32,000 bases of DNA from positions 510,001 through 542,000 of the forward strand of contig NC_017448.1 in assembly GCF_000146505.1 (NCBI RefSeq), in the 5' to 3' direction. How positions within the stretch are numbered: position 1 is the stretch's first letter; every line of letters starts with the position of its first letter. Source of the stretch: Fibrobacter succinogenes subsp. succinogenes S85. GTDB taxonomy: Bacteria > Fibrobacterota > Fibrobacteria > Fibrobacterales > Fibrobacteraceae. Under the pieces are notes generated by a model. That model worked only from the letters and a program-made list of their open reading frames with translations. It had not been told where the DNA came from and made no database searches. Shown here piece after piece: positions 1 to 32,000 of this stretch. Both the position numbers and the translations under genes were made by a program.

Positions 1-62
1 AACCGAAGGCTCCGGCAGCTCCGGCTATGGATCCGTCCATGGGCATGGGCGGCATGATGTAA
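1..62 (+). CDS. groEL: Chaperonin GroEL, extreme C-terminus (partial, gene starts upstream of window)
   Basis: Frame ending at TAA 60-62 reads PKAPAAPAMDPSMGMGGMM*. A Gly-Met-rich tail of this kind is typical of GroEL C-termini. Only 20 codons are visible. Confidence 0.5.
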   Translation, partial: PKAPAAPAMDPSMGMGGMM

Positions 63-128
63 TCAACCGCCAAGTGCGCGCGAACAGCGCGCATCTAGGC
101 TGCTAGAATTTCATATTCTAACTCCACT

Positions 129-163
129 AAAAATCCCGACTCTGCAGAGTCGGGATTTTTTTT
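129..163 (+). terminator. Rho-independent terminator after groEL
   Basis: Perfect stem atcccgactc (133-142) / gagtcgggat (147-156), loop tgca, followed by a T-run 157-163. Confidence 0.8.
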
Positions 164-190
164 GTGCAGGCGTCGCGCCCCCACCACACA

Positions 191-216
191 AAAAAGGAGC
201 CCGTAAGGACTCCTTT
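191..216 (-). terminator. Terminator-like hairpin downstream of the PBP gene
   Basis: On the minus strand: aaggagtcc-ttac-gggctcctt followed by ttttt. It lies about 80 nt after the PBP stop at 293. Confidence 0.55.
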
Positions 217-292
217 AATTAAACTCTAATGATTGAAACAGCTGACTGGAATATTTACTTCATACCGTCATTGTCTACTTCCGGCTTTTCAG

Positions 293-2686
293 CTAGAACA
301 TCTTTCTCGTGCTACGCTTGGGCTGCTGCGGTTCGTCCTTGCCCTTGCCTTTCTTTTTCTTGGGCTGCGGAGCTTCATAACGGTTGTTTTCAACAACACC
401 CTTGTTGCTGAACAAAGTAGCGTTATCAGCAGACTTTGTCTGCGACGAGAAATGGTTGCCATCGCAACGCTCCGTCGGGCCGTAGCCCGCCGTGTAGAGG
501 CAGTAAGTCTTTTCAGAGCAGAACTCACCAGCGATAAGGCCCGTGTGGTTGCAGATGCCACGGCTGATTACACCAGGCGGAACCGGGAACGGAAGCTTCG
601 GCAAATCCTTGTGCAACTTCGCCATCGTAGCCATCCAAATCGGGAGAGCGTCTTCAGTACCCGTATGACCGGCACCCATGGTTCCCGGATTGTCGGAACC
701 GACCCACACGCCCATCGTGTACTGCTTCGTGAAGCCAATGTACCACGTATCCGTGTAATCGTTCGTCGTACCCGTCTTACCGCCACTCGGGTGACGGAAA
801 CCAGAAGCCCACACACGGCCTGCCGTACCGCGAACGTTCACGTCCTTGAGCATATCAACCATCAAGTAAGCCGATGCCGGGCGCAAGACTTCGTGTTCAA
901 CCTTGGAATTCTTCTCCACCACCTCGCCATTGCGGTCCACGATAGATTCAATCATGTACGGCTCAATGCGGTTACCGCCGTTCGGGAACACCGTGTAAGC
1001 AGACGTCATTTCCATAAGCGTTGCACCCACGGAACCAAGAGCCAAACTCGGGACCGCCTGCAACGGAGCACGCTTGATGCCGAACTTGCGAGCGTAGTTC
1101 ACCACGTTGCTGAGACCGTACTTCATACCCGTCAAAATAGCCGGCAAGTTCTTGGACTTGTACAGAGCGCGGCGGAGCGTCATCATACCTTCGAAGTCAT
1201 GTTCAAAGTTGCCTGGGCGCCAAACCTTGTTCGGGTTCTTGTCATCCGGGTCCGGGATCGTCACCGGCTGGTCGTTCACAGAGTCGCAGGGGCTAGCACC
1301 GTTGTCCATTGCGGTAGAATAGACGATCGGCTTGAACGAAGAACCCGGCTGGCGCAAGGACTGCACAGCGCGGTTCCACTTGGACTTGTTGAAGTCGCTA
1401 CCACCCACCATAGCGCGGATAGCACCCGTTTCGTTTTCAATGATAATAGCAGCTACTTCAGCGTGATGGTAACGGATACTGTCCGGGAAACGGATAAACT
1501 GGCCACGCTTGTTGCGAACCGTATCAGCAGCGAGATATTCCTTCTTGAAGAGCGTGTAGACGCTATCGAAGTGAGCGACAACGCTATCTTCGGGCATGTC
1601 GTACTTCTTGGTGAGCTGGAGCCTGCGAGTAGCGCGGTACTTGATGCGGCGACGGACACGTTCAACCTGTGCATAGGCGACACTGTCAAGGAACGCCTGG
1701 ATTTCCGGATCAATCGTACTATAGACGGACACGCCATCGGCATAGAGCGAGTTTTCGCCGTACTTCTTTTCCATATACTTGCGGATTTCTTCAAAGAAAT
1801 ACAAGCCCGTTCCAGTCACATCTTCTTTCTTGGCAAGCACAATCGGTTCTTCAATATACTTGCGGTATTCCTCGTTCGTGATATAGCCTGCATCGCGCAT
1901 CGCATAGAGCACCGTGTTACGACGGCGCTTGGAGGCCTTCGGATGACGGTCAGGGCGATACGTTTCAGGGCGCTGCAACATGCCCGCGAGCACAGCGTAT
2001 TCCGGGATAGAAAGGCTATCGAGCGGCTTACCGAAGTAGAACTTGCCTGCAGCCTGGAAACCGTAGTTACCGCCAGCGAGGTAAACTTCGTTCATATAGA
2101 ACTCAAGAATTTCTTCCTTCGTGTAGGTCTGTTCGATGCGGATGGCCGTCATCATTTCCTTAATCTTACGGGAAAGCGAGCGTTCCGGCGTGAGGAACAG
2201 GAGTTTGGTGAGCTGCTGCGTCAAAGTCGATGCACCGCGGAGCTTATTGCCCGAGACGGCGCTTTCGATAAGCGCAGACGGAATCGCCCACACGTTCATG
2301 CCCCAGTGCTTGTAGAACGCACGGTCTTCGGTCGCCATCACCGCATGGATTGCATTCACCGGAATTGAATCAATGGAAGTCCATTCGCGGCGTTCCACGA
2401 AGTATTCATGGGCAATTTGGCCATCCTTGTCGTAAATGTTCGTCACGAGTCGCGGATTGATCTGTTCGAGCTGCGAGAGCGACGGCAGTTCCGGCGAGTA
2501 ATGGATATAAACGGCCAGCGCGGCAATGAACGCCACGAATATCGGACACATGAATATAAAGAACCATCGGAAAATCTTGTTGGCAAACGCAATCTTCACC
2601 AAACTCCAAATTTTCTGCCAAACGATGGAACCATACTTGACGATGGCCGCGCCTAAAATCTTCATGAATGATTTGAACTTATCCAT
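293..2686 (-). CDS. mrcA: Class A penicillin-binding protein (bifunctional glycosyltransferase/transpeptidase, PBP1A type)
   Basis: 797-aa ORF with an N-terminal TM anchor. GT51 motifs: EDRAFYKHWG, GASTLTQQL, RKIKE. Transpeptidase motifs: SSFKP (SxxK) and KTGTT. Lys-rich basic C-terminal tail. Confidence 0.9.
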   Translation of the reverse strand: MDKFKSFMKILGAAIVKYGSIVWQKIWSLVKIAFANKIFRWFFIFMCPIFVAFIAALAVYIHYSPELPSLSQLEQINPRLVTNIYDKDGQIAHEYFVERREWTSIDSIPVNAIHAVMATEDRAFYKHWGMNVWAIPSALIESAVSGNKLRGASTLTQQLTKLLFLTPERSLSRKIKEMMTAIRIEQTYTKEEILEFYMNEVYLAGGNYGFQAAGKFYFGKPLDSLSIPEYAVLAGMLQRPETYRPDRHPKASKRRRNTVLYAMRDAGYITNEEYRKYIEEPIVLAKKEDVTGTGLYFFEEIRKYMEKKYGENSLYADGVSVYSTIDPEIQAFLDSVAYAQVERVRRRIKYRATRRLQLTKKYDMPEDSVVAHFDSVYTLFKKEYLAADTVRNKRGQFIRFPDSIRYHHAEVAAIIIENETGAIRAMVGGSDFNKSKWNRAVQSLRQPGSSFKPIVYSTAMDNGASPCDSVNDQPVTIPDPDDKNPNKVWRPGNFEHDFEGMMTLRRALYKSKNLPAILTGMKYGLSNVVNYARKFGIKRAPLQAVPSLALGSVGATLMEMTSAYTVFPNGGNRIEPYMIESIVDRNGEVVEKNSKVEHEVLRPASAYLMVDMLKDVNVRGTAGRVWASGFRHPSGGKTGTTNDYTDTWYIGFTKQYTMGVWVGSDNPGTMGAGHTGTEDALPIWMATMAKLHKDLPKLPFPVPPGVISRGICNHTGLIAGEFCSEKTYCLYTAGYGPTERCDGNHFSSQTKSADNATLFSNKGVVENNRYEAPQPKKKKGKGKDEPQQPKRSTRKMF

Positions 2687-2889
2687 TTTAAGTCACACTA
2701 AAAAAGTTTGGGCTCAAAAATAGCTAAAGAACAAAATCTATTCAATTATATGGGAACGTAAATAGGGGTTAAATGGGGGTAATTCAGGCGAGCAAATAGT
2801 CAAAAAGACTGTTTTAATAGTCAAAAACAGAACATGCGAATATTTTTTCAAAAAAAAACAATTTTTTTCACTTTTTTTGCCTTTTACCC

Positions 2890-2917
2890 TTGACATTATT
2901 TCTGATTATTCTATATT
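2890..2917 (+). promoter_or_regulatory. Sigma-70-like promoter for tRNA-Arg
   Basis: TTGACA (2890-2895), 16-nt spacer, TATATT (2912-2917), about 37 nt upstream of the tRNA 5' end. Preceded by long A/T tracts at 2843-2880. Confidence 0.5.
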
Positions 2918-2953
2918 TGGACCCGTCAACGAGAGAAGACAACAAAACAAAAC

Positions 2954-3027
<74 letters not shown>

Positions 3028-3030
3028 GAA

Positions 3031-3066
3031 GAGAAGACCAACCGAAAGGTTGGCCTTCTTTTTTTG
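3031..3066 (+). terminator. Rho-independent terminator after tRNA-Arg
   Basis: Stem gaagaccaacc / ggttggccttc with GAAA loop, followed by a T-run to 3066. Confidence 0.75.
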
Positions 3067-3122
3067 TTTCTACGACAATCCGAGGCAACCCTCTCTCTCC
3101 TAACTTAAACTTTCTACTAAAT

Positions 3123-3154
3123 CAAAAACGCCCCGCGGTTTTAACCACGAGGCG
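3123..3154 (-). terminator. Terminator downstream of the giant repeat-protein gene
   Basis: On the minus strand: cgcctcgtgg-ttaaaa-ccgcggggcg (10 bp with two G-U pairs) followed by ttttt. Confidence 0.6.
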
Positions 3155-3177
3155 CTCTTTATTTTACAAGGAAAACC

Positions 3178-6100
3178 TTATTTCTTTTTCTTGTTGTTCG
3201 CGCTGTTGCTGCGGACGTCCTTCGGCTTGAACTGGACACTGATTTCCACGTTCGTCACCTTGGAACCGAGTCCAGACGGGTCAAACACCTTGTACGTAAA
3301 TTCGTCGATTCCAGAGAAGCCCTTGTTCGGGGTGTATTCGAAGGAACCGTTCTTTTCGTTCAAGACGATTCGACCATTGCGTGGCTTCATCACCGTCTTC
3401 ACGGATTCGAGCTTGTCGCCATCCGGATCCTTAGCGGCTGACATGAGGCCTGTTGCAGCCGGGACCTTGAGCGTTTCTCCTTCGCGAGTCTGGTAAGAGA
3501 GCGGCTTCGTTTCCGGAGCGTTGTTCACGGCAATCACCGTAAATGTAGCCGTCTTGTGAGCGGTAGCGCCTTCCGGGTCCGTAACTGTGAACGTGATGCG
3601 TTCCGGCTTGCCCTTCCAGTGAGAATACGGCTGAGCCACAATCACAGTCTTCTTTGACTTGTCATAAGTCACCTGCAACTGCTTCTGACCCGTGAATTTC
3701 CACTTGAGGTCTTCGAAGTTGTGGTCCTTATCGCGAGCATACTGGTCAAGCTTAATCGTTGCAATCACACCTTCATTCTGATTTTCCCTGATGGTATAGT
3801 CAGGAATATCGCGCATGACCGGAGCCGCATTCACATGCTTCACGATAAACTTCACAACAGACTTGTCCGTGCCACCTGCCGGGTCCGTAGCCGTAAAGAT
3901 AATCGTTTCATCACCGAACCAGTTATCCCTTCTCGGCTTGATTTCAGCAACGTGGTTAGCATTGATTCTCACGTCAATGTTCTTGGCGCCAGAAACACTC
4001 CATCTGATCTCATTCTTCTTGTGGTCCGGATCGCTAACAAATTCATCCAGGTTGACGGACTTGAAAGCCTTGCCTTCAAGCGTCGTCTGTCCCGGGATTT
4101 CCTTCACAATCGGCGGGTCATTCACGGACTTCACAGTAAAGCGGACTTCAACAGAAGCCTTTTCCTTGCTCGGGTCAAACACGTTGATCGTCACTGTTTC
4201 GGTACCGTTCCAGTACTTGTTCGGGATTTCAACAGTGAGGATACCCTTTTCGCTGATGTTGTACTTCAGCTCATGCTTGGAGAAAGTCGGAGCCGGAGCT
4301 TCTTCCTGCTTCTTGGCCTTCTTTTTCTTCTTGTCCTTCTTGTTGTGCTTTGCCTTTACAGGAGCAGCAGAAGCAAACGGATTTTCACCATCAATAGACC
4401 ACTTGAGTTCATCGACGCTGTTATCCGGGTCGGTCACGAACTTCGTCAAGTCAATTGCCGGGAAGGTCTTCTTTTCTTCAATGACCTGCGGCGGAATCGG
4501 CTTAAACTTCGGAGGATCGTTCACCGGAATCACTTCGAACGTAGCCTTTGCAGACTGCTTATCGCCAGCCGGATCCATCACCGTGAACGTAAGCGTTTCC
4601 TTGCCAAACCAGTTCGGATTCGGGGTCGTCACCGTTGCACGGCCGTTCTTGATGTCCACAACAAGCTGGTTGTTGCCAGCAACAGACCACTTGAGTTCAT
4701 TCGGCTTGTTATCCGGGTCGTGAACGATTCTTGCGAGGTCCACCGGAGTAAACCTTTCCTTTTCCTTGATTTTCTGATTGCCAATTTCCTTGGTAATCAC
4801 AGGCGGATCGTTCACCGGAGTCACTTCGAATTCAATCTGCTGAGAAGCCCTTGCACCTTCCGGATCCGTCACATCGAGACGAATCTTTTCAGAACCGTTC
4901 CAGTACTTGTCCGGGGTCGTCACAACGAGCTGCTTCTTGGCATTGATTGTAGTCTTGAGAGCGCGAGTCGGAGCAACTTCGAACTTCAGAGAGCTCGTCG
5001 GATGATCCGGGTCAGAGACAAACTTCAACAAATCAATCGGTTCAAAATGTTCTTTTTCCTTGATGGTCTGGGCGAGAATCGGCCTAATGACCGGAGCATC
5101 ATTCACAGATTCCACGACAAAGTTGACCGTCTTGGAATCAGTTGCGCCATCCGGGTCCTTCACGGTGAACACGACATTGCGTTCACCATGCCAATACTGG
5201 TCGGCAATATTGATGTGAGCGAGGCCGCCCTTATAAATCACAACACTGAACGGATCCTTGACGACTTCTTCTTCCTCGTCATCATCATCCTTCTTGCCCT
5301 TCTTACCCTTCTTGCTCTTCTTAGGCTGTTCGGATTCTGGCTTCTTAACCTTGACCGACCAAGAGAGCTGTTCCATGGTGTTATCCGGGTCGCGGACAAA
5401 CTTGCTCAAGTCGATATCCTTGAACGTACCCTTTTCACGAATCTTCTGCGGCGGAATATCCCTCAAGACCGGAGGATCGTTCACAGAGACAATTTCGAAC
5501 GTAATCGTCTGAGAAGTCTTTGCACCATCCGGGTCGCTCACTTCAAGCATCATGAGTTCAGGAGCGCACCAGAAATCCTTATTCGGTGCAGTCACCGTAA
5601 GCACACGGCTCGGAGAGATTTCGGCCTTGAGCTGCTTAGCACCCGTGATTCTCCAGCGGAGTTCGTTAGGCTTGTTATCCGGGTCCTTCACGAATTCGTC
5701 AAGCTTAATCTGCTTGAAGGTTTCCTTTTCCTTGATCTTCTGGTCCGGAATTCTCTTCACAAACGTCGGAGGATCGTTCACGCGGGTCACTTCAAAGACC
5801 ATCTTGTGGCGAGCATAAGCACCTTCCGGGTCCGTCACGGAGAACGTGAGGGATTCCTTGCCGCTCCACTGCTTATCCGGAACAGAGACGATTACAGTAT
5901 TATCCTTACGGATATCAACCTTGAGGTCACGATTGCCAGAGACTTCCCACTTCAAGGAAGATGCCGGATGATCCGGGTCTTCGGCGAGAGTCGAGAGGTC
6001 GATAGTCTTGAAACGGCCACCTTCAAGAATCGTTTCGCCCGTCGGAGCGCTAGAGGAAATCACCGGAGCATCGTTCACGGAGCGAACTTCAAAGCGAGCA

Positions 6101-9100
6101 GTCTTGCTTGCAGAAGCGCCTTCCGGGTCCGTTGCTGTAAACGTGATGTTAGCAGCACCGTGCCAATACTTGTTCGGAATGTTAACCGTAGCAACACCAG
6201 TCGGATCGACCGTCACACGAAGGCCAGAAGCGGAGGTTTCTTCACCGTCATCCTTGCCCTTCTTCTTCGAAGAACCCTGGCTAATCGGATTTACCTTAAA
6301 CGTCCACTTGAGATCGCTAATCTTGTGGTCCGGGTCCTTGACGAAGTCAGCAAGCTTGATCGGCTGGAACTGTTTCTTTTCGTCAATGGATTGGTCGCGG
6401 AGGTCACGGACAAATTCCGGAGCGTCGTTCACAGAAAGCACCGTAAAGGTCACTTCCTTGCTATCCGAAGCGCCATCCGGGTCGGTCACCGTAAAGCGAA
6501 TCTTTTCAGAACCATTCCAGCTTGCGTTCGGCGGAGTCACCGTCACCTTGTGCGTTGCATCCATAGCGACACGGAGTTCCTTGTTGCCTTCCATCTTCCA
6601 TTTGAGGCGGTTCTTCGGATGATCAAGGTCTTCAACAAAGTTGTCAAGTTCAATCGGCTTGAACGATTCCTTTTCCTTGACAGTCTGGCTTGCAATTTCC
6701 TTCATGACCGGCGGGTCATTCACAGAAACAACCGTAAACGTTGCCGTCGTACGGGCCTTGGCTCCAGACGGGTCGGTCACAGTGAAGGTCACCTTTTCGG
6801 AACCGTTCCACATCTTGTTCGGAGTCTTCACGGTCACAATGCCCGTCTTGGACATATCGACCTTGAGATCCCTATTGCCCGTAAAGTCAATCTTCAAGCT
6901 TTCAAAACGGTCATCCGGGTCAGACACGAGTTCAGACACGTTGAACGGAGTGAATTCGCCCTTTTCCTGAATAGTCTGGTCAGCCACCTGCTTGATTTCC
7001 GGGAGATCATTCACAGATTCCACCGTGAAGAGAGCCGTAGAAGAAGCCTTAGCGCCTTCCGGGTCCGTTACGGTGAACGTAATTTCTTCGGCACCGTTCC
7101 AGTACTTGTTCGGAATAACAATCGTTGCAACCTTGTTCGCATCGATATTGACCTTGAGTTCGGATTCTCTCTTCTTGGAACCGGCAGCAGGCTTGCTAGA
7201 GACAGAGAACGAGAGATCAGAGAGCTTGTTATCCAAGTCCTTCACCATGTCAGCGAGCTTAATCGGCTGGAACTGGCCCTTTTCACGAATCGTCTGCGGC
7301 ATGACCTGCTTTACAAACATCGGAACGTCGTTCACGGATTCCACGGTGAAATTCGCCGTGCGTTCATCGCAAGCGTTATCCGGGTCGCAAACCTTGAACG
7401 TCAGAGTTTCGGCACCGTGCCACTGCGGAGACGGCGGAGTGATGCGCACGACATGAGCACCATCCATGGCAACCTTGAGTTCCTTGTTGCCCGTAATCGT
7501 CCACTTGAGGCGATTCTTGGCATGGTCAAGGTCTTCAACAAAGTTGTCAAGTTCAATCGGCTGGAATTCGCCCTTTTCCTTGATGGTCTGTTCGCGGATA
7601 TCCTTCATGACCGGCGGGTCGTTGATAGCCTTGACCGTGAACTTTGCAGATGTAGATGCACGAGCGCCTTCCGGGTCCGTTGCGGTAAACATGAGCGTTT
7701 CCGTACCGTTCCACTGGTCGTGCGGAATCTTCACGGAGACTTCGTGAGACCTGTTATCAATATTGACCTTGAGGTCCTTATTGCCAGTGACTTCGATCTT
7801 GAGCTTCGAGAAATCGTGGTCGGCATCGCTCAAGTAGTCATCCATGATAAACGAAGTAAATTCGTTCTTTTCTTCAATCACCTGGTCCGGAATCTTCTTG
7901 AATACCGGCGGGTCATTCACAGAACGCACGTTAAGAGCGACTTCCTGCTTAGCAGAACCGCCTTCCGGGTCCGTCACTGTAAATGTTGCAATCGTGTTGC
8001 CAAACCAGCTCGGGTCCGGGATTTCAACCGTAGCGACATGCTGGTCGTCAATATTGACGTTGAGCGTACCAAGTTCCGGCATCTGGCCCTGGTGCTTGAC
8101 TTCAACATCCCAGGAGAGTTCGGAATTCTTGTGGTCTTCGTCCTTGACGAAGTCATCAAGCTTGATCTTGGTGAACTGCTGCTTTTCGTTGATGTTCTGG
8201 TTCGGAATCGGGCGAATGAACTTCGGCAAGTCGTTCACGGAGTTGACCGTAAACACAGCTTCGCAATCAGCAGAAGCGCCTTCCGGGTCCGTAGCCTTGA
8301 ACTTGATGGATTCAGAGCCGTTCCACATCTTGTTCGGGATGCGGATTGTAGCCACACCGCCAGAAACAGAGACCTTCAAATCCTTGGCGCCCGCAACAGC
8401 CCACTTGAGCATTTCGATGCGGTGGTCCGGATCCTTCACATATTGGCCAAGCTGGATCGGTGCGAATTCCTGCTTTTCGTCAATCGTCTGGTCCGGAATG
8501 TTTTGAACAAATTCAGGAGGATCGTTGATGGAGTTGACCTTGAAGAGCACATCCTGCTTTACGGATGCACCGGCAGCGTCCGTCGCGGTAAACGTCACGC
8601 GTTCCTGGCCATTCCAGAACTCGTTCGGGATTGTCACAATGGCAGAACCGTAATTGTCAATTTCAATCTTGAGGTCCTTGTTGCCCGTGACCGTCCACTT
8701 GAGCTTCATCGGATCGTCATCCGGGTCCGTGACATAGTCCGCAAGAGAAATCATATCAAACTGATTTTTCTCATCGATGACCTGGTCCGGAATCTTCTTC
8801 GTAAATGTCGGAGGATCATTCACAGGAGTGACCGTGAAAGCTGCGGTCTTGTTATCGCTACCGTAATCCGGGTCATTTGCGATAAACTTGATTCTTGCAG
8901 CACCATACCAGTGCTTGTCGGGAACAACAATCGTTGCAACGCGGTTAGCGTCAATCGTTACAGACAAATCACCATCAGCCTGAGGACCGCCTGCCGGGAC
9001 AACTTCGGTATCCCATGTAATCAGGTTCTTCTTGTGGTCCGGGTCATTTACAAAGTCATCCAAGCGAATCTTGGTGAACTGCTGACCTTCCGTAATGACC

Positions 9101-9579
9101 TGACTCGGTATCTGAGATACAACCGGCGGATTGTTCACGGATTCAACCGAGAAGTTCACCGTTTCAGATGCACTGGCACCTTTAGAGTCCGTTGCCGTAA
9201 AGGTCAAGTCTTCGGAACCATTCCAAAGGGCATCCGGAGTTGCAATTTCAACCGTATGGTCCGGAGCGATATTCACCTTGAGGGCCTTGTTGCCGCTCAC
9301 CTTCCAACGGATCTGCGAGGGCTGGTCCGTGTCGTCGGTGACAAAGTTATCAAGTTTGAACTTCGTGAAAGTCCCACCTTCCAAAATAGATTCGCCAGGA
9401 ATTCCACCCACCTGTGGCGGTTCGTTCGCCGGAGCCGGTTCAGGAGCAGGTTCACTTACAGGGGCCGGAGCAGCTTGTGGAGCCGGGGCCGCAGATGCAG
9501 GATTTTGCGCAAACGATGATGTTGCAATAACACTAGCAGATGCTATCAAGGTCGCCATGGACCTCTTCAGTTTTTTCAT
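3178..9579 (-). CDS. Giant secreted cadherin-like repeat protein (19 repeats of about 100 aa plus a distinct C-terminal Ig/cadherin-like domain)
   Basis: The ORF is open to 9606, but ATG 9579 (MKKLKRSMATLIASASVIATSSFAQ, signal-peptide-like) has GGAG 7 nt upstream. Each repeat ends in VNDPP/VNDAP and carries a DPDH/DPDN motif, a W.V.GNK.LKV core and TDPEGA. These are cadherin-type Ca-binding signatures (DxNDxP). Confidence 0.9.
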   Translation of the reverse strand: MKKLKRSMATLIASASVIATSSFAQNPASAAPAPQAAPAPVSEPAPEPAPANEPPQVGGIPGESILEGGTFTKFKLDNFVTDDTDQPSQIRWKVSGNKALKVNIAPDHTVEIATPDALWNGSEDLTFTATDSKGASASETVNFSVESVNNPPVVSQIPSQVITEGQQFTKIRLDDFVNDPDHKKNLITWDTEVVPAGGPQADGDLSVTIDANRVATIVVPDKHWYGAARIKFIANDPDYGSDNKTAAFTVTPVNDPPTFTKKIPDQVIDEKNQFDMISLADYVTDPDDDPMKLKWTVTGNKDLKIEIDNYGSAIVTIPNEFWNGQERVTFTATDAAGASVKQDVLFKVNSINDPPEFVQNIPDQTIDEKQEFAPIQLGQYVKDPDHRIEMLKWAVAGAKDLKVSVSGGVATIRIPNKMWNGSESIKFKATDPEGASADCEAVFTVNSVNDLPKFIRPIPNQNINEKQQFTKIKLDDFVKDEDHKNSELSWDVEVKHQGQMPELGTLNVNIDDQHVATVEIPDPSWFGNTIATFTVTDPEGGSAKQEVALNVRSVNDPPVFKKIPDQVIEEKNEFTSFIMDDYLSDADHDFSKLKIEVTGNKDLKVNIDNRSHEVSVKIPHDQWNGTETLMFTATDPEGARASTSAKFTVKAINDPPVMKDIREQTIKEKGEFQPIELDNFVEDLDHAKNRLKWTITGNKELKVAMDGAHVVRITPPSPQWHGAETLTFKVCDPDNACDERTANFTVESVNDVPMFVKQVMPQTIREKGQFQPIKLADMVKDLDNKLSDLSFSVSSKPAAGSKKRESELKVNIDANKVATIVIPNKYWNGAEEITFTVTDPEGAKASSTALFTVESVNDLPEIKQVADQTIQEKGEFTPFNVSELVSDPDDRFESLKIDFTGNRDLKVDMSKTGIVTVKTPNKMWNGSEKVTFTVTDPSGAKARTTATFTVVSVNDPPVMKEIASQTVKEKESFKPIELDNFVEDLDHPKNRLKWKMEGNKELRVAMDATHKVTVTPPNASWNGSEKIRFTVTDPDGASDSKEVTFTVLSVNDAPEFVRDLRDQSIDEKKQFQPIKLADFVKDPDHKISDLKWTFKVNPISQGSSKKKGKDDGEETSASGLRVTVDPTGVATVNIPNKYWHGAANITFTATDPEGASASKTARFEVRSVNDAPVISSSAPTGETILEGGRFKTIDLSTLAEDPDHPASSLKWEVSGNRDLKVDIRKDNTVIVSVPDKQWSGKESLTFSVTDPEGAYARHKMVFEVTRVNDPPTFVKRIPDQKIKEKETFKQIKLDEFVKDPDNKPNELRWRITGAKQLKAEISPSRVLTVTAPNKDFWCAPELMMLEVSDPDGAKTSQTITFEIVSVNDPPVLRDIPPQKIREKGTFKDIDLSKFVRDPDNTMEQLSWSVKVKKPESEQPKKSKKGKKGKKDDDDEEEEVVKDPFSVVIYKGGLAHINIADQYWHGERNVVFTVKDPDGATDSKTVNFVVESVNDAPVIRPILAQTIKEKEHFEPIDLLKFVSDPDHPTSSLKFEVAPTRALKTTINAKKQLVVTTPDKYWNGSEKIRLDVTDPEGARASQQIEFEVTPVNDPPVITKEIGNQKIKEKERFTPVDLARIVHDPDNKPNELKWSVAGNNQLVVDIKNGRATVTTPNPNWFGKETLTFTVMDPAGDKQSAKATFEVIPVNDPPKFKPIPPQVIEEKKTFPAIDLTKFVTDPDNSVDELKWSIDGENPFASAAPVKAKHNKKDKKKKKAKKQEEAPAPTFSKHELKYNISEKGILTVEIPNKYWNGTETVTINVFDPSKEKASVEVRFTVKSVNDPPIVKEIPGQTTLEGKAFKSVNLDEFVSDPDHKKNEIRWSVSGAKNIDVRINANHVAEIKPRRDNWFGDETIIFTATDPAGGTDKSVVKFIVKHVNAAPVMRDIPDYTIRENQNEGVIATIKLDQYARDKDHNFEDLKWKFTGQKQLQVTYDKSKKTVIVAQPYSHWKGKPERITFTVTDPEGATAHKTATFTVIAVNNAPETKPLSYQTREGETLKVPAATGLMSAAKDPDGDKLESVKTVMKPRNGRIVLNEKNGSFEYTPNKGFSGIDEFTYKVFDPSGLGSKVTNVEISVQFKPKDVRSNSANNKKKK

Positions 9580-9992
9580 TTTCGATCTCCGATACCATAC
9601 ATGCAATCAAAATTTCATAGTGAAATTTATCACACGTCCTTAAAATCGTCTTTAAATATAACGCTTTTCCGAGAAATCTTTTCATATTTTGAATTGGTTT
9701 TCCATAACAAAAAATGAGCTTTTTGTCTATTTCGTTTCAGAAATTTACGTAACTAATTGAGCATCAACGAGTTACAGAAAGAAGGTATAAAAAGTCCTCC
9801 ACCATCTGTTTTTCGGGTAAAAATCGCATTTTCCACACAAAACTCATAAAAGAGGCTTCAGTTATGTAAATTTTTTGTAAAACAAGGCTTTTTTGGTCAA
9901 TCGTCCCCCTCCCGAGGGCTTCAAAAAGCTGCAAAATTTCACAAAAAAAACTAATTTTGAAATAAACCGATTAAATCTAACCAGGAAACACA

Positions 9993-10400
9993 ATGAAATT
10001 CGTATTTCTCTGCGACGCCAACTACCTCAAGGGCGACATAGTCAACTTCCAGAACAACTTCCCGACCAATCACGAACTTGTGACGATGACCTCTGAAGAC
10101 CTTCTCCAGAGCAAGTCCATCATCGAAGGGACCTTCGCTATCTTGGCAGAACGTACCACTTGGCAGAAGAACTTCAGCCTTTTCCGCTACTTCGGCCTCC
10201 TCCCGCTCCTTGAAGTGCTCCCGCTCGGCATCGTCAGCCGTGGCCGCCGCAACGAACCCATCGAGGGCCGCAGCCAGAACAGAAACCAGGAAATTTTCTT
10301 CAACCCGGCCGCATCCGCTGAAGAACTTTACCTCCAGGTCGACAAGTTCGTCGCCGCACCTCCTTCTGGCTACTCCTATCCGCGCGGTGCCGCTAAGTAA
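9993..10400 (+). CDS. Hypothetical protein (135 aa)
   Basis: AGGAAA RBS upstream of the ATG. Strong C-ending codon bias like neighbouring core genes. The stop lies 3 nt before the start of the next gene. No motif recognised. Confidence 0.65.
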   Translation: MKFVFLCDANYLKGDIVNFQNNFPTNHELVTMTSEDLLQSKSIIEGTFAILAERTTWQKNFSLFRYFGLLPLLEVLPLGIVSRGRRNEPIEGRSQNRNQEIFFNPAASAEELYLQVDKFVAAPPSGYSYPRGAAK

Positions 10401-10403
10401 GGC

Positions 10404-11936
10404 ATGCAAAGAAAGGTCCTAGAAAGCCTTTACAACCAAGGCGGGTTATCGCTTTTCGCCATTTCTGACGAAGAAACCTTACCCACAGAAGCCTTGCATA
10501 AATTCGCACTGGCACTTAACGCCGGTGCGCGTTTTATTGTAATTGACTTTACCGGGAAGCGCCCTTTTGAAGGGAATGCGCCTTTCCAGACCTCGCACCT
10601 TTCACAAAAGCTCCTCTCCGCCGAGGATATTCAAAAGATTACAGCCTCTTCTACAGAAGACGGGTGCATCTCATTTACAGGGACTAAGGCAATCCCCACC
10701 TCGGACATAGAATTCCGCACGCTTTACCACAACCTTAAAAACCTCGAAAAAATAGCCCCGCAAGTCATCGGCATCGTTTCGACCGAACAAGTCGAAAACG
10801 TCGGAAAGCTAGTCGCCATGGCACGACTCCTGATCATGCATGTGACACCCCTTTCCATGAAATCGGCGGCATCATTCATCGAGGACGTGAAAGAAGCGCA
10901 AAAAATCGAAATTTTGTGGCTTTCCAAGGAACGCCCGGCAAGACGAGCCTACCCCAAGGCCCGCAAGGCCATCAGCAGAAACGCAAGCGCCACCAAGGAA
11001 GCGTTCAACCTGGATTTTCAAAAGAACCCGGAAGAACTCGCCAAAGTCATCCAAAAGCTCCATAAAGTTTCAATTCTCGTGAAAAATCCGCTTGACGGAT
11101 TCCCGAGACTCATCCGCAACCTGTTTCCGCTATTGCTCATCGCCGTTATTATCGCGCCATTCCTCTTTGTCACAGACATCGACAGGAGCGATTCCAACCT
11201 CCGAGACCGCATCCAGGAACGAAACCAGCTTTCCGTAGCCCCCTCGTTCGAATACACCTTTGACGGGAACGAAAGCATGCAGCGCATCGCGCGTTACGCT
11301 ATCGGACGATTTGACGCGATCATCACAAACGAAAAGATGATTAAGAACTACGTAGCCAAGACACTTGAAGACAATGGCTACGGCGTGACCGCATGGGAAA
11401 AGGGCTGCCACAACATTCCGCCTAAAGGAACCACAATACGCTTTTCCCGCCCGGACGAAATCAAGCGCCCCGCCTCGGCTGATACAATCGGCGCTGCATG
11501 GAAATTCTGGACATCCGTCATTTCGGACAGCATCGCCTACATCACGGAATTTTATCATGAAACAGCCACCGCTACGCAAAGAAAGCACAACGGCATTGAC
11601 GTCGCCAGCCGCCAGGGAGCACGTATTTTAGCCCCATACGGAGCCAAAGCCTGGACTAGCCGTGATGAACGCGGAGGCGTGATTATTGCACTCGTTCGTA
11701 AGCAAGACGTTATCTTGTTTATGCATTGCGACAAGCTCCTTTATCTGAACGGCCAGGAGGTCATGCCGGGTGACCCGATTGCCACCGTAGGCACCACAGG
11801 ACACACCACTGGACCGCATGCGCATATCGTTACGGGACTCGTCAGCAAGAAGGGAAAAAAGAGGATAGGCAACGTCCGTTACGACGTCATAGACCCCATA
11901 AAGTGGTTTTACAAATTCAAGCCGACCTCCAAATAA
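10404..11936 (+). CDS. M23/LytM-family metallopeptidase with a large N-terminal domain and one central TM segment
   Basis: The C-terminus has HNGIDV (HxxxD) and GPHAHIV (HxH) M23 zinc motifs. TM segment LFPLLLIAVIIAPFLFV lies mid-protein. The N-terminal region of about 230 aa is unassigned. Confidence 0.85.
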   Translation: MQRKVLESLYNQGGLSLFAISDEETLPTEALHKFALALNAGARFIVIDFTGKRPFEGNAPFQTSHLSQKLLSAEDIQKITASSTEDGCISFTGTKAIPTSDIEFRTLYHNLKNLEKIAPQVIGIVSTEQVENVGKLVAMARLLIMHVTPLSMKSAASFIEDVKEAQKIEILWLSKERPARRAYPKARKAISRNASATKEAFNLDFQKNPEELAKVIQKLHKVSILVKNPLDGFPRLIRNLFPLLLIAVIIAPFLFVTDIDRSDSNLRDRIQERNQLSVAPSFEYTFDGNESMQRIARYAIGRFDAIITNEKMIKNYVAKTLEDNGYGVTAWEKGCHNIPPKGTTIRFSRPDEIKRPASADTIGAAWKFWTSVISDSIAYITEFYHETATATQRKHNGIDVASRQGARILAPYGAKAWTSRDERGGVIIALVRKQDVILFMHCDKLLYLNGQEVMPGDPIATVGTTGHTTGPHAHIVTGLVSKKGKKRIGNVRYDVIDPIKWFYKFKPTSK

Positions 11937-12103
11937 ACTTTTTTGGTGTTTTTCGTCACACCTAACGTAAAAACATGCCAAAAACGGGCTTTCGTAACAG
12001 TAATTTTACACCCTTACTATCGCAAATTAATCCACAATTAAGTAACTTTGGTACACGGGATTGATGTAGTTAAAAAACAATGTCAAAACAAAAGGATTAG
12101 GAC

Positions 12104-12556
12104 ATGAAACATTCCATCATTGGGGCATCCCTCTTCATCGCAGTAGCACTCATCACCGGTTGCTCTAGCGTTGTCACCCCCAAAGCCGAACTTGCCGTTC
12201 ACAACGACTCGGTACACGATATTCCCGCCATTGACAGCCTCATCGTCAGCATGAAGCAAGACTACATTAAGCAGTGCTATATGCCTGTTGCTAGCCACTT
12301 GCCGCCTGAAAATTCCTGCCAGTCCGACTTGTTCCAGATGGTCGAACGCCGCTACCACATGGAATACAACCAGAACCACGTTGCCGCCGCTAGCAACGAA
12401 CTCTTCTTCAAGGACGTCGTTCCGGAAATCAACAAGAAGGTCAAGAGAGAACCGGCACTTCGCGATCCGCTGCGCCGCGCATTCTCCAACAGCAACGAAA
12501 TGCTCGCCTACTACAAAGACAAGTATAAGTTCAACACCCAGATTGAACAGTTCTAA
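12104..12556 (+). CDS. Hypothetical lipoprotein
   Basis: Signal peptide with lipobox (LITGC). AAAGGA RBS. Confidence 0.75.
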   Translation: MKHSIIGASLFIAVALITGCSSVVTPKAELAVHNDSVHDIPAIDSLIVSMKQDYIKQCYMPVASHLPPENSCQSDLFQMVERRYHMEYNQNHVAAASNELFFKDVVPEINKKVKREPALRDPLRRAFSNSNEMLAYYKDKYKFNTQIEQF

Positions 12557-12584
12557 TTCCATTTTTCTTGTTAAGACTACATTA

Positions 12585-12612
12585 AACACGGCTCACAAGG
12601 CTGTGTTTTTTG
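12585..12612 (+). terminator. Terminator-like hairpin after the lipoprotein gene
   Basis: aacacggc (12585-12592) pairs with gctgtgtt (12600-12607) with one G-U, followed by a T-run. Confidence 0.55.
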
Positions 12613-12618
12613 TTTATT

Positions 12619-12648
12619 CTTTCGTCTTTCGTCTTTCGTCTTTCGTCT
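12619..12648. repeat. Heptanucleotide tandem repeat (CTTTCGT) x4.3
   Basis: ctttcgt repeated head-to-tail at 12619, 12626, 12633 and 12640, plus a partial copy. It sits directly upstream of a TATATT box (12656-12661) before leuC. Confidence 0.95.
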
Positions 12649-12699
12649 AAAATTCTATATTTACGCCCGCAATAAAACAAACCTAAAAGAGACAAATCT

Positions 12700-14109
12700 A
12701 TGGGAAAATCACTCTATCAGAAAATTTTCGAAAGCCACACGGTAGCTAAGCTCCCGAGCGGCCAGTGCCAGCTCTTTATCGGGCTTCACCTCTGCCACGA
12801 AGTGACGAGTCCGCAGGCCTTCGCCCAGCTCCGCGAAGAAGGCCAGAAGGTGCTGTTCCCGGAACGCACTTTTGCCACGGTCGACCACATTATCCCGACC
12901 ACTTTCCCGGAACGTAACCGCCCGCTCCAGGACGGCATTTCCGAAGAGATGTTCTCCCATATCGAAAACAACACCAAGAATAACGGCATCAAGTTCTTTG
13001 GCCCCAGCACCTGCGAACAGGGCGTTATCCACATCGTTGGCCCGGAAGAAGGCGTTACGCAGCCGGGTATGACCGTTGCTTGCGGTGACTCTCACACGGC
13101 AACGCACGGTGCATTCGGTGCTATCGCATTCGGTATCGGCACAAGCCAGGTGGCAGACGTTCTCGCCACCCAGACGCTCGCCATGAGCCCCTTGAAGACT
13201 CGCCGCATCAAGTTCACCGGCAAGCTCAAGCCGGGTGTGACCGCCAAGGACGTAGCCCTTGCTTACATCGCTAAGCTCGGTGTGAACGGTGGCGTTGGCT
13301 ACGCTTACGAATTTGCAGGTCCGGTCATCGAAGAAATGGGCATGGAAGGCCGTATGACGGTCTGCAACATGGCTATCGAAGGCGGCGCCCGCGTCGGTTA
13401 CTGCAACCCCGACGAAAAGACTTTTGAATACCTCAAGGGCCGTCCGTACGCCCCGAAGGCCGACAAGTGGGACGAAGCCGTTGCTTACTGGAAGTCCGTG
13501 GCTACCGACGCCGACGCTCAGTTTGACGACGAAGTCGAAATCAACTGCGACAACCTCGAACCGATGGTCACCTGGGGTATCACTCCGGCTCAAGCCATCC
13601 CGCTCAACGGCAACATGCCGAAGATCGACGAATTCGAAGGCAGCGAAAAGAAGGTCATTTCCGAAGCCTACGAATACATGGGCTGGGAAGAAGGTTCCAA
13701 GATGATTGGCCGCCCGATCGACATCGCATTCGTGGGTAGCTGCACTAACGGCCGCCTCTCCGACTTGCAGGCCGCCGCCGAAATCATCAAGGGCCACAAG
13801 GTTGCCCCGACCGTCAAGATGTGGGTCGTTCCGGGCTCCATGAAGATCAAGGTGGAAGCCGAACAGCTCGGTCTCGACAAGATCTTTAAGGAAGCCGGTG
13901 CCGAATGGCGCGAAGCAGGCTGCTCGCTCTGCCTCGCCATGAACCCGGATAAGCTCAAGGGTCGCCAGGTCAGCGCAAGCTCCAGCAACCGTAACTTCAA
14001 GGGCCGCCAGGGCAGCCCGACGGGCCGCACCATCCTCATGAGCCCCGCCATGGTGGCAGCAGCCGCCATCGAAGGCAAGATCACCGACGTCCGCAAGTAC
14101 ATCAAGTAA
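12700..14109 (+). CDS. leuC: 3-isopropylmalate dehydratase large subunit
   Basis: 469 aa, starting [13 protein letters not shown]. Aconitase-family Fe-S motifs present ([20 protein letters not shown]). Followed by leuD. Confidence 0.95.
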
Positions 14110-14127
14110 CGCAAGGAGATTTAAAAA

Positions 14128-14736
14128 ATGAATTCTATCGACATTGTTAAAGGTTCCGGCGTTCCTGTACGCGGCAACGACATCGACACAGACCGTATCA
14201 TCCCGGCACGCTTCCTCAAGTGCGTGACTTTCGAAGGCCTCGGCGCAAACGCCTTTGCCGACGATATCGCAGGCCTCGCCGCTCAGGGCAAGGTCCACCC
14301 CTTCCGCGATCCGGCCTACAAGAACGGTTCCATTCTCGTTTCGAACCAGAACTTCGGTTGCGGTTCCAGCCGTGAACACGCTCCGCAGGCTCTCAAGCGC
14401 TGGGGCATCCGCGCCATCATCGCCGAAAGCTACTCCGAAATCTTCTTCGGTAACTGTGTGGCCATTGGCGTGCCTTGCTACAAGGTAAGCCACGAAGTTG
14501 CAGACAAGATCCTCTCCTGGATTGAAGCACACCCGAGCGAAGAACTCGTGACGAGCACCGAAAGCCGTACGCTCAAGATGGGTGACGAAACCATCGAGCT
14601 CACGCTTGCCGACGGCCCGCGCGGTCAGTTCCTCGACGGCTCCTGGCACGCACGTTCCGCCCTCATGGCCAACGCCGACAAGGTGCAGGAACTCGCCAAG
14701 AAGTTGCCGTACATGCAGTTCCTCAAAAATGCGTAA
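14128..14736 (+). CDS. leuD: 3-isopropylmalate dehydratase small subunit
   Basis: 202 aa with an aconitase swivel-domain signature (NFGCGSSREHA). AAGGAG RBS 9 nt upstream. Confidence 0.95.
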   Translation: MNSIDIVKGSGVPVRGNDIDTDRIIPARFLKCVTFEGLGANAFADDIAGLAAQGKVHPFRDPAYKNGSILVSNQNFGCGSSREHAPQALKRWGIRAIIAESYSEIFFGNCVAIGVPCYKVSHEVADKILSWIEAHPSEELVTSTESRTLKMGDETIELTLADGPRGQFLDGSWHARSALMANADKVQELAKKLPYMQFLKNA

Positions 14737-14748
14737 GGCGAGAGTCGC

Positions 14749-14864
14749 GCCCAAGCTTGCTTGGGCATGACAGAGCCTAGCATTTTGTACTTGAGCGAAG
14801 CGAGAGTACCAGTAATTCGGATTGTCATCCTGGAGCCACGAAAGTGGCGATAGGATCCAGTCAC
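14749..14864. repeat. Cluster of three REP-like hairpins downstream of leuD
   Basis: Three hairpins: gcccaag-cttg-cttgggc+atgac (14749-14771); gtact-N12-agtac (14788-14809); gtcatcctgga-gccac-gaaa-gtggc-...-tccag (14824-14860). Confidence 0.6.
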
Positions 14865-14873
14865 ATTTCAAAA

Positions 14874-14905
14874 ACGTCCAGGTTAAAAAACCTGGGCGTT
14901 TTTTA
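14874..14905 (+). terminator. Rho-independent terminator for leuCD
   Basis: acgtccagg / cctgggcgt stem (one G-U), A-rich loop, T-run 14900-14905. Confidence 0.75.
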
Positions 14906-15036
14906 CTGATTCTGTTTATAACGTCTTTTTGGTCTTAGAAAAAAGCCCTAATCAAACAACACCAAATTTGCCTTTATTTTAATAATTTTCATTGGGAAAT
15001 AATACTATCTTTAAACAAGATTACAAGCAGGTATGT

Positions 15037-15915
15037 ATGTGCTACAAAGTTTTTAATGAAGATTGCTTTGACTGGATGGAAAATCAGTCTGAAAACACGA
15101 TAACTGCTATTGTTACGGATCCTCCGTATGGAGTTAAAGAATATACAGAAAAAGAGCTTGTAAAAAAAAGAGCCGGTTCGGGAGGCATTTGGCGAATACC
15201 TCAAAAATTTGATGGATGTACCCGTCAACCAGTTCCCAGATTTAGCGTTATCAATGATGATCCAGAAGAACGAAAAAACGTCTATTTGTTTTTTGAAAGA
15301 TGGGCTCGACTTGCAAAAAAAATTCTTGTCCCTGGCGGACACATTTTCCTAGCCTCTACGCCATTGTTGTCTGATATTGTTGGTTCCGCACTTAGGTCCG
15401 CAGGATTGGAAAAAAGAGGTGAGATAATTCGTTCTGTTTGTACATTAAGAGGTGGAGATCGTCCCAAAAATGCGGAAGACGAATTTCCTGAATTATCTGT
15501 TATTCCAAAGGCTTTGTGGGAGCCTTGGTGCTTATACAGAAAACCTTTGGCAGAGAAAACAGTTGCTGAAAATCTAAGGGTCTGGAAAGCAGGAGCATTA
15601 CGAAGACCTGCTATAGACAGACCATTTTCTGATTTTATTCAAAGCGAGAAAACACCAAAAATTGAGCGTGACATTGTAAATCATCCAAGCATTAAGCCAC
15701 AGTCTTTTTTAAGACAAATTGTACGAGCAGCATTGCCTTTGGGAGAAGGCATAGTCCTTGATCCATTCTCTGGAAGTGGTTCGACGTTGGCGGCAGCCGA
15801 TTATTTGGGTTATGACAGCATTGGCGTAGAAAAAGATACTGAATTTTTCAGGCAATCTCTTCATGCCATTCCTAAATTGTCTAAACTTTACGGACAAACT
15901 ACTCTGCAAATATAG
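15037..15915 (+). CDS. Type II DNA methyltransferase, beta-class amino-methyltransferase (N6-adenine or N4-cytosine)
   Basis: DPPY motif (IVTDPPYG) near the N-terminus, HPSIKP motif, and a C-terminal AdoMet motif (DPFSGSGST), which is the beta-class order. The track ORF starts at TTG 14992, but in-frame ATG 15037 gives the usual MTase N-terminus. The region is AT-rich. Confidence 0.85.
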   Translation: MCYKVFNEDCFDWMENQSENTITAIVTDPPYGVKEYTEKELVKKRAGSGGIWRIPQKFDGCTRQPVPRFSVINDDPEERKNVYLFFERWARLAKKILVPGGHIFLASTPLLSDIVGSALRSAGLEKRGEIIRSVCTLRGGDRPKNAEDEFPELSVIPKALWEPWCLYRKPLAEKTVAENLRVWKAGALRRPAIDRPFSDFIQSEKTPKIERDIVNHPSIKPQSFLRQIVRAALPLGEGIVLDPFSGSGSTLAAADYLGYDSIGVEKDTEFFRQSLHAIPKLSKLYGQTTLQI

Positions 15916-16534
15916 AGTAGTAAGGGATTGCCAAATCTAATTTTCTACGATTTCTCTTAAGAGCTTCTGTTATTGTACAGTATTCAGAATTAAGATAAAT
16001 CGTACCATCTCTTAATTTAGCCGTTCCAATATTTGTTGTTATATAGGTTTCCGTACGTTGAGAGTCATTCTCATTTCTTTCACTACCCTGATATTTCCAA
16101 TCTGAATTCTGCTGTTCGAAACCTATAAGATTGGCGATTTCAACCTGCGAAAAATCAATATTCCCATTTTCTAGAACAACAAAGCATACGACAATATGCC
16201 ATCCAGAATGCCCGTTATGCCCTTCCCCACCTTTTAATGGTTTGTTCGATGCTTTGACTTCTAACCCAATTCCATTATTCATATTTTTTAAATCAGGATA
16301 TCTCTGGTCAGAAAAAGCCTTATATGGGCTACACTCATCTAGCATTTTCGTGAAAACATTGGATACAATACCACTAAAATTATTTGATTGGATTATTTTG
16401 CTAAGCGCAACACCAGTTTTGTCCTTGATTAAGGAAAAAAGATCTTGAGTTTTCTCCAAAGCCTTGTAAATGGAATCTAGAGTTAATTCTGGAGGAAGGG
16501 GAACTTCATGCCTAAGATTTCTTCTGCTTAACAT
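15899..16534 (-). CDS. Putative type II restriction endonuclease (PD-(D/E)xK)
   Basis: 211 aa with YPDL...GLEVKAS, which fits PD...ExK. AAGGAG RBS lies inside the 3' end of the upstream C gene. The start overlaps the C gene by 23 nt. The 3' end overlaps the convergent MTase gene by 17 nt. Confidence 0.6.
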   Translation of the reverse strand: MLSRRNLRHEVPLPPELTLDSIYKALEKTQDLFSLIKDKTGVALSKIIQSNNFSGIVSNVFTKMLDECSPYKAFSDQRYPDLKNMNNGIGLEVKASNKPLKGGEGHNGHSGWHIVVCFVVLENGNIDFSQVEIANLIGFEQQNSDWKYQGSERNENDSQRTETYITTNIGTAKLRDGTIYLNSEYCTITEALKRNRRKLDLAIPYYSIFAE

Positions 16535-16748
16535 ACAACTCCTTAATATTTATATCGAGGTATTGTATGAGTTTTATAGCATGAAAAAAAGAGATATTGC
16601 GTTCAGCCCTTTCTATCATTCCTATGTAAGTTCTATGCAAATCTAGTTCAAAACCAAGTTCTTCTTGACTAAGACCTTTCTTTACACGAGCATCGTGTAC
16701 TAGATTACCAAATTTTTTTAACAATGGATTTTTATTAGACTTACTCAT
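16512..16748 (-). CDS. Restriction-modification controller (C) protein, XRE-type HTH
   Basis: 78 aa. GLSQEELGFELDLHRTYIGMIERAERNIS closely follows the C-protein HTH pattern. Gene position is immediately upstream of, and overlapping, the endonuclease gene. Confidence 0.8.
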   Translation of the reverse strand: MSKSNKNPLLKKFGNLVHDARVKKGLSQEELGFELDLHRTYIGMIERAERNISFFHAIKLIQYLDINIKELYVKQKKS

Positions 16749-16790
16749 ACAAGTTAGAGTTAGTTTAACAAAAACGATTTTAGTTTTCTA

Positions 16791-16829
16791 CATACTAACC
16801 GTAGCATTTGCATACTAAATGTAGCATTT
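16791..16829 (-). promoter_or_regulatory. Candidate C-box operators (two 19-nt direct repeats)
   Basis: catactaaccgtagcattt (16791-16809) and catactaaatgtagcattt (16811-16829). 17 of 19 nt identical, 20-nt period, 43-81 nt upstream of the C-gene ATG. Confidence 0.4.
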
Positions 16830-16894
16830 AATTATATGAATAAAGGGTTTTAGGGCAGAACCCTAGGCGAATGGAAAGCGTAAGATGCAAGGAG

Positions 16895-16952
16895 ATGGCG
16901 GCTCAAGGCCGCCATGACGATGCAGCTGTAGCGAGGGGAAAGCTTTCCCCTC
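16895..16952. repeat. REP-like hairpin plus a perfect 20-bp palindrome at the right edge of the R-M island
   Basis: (gg)ag-atggcggc-tcaag-gccgccat-gac (16895-18) and gaggggaaag/ctttcccctc (16933-16952). Confidence 0.6.
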
Positions 16953-17003
16953 CCCTATTCAAAAAATCTATATTCGTTCACAAAGAATTTCTGCGGAAAC
17001 AAG

Positions 17004-17528
17004 ATGACAATCAATCGAATACTCCTCCTACTTTTACTAACATTTCTTTTGTTCTCGTGCTCATCGGAAAAGGAATCCCCCAAAGTTATGCTCACCTCAC
17101 CCGTTGACAACATCCTCGTAGAAAAGGCGAAACGCCAAATGCACTTGCGAAGCGGCGAGAATATCGTCAAGACATACAAAATTTCGCTAGGCAAGAATCC
17201 CGTGGGCGCAAAGGTCAAGTCCGGCGACAACAAGACTCCCGAAGGCAACTACACCATCGAAAGGCACAACCCCAAAAGCATTTTTCATTTATCGCTGAAG
17301 GTTTCGTACCCGAACGCAGAGCAAATCAAGGCCGCGAAAGAAGGTAACTACGAGCCAGGCGGAGACATCATGATCCACGGCTATCCGAACAAGATTCCAG
17401 CGTTCCTCTTTAAATTCTGGCATAAATGGAAAGATTGGACAGCCGGCTGCATCGCGGTCACAAACGACGAAATCGAAGAAATCTATGACGCCGTCAAAGA
17501 CGGAACACCGATAACAATTCTGCCTTAA
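17004..17528 (+). CDS. L,D-transpeptidase (YkuD-family) lipoprotein
   Basis: Lipobox LFSC. YkuD catalytic signature IMIHG...GCIAV. Region KTPEGNY is typical of the family. Confidence 0.85.
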   Translation: MTINRILLLLLLTFLLFSCSSEKESPKVMLTSPVDNILVEKAKRQMHLRSGENIVKTYKISLGKNPVGAKVKSGDNKTPEGNYTIERHNPKSIFHLSLKVSYPNAEQIKAAKEGNYEPGGDIMIHGYPNKIPAFLFKFWHKWKDWTAGCIAVTNDEIEEIYDAVKDGTPITILP

Positions 17529-17548
17529 TATAAACTATATTGTTTATC

Positions 17549-18226
17549 ATGAAAAAGATTTTAATTACCCTATTCACAATTTGCATAGCACAAACTTTTG
17601 CCGCCAAAGCCACGCCCGAGCAATGGATCGCAAAAGCCAACGGAGTACTGAAAGAACAGCCTCGCATTTCTTCAAAGTATATTTACCCAGGCCTTGAACC
17701 GAGTAGCGTATTTGAGGCATCGGCAATACTGGACTCCGCAACCAAGGAATACCCTTACCGAATCGATATGTGGCTTGGGCAAGTTCAGTTATTCGGTGAA
17801 ATAAACGAATGCGGAATGCAATCTAAATTTTTTGACAAGATTAACACATTGCTGAAAACGAAAAAAGATAAATGCGAACTTGCCGGCGGAAAAAAAATCA
17901 ACAAAGCCGAAAAGCTGCTCGAAGGCGAATTTACCATTGTCATAAGGAAATACTTTGATCTGGAGTACGATTCCTGCTACGAATACATGTCTCGCCAGAT
18001 GTACAAACTTCTTCCCAATAGCGTCGAAGCGTTGAACGCCATGAGCATCCACTACATGCTTCAGAAAAACGACAGTGCGCTCGCTCTTCTTGAACGAGCA
18101 AATAAGATCGCCCCTACCGATTGCATTGTACTATCAAACCTTGCGCTATATTACAAACGAAAAGGCAATACGAAAAAAGAAGATGAATACAAGAAGAAAC
18201 AAGATTTGTTCTGCAAAGAAAAATAA
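17549..18226 (+). CDS. Secreted hypothetical protein, possibly TPR-like
   Basis: MKKILITLFTICIAQTFA signal peptide from ATG 17549 (the track start at 17540 is TTG). The C-terminal helical ALALLERANKIAP...LSNLALYYKRKGN stretch resembles TPR. Confidence 0.7.
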   Translation: MKKILITLFTICIAQTFAAKATPEQWIAKANGVLKEQPRISSKYIYPGLEPSSVFEASAILDSATKEYPYRIDMWLGQVQLFGEINECGMQSKFFDKINTLLKTKKDKCELAGGKKINKAEKLLEGEFTIVIRKYFDLEYDSCYEYMSRQMYKLLPNSVEALNAMSIHYMLQKNDSALALLERANKIAPTDCIVLSNLALYYKRKGNTKKEDEYKKKQDLFCKEK

Positions 18227-18231
18227 TTTCC

Positions 18232-18660
18232 ATGAGTTTCATAAAAATTTCCTTAATTTTTCTGGTGGCCGCAACAGCATTTTCCTGTAGCGACAAACAA
18301 GAATCAAGCAGCAACAACGTAGACACCAAAGCCATAGAAAAAATCCAAACTTTCTATACCAATTACATTTTCGGAGACGAGTTCGCGAACGATTCCGTCA
18401 TTGCGAAGTATTGCACAAAGAATCTCGCCCAGGAACTTTCAAAAGCGTACGACAACGAGTTCAGCGATGGTGGCGGCTACGCGGTCTGGAAATTCCGCAG
18501 CGACGCGCAAGACGGCGAGGACATCCGAGAAATCGAAAAAATCGAACCTCTTGGCGATGGCAAATACCTTGTCCATTACAACGACATGGGCAACAAAGGG
18601 TCGCACACCATCACCATCGTCCAGCAAAGCGGCGAGATTTTCTTCGACAAAATTGATTGA
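18232..18660 (+). CDS. Hypothetical lipoprotein
   Basis: Signal peptide with lipobox (AFSC). Tightly packed after the previous gene. Confidence 0.75.
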   Translation: MSFIKISLIFLVAATAFSCSDKQESSSNNVDTKAIEKIQTFYTNYIFGDEFANDSVIAKYCTKNLAQELSKAYDNEFSDGGGYAVWKFRSDAQDGEDIREIEKIEPLGDGKYLVHYNDMGNKGSHTITIVQQSGEIFFDKID

Positions 18661-18671
18661 AAGGTTACCCA

Positions 18672-19109
18672 ATGGATATTAAAGTTCTCCGTGCAACAGA
18701 AGAATGGCAGCGTGCAGGCGCATATAGCGTGCGCATCCAGGCAATGAATCGGGCGTACCACATTTCGCTCCGTGATGAATTTGACGAGCACGATTGCGAC
18801 GGCACGAAATTCATCGTTTTACTGGATGACGAATATCCTGTTGCGACGTGCAGATTCTACGAGATTGATGCAGAAACGGCAACGATTGGGCGCGTAGTCG
18901 TCATGCCGGAATATCGCGGTCAAAAGCTCGGTGCCATGGCTGTCCGCGAAGCTGAAAAATGGATTGCAGAATGCGGCTACAAACAGATTATCATTGACAG
19001 CCGCTTGGAAGCCACAGGCTTTTACGAAAAACTCGGCTACAAGCATACAGGCGACAAACCGCACCGCTGGGGAGTCTTTGACTGCACCCGCATGAAAAAA
19101 ATTTTCTAG
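18672..19109 (+). CDS. GNAT-family N-acetyltransferase
   Basis: Acetyl-CoA motif VVVMPEYRGQKLGAMAV. ATG 18672 has AAAGG upstream (the track TTG start at 18657 is less likely). Confidence 0.85.
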   Translation: MDIKVLRATEEWQRAGAYSVRIQAMNRAYHISLRDEFDEHDCDGTKFIVLLDDEYPVATCRFYEIDAETATIGRVVVMPEYRGQKLGAMAVREAEKWIAECGYKQIIIDSRLEATGFYEKLGYKHTGDKPHRWGVFDCTRMKKIF

Positions 19110-19960
19110 AACTTGATTGTCACATCAACTCGCGTGGCATCAGGATTTTTCGCTATACGAATCACACCCCAAGTAGAAAAGCCAACAAATCCTACCAGTG
19201 ACGCCAAGCCCACATGTTTCCAGTTATAGTCTTCATCTAACGCATACGACACAGGAATTTCTACAACCATTGATGTAAGTGCCACAAAAATCGCACCATA
19301 GAGTCCCCCAAAAATACCCCAACCAATGCTCGTTTCGGTATCTTGATACATGTGAACCGATTTCACGTCATCAATCCTATAGTTTAAATCACTCTGTATT
19401 TGCATTTTTTTCAGAGGTGTCCAATAATCAAGATTTTGCGTGTTCTTTTTCGATTTATTGCAGATATCTTCTGAAGCATCATTTTTCTTACCGTTTTTTT
19501 TCGGGTACTCCCATAACGATACTTGTTTAGCTTTAGAAAACTGATCCCGTTCAAGCGAAGCACAATATTGCTGTTTGTGCTCTTCAACAACTTCTAATAG
19601 ATTACCCTCTCTGCAATTATCGGTCTGATTTCCAAAACAAGTTTTTTCATGATGCGTATTGATTTCGCTAGTCATGATGGGTTCGCCCTTTTCATCTAAA
19701 AACTCAATTTTGCAAAATGGAGAACCATCACGTTTAGACCAGCACCAATAGAAATTCAAGATGGTCTCTATAGGCGCTTCTTCGGCTTGTTTCTCATCTA
19801 ACAAAAAAGCCGTCGTTCTAACAGATCGGTTAAAATCAAGAAACGCATCCTGCGAAGATTGAAATTCGTACCTTCTTATTTCACGTTTTTCGTCATCACT
19901 AGCAAAAGAAAATGAAGCCGTTAAAAACAACAAGCAACAAATTAAATAACGCAAATTCAC
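19106..19960 (-). CDS. Hypothetical Cys-rich secreted/membrane protein
   Basis: GTG start with AAGGA upstream. N-terminal signal peptide. Gly-rich hydrophobic C-terminal segments ending in ...VDVTIKF. AT-rich. Its stop shares the CTAG tetranucleotide with the convergent GNAT gene stop. Confidence 0.6.
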   Translation of the reverse strand: MNLRYLICCLLFLTASFSFASDDEKREIRRYEFQSSQDAFLDFNRSVRTTAFLLDEKQAEEAPIETILNFYWCWSKRDGSPFCKIEFLDEKGEPIMTSEINTHHEKTCFGNQTDNCREGNLLEVVEEHKQQYCASLERDQFSKAKQVSLWEYPKKNGKKNDASEDICNKSKKNTQNLDYWTPLKKMQIQSDLNYRIDDVKSVHMYQDTETSIGWGIFGGLYGAIFVALTSMVVEIPVSYALDEDYNWKHVGLASLVGFVGFSTWGVIRIAKNPDATRVDVTIKF

Positions 19961-19988
19961 TTACCCATTCCTTAATTATTGATTTTTA

Positions 19989-20618
19989 TTACCCACGATA
20001 CTTTGTATTGTACCCGTGATTTTCACGAGGACGCAAATCATTCGGATACATCACATCGGCGTACACATCTTGCTGTAGCTTTTTCACGATGTTGTAGACT
20101 TCGATGTAATTGGAAATACTATCGATAGAAATGCCTGCATTCGTAGAGGTCGTCCTTCCGTTCCGCGTTACAGGATTCGCCTGAGCCGAAGTCGTAATAA
20201 CATCTCCCACGCCAAACCACTGGTCAAAAATGCCGCGGTGCAAATCCACATGCGAAAGTTCCGCAAACGGTTTTGAATTGTAGTGTTTGCTGAAAACACC
20301 TCCAGACGCATATATAGCCTTGTCCGTAACGATATAATTCGTATTCTGGTAACGCCTAAACGACAAGAGCGCCCCGCCGAGGTAAATCCAGACCGGCATC
20401 AAGTGGAGCAACATGAACGGGACCAAGAAAAATCCGATATGTTCATCTTTGGAAGAAAGCGAAGCACCAATAAAACCAAAATCAATAACGCCCCAAATCA
20501 ATGCAAACGGGAGCAACGGATTAAAAATGCTTTCGAAGATGAAGCACTTTTTGTTGGGCTTCCCCGCATAAATGATTTTTTCGTCTTTACCAATTAACAG
20601 TTTAAGTTCATTGTCCAT
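19989..20618 (-). CDS. Membrane protein with bacterial PH (bPH_2/DUF304, YdbS-like) domain
   Basis: Two N-terminal TM helices followed by RRYQNTNYIVTDKAIY...FDQWFGVGDV, as in YdbS/YdbT-type PH domains. GGAG RBS. Confidence 0.7.
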   Translation of the reverse strand: MDNELKLLIGKDEKIIYAGKPNKKCFIFESIFNPLLPFALIWGVIDFGFIGASLSSKDEHIGFFLVPFMLLHLMPVWIYLGGALLSFRRYQNTNYIVTDKAIYASGGVFSKHYNSKPFAELSHVDLHRGIFDQWFGVGDVITTSAQANPVTRNGRTTSTNAGISIDSISNYIEVYNIVKKLQQDVYADVMYPNDLRPRENHGYNTKYRG

Positions 20619-20733
20619 AAATACGCTCCGGAATGATGAACTATAATAAATTACAATATTTTATTGAGATTTTGAAAATCACGTTTGTTTTTGTTTACAA
20701 TTTTATCAAAAATTAAGATATATTATAGAAGCC

Positions 20734-20749
20734 CCTTTTTATAAAAAGG
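20734..20749. promoter_or_regulatory. Perfect 16-bp palindrome in a divergent intergenic region
   Basis: cctttttataaaaagg lies 37 nt upstream of ATG 20786. Confidence 0.35.
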
Positions 20750-20785
20750 TAGGGGAAAATCAACTTTTAGGGTATGGAGATTAAA

Positions 20786-21304
20786 ATGGAAGAACAGAAC
20801 ATCCATTCGGCAGAAGTCCAAAAACAAATGAGAAAGGTGGGGCTGAAAATTGCGTTTATCATGGCGCTATTGATGAGTTTCGGGCTTTCGCTTACCGGCC
20901 AGCTGATGGCGGAACACCCGCCAGAGATGCCGACAATTGCAATCGTCATCGGATTCTTGAAATGTTTCGCCTTGAGCTTTGTGATTAGCTTTGTGATTGG
21001 CTTTTTTGTGCCGATTTCCAAGGTGAACGCCGCCCTCGCCCGCAAGTTCCATCTGCAGCCACACACGCCAAAGGCTCATTTCGTGGAATCGCTTGCTTCG
21101 AACTTAATCTACACACCGCTAATCACAACTGCCATGGTCTGCTTCGTGTACTTCACAATGATGCCAGAAGGCCACAAGCCGCCGTTCCTTGCGATGTTCA
21201 TTTTCTCACAGGTCGTTTGCCTTGTCGTAGCGCAAGTGTTGATTATGGTATTCGTGCCAATTATCATGAAGCTTGTGCTGCCGAAAATGCCACCGCAACA
21301 ATAA
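20786..21304 (+). CDS. Hypothetical integral membrane protein
   Basis: Four predicted hydrophobic segments. GGAG sits 6 nt before ATG 20786 (an alternative ATG is at 20774). Confidence 0.7.
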   Translation: MEEQNIHSAEVQKQMRKVGLKIAFIMALLMSFGLSLTGQLMAEHPPEMPTIAIVIGFLKCFALSFVISFVIGFFVPISKVNAALARKFHLQPHTPKAHFVESLASNLIYTPLITTAMVCFVYFTMMPEGHKPPFLAMFIFSQVVCLVVAQVLIMVFVPIIMKLVLPKMPPQQ

Positions 21305-21340
21305 CAGTAGACAATCGGCAGTAGGCAGTAAGAAGTAAAA

Positions 21341-21374
21341 ACGCACGGGATGACCCGTGCGTGTTTTGTTTTTT
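21341..21374. terminator. Bidirectional rho-independent terminator (membrane protein gene / sodB)
   Basis: acgcacggg-atga-cccgtgcgt perfect 9-bp stem, flanked by an A-run on the left and a T-run on the right. Confidence 0.8.
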
Positions 21375-21406
21375 AATGAGTTCCCTGCTTTAGGCCGGGA
21401 AGAAAG

Positions 21407-22006
21407 CTAGCCGAGGCGTTCGTTCACGACATCCCAGTTGACGATACTCCACAGCGACTTCAGGTAATCCGGACGACGATTACGGTAGTCTATGTAGTAG
21501 GCGTGTTCCCACACATCGAACGTAAGAAGCGGTTTGAGTCCCTTGGTGATCGGGTTCTGGGCGTTGCCCTCCTGCGTAATCACAAGCTTGCCCGTATCCA
21601 GCGCCGAGAGCCAAACCCAACCAGAGCCAAAAAGTCCAGCCCCCTTCGTCTGGAAATCTTCCTGGAACTTTTCAAACGATCCAAAATCACGTTCAATCAA
21701 CTTTGCGATTTCACCCGTCGGGACATTGCTCATCGTCGGAGCCTTGAACTGCAAAAAGTACATAGCATGGTTCAAAATCTGCCCTGCGTTATTGAACACG
21801 CCACCTTCGGACGTCTTTACGATTTCTTCAAGGGACTTGCCTTCGAAAGCGCTCCCCGGAAGTGCGGCATTGAGATTGTTCACGTACGTCTGCAAGTGCT
21901 TGCCAAAATGGAACAGCATCGTTTCTTGGCTTAATGCAGGAGCCAAATCAGCCATCCCGTACGGAAGCACTGGCATTTCAAATTTTCCATTGACTGGTTC
22001 AAACAT
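21407..22006 (-). CDS. sodB: Superoxide dismutase (Fe type)
   Basis: DVWEHAYYIDYRNRRPDY and FHFGKHLQTYV motifs. AGGAGG RBS 8 nt upstream. Confidence 0.95.
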   Translation of the reverse strand: MFEPVNGKFEMPVLPYGMADLAPALSQETMLFHFGKHLQTYVNNLNAALPGSAFEGKSLEEIVKTSEGGVFNNAGQILNHAMYFLQFKAPTMSNVPTGEIAKLIERDFGSFEKFQEDFQTKGAGLFGSGWVWLSALDTGKLVITQEGNAQNPITKGLKPLLTFDVWEHAYYIDYRNRRPDYLKSLWSIVNWDVVNERLG

Positions 22007-22138
22007 GAAGAACCCTCCTTTTTTGGATAGTTTTTATCATTGCTCAAAGTAAATATATACTCGTCCAGCGCACTATCGTATCAAAAAAGTAAGAAATGAT
22101 TATTCCATATTAAAAGGGAAAAAAACTATAAACAGGAG

Positions 22139-22163
22139 ATGCCCGCTCAGAGGCGGGCATGAC
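22139..22163. repeat. REP-like hairpin element, copy A
   Basis: (agg)ag-atgcccgc-tcagag-gcgggcat-gac. Confidence 0.7.
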
Positions 22164-22200
22164 AAGACCGGCACAGCGGCCGGGATACTGCATAAAGACA

Positions 22201-22225
22201 ATGCCCGCTCAGTGGCGGGCATGAC
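22201..22225. repeat. REP-like hairpin element, copy B
   Basis: atgcccgc-tcagtg-gcgggcat-gac, 62 nt after copy A in the same orientation. Confidence 0.7.
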
Positions 22226-22241
22226 TAGAAATTAAAGTCGA

Positions 22242-22733
22242 TTATTCTTCGTCGCCTTCGTCGGAACCTTCATCGCTAGCAGCAGCTGCGGCGGCATAGT
22301 TACCGAGCAAGATGCTCACGTCCACAGACTGGAGGTCTGCAAGGCTCTTCACGCCCGTTTTCTTGTCTTCTTCGACCTTGCCGAAGTTAGCGACAATGAC
22401 GTTTGCAGAACTGGCTTCAAAGCGGCGAGTCTTATTGGCGAGGCTCATGTTGCCCTTTGTTGCCGGGAAGAACTTGGCTTCGAGTCTAGCCATGTCCTGG
22501 GAGGTTCTAACAGTCTGGAGAGCTCCGCATGCGATGGCCCAAGTGGACTTGTTCATTTCGATGCCGTTGTTCACCAAATCAAGCACCATGGAGTTACCCT
22601 TGAAGGACTTGTTTGTCGTGGCTTCGTAATGTTCCCTGGCCTGGTTCACATAGTTACCCTTCTGCATGAAGAGCATGGCGATAACACCAAAGACGAGAAC
22701 GGTAAGAGCAATGGAAATATTCTTTAAATTCAT
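22242..22733 (-). CDS. Hypothetical membrane-anchored protein with an acidic C-terminus
   Basis: N-terminal TM helix. GGGAGA RBS. Stop/start spacing to the upstream gene is 11 nt. Confidence 0.7.
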   Translation of the reverse strand: MNLKNISIALTVLVFGVIAMLFMQKGNYVNQAREHYEATTNKSFKGNSMVLDLVNNGIEMNKSTWAIACGALQTVRTSQDMARLEAKFFPATKGNMSLANKTRRFEASSANVIVANFGKVEEDKKTGVKSLADLQSVDVSILLGNYAAAAAASDEGSDEGDEE

Positions 22734-22744
22734 GACGTTCTCCC

Positions 22745-23305
22745 TTATTCAAAATGGTATTCAGCCGGCTTTTCGATCTTGAGGCTGTTTGCAAGGTTAT
22801 ACTGGACCAATGCGCTGTAGTCAACGTTCTTGAGCTTGCCCTTGGCATAGCTGAACTTCACAACGCAATTCTTACCGCAAGCGACTTCCTTAGAACCCTT
22901 TTCGTTCTTGAGGAGAATCGTGCCTTCAGCAAGGCCAGCCTTCTGGAAAATGCCGTTCTGCACAGCGTCATTAATGCCAGCGCCAGTGTAAAGGTGAGAA
23001 ATCTGCTTGAAGCGAGCATCCTTGTCGGATTCGATAGCAGCAAGAGCGCTCTTGAATGCGGCTTCGCTCTTAGCACCGGAGAGCACCGTGTAAACAAGCT
23101 TCCAAGCCATGCTGTACTGGTCCACAGAACGCCACTGTTCCACGAGAACCTGAGTATTCTTTTCCAAATAAGCCGACTCCTGTTCGTTTGCAGTGCGTTT
23201 TGCCTGTTCCTCATAGCCGCCCTTGAGCGTCATCAGGATAATGATGAGAGCGACGAGGATGACAACGTCAGCCACGACGAGGATCTTCATTTTCTTTTTA
23301 TCCAT
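22745..23305 (-). CDS. Hypothetical membrane-anchored protein (distant paralog of the next gene)
   Basis: N-terminal TM helix. AAAGGA RBS. The post-TM segment GGYEEQAKR resembles GNYVNQARE in the 163-aa neighbour. Confidence 0.7.
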   Translation of the reverse strand: MDKKKMKILVVADVVILVALIIILMTLKGGYEEQAKRTANEQESAYLEKNTQVLVEQWRSVDQYSMAWKLVYTVLSGAKSEAAFKSALAAIESDKDARFKQISHLYTGAGINDAVQNGIFQKAGLAEGTILLKNEKGSKEVACGKNCVVKFSYAKGKLKNVDYSALVQYNLANSLKIEKPAEYHFE

Positions 23306-23421
23306 AGTATTCCTTTAGAAAAAGTCGTTTCAGAAACAATCTAAACTTTAATTTAAAAAAATCAAGAAAATTTAAAGTAAAAATAGAGCTCTTAGACGCC
23401 TATTTTTTATATTCTTCATGT

Positions 23422-23937
23422 ATGAAAGTCGACATCAACAAATTACCGTCCCAAATTATCTACAACAACCTCAAGGAAATGGTCCGCGCCAAGAATACCG
23501 CGCACGATTCCATTTTCAAGTTCCATTGGAAAAAGATGTGGCCGTTCAGCCTTATTTGGCCGCAAGTGGATTTTGTCCGTATCGTAAGGCTCATGGACGA
23601 ACTGCGCAAGAACGTGGTTTCACAAAAGGCGCTCATCAAGGAAGCGAAGTCCAAAGCTAAGCCGTACGAAAAGACGTTTCTCGACACCGTGCCAGCTTAT
23701 TTAGACAACTTTGATACATCTTGCAAGTGCCTTGCCGATGTTGCCCAGTGGAAGCAGGACATGCTCGAAAAGAAGCTTCACCACGATGTGAAGATGATAC
23801 GCGACGTTTCGGAATACAACAACATTCTCAAGGCATACGAGAAGGCACAAAACGATCTTGTGCAGGCAGGAGCATTTGTTCGTGCCGGCTGGGTCGAAGT
23901 GATTCAAGGCATCACAAAAGAGGGCGAAGGCAAATAA
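23422..23937 (+). CDS. Hypothetical protein (171 aa), first gene of the glycosyltransferase cluster
   Basis: Its stop TAA overlaps the ATG of the next gene (TAATG at 23935-23939). No motif recognised. Confidence 0.65.
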   Translation: MKVDINKLPSQIIYNNLKEMVRAKNTAHDSIFKFHWKKMWPFSLIWPQVDFVRIVRLMDELRKNVVSQKALIKEAKSKAKPYEKTFLDTVPAYLDNFDTSCKCLADVAQWKQDMLEKKLHHDVKMIRDVSEYNNILKAYEKAQNDLVQAGAFVRAGWVEVIQGITKEGEGK

Positions 23938-24903
23938 TGCCCGCAGTAAGCGTCATTATCCCCCTGTACAACACAGAGGCGTTCATCAAGGACTGCCTCG
24001 ATAGTCTCGTTGCACAGACATTTACGGATTTTGAAGTCATCATTGTCGATGACGGATCCACCGACGGTGGCGCAAGAATAGCGGCAAGCTACGCCTCGGC
24101 AGACACGCGCTTCAAGCTCATTGGACAACCGAACAAGGGACCATCCGAAGCCCGCAATACAGGACTCAAGATTATGCGAGGGGAATACGTTACGTTTATC
24201 GATAGCGATGACTGCGTGGCCCCGAACTTTCTGGAAACGTTATTTTTCATAGCGCAATTGCATAAGGCCGATGTCGCCTGCTGTTCCATCAAGAATATCG
24301 ATGAAGCGTACAAGTGCGACGGCACAACGCCCAACACATCTATTTCGGCAAGCCTCACGCCAGAAGAAGCGGCCAGAATTTCGCTTTACCAGGACTCATT
24401 GCCGGATTACTCCCGCCTGGAATAAGCTATACAAGGCCGACTTGTGGAAAGGGAAGTTTTTCCCGGCAAATACGATTTACGAAGATCTCGCCGTCATTCC
24501 CGAAATTTTGCTTGGAGCAAACAAAGTAGTAACGACAAAGTCACACCTCTACTTTTACCGCAAGCGCGCCGGAAGCGAACTCGCCACGCAGACTGGCAGC
24601 ACAAAAATCATCCTTTTGCTAGACATTGCCGAAGACGTTTTCGAAAAGATGAAGCATATTTCGAAGCCGCTTTACAAAGCTGCCCGCAGTATGCTCGTGA
24701 GCGCAAGCTTCAGCATATTGATGCGCACTAGTGACGATGAAAAATTTGCAGAAAGCCGCAAAAGAGCGATTGCGCACATCCGTAAATATCGTTTTGGCAC
24801 GTTCTTTGATTTGAGAATTCGCATGCGCAACCGCATGGCCATTTTGCTTTCGTACCTCCCCCGTTCAATCTTTTTGAAGATTCTTAAGAAAGGTCTTTCG
24901 TGA
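23937..24903 (+). pseudogene. Family 2 glycosyltransferase interrupted by a +1 frameshift
   Basis: The N-terminal part (VSVIIPLYN, DDGSTD, IDSDD) runs 23937-24425. The C-terminal part (AWNKLYK..., YEDL...) continues in another frame to 24903. Removing one C from tCCCg (24412-24414) gives DYSAWNKLYK and a continuous 321-aa ORF. Confidence 0.75.
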
Positions 24904-25997
24904 TTCCCTTAACGTTCAAAGAAGTCGTTATCCGCATGGCGCGGCGCATCCTTGGAGAGGAGCGCGTACACGACCGTTTGATTGAACGAGGGATTAAGTT
25001 AAGGCATTTACAGGACGGGTACTCAAGAAATGGCGAGATTCTCGAAAGTTGCGACGGTGGCGAGAGTCGCGATGGTGGCGAGAGTCGCCAGACGCTCATA
25101 TTCATGGCTGACGGCAAGTGGATGCACGGCGGGCTCACGGACCGCTTGCGCGGAATGGCAAGTGCGTACAAGTTTGCTACCGAGCACAATCTTGACTTCA
25201 AGATTTTCCACACTTCGCCGTTTTTGCTTCAAGAAATTTTGCAGCCGAATAAAGTCGACTGGATTATTGACGAACACGAAATAAGCCACAATTGCGAAAT
25301 TGCCAAGCCCGTATTACTTTACCGCGAGGATTTCAATAATGATTCTGCGCTAGAAAGGCAGCTGGATTCTAGGCACAAGCAGTTCCATCTTTATTCGTGC
25401 GTAGACACTGTCGGCGAAGAATTCCCTAAATACTTTAACGAGCTTTTCAAGCCTTCCCCGCTATTAGAAAATGAACTTGCGCATTACAGCGAACTGCTAG
25501 GCGAAAACTACACCGCTATTTCGTTCCGCTTCCAAAACAAGCTCGGAGATTTTAAGGAATTCACGTTCAAGGAATTGTCAGAGAAGGGCAAGCGGAAACT
25601 GTTGAGTGCGGCGATAAATGTTTTGAAGAAGGAGATGCCCCATCAAGTGGGGCATGACAATTCAGATACAGCATTGTCATGCCCGCCAGTGAGCGGGCAT
25701 CACCATCTCGTCAATGAAACAAGTAAAATACTTGTAACGGCGGATAGTCCGACGTTCCTTGCAGAAGCGGAGAAATTGCCGAACGTTGTTACGGTCAAGG
25801 GCAAAAGCATCCACATCGACTTCAACAGTTCCAAGAACGCTACAGATTATCTGAAAGCGTTCACAGAATTTTTCTTGATTTCAAAGGCTTCCAAAGCAAT
25901 CCTTTACCGTAATCGCAAATACAAGACGTATCCGTCAAACTTTCCAAAGTATGCGGCAATGCTTGGGCATGTGCCGTACGAGATTGTAGAAGAATAA
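24900..25997 (+). CDS. Hypothetical protein, possibly fucosyltransferase-like glycosyltransferase
   Basis: GTG start overlaps the upstream stop (GTGA); an alternative ATG is at 24936. The HGGLTDRLRG motif and C-terminal FFLISKA resemble the GT11/O-FucT-type fold (weak). It contains an 18-bp tandem duplication and two REP-like hairpins in frame. Confidence 0.6.
   Translation: MIPLTFKEVVIRMARRILGEERVHDRLIERGIKLRHLQDGYSRNGEILESCDGGESRDGGESRQTLIFMADGKWMHGGLTDRLRGMASAYKFATEHNLDFKIFHTSPFLLQEILQPNKVDWIIDEHEISHNCEIAKPVLLYREDFNNDSALERQLDSRHKQFHLYSCVDTVGEEFPKYFNELFKPSPLLENELAHYSELLGENYTAISFRFQNKLGDFKEFTFKELSEKGKRKLLSAAINVLKKEMPHQVGHDNSDTALSCPPVSGHHHLVNETSKILVTADSPTFLAEAEKLPNVVTVKGKSIHIDFNSSKNATDYLKAFTEFFLISKASKAILYRNRKYKTYPSNFPKYAAMLGHVPYEIVEE
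25635..25700. repeat. Inverted pair of REP-like hairpins embedded in frame in a CDS
   Basis: atgcccc-atcaagt-ggggcat-gac (25635-25658), a 17-nt spacer, then gtc-atgcccgc-cagtga-gcgggcat (25676-25700). Total is 66 nt, or 22 codons. Confidence 0.7.
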
Positions 25998-26006
25998 GCC
26001 GACCAA

Positions 26007-26366
26007 TTACTTCACGAAGATGCACTGAGCCAGTTGCTGAGAGCCAACGCGGACGCGAAGGATATAAACGCCCAACTTAGGCAACTTCGTCGTCATCGCA
26101 TTTGTTCCAGAAAGAGCCTTTGCAGAAACAGTCGCAATCACATGTCCCTTCACATCCAAGAGCTCAACCTTAGAGCGTTCACCAGCAAGGCTTTCCGGAG
26201 CGTCAAAGGAAACTTGCAATTGGTTCCCCACCTGTACTGAGCGGAGCCCCTTCAGCACATTCTTCGCAACGATTCCTGCAGAGCGAGCTACACGCACAGC
26301 CGCCTTCTTTGTACTAGACGTGAGAGAAACCTGCAGCGGCTTCCCTTCGTGCATTTCAGTTGTCAC
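26007..26366 (-). CDS. C-terminal sorting-domain-like ORF (probably the C-terminal part of the same disrupted gene)
   Basis: 119 aa from a GTG start, with no signal peptide. It ends in ...LPKLGVYILRVRVGSQQLAQCIFVK, resembling Por/T9SS-type C-terminal domains. Its frame is offset by one nucleotide from the upstream ORF. Confidence 0.5.
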   Translation of the reverse strand: MTTEMHEGKPLQVSLTSSTKKAAVRVARSAGIVAKNVLKGLRSVQVGNQLQVSFDAPESLAGERSKVELLDVKGHVIATVSAKALSGTNAMTTKLPKLGVYILRVRVGSQQLAQCIFVK

Positions 26367-27106
26367 ACCATCAGTTCTGCACTAGAGATATCGGTATTGC
26401 CCTTACCTACAATAGCACCAACATTAGTTCCTTGAAATTCAGAATTGCTGACCTTGACATCATGGATATAACCATTAAAGACTCTTGTACCATCTAGACC
26501 AGTCACGCCTTCTGCAATAATACCTGCACTAGAATTTGTCGCACTAGCATTTAAATAGGCGTCGTCAAAATTCATATTGTACATAGTACCACTAAACTTT
26601 TCAATAAAGGCAACTATTTGAACATTCCCAAAGTGACAAAGTCCAGAAATGACATAGGGTTCATTCGTTTGAGGATCAATCTGAGAATACAAAGTCTGAA
26701 ATGAATACAGAGTAATCATCTTGCCATTAAAAGCGTTATTGCCCTCTGCACAGCCAATGATACTGCGACCAGCAAACTTGATATCCGACGTTACGCGCAC
26801 AAACGCAATAGCACCTTGTTTTGCGGAAAGCCAATTGTTCAAGTAGGTGTTGGCGTCTGGCGTTCCGGCGCCAGTCGGATTTGCCTCATACCATTTATCA
26901 AAACAGACTTCACCAGTCGCCGGGGTCTCCGTATCAGGTTTTTGGCTAAAATTCAACCGAGGATAATCGAGTGTGCCTTCTTTATCTTCAATGAAGCAGA
27001 ATTTTAAACCATCGCCTGGGTCAGCGGCATTGGCAAACGAGACCCCGAAAGAAGCGCTCATTACAAAAAGCGCGACAAAAACGAAGAAAAAAGAACTTCT
27101 TCTCAT
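26363..27106 (-). CDS. Secreted protein with GLUG-like repeats (probably the N-terminal part of a disrupted gene)
   Basis: Signal peptide MRRSSFFFVFVALFVMSASFGVSFANA. AGGATAGG RBS. SAGIIAEG...NVGAIVGKG resembles GLUG motifs. It ends at a TGA that overlaps the next ORF. Confidence 0.65.
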   Translation of the reverse strand: MRRSSFFFVFVALFVMSASFGVSFANAADPGDGLKFCFIEDKEGTLDYPRLNFSQKPDTETPATGEVCFDKWYEANPTGAGTPDANTYLNNWLSAKQGAIAFVRVTSDIKFAGRSIIGCAEGNNAFNGKMITLYSFQTLYSQIDPQTNEPYVISGLCHFGNVQIVAFIEKFSGTMYNMNFDDAYLNASATNSSAGIIAEGVTGLDGTRVFNGYIHDVKVSNSEFQGTNVGAIVGKGNTDISSAELMV

Positions 27107-27250
27107 ACAAAACCTATCCTAATTACCCGATTCGAAATATAGCTAACCTACAAAAAGTATACAATGTTAAAAATTTGCATAGTGATATAACGCACGGGGC
27201 CCCTCCTTATTTTGAGTGTATAAAGTTTTTTTAAGAACGATACATTTTTT

Positions 27251-27281
27251 TCACACACATTCTTGATTAGGAATACATAAT
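27251..27281 (+). promoter_or_regulatory. Module promoter P1 (before the 65-aa ORF)
   Basis: T7 tract, TCACACAC, 17-nt spacer, CATAAT (27276-27281). Confidence 0.45.
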
Positions 27282-27356
27282 CATAGTGCAATTTCAAACG
27301 GAATTGTCGCACAAGGTTGGCGAATCCAGCCTTTTCAAACTCAAAAGGTAATAAAA

Positions 27357-27554
27357 ATGGCAATTGAAGCCCTCGCCGCCATGGCGGCTAAGAAAGCAGT
27401 AGTTGATGTAGCACCCGTAGTAGTAACAGCTGTTGCGACTGCGATAACAAAGGAAATCATCAACCATAGCGACGACATCATCGAAGAAATGGCTTGCGCA
27501 CCCTTCAAGGTCGCAGGTGAAATTCTAGACAGCATTGACCGCTGGTTCTTCTAA
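27357..27554 (+). CDS. Small hypothetical protein (65 aa), Ala/Val-rich N-terminal half and acidic C-terminal half
   Basis: AAAGG RBS. It has its own promoter-like element and its own strong terminator, giving a discrete monocistronic layout. Confidence 0.55.
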   Translation: MAIEALAAMAAKKAVVDVAPVVVTAVATAITKEIINHSDDIIEEMACAPFKVAGEILDSIDRWFF

Positions 27555-27588
27555 AAAAAATACGTAAGAAGTGTTGTGGACGTATTTG

Positions 27589-27625
27589 GCGCACGCCTGA
27601 AAAAAAAGGCGTGCGTGTTTTTTTT
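27589..27625 (+). terminator. Rho-independent terminator after the 65-aa ORF
   Basis: gcgcacgcc / ggcgtgcg(t) stem, A-rich loop, T8 run. Confidence 0.8.
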
Positions 27626-27636
27626 CAAAAAAAATT

Positions 27637-27667
27637 TCGTACAACCCTACTCATTAGAATCCATAAT
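27637..27667 (+). promoter_or_regulatory. Module promoter P2 (before the NYN gene)
   Basis: TTTTTTTTCAAAAAAAA tract, TCGTACAA (27637-27644), 17-nt spacer, CATAAT (27662-27667). Confidence 0.5.
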
Positions 27668-27737
27668 CACTATGTAATTTCGAATGAAATTACCGACTCG
27701 GGCTGACGATTTCAGCCATAAAAAAAAGGAATATACA

Positions 27738-28445
27738 ATGGAAAACAATACAGCAGTTTTCGTAGATGCAGAAAATCTGACATTCTGGGCATACAACAAT
27801 GGTGTACACGACCTCATGAAAAGCCTCCAATCGCAAGGACCAGTCGTCATTCGTAAAGCTTATGGGAAATGGACATCACCTCAACTATCTCCCCTTCAAC
27901 AAGAATTCAACATCAACGGATTTGAGTTGATTCAAACGTACCACCCGATTACAGGCAAAAACTCTGCAGACATCAAGATGGTCGTTGATGCAATGGAAGC
28001 AGCCACCAACCCCTGTTTGCAAACAATTGTACTCGCAACAGGGGACTCTGACTTTTCTCCACTATTTCGCAAACTTCGCGAGATGGGGAAAAAGGTCATT
28101 GGAGTCGGCCCACTATCCAAGCTGAGTGAATGCGTACAAAGTTCCTGCACCCATTACATTTATACAGGAAGTCCCTCCCCCGTCAGCAAGATGGTAGCAT
28201 TATTTCCTGGCGAAGTTCAATCCCATGAAAGAGCCCACGCCTTTGCGACACTCCACAAGATTCTTGAGGCTCAAGACGAACCAATTCTGCTAACAAAGTT
28301 GAAGCCTCTGATGCTCAAAGAGGACAATGAGTTTGACCATGCAAAGCTCGGTTACGAGTCTTTTAAGGACTTCTTATTGGCCTCTGGGGAGGTCCATCTC
28401 AGCCCCATGATTGCAGGGCCGGTATACGCAAGCCTGGCTTCATAG
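27738..28445 (+). CDS. NYN-domain (LabA/DUF88-like, PIN-fold RNase) protein with a C-terminal OST-HTH/LOTUS domain
   Basis: VFVDAENL..., KNSADIKMVVDAME and LATGDSDFSPL are the NYN acidic motifs. The C-terminal KLGYESFKDFL helix bundle is typical of LOTUS. ATG 27738 has AAGGA upstream (track start 27684 rejected). Confidence 0.8.
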   Translation: MENNTAVFVDAENLTFWAYNNGVHDLMKSLQSQGPVVIRKAYGKWTSPQLSPLQQEFNINGFELIQTYHPITGKNSADIKMVVDAMEAATNPCLQTIVLATGDSDFSPLFRKLREMGKKVIGVGPLSKLSECVQSSCTHYIYTGSPSPVSKMVALFPGEVQSHERAHAFATLHKILEAQDEPILLTKLKPLMLKEDNEFDHAKLGYESFKDFLLASGEVHLSPMIAGPVYASLAS

Positions 28446-28464
28446 CTTTTTTTCAAAAAAAAAC

Positions 28465-28493
28465 TTGCTAAAATGGCCACACAAATGTATATT
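28465..28493 (+). promoter_or_regulatory. Module promoter P3 (before the long leader and sigma gene)
   Basis: TTTTTTTCAAAAAAAAA tract, TTGCTA (28465-28470), 17-nt spacer, TATATT (28488-28493). Confidence 0.45.
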
Positions 28494-28496
28494 ATG

Positions 28497-28847
28497 GTAG
28501 TCCCCCTTTTTTGGGGATTTTCCTATTGAACATACCGGTCCATCGGACCGTCCCTTTACATCGGTGGTGTTCCATTGGTGTATTGTGGGGGTATTCAGAT
28601 CGAGTATGCCCTTAGGAGTTAGTTTCCGCAATATCTTTTTTTGATGTCGCCCTCTAGCTCTCGCCTAGGGGGCTTTGCCTTGTTATGCAACAAAACTGAC
28701 AGGTTTTTGGGGGGTCAACCTAAGAAACCTCGTATTGATCAATTCTGTTAAGTGCGGCACTAAAACTGCCGCACCTGCATCACATCAGGCGAACGCCTGT
28801 TGCGTTGGGACATAGTGTCTACAGACATGGTCAATTACGAGGTGCAT
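28497..28847 (+). promoter_or_regulatory. Structured non-coding segment of about 350 nt (long 5' leader of the sigma gene, or an independent ncRNA)
   Basis: No credible ORF on either strand. Several strong hairpins: cggtcc/ggaccg (28536-28550), gccctctag/ctagggggc (28649-28673), gtgcggca/tgccgcac (28752-28774), caggc/gcctg (28786-28799). An internal T7 run is at 28636-28642. Confidence 0.45.
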
Positions 28848-29519
28848 ATGACACTCAAGACCCCAATCGACTACAAGCAAAGAGAAACCGAAACAGCCAT
28901 ATTAACCAACTTTTTTCAAAGATATCCAACAGAAGTCCTTGCCACTTTAGCAGCCTGGTACCGTCCCGTTCTCAAACAATGGGCTTCAAAATTTCGCAGT
29001 GAATTCTACAGGCCTGATATTCCGTTAAGAGACTACGAAGCGGTTGCTATCAGTAGCCTTGCAGATGCCGCAAAGAATTTTGACAGTACTGCCAACACAC
29101 GCTTTTCAACATATCTATACGCATACGCCAGAAACGAATGTCAAAGGCTTGCCTATAACACAAGCAACAATTTTAGGGTATTCAAGCCTTGCAAAAAAAA
29201 GAATCGCGAAGCCACCGACGCTATTCCCTTTGAAAAACTTACTGTTCAAGATTTCAACACATACAACGACATTACCTTCTATCACAGAAGCCAGCTATTG
29301 GAAAGTCAAAGAAGAATTGAACAATTTTACAACATGCTTAGACACATGAGCAACAGCACTTCTGCTGTAGCGAAAAAGCAAGCGACACGAGTTCAGGAGC
29401 TTGCACACCATGTTCTTATGGGAGGTACAAAAAAGAGCTTTTGCGATGCCTCAGGAACTAATAGGGGAACCCTTGATGAGGCCTTGATGGCCATACGTGC
29501 AAAATTACTAAAAGAATAA
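28848..29519 (+). CDS. Divergent sigma-70-family RNA polymerase sigma factor
   Basis: Region 2-like AISSLADAAKNFDSTANTRFSTYLYAYARNE (FD...RFSTY pattern). C-terminal HTH-like segment SGTNRGTLDEALMAIRAKL. ATG 28848 has GAGGTG upstream (the TTG 28800 and ATG 28827 alternatives lack an RBS). Confidence 0.7.
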   Translation: MTLKTPIDYKQRETETAILTNFFQRYPTEVLATLAAWYRPVLKQWASKFRSEFYRPDIPLRDYEAVAISSLADAAKNFDSTANTRFSTYLYAYARNECQRLAYNTSNNFRVFKPCKKKNREATDAIPFEKLTVQDFNTYNDITFYHRSQLLESQRRIEQFYNMLRHMSNSTSAVAKKQATRVQELAHHVLMGGTKKSFCDASGTNRGTLDEALMAIRAKLLKE

Positions 29520-29570
29520 TTTATTCAAAAAAGTCTACATAAACCAACTTATCCAACCAAGGGATTTCCC

Positions 29571-31199
29571 ATGAACGAGCTGGCCAATATTCAAAAAAAT
29601 ACAATGTCATCTATCCTTGGCGCAGGCGAAAAAGTCTGCAAGTCGGCGGTGTTAGATGGTATACCGGAAAGATTTGCCGAGTTTCACCGCCAGGGATACA
29701 TTCATATCCATGACTTAGAGTTTTACGACAAGACCTACAATTGCATCGGGGTATCCGTGAGCGACCTTGTCAAGGATACGGACATTCAGGTTTCTACAGT
29801 GTTACGCAGATTGTATCGTGGCATCGTGAGCCTGACAAACAATCAGTCCGGTGGAATAGGCTTTCTAGATTTCGATGGTGATATGGCCGCATACCGTATG
29901 GACGAAAGTGACGAGATCCTAACGGAGGCCTTTCGCAACTTCTTTGAAGACTTGAATATCTACTCACGAAAAGGTTGCGAGAAGCCCTACACCACGTTAA
30001 ACATCGGTTGTAGAACGTCAACGAAAGCCCGCAGGATCGCTAAAGCTGTTTTAAGCGCAGCCTTGGAAGGGAATAGTGAAGGCAAGCCGTTCATTTTCCC
30101 CAACATCGTCTTCAAGTACTCACGAGCTATCAATGGTACAGAATCCTCCCCCAACTATGACATTTTTCAGATGGCCTTGAAGGGGACTGCGAGCAGAATG
30201 ATTCCAACATATTTCAACTGCGATGCGCCTTTCAACAGGAATGCGAATCCGAACAAAATTGGAATTATGGGTTGCCGAACTCGCGTTGTCGCTGACATAC
30301 ATGGTAATACCACAGGTTTAAATAGGGGGAATATCGCCTGTGTCACGACAAATCTAGTACGGCTAGCAATTGACTCAAATCATGACTTTCAGGTATTTCT
30401 CAAAAAAATCGGTACGCTTTTTGAGGAATGCAAGGAACTGCTACTTCATCGTTTTGCAACGTTATGCAAAGGAACCTCCCCCATTTTCGCTATTGAGAAG
30501 GGCCTATACCTAGATTCGGAAAAAGGACGTGAGGTGGCGCTTATGCATGGGACGCTTTCCATTGGCTTTATCGGTCTGTGGGACGCTCTTTCGGAACTGC
30601 TTGACACAGACTTTTCTGATGTAGACAATCTTCGTATGCATCATGGAAAAGCCCTAGCAGTACTTCAGGTGATGCGGCAAAAAGTGGATTCGTTTATAGA
30701 GCAGAGCCATATGAACTTTTCGCTGTTGGCCAGTGCAGCGGAGGCAACGACCGGCATCTTTGCAGATCGTGATTTCAAGGAATACGGCATTCAATGCAAG
30801 TCTGCGGCGAAGGGTTTCTACACAAATTCCTTCCACATTCCCGTTGACACGTCAATCCGACTTTTCGAAAAAATCCAACTAGAGGCTCCTTTCCACAAAT
30901 TATGTAATGGAGGCTGCATTAGCTATGTGGAACTAGACGAACAGCCCTGCTACAATGTCGGAGCAATACAGAAGGTCGTGGAATTCGCCATGAAAAACAA
31001 CTGTAACTACTTCGGCATTAATTTCCCGCTAGACCAGTGCAACGCATGCGGTCATTTCGGAAGGATCGGCGATACGTGTAGTTCTTGCGGTTCCTCAGAC
31101 ATTTTGCGTTTGCGAAGGGTTTCCGGCTACCTTTCGGAAAAACGAGCATTTACGAAAGGGAAAAAGCGGGAACTGAACCTACGAAAAGCCTCTTTTTAG
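29571..31199 (+). CDS. nrdD: Anaerobic (class III) ribonucleoside-triphosphate reductase, short form without ATP-cone
   Basis: GYIHIHDLEFY, NQSGG and MGCRT finger-loop Cys. C-terminal Zn ribbon CNACG...CSSCG followed by the glycyl-radical motif RRVSGYL. Confidence 0.85.
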   Translation: MNELANIQKNTMSSILGAGEKVCKSAVLDGIPERFAEFHRQGYIHIHDLEFYDKTYNCIGVSVSDLVKDTDIQVSTVLRRLYRGIVSLTNNQSGGIGFLDFDGDMAAYRMDESDEILTEAFRNFFEDLNIYSRKGCEKPYTTLNIGCRTSTKARRIAKAVLSAALEGNSEGKPFIFPNIVFKYSRAINGTESSPNYDIFQMALKGTASRMIPTYFNCDAPFNRNANPNKIGIMGCRTRVVADIHGNTTGLNRGNIACVTTNLVRLAIDSNHDFQVFLKKIGTLFEECKELLLHRFATLCKGTSPIFAIEKGLYLDSEKGREVALMHGTLSIGFIGLWDALSELLDTDFSDVDNLRMHHGKALAVLQVMRQKVDSFIEQSHMNFSLLASAAEATTGIFADRDFKEYGIQCKSAAKGFYTNSFHIPVDTSIRLFEKIQLEAPFHKLCNGGCISYVELDEQPCYNVGAIQKVVEFAMKNNCNYFGINFPLDQCNACGHFGRIGDTCSSCGSSDILRLRRVSGYLSEKRAFTKGKKRELNLRKASF

Positions 31200-31223
31200 A
31201 GTTCTTTCATTTTTTTCAAAAAA

Positions 31224-31254
31224 TCGTACAAAAGCTTGGAAAATGCCCCATAAT
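31224..31254 (+). promoter_or_regulatory. Module promoter P4 (before the last ORF)
   Basis: TTTTTTTCAAAAAA tract, TCGTACAA (31224-31231), 17-nt spacer, CATAAT (31249-31254). The architecture is identical to P2. Confidence 0.5.
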
Positions 31255-31297
31255 ACGGATAGAAAATCAACCGACCATTTGGTCAAAGGATTCCTTG

Positions 31298-31900
31298 ATG
31301 AGACCGAAAGAGTTTATTGACATGTTCCCTTACGGATACACCCGCCTACGCAACTTGAACGGCAGTGCAGCCCTAAGACTTGAAACAAAGTGTACAAACG
31401 CTTACGTATATGTAAAAAAAATACACCGCAGAATGCCGGAAATCAACCAGGATATCGTAGATGACATTCAGTTAGAATGCGACAATGGAGTCATCATAGA
31501 TTGGTTCAACGACAACGCTTGCCGCTATTTCATCATAATGAGAAAGCATGACGAACTGCTCGCTTACAAGATTGTGCTGAACGCATTCTTTCAAAAAGAG
31601 ACCTTTGAAATAATAGGCTATTTCTTTGAGAATGAACACGAGAACCATCGCAAGAGAGTATACAACGAGCGCTATCTGAAAAATGTTTCACCAGATGCCT
31701 TGATAACGGAAACAGACTTTACGAATGAGCGATACGACATCATCTTTCCCGATGATGCATTAACCCACTGCAGGAGACTAGGCAATACCATTGCCATGAG
31801 CTCCATCTGCTCAACTGAGTCATGCAGTCAAAACCACAGTGATTTAAACATCCACAACAACGAATCCTTGGAGGATAACAGTGAAAGCGACATTGAGTAA
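31298..31900 (+). CDS. Hypothetical protein (200 aa) with an acidic Ser/Asn-rich tail
   Basis: ATG 31298 has AAAGGA 7 nt upstream. The track ORF extension back to 31085 overlaps nrdD and crosses the promoter. No CxxxCxxC motif, so it is not an NrdG activase. Confidence 0.6.
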   Translation: MRPKEFIDMFPYGYTRLRNLNGSAALRLETKCTNAYVYVKKIHRRMPEINQDIVDDIQLECDNGVIIDWFNDNACRYFIIMRKHDELLAYKIVLNAFFQKETFEIIGYFFENEHENHRKRVYNERYLKNVSPDALITETDFTNERYDIIFPDDALTHCRRLGNTIAMSSICSTESCSQNHSDLNIHNNESLEDNSESDIE

Positions 31901-32000
31901 AACTGCCCAAAGCATTGTTCCCGATCGGAACCTCCCCGTGTCCTTGGTAGCCAAGCCCGGACACCTCCTGCATACGGAAAATGGTCAATCAATCGTATTG

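What the first reader, a model, noticed from the sequence alone, without database searches (positions are those of the whole stretch)
27107..32000. AT-richer accessory cassette: 65-aa protein, NYN-LOTUS RNase, long structured RNA, orphan sigma factor, cone-less NrdD, unknown protein
From about 27.1 kb to the window end, composition drops and the gene content changes. It becomes a string of short transcription units, each with a promoter-like element of the same architecture, and two of them have paralogous hairpin leaders. The combination is a dedicated sigma-70-family factor, a class III RNR, a PIN-fold RNase with an RNA-binding LOTUS domain, and small or unknown proteins. It does not match any operon or defence system I recognise. 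A plausible reading is a self-contained regulon of mobile-element or phage origin, whose own sigma factor reads the cassette promoters. No integrase is in view and the right end is cut off by the window.
Basis: partly seen in the sequence, partly recalled or inferred. Interest (0 to 1): 0.75.

Follow-up and report, generated by a model that had tools for sequence, protein, structure and literature searches.

The report
Sigma-and-RNA-controlled TerY-P accessory cassette
This stretch of the Fibrobacter succinogenes S85 chromosome is the left two-thirds of a movable accessory gene cassette that carries its own very unusual sigma factor, a conserved structured leader RNA unknown to Rfam, an RNase and a kinase/phosphatase/VWA "TerY-P" conflict module, with the ribonucleotide reductase gene being only an occasional passenger.

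Summary
The window is F. succinogenes S85 (CP001792.1), and all domain calls were verified: NYN+LOTUS RNase, a divergent sigma-70-family protein, a cone-less NrdD and a structured roughly 350-nt leader.

The cassette is real, but it runs about 3 kb past the window into a kinase(Zn-ribbon)/VWA/PP2C TerY-P triad. Five lineages carry it in four different genomic contexts. Two genomes with 97%-identical RarA differ in having it.

The conserved order is (sigma1)-65aa-NYN-[sigma70-type promoter + leader RNA]-sigma-(Tmk/NrdD, optional)-200aa-kinase-VWA-PP2C.

NrdD is absent from some cassettes and occurs without the cassette elsewhere, so it is a passenger.

A second promoter class, A-tract-CGTACA-N18-CATAAT, precedes the 65aa, NYN, 200aa and VWA units in every sigma-bearing lineage. 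It is essentially absent from 865 kb of sigma-less TerY-P loci. This supports a regulon read by the cassette's own sigma, but by inference only.

The leader RNA core is 93-99% identical across lineages whose synonymous sites are saturated, shows covariation, and sequesters the sigma gene's ribosome-binding site. It matches no Rfam family.

Phage origin is not supported. Function is probably conflict or defence and is untested.

The parts
27245..27281 (+). Cassette promoter P1 for the 65-aa gene: T/A tract, -35-like CACACA (27252-27257), N18, -10 CATAAT (27276-27281). It also marks the left limit of DNA homology with the other cassette lineages.
   Evidence: Orthologous CGTACA/CGAACA-N18-CATAAT sites occur in MAG, L020, L021 and L022.
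27282..27356 (+). 5' leader of the 65-aa mRNA, with two hairpins: AATTTC-AAAC-GGAATT at 27290-27305, then GGTTGGCGAATCCAGCC.
   Evidence: Both hairpins are kept through compensatory changes in MAG, L020, L022 and L104.
27357..27554 (+). 65-aa protein with a hydrophobic/amphipathic N-terminal half. No family match and function unknown. An anti-sigma or small effector role is speculation.
   Evidence: It is 61-84% identical across four lineages, with dN/dS 0.18.
27589..27626 (+). Intrinsic-terminator-like hairpin plus T run after the 65-aa gene.
   Evidence: An equivalent hairpin is present in MAG and L022.
27620..27691 (+). Cassette promoter P2 for the NYN gene (CGTACA 27638-27643, N18, CATAAT 27662-27667), plus leader hairpin AATTTCGAATGAAATT (27676-27691). 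It is a paralogue of P1 and its leader.
   Evidence: Among the close lineages (MAG, L020, L022) only S85 has this second copy. L104 has the same element directly before its NYN gene.
27738..28445 (+). NYN (PIN-like) RNase fused to an OST-HTH/LOTUS domain, 235 aa.
   Evidence: It is 68-75% identical in all cassette lineages. The catalytic-type motifs DAEN and GDSDF are present in the sequence.
28465..28493 (+). Sigma70-type promoter TTGCTA-N17-TATATT for the leader RNA / sigma operon.
   Evidence: The orthologous sites are TTGACT/TTGACA-N17-TATATT in MAG, L020, L021, L022 and L104. It is one of only two such near-consensus sites in 41 kb; the other is the tRNA-Arg promoter.
28498..28847 (+). 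Conserved structured leader RNA. The 5' domain (about 28498-28714) has a nearly invariant core. The 3' domain has a long-range helix that pairs AAGAAACCUCG with CGAGGUGCAU at the sigma gene's Shine-Dalgarno/start region.
   Evidence: No Rfam family matches.
28848..29519 (+). Divergent sigma-70-family protein, 223 aa, with sigma2 and sigma4-like domains.
29571..31199 (+). Class III ribonucleotide reductase NrdD without an ATP-cone, 542 aa. It has no promoter of its own and is probably co-transcribed with sigma. It is a passenger, not a core part of the cassette.
   Evidence: It is absent from the L022/L104 cassettes and present without the cassette in L012/L015.
31205..31297 (+). Cassette promoter P5 (A/T tract, CGTACA 31225-31230, N18, CATAAT 31249-31254), plus a leader with hairpin CGACC-ATTT-GGTC followed by AAAGGA (the SD).
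   Evidence: It is conserved, with compensatory changes, in six lineages.
31298..31900 (+). 200-aa protein of unknown fold. It overlaps the kinase gene start by 20 nt, and it always lies upstream of the TerY-P kinase.
   Evidence: The AF2 single-sequence model was unusable.
31881..32000 (+). Start of the Ser/Thr kinase gene, cut by the window end. The cassette continues in CP001792.1 through the kinase (with a C-terminal Zn ribbon, and a premature TAG in S85), promoter P6, VWA and PP2C, up to window-equivalent 34953.

Best explanation
The region is the left part of a roughly 7.7-kb accessory cassette (window 27245 to window-equivalent 34953). Its core is a TerY-P-type phospho-signalling conflict module: a 200-aa protein, a Ser/Thr kinase with a Zn ribbon, a TerY-like VWA protein and a PP2C phosphatase. 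This core is joined to a dedicated regulatory front end: a NYN-LOTUS RNase, a 65-aa protein, a structured leader RNA and a very divergent sigma-70-family factor.

Proposed mechanism:
1. The host housekeeping holoenzyme transcribes the leader RNA-sigma(-NrdD) operon from a near-consensus sigma70 promoter. The promoter is shown as sequence; its use is inferred.
2. The leader's 3' domain holds the sigma gene's ribosome-binding site in a long-range helix, so sigma is not translated by default. This rests on a predicted structure supported by covariation.
3. An unknown trigger opens it. The best candidate is cleavage or remodelling by the always-adjacent NYN-LOTUS RNase, or something binding the invariant 5' core. 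This step is speculative.
4. The sigma then directs RNA polymerase to the cassette-specific promoters (A-tract, CGTACA, N18, CATAAT) in front of 65aa/NYN, 200aa-kinase and VWA-PP2C. This is inferred from strict co-occurrence.
5. The output is the TerY-P switch and the RNase, probably acting in phage or mobile-element conflict. This is inferred from homology and from the surrounding defence-island context.

NrdD is an ordinary cone-less class III reductase that has been captured into the sigma operon in some lineages. It depends on an activase encoded elsewhere.
For: Conserved linkage.
- The cassette occurs in S85, MAG RGIG6669/L021, L020, L022/L023 and partly L104-L107, in different flanking contexts.
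- DNA homology with the MAG starts exactly at P1 (27245) and ends at the PP2C stop.
- All genes are under purifying selection, dN/dS 0.03-0.19.

Sigma.
- A family profile finds about 50 solved sigma factors as its top hits, the best being FliA at 1.8e-6.
- 10 of 14 family members touch Pfam Sigma70_r2, and one hits Sigma70_r4 at 5.6e-9.
- Foldseek top hits are sigma32, sigmaS, WhiG and SigI.

Promoters.
- NNNACA-N18-CATAAT occurs 4 times in 41 kb of S85. All four are on the + strand and all lie before cassette units.
- There are 3 sites at orthologous positions in each other lineage, and variants TG(T/G/A)ACA-N18-CCATAAT in distant L104/L106.
- Only 1 chance-like hit occurs in 865 kb of 80 sigma-less TerY-P loci.

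RNA.
- The core is 93-99% identical while dS of neighbouring genes is 0.44 to more than 1.4.
- Of 53 pairs, 92% are paired and 11 show double-sided changes, against 3.6+/-1.4 in shuffles (0/500) and 1-5 in the slid controls.
- The SD-sequestering helix covaries: CCUCG/CGAGG against CCUUG/CAAGG.
- The NYN-RNA-sigma trio is kept even where sigma is only about 23% identical.

TerY-P. The kinase+Zn ribbon / VWA / PP2C arrangement matches the triad described in PMC10542128. PADLOC gives kinase, PP2C and TerY hits, and the neighbouring KGGVGR ATPase hits PDC-M28.
Against: - No expression, TSS or binding data exist. The assignment of the promoters to the cassette sigma is purely correlative.
- The cassette -35/-10 pair is only a few bases away from the sigma70 consensus, so the housekeeping sigma or a host alternative sigma could read it.
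- The S85 sigma scores below Pfam's curated cut-off (22.3 against 24 bits), and the AF2 model is of low confidence (pLDDT 61).
- RNA covariation rests on only four distinct sequences.
- The MAG/L021 lineage has a different, non-homologous leader.
- Nothing links the NYN RNase to the RNA apart from adjacency.
- The S85 kinase carries a premature stop, so the S85 copy may be partly decayed.
- A defence role is inferred only from homology and context.
Confidence: 0.55

Rival explanations
1. It is a remnant of a prophage, ICE or other integrative element. NrdD, Tmk and sigma would then be typical phage-like cargo and the sigma a phage late-gene factor.
For: NrdD, VWA and kinase match PHROG families. 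Phages often carry nrdD, tmk and their own sigma factors (general knowledge). The cassette does relocate between genomic contexts.
Against: There is no integrase, recombinase, structural or replication gene within +/-10 kb in any lineage. There are no att-like flanking repeats. Neither the sigma nor the RNA is found in IMG/VR or INPHARED. The best phage NrdD is 37.6% identical, against 50-52% for other bacteria.
Confidence: 0.08
2. The genes are linked, but the CGTACA-N18-CATAAT promoters are read by a host sigma, either the housekeeping sigma with a weak -35 or a chromosomal alternative sigma. The cassette sigma-like protein would then have other targets, or act as a decoy or regulator.
For: The motif differs from TTGACA-N17-TATAAT at only about 4 positions. 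In L104/L106 it reads TGNACA, a 4/6 match. One CGTACA-N17-CATAAT site lies upstream of a sigma-less Tmk-NrdG-NrdD operon in L015.
Against: No such site occurs in 27 kb of non-cassette window, nor in the non-cassette parts of the MAG and L022 loci. Only 1 occurs in 865 kb of related sigma-less loci. The non-consensus bases (C at -10 position 1, GTACA, the exact N18 spacer, upstream GGAA) are invariant over 16 sites. By contrast, the sigma genes themselves always carry a separate, near-consensus sigma70 promoter.
Confidence: 0.22
3. The 28.5-28.85 kb RNA is a free-standing small RNA that ends at one of its 3' hairpins, rather than a translational leader of the sigma gene.
For: The best-conserved part is the 5' 200 nt. 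In S85, hairpin 6 is followed by UUUUU and hairpin 5 was flagged as terminator-like. The promoter is as strong a consensus match as the tRNA promoter.
Against: The U-tract is not conserved in L020, L022 or L104. Alignment continues to the start codon, and the covarying 3' helix encloses the SD. No second promoter lies between the RNA and sigma. An analogous SD-sequestering leader exists in the non-homologous MAG version.
Confidence: 0.2
4. These are unrelated, independently regulated housekeeping genes that are adjacent by chance in S85.
For: NrdD by itself is a standard metabolic enzyme. The compositional shift is small.
Against: The same linkage and the same promoter set recur in five lineages in four different contexts. 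The sigma family is found only in this context.
Confidence: 0.03

Closest known systems
TerY-P triad (TerY-like VWA + PP2C phosphatase + Ser/Thr kinase). It was described by Anantharaman, Iyer and Aravind in 2012. It accompanies Type II/III-A CoCoNuT systems (PMC10542128), and a related form is a stand-alone anti-phage system (Gao et al. 2020, as cited there).
   Same: Three adjacent genes carry the same domains, and the kinase has a C-terminal Zn ribbon as in the CoCoNuT-associated form. The locus sits among defence-like genes.
   Different: The order is kinase-VWA-PP2C, preceded by a conserved 200-aa protein. There are no CoCoNuT genes in the cassette. The triad is split into two units, each under a cassette-specific promoter, and is coupled to sigma factor(s), a leader RNA and a NYN-LOTUS RNase. 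No paper in the searched library mentions both TerY-P and a sigma factor. PADLOC matches are weak (TerY 0.0024).
Alternative sigma-70-family factors with a private regulon (group 3/4 sigmas, for example FliA/WhiG, SigI, ECF sigmas with co-encoded anti-sigma).
   Same: It has sigma2- and sigma4-like domains, a small gene set with a shared non-housekeeping promoter, and a small co-encoded protein beside the sigma gene.
   Different: It is extremely divergent: below the Pfam cut-off, and in a family of only 11 clusters among 1.84e9. It is often present as two paralogues per cassette. No recognisable anti-sigma domain is present. Control appears to be through a long structured mRNA leader rather than, or in addition to, an anti-sigma.
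Cis-regulatory mRNA leaders that sequester the Shine-Dalgarno sequence (riboswitches, RNA thermometers, RNase-processed leaders).
   Same: It lies between promoter and start codon. It has a conserved multi-helix 5' domain plus a helix that occludes the SD, with covariation.
   Different: It matches none of 4227 Rfam families. The ligand or trigger is unknown. It is always encoded next to a NYN-LOTUS RNase gene.
Bacterial NYN + OST-HTH/LOTUS proteins (LabA-like; domain relatives of eukaryotic MARF1).
   Same: The two-domain architecture is the same, and both domains score above the Pfam cut-offs.
   Different: This subfamily is tied to a sigma gene and a specific RNA. No bacterial member's function is established, to my knowledge.
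Class III ribonucleotide reductase NrdD, cone-less subfamily of about 545-560 aa.
   Same: It passes the TIGR02487 equivalog cut-off. It has the thiyl-Cys loop MGCRTR, the glycyl-radical motif RVSGY and a four-Cys Zn site, and it aligns with 8p23/1h78. Thousands of similar cone-less proteins exist.
   Different: No NrdG lies next to it in the cassette lineages, unlike its relatives in L012/L015. It is embedded in the sigma operon.

Membership tests
Sigma-70 family | Homology to region 2 (the sigma2 domain: core binding and -10 recognition) | tested here: met
   The family profile A3 finds solved sigma factors almost exclusively (FliA 1.8e-6, SigA 6e-6). 10 of 14 members touch Pfam Sigma70_r2. 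The motif DYEAV..AAKNFD....FSTYL is visible in the sequence.
Sigma-70 family | The protein itself scores above Pfam's or NCBIfam's curated cut-off | tested here: not met
   Sigma70_r2 scores 22.3 bits against a cut-off of 24. TIGR02937 scores 19.3 against 42.9. Membership therefore rests on profile and fold evidence.
Sigma-70 family | Region 4 helix-turn-helix (-35 recognition) | tested here: inconclusive
   One distant family member hits Sigma70_r4 at 5.6e-9. The AF2 C-terminal three-helix unit has pLDDT about 80, and full-length Foldseek alignments match sigma32 and sigmaS. The S85 protein has no direct r4 hit.
Sigma-70 family | Binds RNA polymerase core and directs promoter-specific initiation | not testable with these tools
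   Only the co-occurrence of a promoter motif bears on this.
Class III RNR (NrdD) | Equivalog-level sequence match and catalytic motifs (thiyl Cys loop, C-terminal glycyl-radical RVxGY, Zn-Cys4) | tested here: met
   TIGR02487 scores 366.1 against a cut-off of 326.35. The alignment to 8p23 shows MGCRTRV, RVSGYL and CNACG...CSSCG. dN/dS is 0.10.
Class III RNR (NrdD) | Adjacent activase NrdG (radical SAM) | tested here: not met
   There is no radical-SAM gene within +/-10 kb in S85, MAG, L020 or L021. No S85 protein is among the top 120 homologues of the L012 NrdG. Whether S85 encodes NrdG elsewhere could not be determined.
Class III RNR (NrdD) | N-terminal ATP-cone (allosteric activity site); this is optional in the family | tested here: not met
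   There is no ATP-cone hit. Matches start at model position about 157 or later. This is the norm for the subfamily.
TerY-P triad | Adjacent TerY-like VWA, PP2C phosphatase and Ser/Thr kinase (with a C-terminal Zn ribbon in the CoCoNuT-type) | tested here: met
   The genes lie at L001 12311-15381. Pfam gives Pkinase, VWA and PP2C_2. The CxxC...CxxC tail is present.
TerY-P triad | Intact kinase | tested here: not met
   In S85 an in-frame TAG replaces Trp after residue 275. Orthologues are 419-421 aa.
TerY-P triad | Anti-phage or stress-protective activity | not testable with these tools
   Only homology and neighbourhood bear on this.
NYN-LOTUS RNase | NYN (PIN-like) domain and OST-HTH/LOTUS domain above the curated cut-offs, with acidic active-site motifs | tested here: met
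   NYN scores 111.8 against 24.2, and OST-HTH 27.5 against 23.8. FVDAEN and ATGDSDF are present. Nuclease activity itself was not tested.
Prophage / integrative mobile element | Integrase or recombinase, att repeats, phage or conjugation genes, or presence in viral collections | tested here: not met
   gene content; repeats; viral collections.
Known RNA family (Rfam 15) | Covariance-model match | tested here: not met
   Nothing was found at the gathering threshold or at E<=5 in the window, and nothing at E<=1 in L016, L020, L022 or L104.
Cis-regulatory structured leader | Conserved secondary structure with covariation, located between promoter and start codon, with an expression platform occluding the SD | tested here: met
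   The sample is small, with only 4 distinct sequences.
Cis-regulatory structured leader | Identified ligand or trigger, and a regulatory response | not testable with these tools
   None.

The most novel reading that the evidence does not exclude
A previously undescribed three-part regulatory device gates a TerY-P conflict module: a NYN-LOTUS RNase, a dedicated structured leader RNA and a new clade of sigma factor. The RNase, or a signal sensed by the invariant RNA core, unmasks the sigma gene's ribosome-binding site. The sigma then fires a private promoter class across the cassette. This would be an RNA-gated sigma cascade for inducible immunity that can also carry metabolic passengers such as NrdD/Tmk.
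Probability: 0.3. Interest if true: 0.75.

Novelty: new variant of a known kind. Interest (0 to 1): 0.62.

Why it matters
TerY-P triads are widespread, yet mechanistically opaque. This scan alone retrieved 283 relatives in metagenomes, of which the best 80 were kept as loci. How such systems are switched on is an open question.

Here a subset carries an explicit and compact control circuit:
- a private sigma factor from a family with only about a dozen known clusters;
- a defined 3-block promoter;
- a highly conserved structured RNA absent from Rfam.

All of this sits in a cultivable, genetically studied rumen bacterium, F. succinogenes S85. That makes the regulation of a conflict module directly testable, adds a candidate new cis-regulatory RNA class, and adds a new sigma clade.

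It also shows that an essential-type enzyme (NrdD) can ride inside a hypervariable island. That matters for interpreting core versus accessory gene calls in Fibrobacter.

Tried and rejected
1. Genome-collection scan with NrdD. It returned only 4 loci and not S85 itself, so genus-wide presence/absence could not be tabulated.

2. Looking for NrdG in S85 through homologues of the L012 activase. No S85 protein was among the top 120. However, L015 shows a second, unrelated NrdG type (29% identical), so absence is not established. Literature searches gave nothing.

3. AF2 of the 200-aa protein from a single sequence gave pLDDT 34, which is unusable. Profile searches of its family against PDB sequences and Pfam found nothing.

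4. AF2 of the sigma with a 2-sequence alignment gave pLDDT 61. It was used only as supporting evidence.

5. Alignment-based scan of viral contigs with the sigma family failed, because no block was conserved enough.

6. Covariance model R1 found no further RNA copies beyond its training lineages in 692 kb. The MAG/L021 leader is a different RNA.

7. The L015 228-aa protein was tested as a hidden sigma homologue. No similarity was found, and it did not appear in the hmmsearch.

8. The TTTTTCAAAAAA tract was considered as the cassette signature and rejected, because it also lies upstream of the tRNA-Arg promoter. The discriminating signal is CGTACA-N18-CATAAT.

9. 6S RNA, a known sRNA or a riboswitch was considered as the identity of the leader. 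None was found by Rfam.

10. No paper on Fibrobacter promoters or TSS was found.

Full report
**Identity and check of the observation**

The NrdD protein of the window is encoded on F. succinogenes subsp. succinogenes S85 chromosome CP001792.1. The window corresponds to about 63449-95448.

- A 65-aa ORF (27357-27554) has no family match.
- A NYN + OST-HTH/LOTUS protein scores 111.8 and 27.5 bits on Pfam, both above the cut-offs.
- A sigma-like protein is present.
- NrdD gives Pfam NRDD 3e-113 and NCBIfam TIGR02487 366 bits against a cut-off of 326, with no ATP-cone.
- A protein with no family match follows.

Gene calls in public assemblies and orthologues fix the real starts at 27738 (NYN, 235 aa), 28848 (sigma, 223 aa) and 31298 (unknown protein, 200 aa).

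The GC drop is real but modest: 0.439 against 0.479. It is not unique within the window.

The 28446-28847 spacer folds far better than shuffles (z = -5.4). The complementary strand does almost as well, so folding energy alone does not identify the strand.

TTTTTCAAAAAA tracts are strongly over-represented (12 against 1.4 expected) and precede the units. One also lies upstream of the tRNA-Arg promoter, so the tract is not cassette-specific.

**Extending to the right**

Downstream of the window S85 encodes, in order:
- a Ser/Thr kinase whose start overlaps the 200-aa gene;
- a VWA protein;
- a PP2C phosphatase;
- a 228-aa protein;
- a 1048-aa KGGVGR/Sll1717-type ATPase, which hits PADLOC PDC-M28B/C.

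The kinase ends in a CxxC...CxxC zinc ribbon. Kinase(Zn ribbon)/VWA/PP2C is the TerY-P triad, described as accompanying Type II/III-A CoCoNuT systems. A related form has been shown to be a stand-alone anti-phage system (PMC10542128, read).

No integrase, phage gene or NrdG lies within 10 kb on either side. No att-like flanking repeats were found.

**Comparative genomics**

The sigma-like protein has a single non-identical relative in the 5.8-billion-protein word search. An exhaustive HMMER search of 1.84 billion cluster representatives found only 11. Following these relatives and the NrdD homologues gave five cassette lineages.

| Lineage | Gene order | Flanking context |
|---|---|---|
| S85 | 65aa-NYN-RNA-sigma-NrdD-200aa-kinase-VWA-PP2C | Glycosyltransferase and secreted-protein genes |
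| MAG RGIG6669 (and L021) | sigma1-64aa-NYN-leader-sigma2-Tmk-like-NrdD-200aa-kinase-VWA-PP2C | Next to rarA |
| L020 | Same order as the MAG | Contig ends close to the cassette |
| L022/L023 | sigma1-64aa-NYN-RNA-sigma2-200aa-kinase-VWA-PP2C, with neither Tmk nor NrdD | A third context |
| L104-L107 | NYN-RNA-sigma-small ORFs-200aa homologue | Beside STAND/GTPase genes; sigma only about 23% identical |

Conversely, Tmk-like/NrdG/NrdD occurs without any cassette gene in L012/L013 and L015. There it sits next to a helicase/PIN_4/379-aa/AAA block that looks CoCoNuT-like.

RarA is 97.4% identical between the MAG and the L012 lineage. Yet the adjacent Tmk and NrdD are 66% and 72% identical, and the remaining neighbours are entirely different. 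This locus is therefore a hypervariable island, and the cassette is variably present in near-identical backgrounds.

DNA homology between S85 and the MAG begins at 27245 and ends at the PP2C stop, window-equivalent 34953.

NrdD is thus a facultative passenger. It is otherwise an ordinary enzyme:
- thousands of similar cone-less NrdDs of 541-576 aa exist;
- the catalytic motifs align with solved NrdDs;
- dN/dS is 0.10.

The closest phage NrdD is 37.6% identical, against 50-52% in other bacteria.

**The sigma**

Each paralogue hits Pfam Sigma70_r2 weakly, and the S85 protein is just under the cut-off at 22.3 against 24 bits.

A 14-member family profile retrieves almost exclusively solved sigma factors from PDB sequences, with FliA at 1.8e-6 and SigA at 6e-6. 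One member hits Sigma70_r4 at 5.6e-9.

A low-confidence AF2 model (pLDDT 61, C-terminal part about 80) finds sigma32, sigmaS, WhiG, SigB and SigI as its top Foldseek matches.

I conclude that it is a real but very divergent sigma-70-family member. It is absent from IMG/VR and INPHARED.

**Two promoter classes**

First, the leader RNA/sigma unit is preceded by a near-consensus sigma70 promoter in every lineage:
- S85: TTGCTA-N17-TATATT;
- MAG, L020, L021, L022: TTGACT-N17-TATATT;
- L104: TTGACA-N17-TATATT.

In 41 kb of S85 sequence the only other site of this quality is the tRNA-Arg promoter.

Second, the 65aa, NYN (S85 and L104), 200aa-kinase and VWA-PP2C units carry a different element. It consists of an A/T tract, (T)CGTACA, exactly 18 nt that usually contain GGAA a few bases before the -10, and then CATAAT.
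- The loose pattern NNNACA-N18-CATAAT occurs four times in 41 kb of S85, all on the + strand and all at these positions.
- It occurs three times at orthologous positions in each of the MAG, L020, L021 and L022.
- It appears as TG(T/G/A)ACA-N18-CCATAAT in L104-L107.
- In 865 kb from 80 metagenomic TerY-P loci that lack the sigma, a loosened version occurs once. That set includes four Fibrobacter-like loci that do have the 200-aa gene.

This strict co-occurrence is the evidence that the cassette sigma reads these promoters. It is correlative.

Each promoter class-2 unit also has a characteristic TSS-proximal leader hairpin that is maintained by compensatory changes.

NrdD has no promoter of its own. 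Its gap is 51 nt in S85, and its genes overlap in the MAG.

**The leader RNA**

S85 28494-28860 aligns end to end with L020 and L022. The core is detectable in L104 by nhmmer at 1e-6 and by the covariance model R1 at 172 bits.

The core (alignment columns 115-216) is 93-99% identical between lineages, while the synonymous divergence of the neighbouring genes is 0.44 to more than 1.4.

On four distinct sequences the 5' domain has 53 pairs.
- 92% of cells are paired.
- 11 pairs show changes on both sides, against 3.6+/-1.4 in column shuffles (0 of 500 reach it) and 1-5 when partners are slid.

In the full-length alignment a long-range helix pairs AAUGAACCUUG-type sequence with the CAAGGUUCAUU that immediately precedes the start codon. 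It covaries, with CCUCG/CGAGG in S85.

The non-homologous MAG leader also buries its SD in a long helix, with z = -7.2.

No Rfam family matches any of these RNAs, and the RNA is not found in viral contigs.

**Interpretation**

The best-supported reading is an accessory conflict/defence-type cassette. Its output is a TerY-P phospho-switch plus a NYN-LOTUS RNase and two small or unknown proteins. Its input stage is a housekeeping-promoter-driven, translationally masked sigma gene.

- Shown: the linkage, the two promoter classes and the RNA structure.
- Inferred: that the sigma reads the class-2 promoters, and that the leader represses translation.
- Speculative: that the NYN-LOTUS RNase acts on the leader, and that the 65-aa protein is an anti-sigma or an effector.

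The defence role rests on homology and neighbourhood only. In S85 the kinase carries a premature TAG, so this copy may be partly inactive.

**Comparison with known systems and novelty**

The components are known kinds: a TerY-P triad, a NYN-LOTUS protein, NrdD and an alternative sigma. Three things appear not to be described:
- the coupling of a TerY-P module to a private sigma clade (no paper in the searched library mentions both);
- the defined promoter class;
- the conserved leader RNA.

I therefore rate it a new variant of a known kind, of moderate-to-high interest.

**What failed**

The genome-collection scan was unproductive. The whereabouts of NrdG in S85 remain unresolved. The 200-aa protein resisted structure and profile analysis.

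Noticed in passing
L001 13136-13138 (window-equivalent 32706-32708, just outside the window): The S85 TerY-P kinase gene has an in-frame TAG where its orthologues have Trp. This truncates the protein at 275 aa and leaves the Zn-ribbon tail on a separate 139-aa ORF. Orthologues in MAG, L020 and L022 are 419-421 aa.
   Followed up: partly
L008/L016 3271-4560 against L012 5819-7108, and their neighbours: RarA is 97.4% identical between two Fibrobacter lineages. The adjacent Tmk-like and NrdD genes are only 66% and 72% identical, and the remaining neighbours are completely different: the cassette in one, NrdG plus a helicase/PIN_4/379-aa/AAA block in the other. This is a hypervariable island beside rarA.
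   Followed up: partly
L012 12209-21635 (minus strand); L015 9231-19142: A four-gene block lies next to nrdD in cassette-less lineages: an S1 + Upf1-like helicase of about 1460 aa, a PIN_4 protein of about 820 aa, a 379-aa protein and an AAA_2/AAA_5 ATPase of about 620 aa. It resembles CoCoNuT-type Type IV restriction systems but has PIN instead of HEPN.
   Followed up: no
L001 15422-19258 (window-equivalent 34992-38828); L016 15218-17187 (minus); L022 14480-18781 (minus); L015 871-5297 (minus): A KGGVGR-motif AAA + Sll1717-type ATPase (1048-1216 aa; PADLOC PDC-M28B/C) and a 211-339-aa partner accompany the cassette in three lineages, in either orientation. They also accompany Tmk-NrdG-NrdD in L015.
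   Followed up: partly
window 2844-2917: tRNA-Arg (2954-3027) has a textbook TTGACA-N17-TATATT promoter, with the same TTTTTTCAAAAAAAAA tract about 35 nt upstream of its -35 box. This suggests that the tract is a general Fibrobacter upstream or terminator element.
   Followed up: partly
window 9611-9627: The palindrome AATTTCATAGTGAAATT lies next to the start of the 2142-aa minus-strand ORF (3178-9606). It resembles the hairpin in the S85 NYN leader, and it was one of only two matches to AATTTC-N3-7-GAAATT in the window.
   Followed up: no
L104 10753-11215: Between the sigma and the 200-aa homologue, the 200aa-type leader (hairpin + AAAGGA) occurs three times in tandem. Each copy precedes a tiny ORF. 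Two of these are about 40-aa hydrophobic peptides (MKNILIALDIAMSLIAIYEKL... and MKNVLVVLEIAATLITIYEKL...), and the third is a 79-aa ORF.
   Followed up: no
L012 11637-12209 (minus) against L015 7030-7509: Two NrdG activases next to closely related NrdDs (65% identical) are themselves only 29% identical (190 aa against 159 aa). The nearest named relatives of the 190-aa type are in Selenomonadales (Schwartzia, Selenomonas; 58-61% identical).
   Followed up: partly
L025 2188-7669; L104 175-7968: Sigma-less 200aa-TerY-P loci and the L104 cassette share further defence-like neighbours. Both have a pair of MMR_HSR1/IIGP-type GTPases. L025 also has an Endonuclease_NS_2 protein and a radical-SAM protein, and L104 has a 1412-aa STAND/TPR ATPase. 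Weak hits to the sigma-family profile occur in L026 9550-10284, L028 13158-13949 and L025 3261-4055.
   Followed up: partly
window 28848-29519 compared with L020 2098-2916 and L021 3-503: The S85 sigma resembles sigma2 of L020 in its N-terminal 133 aa (50%) and sigma1 of the MAG/L021 lineage in its C-terminal 117 aa (48%). The C-terminal 90 aa of sigma2 are near-identical between L020 and the MAG, although their N-termini differ. This hints at domain shuffling among the paralogues.
   Followed up: no

Follow-up and report, generated by a model that had tools for sequence, protein, structure and literature searches.

A conserved structured RNA leader of no known family precedes a divergent sigma-factor-like gene in Fibrobacter succinogenes S85

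In the 5' leader of Escherichia coli rpoS an inhibitory stem occludes the ribosome-binding site and is opened by trans-acting sRNAs together with Hfq. In other leaders, such as those of E. coli adhE and phage lambda N, the ribosome-binding site is unmasked by RNase III processing; long, imperfect helices are typical substrates of this enzyme. Fibrobacter succinogenes S85 is the model cellulose degrader of the rumen; to our knowledge, next to nothing has been reported on post-transcriptional regulation in this bacterium. As for cis-regulatory RNAs of this genus, the Fibro-purF motif has been described as a rare, Fibrobacter-specific candidate orphan riboswitch (PMC7668255).

Here we analysed the 402-nt intergenic region between the end of an NYN gene and the start of a sigma-like gene of strain S85. 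The window referred to throughout is the whole 32,000-nt stretch from which the region was taken (contig NC_017448.1, positions 510,001 to 542,000). Judged by comparison with homologous loci, the region is a conserved structured leader which belongs to no known RNA family and is associated with the sigma-like gene. We consider it likely that it acts in cis as a 5' leader of approximately 350 nt, made from the promoter at 28465-28493, with translation closed by default and opened by a signal. The genes and signals of the locus are as follows.

27357-27554: 65-aa ORF upstream of the NYN gene
27589-27626: canonical terminator with 8 U, between the 65-aa ORF and the NYN gene (sequence scan)
27738-28445, plus strand: ACX73703, NYN (PIN-like RNase) and OST-HTH/LOTUS gene (Pfam NYN 5e-32, OST-HTH 3e-6)
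28465-28493, plus strand: sigma70-type promoter, -35 TTGCTA (28465-28470), 17-nt spacer, -10 TATATT (28488-28493) (scan)
28848-29519, plus strand: ACX73704, sigma-like gene of 223 aa, product a divergent sigma70-family-like protein
29571-31199: ACX73705, nrdD, anaerobic ribonucleotide reductase NrdD (exact look-up)
after nrdD: a 200-aa gene, then the start of a Ser/Thr kinase gene

By exact look-up, ACX73703 is annotated as a DUF88/NYN protein and ACX73704 is named "sigma-70 domain protein" or "sigma factor" by NCBI. The product of the latter scored 22.3 bits with Pfam Sigma70_r2, just below the cut-off of 24. The best PDB matches of its AlphaFold model (pLDDT 75.8) were all sigma factors (E = 1e-3 to 0.2), and the region-2 fragments superposed at 1.8-2.3 Å with TM of 0.74-0.84 on the target. 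Sigma-like proteins of related loci are very divergent (30-50% identity), and the immediate upstream neighbour of the leader is the NYN gene in every related locus. It should be added that the cluster is kept in Fibrobacter (27357-32000 of the window; L001, L015, L016, L019, L028, L031, L032 and L072): it comprises the 65-aa ORF, the NYN/OST-HTH gene, the leader and the sigma-like gene and, downstream, an optional 193-aa dTMP-kinase-like gene, an optional nrdD, an approximately 200-aa gene, and genes for a Ser/Thr kinase, VWA and PP2C. No nrdG-like activase gene was seen next to nrdD in this cluster, and some of its loci have a second sigma-like paralogue upstream.

Two further features were recorded elsewhere in the window. 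A 2142-aa ORF on the minus strand (3178-9606) contains about 18 tandem repeats of approximately 291 nt (97 aa) with 60-80% DNA identity, and the strand opposite to it is largely open as well. Furthermore, a GC-rich hairpin element, ATGCCCGC...GCGGGCAT, is present in three copies that are 90-96% alike (22135-22165, 22201-22225 and 25674-25704) and may represent REP-like elements or shared terminators.

The sigma-like protein is rare, with 2 clusters at 90% identity found initially and 7 with a profile. Related loci were collected from contigs of these clusters and of close NYN homologues. Search with blastn and the intergenic region of the window revealed five distinct leader versions, namely those of the window, L023, L028, L031 and L032, with identical copies of L023 in L024, L025 and L026, of L028 in L022 and of L032 in L033; the comparisons below therefore use five distinct full-length sequences from one genus and are of limited statistical power. 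L029 contributed a 5' fragment of the leader only, and the distant L072 type has only a 29-nt motif in common with the leader of the window. Scanning of genome contigs for more homologues returned only one already known MAG, a 20-mer scan of JGI metagenome contigs for the conserved motif gave no matches, viral contigs had no matches for either the motif or the sigma-like family, and a scan for NYN proteins at further loci yielded only relatives with at most 40% identity. Among the fetched loci, the conserved motif was found only upstream of sigma-like genes. The original prediction of a leader for a sigma/nrdD transcript stood as far as the sigma-like gene is concerned; its link to nrdD did not, since leaders are present in L031 and L072, where nrdD is absent, and the leader hence belongs to the sigma-like gene.

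The Rfam search that had been suggested was conducted with the 4227 families of Rfam 15, among them cobalamin, TPP, c-di-GMP, Fibro-purF, 6S and the RAGATH motifs, a match being accepted at or above the family gathering threshold. At this threshold nothing was found for the leader, and the whole window returned only a tRNA at 2954-3027. In E-value mode, 28300-29000 and four homologous loci gave scattered hits far below gathering, and no family recurred among homologues. The earlier failure to recognise a common riboswitch core by eye was thus reproduced by the models, as no Rfam family had even a weak, consistent match. Control of nrdD by cobalamin or NrdR was considered and rejected: P3 of L028 has a GCCACUG-like string and the promoter of the window a weak NrdR-box-like one, neither of which is conserved, no cobalamin model matched, and the leader also occurs without nrdD.

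The promoter-like element expected before the region was confirmed as TTGCTA-17-TATATT, and both boxes are kept in all homologous leaders (TTGACT/TTGAAA ... TATATT); we infer a transcription start near 28499-28501. Scanning of 27000-30000 revealed no other promoter-like site on the plus strand, hence none between hairpin P5 (described below) and the gene. As no second promoter was detected, the sigma-like gene must be reached by read-through of P5. It should also be added that one L023-type assembly is devoid of approximately 25 nt including the -35 box of the leader (L027 931-960 vs L023 2527-2580). Logan contigs of S85 runs that are identical to the window start at 28512 (L009) and 28629 (L010), and two others start at 27618-27619 (L005 and L007), near the terminator at 27589-27626, with an unbroken succession of NYN gene, leader and nrdD in L005-L007. 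If these runs are RNA-seq, they would hint, and only hint, at P5 read-through and at a 5' end near the predicted start.

The plus strand of 28497-28847 folds with a minimum free energy (MFE) of -136.3 kcal/mol, compared to -101.4 +/- 5.6 for 100 dinucleotide shuffles (z = -6.2, no shuffle as good), the z-score of the minus strand being -4.7. Together with helices that covary among homologous loci, this value substantiates the proposed structured non-coding region. That the region has no credible ORF was also borne out: stop-free stretches are short, without Pfam match, and are not kept in homologues, where frames change or starts and stops are lost. Two candidates were discarded, a 35-aa ORF from ATG 28644 (start missing in L023; early stop in L028, L031 and L032, in the last after 7 codons) and a minus-strand 63-aa ORF (frame shifts among homologues, no Pfam match). 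The same fate befell the idea of a decayed pseudogene, for which a translated search had been advised: tblastn with all proteins of the L001 locus gave nothing in 28446-28847, and no match or conserved ORF spans the region. No repeat copies of the leader were found elsewhere in the window.

The 5' part of the leader consists of a terminal hairpin and a first domain, M1.

28499-28519, plus strand: P0, 5'-terminal hairpin AGUCCCC-UUUUUU(U)-GGGGAUU (fold, homologues)
28520-28618, plus strand: M1, multi-helix domain (alignment, RNAalifold)
28520-28525/28613-28618, plus strand: P1a, closing helix of M1, UUCCUA/UAGGAG, Shine-Dalgarno(SD)-like
28531-28535/28604-28608, plus strand: P1b, CAUAC/GUAUG, with the internal loop UUGAA/CCCU between P1a and P1b
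28536-28541/28545-28550, plus strand: P2, hairpin of M1
28558-28567/28572-28581, plus strand: P3, hairpin of M1
28582-28603, plus strand: less well-defined stretch of M1

The C5 tract was found at 28502-28506 as predicted, and the G5 tract exists as well, one base off at 28587-28591 instead of 28586-28590. Long-range pairing between the two was not upheld: C5 pairs locally with GGGG 28513-28516 inside P0. The position of P0 is kept among homologues while the stems differ (CCUGC/GCGGG in L023, AUCCC/GGGAU in L028, UCCC/GGGA in L032 and CCCCA/UGGGG in L029), and the hairpin covaries in every homologue.

For M1, a hand alignment with corrected L023 had 97.4% of cells paired, compared to 35-43% when slid, and 7 double-change pairs, among others C-G to U-A in P1b and U-A to A-U in P1a, the covariation of P1 depending on the hand alignment of this one sequence. 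In the unsupervised MAFFT alignment the corresponding values were 96.1% vs 33-43%, with 5 double-change pairs, and 1 of 500 shuffles was as high. RNAalifold on the hand alignment recovered P1a, P1b, P2, P3 and P5. The conserved unpaired stretches of M1 are the UUGAC of its internal loop and AAGCCUUU, which separates P2 from P3, so that the domain combines the covarying helices and conserved unpaired nucleotides of an aptamer-type fold. On account of these stretches M1 appears the more sensor-like domain, as compared with M2 downstream.

The middle part is composed of short hairpins, some of which have competing partners.

28631-28647, plus strand: small hairpin AUAUC (28631-28635)-U7-GAUGU (28643-28647) (MFE folds of window, L028, L031 and L032)
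28649-28657/28665-28673, element 28649-28684, plus strand: P5, GC-rich 9-bp hairpin followed by UUUGCCUUGUU, terminator-like in scan
28679-28703, plus strand: H6, stem CUUGUUA/UGACAGG with a conserved 11-nt loop, UGCAACAAAAC
28701-28730, plus strand: P6, linker hairpin, AGGUU(U) with AACCU 28717-28721 or AAACCU 28725-28730 (read from sequences)

The T7 run lies where it had been reported, at 28636-28642; premature termination there lost its ground, as the run is a hairpin loop of variable length with no stem before it (T5 or TTTAC in homologues, the stem itself being absent in L023). The 9-bp stem GCCCTCTAG/CTAGGGGGC at 28649-28673 was recovered as P5. It has 6 G-C among its 9 pairs and passes a lax terminator scan, and the tail UUUGCCUUGUU has only 3 consecutive U. 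This weak U-tract, set against the 8 U of the canonical terminator at 27589-27626, makes termination at P5 doubtful; moreover, H6 starts within the putative U-tract. Two changes in P5 among homologues are one-sided and keep the pair (U.G to C-G, G-C to G.U), as does a U.G to U-A change in H6.

The most widely conserved piece of the leader is H6, the exact motif of which was present in 19 fetched loci. These include the distant L072 type, whose leader keeps only the H6 sequence and has a different GC hairpin before it. Identity of the P5-H6 segment to L023, L028 and L032 is 100%, 98% and 91%, as opposed to 60%, 80% and 68% for the M1 core, and the segment is 90-100% identical where M2 is 65-76% identical. 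P5 and H6 are, in this alignment, supported by conservation and pair consistency, not by covariation; their near-invariance speaks for structural constraints that overlap or for a trans-acting factor that recognises them. When the complement of the H6 loop was sought in the window, matches occurred at chance level only.

Alternative pairings involve both hairpins. The stretch GCCCUUAGG (28608-28616) can pair with 28664-28673 and thereby replace the 5' strand of P5 (-14.6 vs -17.4 kcal/mol); this competitor is possible in the window, L028, L031 and L032 and absent in L023. Similarly, GUUAGUUU (28619-28626) can form an alternative helix, P7, with AAACUGAC (28693-28700) in place of H6. RNAalifold favours P7 with a mini-hairpin over H6, H6 and P7 both fit the data, and two conformations of this region are possible in the modelled folds. 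The stem of P6 is GGUUU/AAACC in the window, L023 and L031 and GGUUC/GAACC in L028, and in homologues its 3' strand lies directly next to, or shares bases with, the 5' strand of P1', which closes M2, the 3' domain.

28727-28843, plus strand: M2, four-way junction (covariation, covariance model)
28727-28741/28828-28843, plus strand: P1', closing helix of M2, 15 bp
28744-28748/28821-28825, plus strand: P1c, extension of P1'
28750-28759/28767-28776, plus strand: P2'
28778-28790/28795-28807, plus strand: P3'
28808-28812/28816-28820, plus strand: P4'
28839-28843, plus strand: SD sequence GAGGU in the 3' strand of P1', 4-nt spacer, AUG at 28848-28850

In the MAFFT alignment of five sequences, M2 has 48 pairs with 90.8% of cells paired, compared to 24-40% when slid; compensatory double changes affect 16 of the 48, and none of 500 shuffles was as high on any of the five measures. 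P1' alone is 93.9% paired, with 6 compensatory pairs. The perfect 8-bp stem announced earlier, GTGCGGCA/TGCCGCAC, is present at 28752-28759/28767-28774, within P2', and the recommended comparison of homologous loci has shown hairpins that are conserved and covarying. A covariance model of M2 scored 92-128 bits on the plus strand vs 29-44 on the minus strand, with no other match in 116 kb of related loci; these strand scores and the many G.U pairs identify the plus strand as the RNA strand. Few unpaired positions of M2 are conserved, with almost none at the junction, and by this token the domain looks like an effector. M1 and M2 as copies of one module were considered and rejected: with filters off, the M2 model gave at most 3.8 bits in 28440-28724, and the two domains have in common only the 5' motif CCU..AUUGAyCAU.

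The arrangement (G/A)AGGU-N4-5-AUG is kept in all five leader versions, all MFE folds of which show a paired SD. The upstream ATG 28827 is not kept (ATA in L023), and the form annotated by NCBI is that of 223 aa. Leaders of sigma-like paralogues are built differently (approximately 150 nt in L001, L015 and L016, and approximately 490 nt in L072), and their MFE folds again show a multi-hairpin domain whose closing helix takes up the SD. As differently built leaders all pair the SD, its sequestration looks like a selected property. Homology to the shorter leaders of L001, L015 and L016 was not detected by the covariance model (L001 at most 9.4 bits). It should be added that in L072 (approximately 5230-5460) a perfect AGGAGG forms the end of the first closing helix, ACCUUCUAUU/AAUAGGAGGU, and an AUG a few nt after it opens a 12-codon mini-ORF, MLFIAFLISRIL, without equivalent in the window, which may be a leader peptide. 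Mean predicted accessibility of positions -13 to +3 was 0.35-0.44 for the sigma-like gene, below the 0.74-0.78 of the NYN gene but not below the 0.23-0.24 of nrdD, and the latter comparison counts against a leader closed by default. The ribosome-binding region of nrdD, CAAGGGAUUUCCCAUG (29545-29573), is predicted to be largely paired, with a mean unpaired probability of 0.23-0.24; according to the folds, nrdD may have its own small SD-occluding hairpin.

In the flanking genes, contigs of the L023 type, from four independent assemblies, share 97-100% identity with S85, while across 28400-28900 the value falls to 65-89% per 100-nt bin. Within the leader, the M1 core is 60% and M2 68% identical, with the helices preserved. 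The dips in identity (28400-28960, 29500-29700 and 31200-31400) also affect other intergenic regions and 5' ends of genes, the spacer between nrdD and the 200-aa gene being 69% identical. Substitutions are of a broad spectrum comprising all types, and DGR-like targeted mutagenesis was dismissed as their cause, as they are not adenine-specific. From the alignments, the divergence of the leader looks like recombinational replacement by an old, structurally equivalent allele and not like local hypermutation. With flanks approximately 99% identical and a divergent leader whose helices are kept, the pair of strains amounts to a natural compensatory-mutation experiment and a guide for mutagenesis.

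Taken together, these data would fit the following course of events. Transcription would proceed from the sigma70-type promoter at 28465-28493 through the leader into the sigma-like gene, and the RNA would fold into the 5' hairpin, M1, P5/H6 and the four-way junction M2, with the SD locked in P1'. Since P1', the long helix that closes M2, holds the SD at a distance of 4 nt from the AUG, translation would be closed by default, and expression would require P1' to be opened or cut. The leader would thus probably keep the sigma-like gene silent until a signal opens it. The likeliest route would be a signal sensed at M1 and relayed through the invariant P5/H6 by means of the alternative pairings, i.e. 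GCCCUUAGG with the 3' strand of P5, and P7 vs H6. P5 could add partial premature termination; this, like the default-off logic, is what we infer from the folds. Candidate triggers would be a metabolite, a protein such as the adjacent NYN-LOTUS RNase, or RNase III.

Two more specific versions of the trigger were weighed, and to each of them we attach a rather low probability. In the former, the leader would be a metabolite riboswitch, with M1 (perhaps together with M2) as the aptamer and P5/H6 with the SD helix as the expression platform. The covarying helices of M1 with conserved unpaired UUGAC and AAGCCUUU, the terminator-like hairpin after it with a feasible competitor pairing, and the sequestered SD would suit such a device, and Fibrobacter already has a rare orphan candidate in Fibro-purF (PMC7668255). 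However, none of the 4227 Rfam families matches, a sigma-like regulator as target suggests no obvious ligand, and the competitor pairing is absent in L023. Furthermore, M2 is without conserved junction nucleotides, unlike a ligand pocket, and the M1 core tolerates 40% divergence between near-identical strains.

In the latter version, the leader would be bound or cleaved, either by the NYN-LOTUS RNase or, at the 15-20 bp closing helix, by RNase III, with unmasking or destruction of the mRNA as the outcome. NYN domains have a PIN-like nuclease fold, and OST-HTH/LOTUS domains bind RNA. All related loci, including those with other downstream genes, have the same order of NYN gene, leader and sigma-like gene. 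The invariant sequence of the H6 loop suggests recognition by a trans-acting factor, and the long imperfect closing helix resembles a typical RNase III substrate. Nevertheless, the case is purely contextual, and most of the leader does not share the good conservation of the NYN protein.

It is less likely still that an independent sRNA of approximately 185 nt (28500 to about 28684) ends at P5, with M2 as a separate leader of the sigma-like gene. There is a promoter before and a terminator-like hairpin after such an sRNA, and P5-H6, the most conserved segment, might serve as a seed or bind a protein. Against it, there is no promoter-like site between P5 and the gene, which accordingly needs P5 read-through, the U-tract is poor, and H6 begins inside it. 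Moreover, the motif occurs only upstream of sigma-like genes and is absent from the JGI metagenome and viral contigs, and no enriched complementary target exists within the window. A separate sRNA of about 140 nt, as had been proposed, is not favoured either, there being no second promoter and the element never being found away from a sigma-like gene.

Finally, a region without function, whether a decayed gene, a repeat element or a set of hairpins formed by chance, might draw on the general variability of intergenic regions of this locus between strains, but it is contradicted by compensatory changes that maintain at least 9 helices, and with no conserved ORF, no Pfam match, no tblastn match from proteins of related loci and no repeat copies elsewhere in the window, chance or pseudogene origin is excluded on these grounds and we regard the whole reading as exceedingly improbable.

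We thus retain the cis-acting leader closed by default and opened by a signal. If true, a two-domain, covariation-supported leader with the ribosome-binding site of a divergent sigma factor locked inside would open the way to a regulatory circuit; the cluster around it comprises the NYN RNase, the sigma-like protein, NrdD, Ser/Thr kinase, VWA and PP2C. A bolder proposal, which we hold to be speculative and rather improbable, is that M1 with P5/H6 constitutes a new class of RNA sensor for an alternative sigma factor, either a riboswitch or the RNA partner of NYN-LOTUS, with ancient alleles, divergent in sequence but equivalent in structure, being kept and exchanged within the species.

In comparison with known systems, the leader resembles that of rpoS in being a long structured 5' UTR of a sigma-factor gene in which the SD region is paired to an upstream segment, so that translation would be off by default and would need an activator. 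It is unlike rpoS in having no sequence or structural homology to it: in the present leader the SD helix is the base of a covarying four-way junction, a second domain and an invariant hairpin pair precede M2, and the organism belongs to Fibrobacterota. With the leaders of adhE and lambda N it has in common a long imperfect duplex of 15-20 bp which contains the ribosome-binding site; here, in contrast, the duplex closes a multi-helix junction, not a simple hairpin, and cleavage is only conjectured. The successive, partly exclusive hairpins (GCCCUUAGG vs the 5' strand of P5; P7 vs H6) recall trp-type attenuators and tandem glycine aptamers, and the common start of both modules of the window, CCU..AUUGAyCAU, recalls tandem riboswitch arrangements. 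Unlike trp-type attenuators, however, the window has a weak U-tract after P5 and no leader peptide, and unlike in tandem glycine aptamers, the covariance model of M2 does not detect M1. The Fibro-purF motif differs in its purF context, the present leader being several times larger, with two domains and no Rfam match; yet both are orphan cis-regulatory RNAs narrowly confined to Fibrobacter, with few unique representatives and recognised by comparative analysis (PMC7668255). In this company, the leader would extend the short list of orphan structured RNAs of Fibrobacterota.
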